From assembly GCA_965649055.1 (NCBI GenBank), contig CBFGJG010000052.1:1-12702 (forward strand): a stretch of 12,702 nt of DNA, given 5' to 3'. Both the position numbers and the translations under genes were made by a program. Under the pieces are notes generated by a model. That model was given only the letters and a program-made list of their open reading frames with translations, had not been told where the DNA came from and made no database searches. Below, piece by piece: positions 1 to 12,702 of this stretch (within the stretch, counting starts at the first letter, position 1; the number at the start of each line of letters is the position of its first letter). The stretch comes from a candidate division WOR-3 bacterium. Its GTDB lineage: Bacteria > Hydrothermota > UBA3072 > B12-G15.

Positions 1-1
1 A

Positions 2-154
2 TATATACCATCTATAATAATTGATGAGATTTATGATAAAATTTTTAGACAAAACTTAAATGTTAATTATAATAAATTGTACCACCATGTCCCTGATCTT
101 CCCGTAATGTATTATCTTAAAATAAAAAAATTATTTAAATCTTCTCAGAGATAG
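2..154 (+). CDS. 3' end of an unidentified protein entering from the left (partial; not in the ORF track)
   Basis: Frame starting at base 2 is open for 50 codons: YIPSIIIDEIYDKIFRQNLNVNYNKLYHHVPDLPVMYYLKIKKLFKSSQR, then TAG at 152-154. An open stretch this long is unlikely by chance in such AT-rich DNA. No family recognised. Confidence 0.55.
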   Translation, partial: YIPSIIIDEIYDKIFRQNLNVNYNKLYHHVPDLPVMYYLKIKKLFKSSQR

Positions 155-1540
155 ACCAATTAAAAACCAGTAAATTGGTGTTGTGCTATAAAGATTAAGA
201 CCTCCAACTACAAAATATGTTAAGATTAAAGAAAAAATAATAACATACAATTCATTTGATGTCTCTTTATAATTAACATAACAATTTTTAAGAGAAAGAA
301 TTATTATAACAAGATACATTATACCACCGATAAGACTTGTGGTAGCAATAAAGGAAAAAAAAGGAATTTCAAAGCCTATTATCTTACTCCCAAATTTCCA
401 CGCAGCAAGGGTAGTGGTTCCCAAACCTGTTCCAAAAGGATATCTCGAAATCAACCTTGGGAGATAAATAAATTCACCAAATCTTTCCCAGACAGTTGAT
501 TCAGATGAAAATGGATCAAATATTCCTTTTATTACATGATAATAAACCCTTGATATATTAACAGGTAAAACATGGTAAAAAGAAGTAACAGAGATTGAAG
601 AGATAAGCAAAGAATAAAATAGGAAGAAAAAGAAACCGATCAGTAATGCAAGTTTTTTATCCTTAATATAGACGAATACCTGGAATACCAAACCAAAAAA
701 TAACATTATGATAATCCCCCTTATTCCTTCGGTTATAGCCGCATAAAAAATAATTATCATTGCTAAAAAATACAATGATAATCTTAATTTCTTTAAAAAG
801 AAACCAGAAGCAATGAGAAAGGCAAGCAGTATATAATTCCCATATTCCTGTGGACTTGCAAATGTTGAAATTGGACGAACAAATGAATGTATTGCAATTG
901 AACTAAATTTTTCAATTTCCATTTTTGCATAAACCCATTTCCATTCAAAATTTGCAAAACCAAACAAACCTTGTTTAATTCCATAAATTGAACATATAAC
1001 ACCTATAACTAATATTATTCTAAAAATACTTCTTACCTTATACTCCTTATCAAACATTAATGCGAAATAAAACCATAACATCGGAATAATCCAGAATTTT
1101 GCACCACCTAATCCAACCAAGATTGAACCCTGGGATGGGTTAAACATCTGCAAAATCATTAGAATAAATAGCAAAGTGAAAAATCTACCTATGTATGATT
1201 CTTTAATAACTTTGAATATCTCCCTCCTTTTTACAAGTATAATGATAATAAAGAATGTTAAAACAAAAATATCTGAAAGTATATTTATCAAATCTATTCT
1301 AACATAAGGGCTGAAAATGTACATTATCCTTCTCAGTAAACCAATAAATGGGGTTAGAATGAATAATGCTATAATTATTTTTTCCCTGAAAATCAAACAG
1401 ATGGATAAAGAAATAACTATAAAAAAAATAATATAATTTCTTATATCTCCTTTAATAATAAAAAAAAATGTAAAAAATATAATAATTAAGAAAAATATAA
1501 GAATTAAAAGACTCTTAAAACCTTTATTGTCAAAAAACAT
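131..1540 (-). CDS. O-antigen ligase/polymerase-like (Wzy_C-type) polytopic membrane protein
   Basis: 469 aa with many hydrophobic segments. Contains R-x-x-STF-x-x-P (RPISTFASPQEYG), an RG motif after a helix pair (TEGIRG), and a loop Arg followed by P-x-G-x-G-L-G (ERFGEF...YPFGTGLGT), typical of the WaaL/Wzy superfamily. Confidence 0.7.
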   Translation of the reverse strand: MFFDNKGFKSLLILIFFLIIIFFTFFFIIKGDIRNYIIFFIVISLSICLIFREKIIIALFILTPFIGLLRRIMYIFSPYVRIDLINILSDIFVLTFFIIIILVKRREIFKVIKESYIGRFFTLLFILMILQMFNPSQGSILVGLGGAKFWIIPMLWFYFALMFDKEYKVRSIFRIILVIGVICSIYGIKQGLFGFANFEWKWVYAKMEIEKFSSIAIHSFVRPISTFASPQEYGNYILLAFLIASGFFLKKLRLSLYFLAMIIIFYAAITEGIRGIIIMLFFGLVFQVFVYIKDKKLALLIGFFFFLFYSLLISSISVTSFYHVLPVNISRVYYHVIKGIFDPFSSESTVWERFGEFIYLPRLISRYPFGTGLGTTTLAAWKFGSKIIGFEIPFFSFIATTSLIGGIMYLVIIILSLKNCYVNYKETSNELYVIIFSLILTYFVVGGLNLYSTTPIYWFLIGLSLRRFK

Positions 1541-1546
1541 ATAGAT

Positions 1547-1574
1547 ATTTTATATACCTGAAAATATAAGTCAA
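1547..1574 (-). promoter_or_regulatory. sigma70-type promoter for the O-antigen ligase-like gene, leaderless geometry
   Basis: Minus strand reads TTGACT (1574-1569) - 16 nt - TAAAAT (1552-1547) - 6 nt - ATG (1540). No Shine-Dalgarno sequence. Confidence 0.65.
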
Positions 1575-1579
1575 TATAT

Positions 1580-1607
1580 TTGACAATTTTTTAAAAATTA
1601 ATATCAT
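1580..1607 (+). promoter_or_regulatory. sigma70-type promoter for the class-V PLP enzyme, leaderless geometry
   Basis: TTGACA (1580-1585) - 16 nt - TATCAT (1602-1607) - 6 nt - ATG (1614). No Shine-Dalgarno sequence. Confidence 0.7.
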
Positions 1608-1613
1608 TAAATA

Positions 1614-2717
1614 ATGACAGAATTTTGCATTCCTAAAGAGAAAATCTACTTCAATTGGGCATCAACGGGTCTTATTCCACAAAAAACAAAAAATTCTATG
1701 ATATCATTAATAAATTACTTATCAGAAATAGGTAGCCCGGAAAAGGAATTTATAGAAGAAATAGTTGAAAACTTGAGAAAAAATGTCTCAACACTTCTCA
1801 ATACTTCACCGGAAAACATTGCTTTAACACACAATACCTCCGAAGGAATTATTATTGCCCTTTTGAACTTATTAAACGAAAATGATAAAATAATTTGTAT
1901 GCAGGATGCATTCCCTTCAACAACCTACATAGTAAATTACAATTTCCCACAAAATGAAAAAATTTATTTAAAATTTAACTATAAAAATCCAGTCGAGGAT
2001 ATTAAAAGAAATTTGAAAACAAAGGTAAAGGCTGTAGTTCTTGATCTTGTTAACTATTCTGATGGCACCTATATAGATTTGAAAGAGTTAGGAGAATTCT
2101 TAAAAGAGAAAGAAATCAGCCTTGTTGTTGACGGGATACAGGGTATTGGATGTTTTCCCTTCAATCCTTCTGAATTTAATGTGGACTTCCTTTCTGTTGC
2201 AGGAACAAAATGGCTTCTTGGAATCTTTGGTTCTGGTTTTCTTTATATAAATCCTGACAAACAAAAAAAAATAAAAAAGATATATACAGGCTGGCTTGGT
2301 GCAGAATGGAAGAATTTTTCGGATTTTTTTAATCTTCCAGAACCATACGATGATGCAAGAAGATTTGAAACAGGAACAAAAAATATTATAAGCTTTAAAG
2401 GATTAAGTGAAAATATTAAATTAATTTTAGGGCTTAAACTTAACAATATATCTTCAAAAATCACCTCACTGAAAAATTATTTTATAGAAAATATTAAACA
2501 ACTGGATTTCATAGTTATAACTCCTGAAGATTCAATCTCTGGAATAGTATCTGTAAAGCATAAAAAAATACCATCCCAGGAATGGTTTAATTTTCTTAAA
2601 TCTAATAATATCTTTATTTCCCTAAGAAATGACGCCTTAAGATTTTCTTTTCATTATTTCAACAATATTATAGAAATTGACAAAACCCTTAATATTATTA
2701 AGAAATTTCTTGACTAA
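1614..2717 (+). CDS. Aminotransferase class V-fold PLP-dependent enzyme (desulfurase/kynureninase-like fold, substrate unknown)
   Basis: IYFNWASTG, NTSEG, VVDGIQGIG (PLP Asp173), DFLSVAGTKWLLG..GSGFLY (PLP Lys199), RFETGT, LRFSFHYFN. Confidence 0.85.
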   Translation: MTEFCIPKEKIYFNWASTGLIPQKTKNSMISLINYLSEIGSPEKEFIEEIVENLRKNVSTLLNTSPENIALTHNTSEGIIIALLNLLNENDKIICMQDAFPSTTYIVNYNFPQNEKIYLKFNYKNPVEDIKRNLKTKVKAVVLDLVNYSDGTYIDLKELGEFLKEKEISLVVDGIQGIGCFPFNPSEFNVDFLSVAGTKWLLGIFGSGFLYINPDKQKKIKKIYTGWLGAEWKNFSDFFNLPEPYDDARRFETGTKNIISFKGLSENIKLILGLKLNNISSKITSLKNYFIENIKQLDFIVITPEDSISGIVSVKHKKIPSQEWFNFLKSNNIFISLRNDALRFSFHYFNNIIEIDKTLNIIKKFLD

Positions 2718-2738
2718 TAAAATCTTTTTAATAAAAAT
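2710..2738 (+). promoter_or_regulatory. possible promoter for tdh-kbl overlapping the upstream stop codon
   Basis: TTGACT at 2710-2715, then TAAAAAT at 2732-2738 (16-nt spacer to TAAAAA). The -10 element is imperfect. Confidence 0.35.
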
Positions 2739-2744
2739 TTCTAA

Positions 2745-2750
2745 AAGGAG
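2745..2750 (+). promoter_or_regulatory. Shine-Dalgarno site for tdh
   Basis: AAGGAG lies 6 nt before ATG 2757 and directly abuts ATG 2751, so 2757 is the more likely start. Confidence 0.7.
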
Positions 2751-2756
2751 ATGAAT

Positions 2757-3713
2757 ATGAAAAATATATTAATAACAGGTGCATGTGGACAGATAGGAAC
2801 TGAACTAACAATTTTTTTAAGGGATAAATATGGAATAGACAAAGTCATAACAAGTGATATAAGGAAGCCTTCAGAAAGTATGTCTGAATCAGGACTGTTC
2901 GTAATCCTCGATGTTACAAATATTCAAAGCGTAAAAGAAACAGTTCAAAAATACAATGTTGGATGTATATATCATCTTGCCGCTATTCTTTCGGCAACAG
3001 GAGAAAAAAATCCTGAACTTGCGTGGAATGTAAATATGAACGGTCTTTATAATATCCTTGAAGTATCGAGAGAATATAAATGTGCTGTTTTCATTCCAAG
3101 TTCTATTGCTGTCTTCGGCCCTGAAACCCCAAAAAATAAAACTCCACAGGATACAATACAAAGACCTACTTCTATTTACGGAATAACAAAGGTTGCAGGT
3201 GAACTACTTGCAGATTACTATTACAAAAAATACGGTGTAGATACAAGGGGGTTAAGATATCCCGGACTGATTTCCTATCTTACCCCACCAGGTGGCGGAA
3301 CTACTGATTATGCTGTTGAGATTTTCTATGAAGCTATAAAGAACAAATCATACACATGTTTTTTAAAGGAAGACACAATGCTTGATATGATGTATATGCC
3401 TGACGCACTTGAAGCTGCTGTGAAACTTATGGAGGCAGACCCTAATAAACTGAAACACAGAAATGCTTTCAATGTTACCGCTTTCAGTATCACCCCGAAA
3501 ATCCTTGCAGAAAAGATTAAGAAATACATACCTGAATTTAAAATCACCTATAATGTTGACCCTGTAAGACAGGCAATTGCGGATTCATGGCCCAATAATA
3601 TGGATGACTCTGTTGCAAGGAAGGAATGGGGCTGGGAACCAAAGTATGACCTTGAAATGATGACAAAAGATATGATAGAAAAACTTAAAATGAAACTGAA
3701 AAAAGGAGTTTAA
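2757..3713 (+). CDS. tdh: L-threonine 3-dehydrogenase, SDR (NAD-dependent epimerase/dehydratase) type
   Basis: ILITGACGQIG Rossmann motif, HLAAILSATGE, PSSIAVFG, catalytic YGITK, LRYPGLIS, PGGGTTDYA, MMYMPD and RQAIADSWP are signature segments of SDR-type threonine dehydrogenases. Directly upstream of kbl. Start moved from 2751 to 2757 on RBS spacing. Confidence 0.88.
   Translation: MKNILITGACGQIGTELTIFLRDKYGIDKVITSDIRKPSESMSESGLFVILDVTNIQSVKETVQKYNVGCIYHLAAILSATGEKNPELAWNVNMNGLYNILEVSREYKCAVFIPSSIAVFGPETPKNKTPQDTIQRPTSIYGITKVAGELLADYYYKKYGVDTRGLRYPGLISYLTPPGGGTTDYAVEIFYEAIKNKSYTCFLKEDTMLDMMYMPDALEAAVKLMEADPNKLKHRNAFNVTAFSITPKILAEKIKKYIPEFKITYNVDPVRQAIADSWPNNMDDSVARKEWGWEPKYDLEMMTKDMIEKLKMKLKKGV
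3703..3708 (+). promoter_or_regulatory. Shine-Dalgarno site for kbl (inside the tdh 3' end)
   Basis: AAGGAG 6 nt before ATG 3715; an alternative ATG lies at 3718. Confidence 0.65.
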
Positions 3714-3714
3714 T

Positions 3715-4938
3715 ATGATGAAGAATTTAAAGAATATTCTGTTAAATGAAATTGAACAGTTAAAAAAAGAAGGACGTGCTAAAGGTAAAGAGTTTATTAT
3801 AACTAAAGTAAAAAAGCCAAAAGGTAAAGATGGAACAAGGGTTTATCTTAAAGGTTATGATAAACCATTTATAAGAATGAACTCAAATTCATATCTCGGT
3901 ATGTCTCTAAGGGAAGATATCATTGAAGAAGAAGAGAAGGTAGCAAGAAAATTTGGTGTGGGACCTGGTGCAGTCCGATTCATAAGCGGAACATATATAT
4001 ATCATAGAGAACTTGAGAAAATGCTTGCTGAGTTTCATAATCGTGAAGATGGAATGATATATAGCGCAGCATATGTTACAGTGATTGGTGTTATTTCCTC
4101 GCTCATAACCGAAGATACATGTGTTGTCAGCGATGAATTGAATCATAATTGTATTATTAATGCTATAAAACTATCAAGACCAAAAGAAAAAAAGATTTAT
4201 AAGCATCTTGATATGAAAGGACTCGAACAAATTATACTTGAATCAAAAGGGAATGTGAAAAGGATGATTATCGTAACAGATGGTATTTTCAGTATGAGGG
4301 GTGATTATGCACCTCTTGATAAGATTATGGAACTTTCTGAAAAATACAATTCACATTTCCCAGAAGATATAATTGTTATTGTTGATGATTCTCACGGGGT
4401 TGGTGCATTCGGGAAAACAGGTAGGGGGACAGAAGAGTATACGAATACGAAGGTAGATATTCTTATTGGAACATTAGGTAAGGCATTCGGAGTTAATGGC
4501 GGATATGTTGTTTCTGATGAAATTGTTACAACATATTTAAGGGAAAAAGCCATAACTTATATTTATTCTAATCCAATAACCACAGCTGAAGCTGCTTGTG
4601 CTTTAAAGGTCTTAAAATTTCTTGATAGTCCGAAGGGTAGGAAAAGATTGGAGTATTTAAGAAAACTCACTAAAAGATTTAAAGAAGGATTGGTAAATCT
4701 CGGATATGAAACGATTGAAGGAGAGCATCCTATAGTCCCGTTACTTGTAAGAGATACTCAGAAAACATCCGATCTTGTAAAATATCTTCTATCAAATGGT
4801 ATACTTGCAACAGGACTAAATTATCCTGTCGTTCCAAAGGGTGATGAGACAATAAGGTTCCAGGTTAATGCCGACCACACCGAAAAAGACATTGATTATG
4901 TCCTTAATGTCTTGAAAAAATATAAAAATAAATCTTGA
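3715..4938 (+). CDS. kbl: 2-amino-3-ketobutyrate CoA ligase (glycine C-acetyltransferase), alpha-oxoamine synthase family
   Basis: SNSYLG, GPGAVRFISGT, SDELNH, TDGIFSMRGD, DDSHGVG, TLGKAFG (PLP Lys), YPVVPKG..IR.Q. Starts 1 nt after the tdh stop, which favours Kbl over BioF. Confidence 0.85.
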   Translation: MMKNLKNILLNEIEQLKKEGRAKGKEFIITKVKKPKGKDGTRVYLKGYDKPFIRMNSNSYLGMSLREDIIEEEEKVARKFGVGPGAVRFISGTYIYHRELEKMLAEFHNREDGMIYSAAYVTVIGVISSLITEDTCVVSDELNHNCIINAIKLSRPKEKKIYKHLDMKGLEQIILESKGNVKRMIIVTDGIFSMRGDYAPLDKIMELSEKYNSHFPEDIIVIVDDSHGVGAFGKTGRGTEEYTNTKVDILIGTLGKAFGVNGGYVVSDEIVTTYLREKAITYIYSNPITTAEAACALKVLKFLDSPKGRKRLEYLRKLTKRFKEGLVNLGYETIEGEHPIVPLLVRDTQKTSDLVKYLLSNGILATGLNYPVVPKGDETIRFQVNADHTEKDIDYVLNVLKKYKNKS

Positions 4939-4962
4939 CAAAAAAAATAAAAAAATTAAACT
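4935..4962 (+). promoter_or_regulatory. strong sigma70-type promoter for the lipoprotein-LysM unit
   Basis: Consensus TTGACA (4935-4940, containing the kbl TGA stop) - 16 nt - TAAACT (4957-4962). Confidence 0.7.
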
Positions 4963-4968
4963 TAAAAA

Positions 4969-4976
4969 AAGGAGGT
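4969..4976 (+). promoter_or_regulatory. consensus Shine-Dalgarno site for the small lipoprotein
   Basis: AAGGAGGT followed by ATG at 4983. Confidence 0.85.
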
Positions 4977-4982
4977 TTTTAG

Positions 4983-5219
4983 ATGAAAAAGCTTTTTCTA
5001 ACAGGTTGTATTTTATTTGCATTTATCGGTTGCACCAAATATGCGACCAAGGAGCAGATGAACGAACTTGAACAGAGGAAGAATTCTGTGGAGGCATTGA
5101 AGACAGAAATATCAAGACTGCAGAGTGAAAAGCAGAAACTGATAGCTGAAAGAGATGCAAAGAAAGCAGAATACGAAGCACTTCAAAAAGAATACGACGC
5201 ATTGCTTCAGAAGAAATAG
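4983..5219 (+). CDS. Small coiled-coil lipoprotein with C-terminal Lys (Lpp-like architecture)
   Basis: 78 aa: MKK + hydrophobic core + lipobox FIG-C17. The mature 62 aa are almost entirely heptad repeat (L29, V36, L39, I43, L46, L53, Y64, L67, Y71, L74) and end in QKK. Consensus RBS. Confidence 0.85.
   Translation: MKKLFLTGCILFAFIGCTKYATKEQMNELEQRKNSVEALKTEISRLQSEKQKLIAERDAKKAEYEALQKEYDALLQKK
5169..5204 (+). repeat. imperfect 21-bp-period tandem repeat (one coiled-coil heptad) in the lipoprotein gene
   Basis: gaatacgaagcactt (5169-5183) and gaatacgacgcattg (5190-5204), encoding EYEAL and EYDAL. Confidence 0.55.
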
Positions 5220-5224
5220 GAGGT
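5218..5224 (+). promoter_or_regulatory. consensus Shine-Dalgarno site for the LysM protein, overlapping the lipoprotein stop
   Basis: AGGAGGT overlaps TAG 5217-5219 and suits ATG 5229. The track's GTG start at 5223 lies inside the RBS. Confidence 0.8.
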
Positions 5225-5228
5225 GAAT

Positions 5229-5657
5229 ATGAAAAAGATATTAATATTATTGATCCTTTCATTGTTGATTACTCCATTTATCTATGCAGCGGAAACAAAG
5301 CTGAAACCAGAAGAGGCACAGAAACAAATCCAGTATTACACGGACCTTGAAAATCAATTGAAGCAACAAATCGAAAATGAGAAACTTGAAATAGAGGCAC
5401 TCAAGGGAGAAATAAGAGGTCTTGAAGAAAAAATACAAGATCTTAAAGCAAAGATTGAAGAGCTTAAAGCAAAATTAGCGGAAGTGTATTACATTGTCAA
5501 ATGGGGTGACTGGCTTTCAAAACTTGCAGAATATCCAAATGTTTATGGAAAAGGTCAATATAGAAGGTGGAGAGATATTTATAATGCAAACAAAAATCTA
5601 ATAAAAGATCCAGACCTTATACTTCCTGGTTGGAAACTAAAAATACCAAAACCATAA
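5229..5657 (+). CDS. Secreted coiled-coil protein with C-terminal LysM peptidoglycan-binding domain
   Basis: Sec signal peptide (MKKILILLILSLLITPFIYA), roughly 55-aa heptad repeat, then YIVKWGDWLSKLA...YG....WRDIYNAN...IKDPDLILPGWKLKIP, matching the LysM pattern YxVxxGDxLxxIA...I.xAN....P.LI.PG..L.IP. Confidence 0.9.
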   Translation: MKKILILLILSLLITPFIYAAETKLKPEEAQKQIQYYTDLENQLKQQIENEKLEIEALKGEIRGLEEKIQDLKAKIEELKAKLAEVYYIVKWGDWLSKLAEYPNVYGKGQYRRWRDIYNANKNLIKDPDLILPGWKLKIPKP

Positions 5658-5682
5658 AAAAAATATCAGAAAACAACAAAAT

Positions 5683-5720
5683 AGCAGCTACTGAAAATAC
5701 TCAGTGGCTGCTTTTATTTT
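5683..5720 (+). terminator. intrinsic (rho-independent) terminator
   Basis: 12-bp stem AGCAGCTACTGA (5683-5694) / TCAGTGGCTGCT (5701-5712) with one G-U pair, 6-nt loop AAATAC, followed by TTTATTTT. Confidence 0.85.
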
Positions 5721-5723
5721 AAT

Positions 5724-6641
5724 ATGGAATATTCAAAAGAATTAAGAGATAACAGGGCATATAAAATCTTTGGTAGATATGAAGAAAACCTTTCTTTCCT
5801 TGAAGAAACCTTAAAAGTCAAAATCATACATAGAGGAGAAATAATTAAAATTATTGGTGAAAAAAATGAAGTTGATAATGCAATAACTAAGATAACAAAT
5901 ATTTTAAAAACCATAGAAAATTCTGATTTTCTGTCCATATCAGAATTAAGGATATTTATGAACGGGAAACTACAAAAGGAAGATGAAATATTCTTACCTA
6001 AAAAAGTTATAAAGCCAAAAACTGAAACGCAGAAAATTTACTTAAAGGCTATTGAAAAGAATATCATTACATTCTCAATAGGTCCTGCAGGAACTGGAAA
6101 AACATACCTTGCAGTAGCTTCGGCTTTAAAAGAATTACTTTCAAGAAAATTTTCAAGGATTATTCTTACTAGACCTGCAGTAGAAGCAGGAGAAAATCTC
6201 GGATTCTTGCCAGGCAGTTTCATAGAAAAAGTAGACCCTTATTTAAGACCTCTTTATGATGCATTGTTTGATATGCTACCAAATGAAAAGGTAAGTAAAT
6301 ATATAGAAACCGGTGTAATAGAAATTGCACCACTCGCGTTTATGCGTGGAAGAACTTTGAATGATTCGTTTATTATTCTTGATGAAGCACAGAACACAAC
6401 ACATACTCAATTGAAAATGCTTCTTACAAGATTGGGAGAAAATTCAAAGGCAGTGGTAACAGGTGATATAACACAGATAGATCTTCCCTCTACAACAGCA
6501 TCTGGACTTGTTGAGGTTCAAAAAATATTAAAGGGGCTTGAAGGTGTAGAGTTTATTTATCTAACAAATGAAGATGTTGTTCGTAATGAATATGTAAGAA
6601 GAATAGTCGAAAGATATGAGAAATTTGAACAAAATAGATAA
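5724..6641 (+). CDS. phoH: PhoH-family ATPase (YbeZ/PhoH-like)
   Basis: Walker A GPAGTGKT, LTRPAVEAGENLGFLPG, EIAPLAFMRGRTL, ILDEAQN, GDITQIDLP, DVVR. N-terminal IFG...NL..LE....KI..RG segment. Confidence 0.95.
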   Translation: MEYSKELRDNRAYKIFGRYEENLSFLEETLKVKIIHRGEIIKIIGEKNEVDNAITKITNILKTIENSDFLSISELRIFMNGKLQKEDEIFLPKKVIKPKTETQKIYLKAIEKNIITFSIGPAGTGKTYLAVASALKELLSRKFSRIILTRPAVEAGENLGFLPGSFIEKVDPYLRPLYDALFDMLPNEKVSKYIETGVIEIAPLAFMRGRTLNDSFIILDEAQNTTHTQLKMLLTRLGENSKAVVTGDITQIDLPSTTASGLVEVQKILKGLEGVEFIYLTNEDVVRNEYVRRIVERYEKFEQNR

Positions 6642-8589
6642 AGGGTTTATTTCTTCTTTTATTCTGTTATATATAATAATCAATTTATTTTATCCATATT
6701 TTTCAAGAATAATAAAATACAATGTAGGAGACATAGCAAAAGAAGATATAATAGCACCATTTGATTTCCCAGTTTTAAAAAATGAGGAAGAATTGAGAAA
6801 AGAAATGAATATAACAATATTATCTGTCCCACCTGTTTTGAAGGCTGTAGAATACTATATTGAGTTTTCAGGTTTAAAGAAAAATATACCAAATAATATA
6901 AAGAAAATTATTATAGATGCGAGGAACAAAGGAATAGTATTTGATAAAAAATCGCTACCTCAAAGTTTTGGTGATTATTATGAGATAATAAGAAATAATG
7001 AAAGTAAAATTTTATCAAAAAATGATTTTTATTCTTATAATGAGATAAAAAACTTATTGCTTTCCGAACTTCTTAAAAAATTTGATTCTACATCAGCATT
7101 TGAGATACTGAAGGAAATTGAGCCTTTTTTACAACCCAATCTTTTACTCGATATTTCTGAAACAGAAAAAAGAAGAGAAAATGCGCGGAAAACTGTTTCA
7201 AGAGAAAAATCTTTTATTAAAAAAGGTCAAACCATAGTAAGAAGAAATGACATAATAACTCAAGATATTCTTGATATAATAAATTCACTTGTTCTTGCTG
7301 AAAAAACACTAAAAAAATCAAACTTTATAAGGAAATTTTTAAAGACTCAAACTTTCATTATAATATTAATCTTGATATTTTTATTTATTTTAAAAGACTC
7401 CTGGGAAGAGTCTATGAGAAAGAAAAAATATATTATAATTAACTCAATTATAACATTTACACTTTTCTTTTTATTCCGATTGTTCCAGGAATTAGGTTTT
7501 TCTATACTTGTCCCAATATCTTGTGGAGCAATGATGTTATCACTTTTTGGAGGAATGCTCACGGGTATTATATATTCAATCTTTGTTTCTTCCGGGTTTC
7601 TTTTATTTAACCCAAATGAAAGTTTAAATATTCTTCCACTTTTATTTGGAAGTTTAGTTGGTTCTATATATATAATAAAGGTGAAGGATCGTAAAGAAAT
7701 AATAAATTTAGTAATATATGTATCACTTACAACTGGATTTATTGCTTTATCGAACGGCATAATTCAAAACAAAAGCATAATCAAGATATTTACAGATTTT
7801 ATTTTTTCAATTCTAAATGGCGGTATCTCGGTTGCAATATTGTTTTCTTTGCTTTTAGTCTTTGAGAGATTTTTCGGGATCTTTACAAATTTCTCTTATG
7901 TTGAATTTGCAAATTTAAATCAGCCTCTCTTATCAAAACTTATACTGAATGCTCCTGGAACATACCATCATTCTGTTATGGTTGGGAACCTTTCAGAAGC
8001 AGCTGCAGAAGCAATAGGAGCTAATCCAATTATAGCGAAGGTTGGGGGTTATTACCACGATATTGGAAAATTAGAAAGACCTGAATATTTTATTGAAAAC
8101 ATCAATCCACAAATAAATCCACACAATGAACTTCCACCAAAACTATCTGTTGCTATACTGAGATCACATATTATTGATGGAGTAAGTATTGCAAAAGAAT
8201 ACCATCTGCCAGACGAAATTATTAGAATTATATGGGAGCACCATGGTAATACAATAATAAGGTCTTTCTTTGAGAAGGCTAAAGAAATCTATGATTCTCC
8301 AGATGAAAAAGAATATTCTTATGAATGCCCTACCCCATCTTCAAAAGAGTCTTCAATAGTTATGCTTGCAGATTCAGTTGAGGCTGCATCTAAAAGTGCG
8401 GAATTTGAGAGTGAAGAAGATATTAAAAAACTTGTTGAAAAAGTTGTTGAAATGAAACTACAAGAAAAACAACTCGATAACGGTAACATCTCTTTAAAAG
8501 ATTTGAGCATAATAAAAGAAGTTTTTTCAAAAAGACTGATAGCAGCTTATCATACAAGAATTAAATACCCAAAAGTTTCGCTAAAATGA
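6616..8589 (+). CDS. 7TM-HD phosphohydrolase (YqfF/PgpH-like, probable cyclic-di-AMP phosphodiesterase)
   Basis: N-terminal TM, extracytoplasmic domain (GDIAKEDIIAP...IKKGQTIVRR), multi-TM region, then HD domain APGTYHHS, YYHDIGK, YFIEN, SH, EHHG, LADSVEAA. Sits in the conserved phoH-HD-ybeY order. Overlaps phoH by 26 bp. Confidence 0.88.
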   Translation: MRNLNKIDKGFISSFILLYIIINLFYPYFSRIIKYNVGDIAKEDIIAPFDFPVLKNEEELRKEMNITILSVPPVLKAVEYYIEFSGLKKNIPNNIKKIIIDARNKGIVFDKKSLPQSFGDYYEIIRNNESKILSKNDFYSYNEIKNLLLSELLKKFDSTSAFEILKEIEPFLQPNLLLDISETEKRRENARKTVSREKSFIKKGQTIVRRNDIITQDILDIINSLVLAEKTLKKSNFIRKFLKTQTFIIILILIFLFILKDSWEESMRKKKYIIINSIITFTLFFLFRLFQELGFSILVPISCGAMMLSLFGGMLTGIIYSIFVSSGFLLFNPNESLNILPLLFGSLVGSIYIIKVKDRKEIINLVIYVSLTTGFIALSNGIIQNKSIIKIFTDFIFSILNGGISVAILFSLLLVFERFFGIFTNFSYVEFANLNQPLLSKLILNAPGTYHHSVMVGNLSEAAAEAIGANPIIAKVGGYYHDIGKLERPEYFIENINPQINPHNELPPKLSVAILRSHIIDGVSIAKEYHLPDEIIRIIWEHHGNTIIRSFFEKAKEIYDSPDEKEYSYECPTPSSKESSIVMLADSVEAASKSAEFESEEDIKKLVEKVVEMKLQEKQLDNGNISLKDLSIIKEVFSKRLIAAYHTRIKYPKVSLK

Positions 8590-8972
8590 GATTAAAATTG
8601 AATGTTTTACCTATGTATAATAAAGAACTAAAAAAAGTAGCACAAAAAGTTATTAAAGGTGAAGGTATTAAGGGAGAAATTAATATAACTATTGTTGATG
8701 ATAAATATATTAAAGAATTAAATAAAAAATATCTTAGTAAAGATTCTGTGACAGATGTTATATCTTTTTATTTTAAGCAAAACGAAAATTTTGAGACTAT
8801 TGGCGGTGATATCTATATATCGATTGAGCAGGCCTCAAGACAAAAAAAGGGAGACCTAATTGACGAGCTTAAGCTTCTTGTTGTTCATGGATTGTTACAC
8901 CTTGCAGGTTATAATGATACAAGCAAAAAAGAAATTAAGATTATGAGAAAGAAGGAAAAAGAATATTTATGA
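8586..8972 (+). CDS. ybeY: rRNA maturation RNase YbeY (variant motif)
   Basis: LNKKYL.KD..TDVISF, GDIYIS, HGLLHLAGYND. ATGA overlaps at both ends. Confidence 0.92.
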   Translation: MRLKLNVLPMYNKELKKVAQKVIKGEGIKGEINITIVDDKYIKELNKKYLSKDSVTDVISFYFKQNENFETIGGDIYISIEQASRQKKGDLIDELKLLVVHGLLHLAGYNDTSKKEIKIMRKKEKEYL

Positions 8973-9877
8973 ATCTTATTTTTTTACCGATCCTCTTTTT
9001 TTTCTCATTCTTTTTTTCATCACTTGAAGCTGCTATTTTTTCCTTAAACCCTTATAAATATGTATATTTGCAGTCAGTAGGGAATAAATTAACGAAAATC
9101 GTGTTTTCATCGAAACAAAGGATATTAACCACAATACTTATATCAAACACTTTTGTAAATGTTCTTTTATCACAGATTTCTGAAAGGCTATTTTTTAGTA
9201 AGATTCCAACTTTTGCAATAACTTTATTAACTACTATTTTTATCTTAATTTTTGGTGAATATTCTCCCAAAATATTTGGAGTGAAAAGAAAAAATATTAT
9301 CTTAAAATATTCACTCCCCATATTTTTTGTTTTTTATTTCATAGAATTACCAATAAATTTTATTTTATCAATTTTTGTCCCTTTTAAGGAAGATAGGAAG
9401 ATATTTAGAGGAAAGAAATTTTTGGAAGATTTATTCATGATAAGTTCAAAAGAAGGAACTTTACAAGAGATAGAATCGAAATTTTCAAATTCAATTATTG
9501 AAATTTCTAAGATGAAAGCTATTGAAATAATGATACCTAAAGAGAAATACTATTTCATAAATGAAAATTCACGCATAGAAGATGTTTTAGCTTTTCTTCC
9601 AGCAAATATAAAAAGATTTCCCGCTTACAGAAAAGAACCTGAAAATGTAGTAGGAATAATTGACATAAAAGATATATTATGCGAAAAGGGCGAACTAAAA
9701 AAACACATAAAACCAGCATTATTTGTAAATGAAAATACCTATGTTTCAGAATTACTTAAATATCTAAAAAGAGTTAACGAAAAGATGTTACTTATTACAG
9801 ATGATAAACAGAACTTAAAAGGCGTAATAGATATTGAACATATTGAAAACGAATTTATTAAGAGGATAATGGTATAA
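8969..9877 (+). CDS. CNNM/DUF21 + CBS-pair membrane protein (CorB/TlyC family), lacking the C-terminal CorC_HlyC domain
   Basis: FFSSLEAA, TILISNTFVN, IFGEYSPK, EIMIP, RFPAY...ENVVGII..KD. Ends right after the second CBS repeat. Confidence 0.82.
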   Translation: MNLIFLPILFFFSFFFSSLEAAIFSLNPYKYVYLQSVGNKLTKIVFSSKQRILTTILISNTFVNVLLSQISERLFFSKIPTFAITLLTTIFILIFGEYSPKIFGVKRKNIILKYSLPIFFVFYFIELPINFILSIFVPFKEDRKIFRGKKFLEDLFMISSKEGTLQEIESKFSNSIIEISKMKAIEIMIPKEKYYFINENSRIEDVLAFLPANIKRFPAYRKEPENVVGIIDIKDILCEKGELKKHIKPALFVNENTYVSELLKYLKRVNEKMLLITDDKQNLKGVIDIEHIENEFIKRIMV

Positions 9878-9880
9878 TTT

Positions 9881-11017
9881 ATGATTATATTATTTATATT
9901 ATTGTTATTACTAATAATGATTTTCAACTCAGCAGAGATTGCCTTTGTCTCTTCCAATCGATATGTTATTAAAAAAATTAAAGATCGCCATAAAGTATAC
10001 GAAGTTCTATATTCTCTACTTGAAAAACCGGAAGTGTATTTTTCTGTTATTCTTACAGGGATTAACCTTTCGATAGTTTCTTTTTCAATTCTAAATTCAT
10101 TTAGACAAAACATTTTAGCTTCATCTATACTATCAACAATATTAATTCTTTTATTTGGCGAAATAATACCTAAAACTATTACTTTAAGAAAACCGGAGTT
10201 TTTTGCTTCATTTTATGCTATTCCTATAAAGTTTCTCTATTATATATTCTATCCGATTATCTTTACTATGAGGTTATTATCCCATTGGTTTTTAAAATTA
10301 TTAAGGATTGAGGAAAAAGATAAAGACATTACAAAATCTGAAATTGAATTAATACTCAGAAAGAATTTCGAGGAAAAATTATTAAAAAAAGAGGAATATT
10401 TGTTTCTTAGGAAAATAATTTCATTGAGCAACAGAAAAGTAAAGGATATTATGATTCCAAGAACAAAAATAATATCTGTGGAGATTAATGAAGGAATTGA
10501 TAAATTGTTTGAAATATATTGTAAAAAAAGATGCACAAAAATTCCTGTTTACAAAGATAATATTGATAATATAATAGGTATTGTGAATGTAAGAGAAGCT
10601 TTTAGAAGCAAGAATACTAACTTGAAGGATTTACTACTTATGCCTGTTTTTATATCCGAAAATAAATCATGCGATGAGGCAATCTTGGAGTTATTAAAAA
10701 ATGATACAAAAACTGCTATAGTTGTTGATGAGTTTGGTGGAACAGCGGGATTTATAAAACTTGATGATATTTTCATTAATTTTTTATCCGAGACTTTTAT
10801 TCATGATAAACAACAAAAAGGTTCTTTCATATTAAAAGGGGATGTTATTTTGAATACTATTGGAATAAATTCAGATGAAACAGTTTCAGCTTATATTATA
10901 AAGCATATAAAAACTATTCCAGAAGAAGGTGAATCTTTCACTATTGAAGACTATGAATTTAAAATAATAGATGCAACAGATAGAGAAATAAGAAAGGTAA
11001 TGGTGAGGAAAAAATGA
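9881..11017 (+). CDS. CNNM/DUF21 + CBS-pair + CorC_HlyC-like protein (CorB/TlyC family)
   Basis: FNSAEIA, LFGEIIPK, VKDIMIPR, KIPVYKDNIDNIIGIV, AIVVDEFGGTAG, C-terminal ETVSAYI.....IPEEGE.F....YEFKI......I.KV. Confidence 0.88.
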   Translation: MIILFILLLLLIMIFNSAEIAFVSSNRYVIKKIKDRHKVYEVLYSLLEKPEVYFSVILTGINLSIVSFSILNSFRQNILASSILSTILILLFGEIIPKTITLRKPEFFASFYAIPIKFLYYIFYPIIFTMRLLSHWFLKLLRIEEKDKDITKSEIELILRKNFEEKLLKKEEYLFLRKIISLSNRKVKDIMIPRTKIISVEINEGIDKLFEIYCKKRCTKIPVYKDNIDNIIGIVNVREAFRSKNTNLKDLLLMPVFISENKSCDEAILELLKNDTKTAIVVDEFGGTAGFIKLDDIFINFLSETFIHDKQQKGSFILKGDVILNTIGINSDETVSAYIIKHIKTIPEEGESFTIEDYEFKIIDATDREIRKVMVRKK

Positions 11018-11847
11018 GAACAATTACTTTCATAGTTTTAGGAAGCTTATTATCAGCACTTGGATTTGAACTTTTTCTTGTTCCTTTGAAAATTACACCT
11101 GGTGGTATAGGAAGCGTTGCAATTGTTATTTATAATCTATTCAAGATTCCATTCGGTCTAACCTATGCTATTCTCAATATTCCTATATTTCTTCTTGGGA
11201 TAAAAAATCTTGGTTTCAAATTTGGTTTTTTTACAATATTATCAATAGTTCTGATTTCAATATTTTCTCTTTTTATTAAATATGTTATAAGGCCACCTAT
11301 ATTAACAAGCGATGCTCTGCTTGCAAGTTTATATGGTGCCGTGTTGTTAGGTGCAGGAATTGGGTTTGTTTTTAAAGGTGGTGGTTCTACGGGTGGAACT
11401 GATATACTTGGAAGAATTATGAATAAATATACGGGAATTACCACAGGTTTGTCTATATTTATAATAGACTCATTTATAATCTGTATTTCAGGTTTTACAT
11501 TTCAGTCATTCGAATTAATACTTTTCAGTTTCATTGCTCTTTTTGTATCAAGTAAGATTATTGACACAATACTTGAAGGCGCTGATTACGCAAGAAGTGT
11601 TATGATTACGACAAAATCAGGCGAAATTGTTTCAAATGCAATTATGGAAAAACTAAATAGAGGGGCAACTTTGATAAAAGGAATAGGAATGTATACCGGT
11701 GAACCAAGAGATATAGTTATTGTTGTAATATCCATTAGAGAATTAGAAATATTGAGGTATCTTGTAAAAAGCATAGATCCAGATGCCTTTGTAGTTATAT
11801 ATAATGTTCATGAAGTTCTTGGGAAAGGATTTAGATCAAGATACTAA
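11014..11847 (+). CDS. YitT family membrane protein (DUF161 + C-terminal DUF2179)
   Basis: FLVP..ITPGG, LNIPIF, LYGAVLLGAGIG.VF..GGSTGGTDI, RGAT...G.GMYT, IDPDAFV....VHEV.G.GF. Confidence 0.9.
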   Translation: MRTITFIVLGSLLSALGFELFLVPLKITPGGIGSVAIVIYNLFKIPFGLTYAILNIPIFLLGIKNLGFKFGFFTILSIVLISIFSLFIKYVIRPPILTSDALLASLYGAVLLGAGIGFVFKGGGSTGGTDILGRIMNKYTGITTGLSIFIIDSFIICISGFTFQSFELILFSFIALFVSSKIIDTILEGADYARSVMITTKSGEIVSNAIMEKLNRGATLIKGIGMYTGEPRDIVIVVISIRELEILRYLVKSIDPDAFVVIYNVHEVLGKGFRSRY

Positions 11848-12549
11848 ATGCTTTATAAAGACGAAGGCATAATATTAAGAAATATACCTTTTAAGAATAC
11901 AAGCATTGTAAGTCATATATACACAAGGAATAATGGTAATTTATCTTTCATCATCAAAGGCTATAAAAAGAGTAAACTACTTGGGAATATTGAATCCGGT
12001 TATCATATTTCATTAGTATATTACAAAAAAGAAAACCAGGAAATGGGGATAATAAAAGAAGTTAATATTTTATCTCCATATTATAATATTAGGTGTGATG
12101 GAAAAAAGATTAAAATATTATTCTCAATATTATACTTACTTGAACATTCGCCAAGAAGTTTAAAACTATGGGATGTTAGCCTAAAAGTGATCGATTATCT
12201 CGAGAATAATAATAATTATACCATATTTGGATATTTTTTGATGAATTTTTTATACATAGAAGGTGTTTTTCCTGTTTTAAAAAAATGCAGCGTATGCGGT
12301 TCTAAAGAAATAAAGTATTTCTCAATCGTTAAAAATGGAACGGTTTGCATTGAGCATAAAACAGAAGAGGCTACTGAAATTGATGGTTGGTTTAATACAT
12401 TTTTAAGAATTTACAATGGAAAATTAACAGAATTACCACAAAATTCTTACAATTTTCTCTTAGACCTTCTGATAAGATATGGAGAATATCATCTTGGTGA
12501 CTGGGTATCGCACTTGAGAAATATATTATCACCCGATATTTCACAATAA
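11848..12549 (+). CDS. recO: DNA repair protein RecO
   Basis: N-terminal OB-fold pattern EGIILR..PF..TS.V..IYT...G.....KG, helical region, G..P.L..C-x2-C...F....G..C-x2-H zinc finger, 233 aa. recO commonly lies downstream of phoH-ybeY loci. Confidence 0.85.
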   Translation: MLYKDEGIILRNIPFKNTSIVSHIYTRNNGNLSFIIKGYKKSKLLGNIESGYHISLVYYKKENQEMGIIKEVNILSPYYNIRCDGKKIKILFSILYLLEHSPRSLKLWDVSLKVIDYLENNNNYTIFGYFLMNFLYIEGVFPVLKKCSVCGSKEIKYFSIVKNGTVCIEHKTEEATEIDGWFNTFLRIYNGKLTELPQNSYNFLLDLLIRYGEYHLGDWVSHLRNILSPDISQ

Positions 12550-12701
12550 TATTTTCCCTCTTTCCAATCTCCTACAATAATAAATTTCTTAACACCATTT
12601 TTGTACATATATTGCATATGTACATGTCCAATTATAACAACATCTATTCCCTTATTGAAATTTTTCTCAGCAAAATCTATATATTTGTTAATTTTTATCC
12701 C
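12489..12701 (-). CDS. lpxH: 3' end of a UDP-2,3-diacylglucosamine hydrolase-like metallophosphoesterase (LpxH family); partial, not in the ORF track
   Basis: Minus-strand frame from 12701 reads GIKINKYIDFAEKNFNKGIDVVIIGHVHMQYMYKNGVKKFIIVGDWKEGKYYCEISGDNIFLKCDTQSPR, then TGA (12491-12489). D..I.GHxH followed by GDW is the typical LpxH-family C-terminus. Confidence 0.75.
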   Translation of the reverse strand, partial: GIKINKYIDFAEKNFNKGIDVVIIGHVHMQYMYKNGVKKFIIVGDWKEGKYYCEISGDNIFLKCDTQSPR

Positions 12702-12702
12702 C

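Follow-up and report, generated by a model that had tools for sequence, protein, structure and literature searches.

A two-gene operon of candidate division WOR-3 encodes a predicted lipoprotein and a predicted LysM protein that may pair as a non-covalent membrane-to-wall rod

The window analysed here, a stretch of 12,702 nucleotides from a candidate division WOR-3 bacterium, contains a two-gene operon whose products, as read from the sequence, are a lipid-anchored helical protein (A) and a putative cell-wall-binding LysM protein (B). Table 1 presents the features of the operon, which is flanked by aspS, gdh, kbl and phoH; the -35 box of its promoter overlaps the stop codon of the upstream kbl. 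The promoter matches the consensus at 10 of 12 positions, and the region holds four such sites against 4.4 expected, so that from a single-locus scan alone it is not above chance. Despite this score the promoter is credible because in 34 of 39 loci from relatives an exact TTGACA occurs 47-81 nt before the start of A, as compared with 130 of 2254 control windows of 120 nt in the relatives' loci (5.8%). A scan for terminators found one against 0.6 expected, and a Shine-Dalgarno sequence of the strength of the 6-mer of gene A precedes 262 of the 1564 long ORFs of the genome (17%). The promoter, two ribosome-binding sites and terminator given in a preliminary description of this DNA are thus all present, the promoter with the added backing of its conservation in relatives.

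Table 1. Features of the A-B operon, numbered by position in the window
Feature	Position	Strand	Details
Sigma-70-type promoter	4935..4962	+	-35 TTGACA 4935-4940, 16-nt spacer, -10 TAAACT 4957-4962
Shine-Dalgarno sequence of gene A	4970..4975	+	AGGAGG; from the sequence
Gene A	4983..5219	+	78-aa prolipoprotein, coiled coil after the predicted lipid-modified Cys; from sequence and alignment
Signal peptide and lipobox of A	4983..5033	+	Residues 1-17, F-I-G-C; Cys17 predicted lipid carrier
Coiled-coil segment of A	5046..5216	+	Residues 22-78; from alignment, nearly indel-free across the family
Shine-Dalgarno sequence of gene B	5219..5225	+	GGAGGTG; first G shared with the TAG stop of A (5217-5219)
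Gene B	5229..5657	+	142-aa predicted secreted protein with signal peptide, long helix and LysM; ATG 5229 to stop 5657
Signal peptide of B	5229..5291	+	About residues 1-21; cleavage probably near IYA/AE, placed without a dedicated tool
Single helix of B	5307..5477	+	Residues 27-83 (57 residues); from predicted structure, pairs with A in the model
LysM domain of B	5487..5654	+	Residues 87-142, YgaU/Kbp-like subtype; from profiles and Foldseek
Intrinsic terminator	5683..5722	+	12-bp stem 5683-5712, then T run; splits the operon from phoH

Gene A had also been singled out for its locally higher G+C, and both 60-nt counts were reproduced exactly (28/60 at 5041-5100 and 13/60 at 9241-9300). Over its whole length the gene has a G+C content of 38.0% against 29.3% for the window, and its GC3 of 0.405 compares with 0.242 +/- 0.037 for the 1564 genome ORFs of at least 150 aa, of which 0.2% reach the value of A. 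In a sequencing run labelled as metatranscriptomic and flagged as probably DNA, two contigs of 151 nt fall inside the operon (4977-5127 with two differences, 5167-5317 with none), and no near-identical contigs were found in that run on the rest of 3700-6700; such contigs cannot rank genes.

Protein A has the features first read in it, namely a 78-aa coiled-coil prolipoprotein with a lipobox at Cys17, Thr18 at the +2 position and a terminal Lys, in its case within the ending QKK. The Cys is invariant in all 24 rows of alignment A1. Searches of A against Pfam and NCBIfam returned no family at cut-off, and A alone had no match in a word index of 5.8 billion proteins.

Turning to protein B, the earlier reading as a secreted protein of coiled coil plus LysM is supported for signal peptide, helix and LysM by sequence, profiles and a structure model. 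By manual count, A/G-Q follows the hydrophobic core in 17 of 21 rows of alignment A2, with an acidic residue next in most. The model (mean pLDDT 87.1) places strands at 87-89 and 136-138 and helices at 96-99 and 111-120 behind the long helix (27-83), giving the beta-alpha-alpha-beta order of a LysM fold, and every top Foldseek match is a LysM domain (rmsd 1.2-2.7 Å). Among solved LysM structures Kbp/YgaU comes closest (7pvc; rmsd 1.2-1.5 Å, 40% identity), and among those with a bound ligand CtCBM50 with GlcNAc3 (7r1l; 2.2 Å, 39% identity). Profile comparisons agree, with B matching NCBIfam PRK11198 (E 2.1e-14) and the B family profile matching Kbp 7pvc in the PDB (E 5.5e-15). On the strength of these two matches B is counted among the bearers of a LysM profile (PF01476/CBM50), its own score with Pfam LysM being 17.5 bits, under the 20.9 cut-off; four of five distant relatives tested score 33.9-44.7 bits, and the fifth (L075) 22.4 bits. 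LysM recognises glycan, and by analogy with the family the domain of B would bind that of peptidoglycan. Kbp of E. coli is a cytoplasmic potassium-binding protein that combines LysM with a BON domain, whereas B is predicted to be exported and combines LysM with a coiled coil; that the closest LysM structure belongs to a cytoplasmic protein counts against a role of B at the wall.

The pair is widely conserved. B occurs in 38 of 41 relatives from 15 families. All 39 loci extracted from relatives have an A-type lipoprotein ORF next to B, and in 36 of them the pair adjoins phoH, so that the synteny is deep. Across the phylum a B profile matches 142 of 201 genomes at E <= 0.001 and, by manual count, 124 at E <= 1e-30. 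Among genomes that are 96-100% complete, family f7 has weak matches only (2 of 19 genomes), and f12 (0 of 4) and f23 (0 of 3) have none; absence from f12 and f23, and near-absence from f7, suggests that the pair is dispensable where other anchors exist. Beyond these genomes, a metagenome search for distant A proteins with the tight alignment A4 yielded a subfamily in which a downstream gene for a signal peptide, coiled coil and LysM adjoins A in 35 of 40 loci, 36 of which have at least 450 nt downstream. Co-conservation, on which the idea of a functional pair had depended, therefore holds in relatives and in metagenomes.

Variants of the pair include fusions. In one genome (G004), A and B form a single ORF of 197 aa without the signal peptide of B, and another (G006) has the same arrangement with a frameshift. 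Some A proteins, in one genus and at a second locus of G026, carry a LysM of their own. Judged by their sequences, one-chain cousins also exist in which a barrel or lipid anchor is joined to a helix and LysM. When genome contigs were searched with B, only five distant LysM matches appeared, two of them in Elusimicrobiota. There the module of coiled coil and LysM forms the C-terminal portion of an outer-membrane barrel protein of the PorV/PorP type (PF11751 at 30.3 bits against a cut-off of 22.3; NF033709 at E 1.8e-19), in the same order of membrane anchor, helix and LysM as in A-B. In at least 17 of 101 genomes, matches to this protein extend as far as residue 437, its last. A search of the two Elusimicrobiota genomes for A gave no clear homologue, the best match being 24.3 bits inside an ORF of 245 aa.

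Most likely, the helices of A and B form a parallel coiled coil in register, residue i of A lying beside residue i+5 of B; three independent lines point to this, namely a complex model, covariation of cysteines and charge complementarity. The model of A with B reaches an ipSAE of 0.72 (0.72-0.73 in three runs) against 0.17 for the best control, the controls being unrelated proteins that were not picked as coiled coils, which such complex models pair readily. Of 157 solved complexes 116 reach the ipSAE mark, as do 2 of 215 mismatched pairs; because the alignments were our own, these counts are approximate. Between runs at least 98% of contacts agree, the partner pLDDT is at least 88, and the interface comprises A 18-78 and B 24-83 in parallel at an offset of +5. 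The heteromer that the preliminary description had proposed is thus predicted by the model, and the other two lines of evidence also bear it out.

The first of these lines is cysteine. Among 37 A-B pairs of relatives, 11 have a Cys in the A coiled coil, and in 9 of these B has a Cys at +5 (32/37, 39/44, 46/51, 67/72) or +4 (36/40). The +5 pairs sit at four different heptads, and the nine genomes, though as relatives they are non-independent samples, come from five distinct groups at family or genus level. Where A lacks a Cys (26 pairs), B never has one within the helix. Less regular cases are two genomes (G035 and G038) with Cys36 in A and no partner Cys in B, and a third (G040) in which a B Cys at the far end of the helix is near a Cys in the C-terminal tail of A. 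Of 32 non-duplicate metagenome loci, 11 have Cys in both proteins, ten at +5 and one at +4. From these sequences, an interchain disulfide probably locks the two chains in several lineages.

Charges at the e and g positions point to the same register, with a score of +0.225 per contact at offset +5 and of -0.02 to +0.07 at heptad-shifted offsets. They are also specific to the cognate partner, the mean being 3.15 for A with its own B and 0.04 for A with the B of another genome, and in 16 of 20 pairs the A-B score exceeds the mean of A-A and B-B. Packing of the a and d core positions, taken as a test of hetero-specificity, gave no such result: A-B was above the mean of the homo-pairs in 0 of 20 pairs (means of 9.2 for A-B, 12.1 for B-B and 7.6 for A-A). 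With no core preference for A-B over B-B, B-B contacts or higher oligomers are possible. The helices of the two families are matched in length and poor in indels, and their surfaces are poorly conserved except at the pairing positions. Folding the G004 fusion as a single sequence gave two helices with no usable packing (pTM 0.25).

The host genome supports a diderm with lipoprotein machinery, as had been assumed: it encodes two BamA/Omp85 proteins together with Lgt, LspA, Lnt and LolCE, the last scoring 365 bits where the cut-off is 362. The PF03548 model detected no LolA in it, but also misses the Bacteroides control. YkuD L,D-transpeptidases have no match in this genome, which is 93.8% complete, and occur in only 19 of 41 relatives. 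OmpA-type peptidoglycan-binding domains are present in all 41 relatives and number six in the host, including a Pal-like lipoprotein, so the gap in tethering that the preliminary description implied finds no support. With Pal and OmpA-type anchors at hand, the A-B pair would be an additional tether and not a replacement.

The reading that we favour, and hold to be somewhat better than an even chance, is that A and B together make up one two-chain, non-covalent rod from membrane to wall, most likely at the outer membrane. The lipobox and the enzymes of the genome suggest that A would be exported and lipid-modified at Cys17, and that Lol would then most likely carry it to the outer membrane's inner leaflet; B would be exported and lose its signal peptide. 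The helices A 22-78 and B 27-83, of about 57 residues each, would then zip up in parallel and in register into a rod about 8.5-9 nm long, at the coiled-coil rise of 0.15 nm per residue. Because of the parallel register both N-termini would lie at the membrane and the LysM of B at the far end, away from the lipid; the proposal of lipid at one end and LysM at the other thus follows from the modelled arrangement. As in its family, LysM would hold peptidoglycan glycan strands without a covalent bond, and the rod may serve as a split tether and spacer alongside Pal and OmpA-type anchors.

One alternative, unlikely although it deserves attention, would place the same rod in the outer leaflet of the inner membrane, as a strut or spacer to the wall that possibly sets the height of the peptidoglycan. 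With a parallel register the two N-termini share a membrane, which could be either, a rod of about 9 nm fits either gap, and LolA was not detected. LolCE above cut-off and the presence of Lnt nevertheless speak for outer-membrane sorting. Asp at +2 is the E. coli signal for inner-membrane retention, and it is absent from all A proteins examined, where T, G, A, V, S, I, K and R occupy this position. The barrel-LysM relatives of Elusimicrobiota, anchored in the outer membrane with the same polarity, are a further lead in that direction.

Still less probable is that the rod is real and its main job is to act as a wall-docked scaffold by which some other envelope apparatus, for example a peptidoglycan hydrolase, a type IX carrier, or a secretin or pilus, is positioned or regulated, with LysM serving localisation only. 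Many LysM proteins, NlpD and DipM among them in the available parts of the literature, regulate or anchor machines, and the Elusimicrobiota barrel-helix-LysM gene lies directly 3' of one for a protein with an apparent type IX C-terminal sorting tail. The deep phoH synteny and the dispensability of the pair in some families would suit a scaffold too. Against it, A and B have no domains beyond helix and LysM, the helix surfaces show little conservation beyond the pairing positions, and none of the neighbours from aspS to phoH is a conserved third envelope gene; the conserved helix length is what would be expected of a spacer.

That A and B are merely neighbouring paralogous coiled-coil proteins, each forming homo-oligomers of its own, is very improbable. 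The two do match each other weakly, some A proteins have their own LysM, and the ideal Ile/Leu core of B would support B-B pairing. A-A pairing is another matter, since in most close relatives core positions 50, 57 and 60 of A carry Lys or Arg, which would clash there. The Cys pairs in four heptads, the cognate-specific charges, the G004 fusion and the complex model all argue for a complex.

Most improbable of all is that A is a divergent Braun lipoprotein (Lpp of E. coli, OprI of Pseudomonas) joined through its Lys to peptidoglycan by an L,D-transpeptidase. The likeness is in build: E. coli Lpp, whose precursor was correctly given as 78 aa (CDS of 237 nt), is a small outer-membrane lipoprotein, almost all coiled coil, of similar rod length, with a lipobox and candidate lipid-modified Cys as in A, and it shares with A-B a strong promoter and ribosome-binding site and the presumed tether and spacer role. 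In sequence the resemblance is analogy and not homology, as the preliminary description had judged. Weak matches to NF040598 (21.2 bits for A, 22.6 bits for a distant relative) are far under its 43-bit cut-off, PF04728 (LPP) was not found in the host genome by a search that detected the E. coli control, and A therefore falls outside Lpp/OprI by both profiles. BLASTP of A against E. coli Lpp gave no match, hhalign of alignment A1 reached 43.9% probability in a stretch of 35 columns confined to the lipobox region, and Lpp is absent from the best 60 PDB profile matches of A. The terminal Lys is more frequent than the Lys content of 17% would give (16 of 24 short A proteins) but is not conserved. 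Nor does it go together with YkuD, which is present in 5 of 16 Lys-ending genomes and 6 of 8 others, and with no YkuD found in the host the suggestion that A is perhaps also Lys-linked is not supported. Lpp is a homotrimer joined covalently through its terminal Lys by YkuD-type enzymes, whereas A-B would be heteromeric, with the LysM chain as putative contact to the wall and the enzyme missing. As to a homotrimer of A, the evidence points to hetero-pairing, and basic core residues argue against A-A packing.

Spanins (Rz/Rz1) likewise combine a lipoprotein with a coiled-coil partner from side-by-side genes, with intermolecular disulfides; they span the gap between inner and outer membrane end to end, in lysis cassettes and without LysM. 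This candidate was rejected, and A-B is no two-component spanin, since its pairing is parallel and side by side along the full length, with both N-termini at the same end, and its genes are chromosomal, found across the phylum and set in a housekeeping context next to phoH.

Among other known systems, Pal and OmpA also bind peptidoglycan non-covalently from an outer-membrane anchor, and both kinds occur in the host. They are single chains without a rigid coiled-coil spacer and use another binding domain, OmpA_C, which recognises the peptide stem, where A-B would use LysM and two chains. OmpM/SlpA of diderm Terrabacteria, as portrayed in the available parts of two reports, consists of an SLH domain, a coiled-coil stalk and a beta-barrel (PMC10628300, PMC9388160). 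This is the logic proposed for A-B, of an outer-membrane anchor, a coiled-coil stalk and a non-covalent wall-binding domain, and the Elusimicrobiota barrel-helix-LysM proteins would be its one-chain equivalent; OmpM itself is a single chain with SLH at the N-terminus and the barrel at the C-terminus, in contrast to the two chains, lipid anchor and C-terminal LysM of A-B. According to the portions of the literature available, a periplasmic LysM pins inverse autotransporters (intimin, YeeJ) to the wall, and the Acinetobacter adhesin AtaA has in TpgA a separate wall-binding partner in the periplasm (PMC12523085). As described there, these systems anchor adhesins, and TpgA has an OmpA domain and a BamE-like contact in place of a full-length hetero coiled coil with a lipoprotein.

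A survey of outer-membrane attachment counts four systems, Lpp, Pal, OmpA and OmpM, with Lpp limited to part of the Gammaproteobacteria; its available text does not mention LysM (10.1101/2021.05.31.446380). Among the titles and abstract openings of openly available papers, none described a lipoprotein and a LysM protein joined in a hetero coiled coil. We tentatively raise the possibility, a little short of evenly balanced, that A-B represents an undescribed fifth class of outer-membrane-to-peptidoglycan tether, a split, length-conserved 'ruler' that could be locked by disulfides and would be widespread in uncultured FCB relatives. If so, the two-chain non-covalent combination of lipoprotein and LysM would be a new solution in large, mostly uncultured lineages, and its fixed, easily engineered rod length would allow the notion of a periplasmic ruler to be put to the test outside E. 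coli. As a natural, orthogonal and register-specific heterodimeric coiled coil with disulfide variants, A-B could also serve protein engineering. Leads for the spread of the pair come from WOR-3, Ignavibacteriota, Bacteroidota, Krumholzibacteriota and Cloacimonadota.

Genes A and B, which encode a coiled-coil prolipoprotein and a protein composed of a helix and a LysM domain, respectively, form a compact unit between kbl and phoH in the window, whose G+C content is 29.3%. The source genome (G000) is that of an uncultured bacterium and comprises 2.08 Mb in 85 contigs at 93.8% completeness. The features of the unit are as given in the preliminary description, and its numbers for the locus were exact on recount. 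In a scan of the single locus, four promoter sites were found against 4.4 expected, which is not above chance in such A+T-rich DNA. The promoter assignment is settled by its conservation among relatives, since 34 of 39 loci have a perfect TTGACA 47-81 nt 5' of the start of A, versus 5.8% of 2254 control windows. Gene A is also a codon outlier. Its GC3 of 0.405, compared with 0.242 ± 0.037 for the genome, is reached by 0.2% of 1564 ORFs and would fit high expression.

Features of the A-B locus and of the related Elusimicrobiota loci (window positions unless a locus is named)
Feature	Position	Remark
kbl	3715-4938	upstream of the A-B unit
Promoter, TTGACA-16 nt-TAAACT	4935-4962	
AGGAGG	4970-4975	before gene A
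Gene A	4983-5219	78 aa
GGAGGTG	5219-5225	before gene B; overlaps the TAG stop of A
Gene B	5229-5657	142 aa
12-bp hairpin and T run	5683-5722	3' of B
phoH	5724-6641	downstream of the A-B unit
phoH, 7TM-HD, ybeY, corC cluster	5724-8972	7TM-HD gene follows phoH
Elusimicrobiota barrel-helix-LysM loci	L027:2023-3336; L028:53-3336	

Protein A runs from a signal peptide and the lipobox FIGC (Cys17), with Thr at +2, through heptad repeats up to a terminal QKK. The predicted structure of B (mean pLDDT 87.1) consists of a signal-peptide helix, an unbroken helix at residues 27-83 and a beta-alpha-alpha-beta domain whose top structural matches are exclusively LysM domains. Kbp matches this domain at an rmsd of 1.2-1.5 Å and 40% identity, while other matches include the LysM of phage and injection-system baseplates and CtCBM50 bound to GlcNAc3. 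Neither A nor the helical portion of B is covered by a Pfam or NCBIfam family. In the family alignments, the A and B helices are matched in length and almost free of indels. At the N-terminus of B (5229-5291 in the window), a Gln in the context A/G-Q follows the hydrophobic core of the signal peptide in 17 of 21 aligned proteins, mostly with an acidic residue next, and would therefore be exposed once the signal peptide is cleaved. The pattern resembles the 'Q-rule', which PMC5837995 reports for Bacteroidetes and not for the entire FCB group.

The two genes are conserved together. B is present in 38 of 41 relatives spanning 15 families, the exceptions being G023 (62% complete), G028 and G034. 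These 38 genomes provided 39 B loci, one genome contributing two, and every one of them has, next to B, an A-type ORF encoding a signal peptide, a lipobox and a coiled coil; A alone as a protein query was found in 32 of the 41 relatives. When the B profile was run on a broader set of 201 genomes from the phylum, 142 matched at E ≤ 0.001 and 124 at E ≤ 1e-30; it is largely missing from families f7 (2/19, weak matches only), f12 (0/4) and f23 (0/3), whose genomes are nearly complete. In a set of 1.84 billion representative proteins, 1692 matched the A profile at E ≤ 0.001. Among the best 150 of the 1692, 93 are small (≤145 aa) and 89 of these carry a lipobox pattern; the remainder, long coiled-coil proteins, are taken for noise. 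A distant A subfamily was recovered at 40 loci in a metagenome collection, 36 of them with at least 450 nt downstream, and in 35 of the 40 a gene for a signal peptide, coiled coil and LysM lies directly 3'. Co-conservation of the pair, as the preliminary description implied, is upheld in both sets of loci. B of the distant subfamily is longer (~230-285 aa) and contains an additional central region besides its one or two LysM domains. In L061-L099, this region, a conserved stretch of ~80 residues (W-x-E-I-Y ... G-V-D-A-F-R ... L-S-P-E-E-L-F), separates the pairing helix from the LysM domain and has no Pfam or NCBIfam match. The nearest Atlas clusters, which serve only as a lead, are those of WOR-3, Krumholzibacteriota and Cloacimonadota for B and of Ignavibacteriota and Bacteroidota for A.

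A hetero coiled coil of A and B, proposed at the outset, is strongly supported by computation, with three independent lines in agreement: a complex model, cysteine positions and e/g charges. Mature A (18-78) modelled together with B (22-142), each with its own alignment, gave an ipSAE of 0.72 (0.72-0.73 in three runs), a mark that 116 of 157 solved complexes attained, as did 2 of 215 mismatched pairs, although this calibration is approximate because own alignments were used. The runs share at least 98% of contacts, with a partner pLDDT of at least 88. In the modelled interface, A 18-78 runs along B 24-83 in parallel, offset so that residue i of A lies next to residue i+5 of B. Three controls were scored, the highest at 0.17; since these were unrelated proteins not picked as coiled coils, the model is weak on its own.

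Turning to the cysteines, among 37 relatives' pairs the B helix contains Cys only where the A coiled coil also does. G040 is borderline, having Cys at the far end of the B helix (~position 86) near a Cys in the C-terminal tail of A. Eleven pairs have a Cys in A, which in nine of them is matched by a Cys in B at +5 or +4; the other two (G035 and G038) have A36 without a B partner. The 26 pairs lacking an A Cys have none within the B helix. The +5 pairs, all d-d' partners, are found at 32/37 (G030, G036), 39/44 (G029), 46/51 (G031, G037) and 67/72 (G005), while the +4 pairs make an a-g' contact at 36/40 (G027, G033, G039). Of 32 non-duplicate metagenome loci, 11 have both cysteines, 10 at +5 (46/51) and one at +4, and a single locus has Cys in B alone. 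With a chance of roughly 1 in 60 per event that a Cys pair obeys the register, its observance at four different heptads in an independently modelled register is very unlikely by chance. The pairs point to a putative interchain disulfide, which would also be consistent with an oxidising, extracytoplasmic location.

The e/g charge complementarity is +0.225 per contact at the +5 offset versus -0.02 to +0.07 at shifts of one or two heptads, and the mean charge score is 3.15 for cognate A-B pairs versus 0.04 for A with the B of another genome. For 16 of 20 pairs, the A-B score exceeds the mean of A-A and B-B. The core of B is ideal Ile(a)/Leu(d), with its best predicted packing being against itself, and in most close relatives the core of A is basic (Lys or Arg) at positions 50, 57 and 60. 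A and B may therefore combine as 1:1 or as mixed higher oligomers.

Natural variants agree with the pairing, as do the matched helices. In G004 (L033:1483-2076), a single 197-aa ORF joins the lipobox, A helix, a linker, B helix and LysM without the B signal peptide; the same layout in G006 (L051) is interrupted by a frameshift, which reflects an error of assembly or else decay of the gene. In genus g4 (L037-L046, L050), A bears its own LysM after a conserved Cys-Pro, and a second locus in G026 has this A-LysM form. The B of g4 carries a low-complexity insert of 20-60 residues rich in Glu, Met and Val (EEEVMEEE...) between signal peptide and helix. Two LysM domains are present in the B proteins of G030, G036 and G040.

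A covalent tether of the Lpp kind, allowed for in the preliminary description through the terminal Lys, is not supported. A terminal Lys is present in 16 of 24 short A proteins, an enrichment over their 17% Lys content, and is unrelated to the presence of YkuD, which has 0 matches in G000 and is found in 19 of 41 relatives. In E. coli K-12 (L101:1422-2726), the L,D-transpeptidase gene ldtE directly follows lpp on the opposite strand, whereas no gene for such an enzyme is near A-B. Homology of A to Lpp is rejected, with NF040598 scoring 21.2 bits versus a cut-off of 43. PF04728 has no match in G000, hhalign of A against E. coli Lpp gave a 43.9% probability confined to the lipobox, BLASTP of the two found nothing, and Lpp is absent from the best 60 PDB profile hits. 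With these tests negative or sub-threshold, the likeness is one of analogy, as first suggested. The idea that A-B is a spanin is ruled out by the parallel pairing and a genomic context of housekeeping genes.

G000 is a diderm genome with genes for lipoprotein processing and export. Omp85/BamA has two matches, and Lgt, LspA and Lnt (284 bits) were found, along with LolCE at 365 bits versus a cut-off of 362. LolA was not found in G000 with PF03548, a model that misses Bacteroides too. An outer-membrane location of A is plausible, as is a membrane-to-wall tether function of A-B; B may also bind peptidoglycan, and the pair may be abundant. The parallel register would place both N-termini at the membrane and the LysM ~57 helix residues away. 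At the helix rise of 0.15 nm per residue, the rod would span ~8.5-9 nm, close to the length of Lpp. A-B would not be the sole anchor in its host; OmpA_C domains are present in 41/41 relatives. Six occur in G000, in proteins that include a 170-aa Pal-like lipoprotein and ~600-aa barrels.

With B as the query (31% identity over residues 23-140), two Elusimicrobiota loci encoding proteins of 437 and 454 aa were identified. Their residues 43-310 match a PorV/PorP-type barrel (PF11751, 30.3 bits versus a cut-off of 22.3; NF033709, E 1.8e-19, below its own cut-off), followed by a helix of ~60 residues and a C-terminal LysM (34 bits). The order of anchor, helix and LysM is the polarity that A-B would have if A were in the outer membrane, and these proteins offer the best lead to that membrane for A. 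The barrels form a highly paralogous family (up to ~20 matches per genome); among the matches listed, those extending to the final residue come from at least 17 of the 101 Elusimicrobiota genomes. Directly 5' of the barrel-helix-LysM gene in L028 is a gene for a protein of 649 aa, the C-terminus of which resembles a type IX sorting domain.

Literature searches, judged by titles and the openings of abstracts, turned up no description of a lipoprotein-LysM hetero coiled coil. A tethering survey (10.1101/2021.05.31.446380) counts Lpp, Pal, OmpA and OmpM, and a term search of its text returned none of 'LysM', 'WOR-3', 'Elusimicrobia' and 'FCB'. An abundant lipoprotein is reported in the peptidoglycan fraction of Verrucomicrobia, and a preprint on trimeric autotransporters mentions both TpgA, a partner that binds the wall, and the periplasmic LysM of inverse autotransporters.

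In 36 of 39 loci from relatives, phoH directly follows the A-B operon. For the distant metagenome subfamily (L062-L099), 9 of 15 tested downstream ORFs are PhoH and 3 match the 7TM-HD extracellular domain. Upstream neighbours vary, being kbl in the window and aspS or gdh elsewhere. Synteny of A-B with the phoH, 7TM-HD, ybeY and corC cluster is deep; the ybeZ-ybeY-ybeX cluster of E. coli carries lnt. Elsewhere in the window, a 469-aa ORF (131-1540, reverse strand) with many hydrophobic stretches matched no Pfam family at E ≤ 0.1; from its composition, we would guess that the product spans the membrane several times and may be an O-antigen-ligase-like enzyme. By Pfam, positions 2751-4938 hold a gene of the NAD-dependent epimerase fold and then one of the class I/II aminotransferase fold, which together look like a tdh-kbl pair for threonine degradation.
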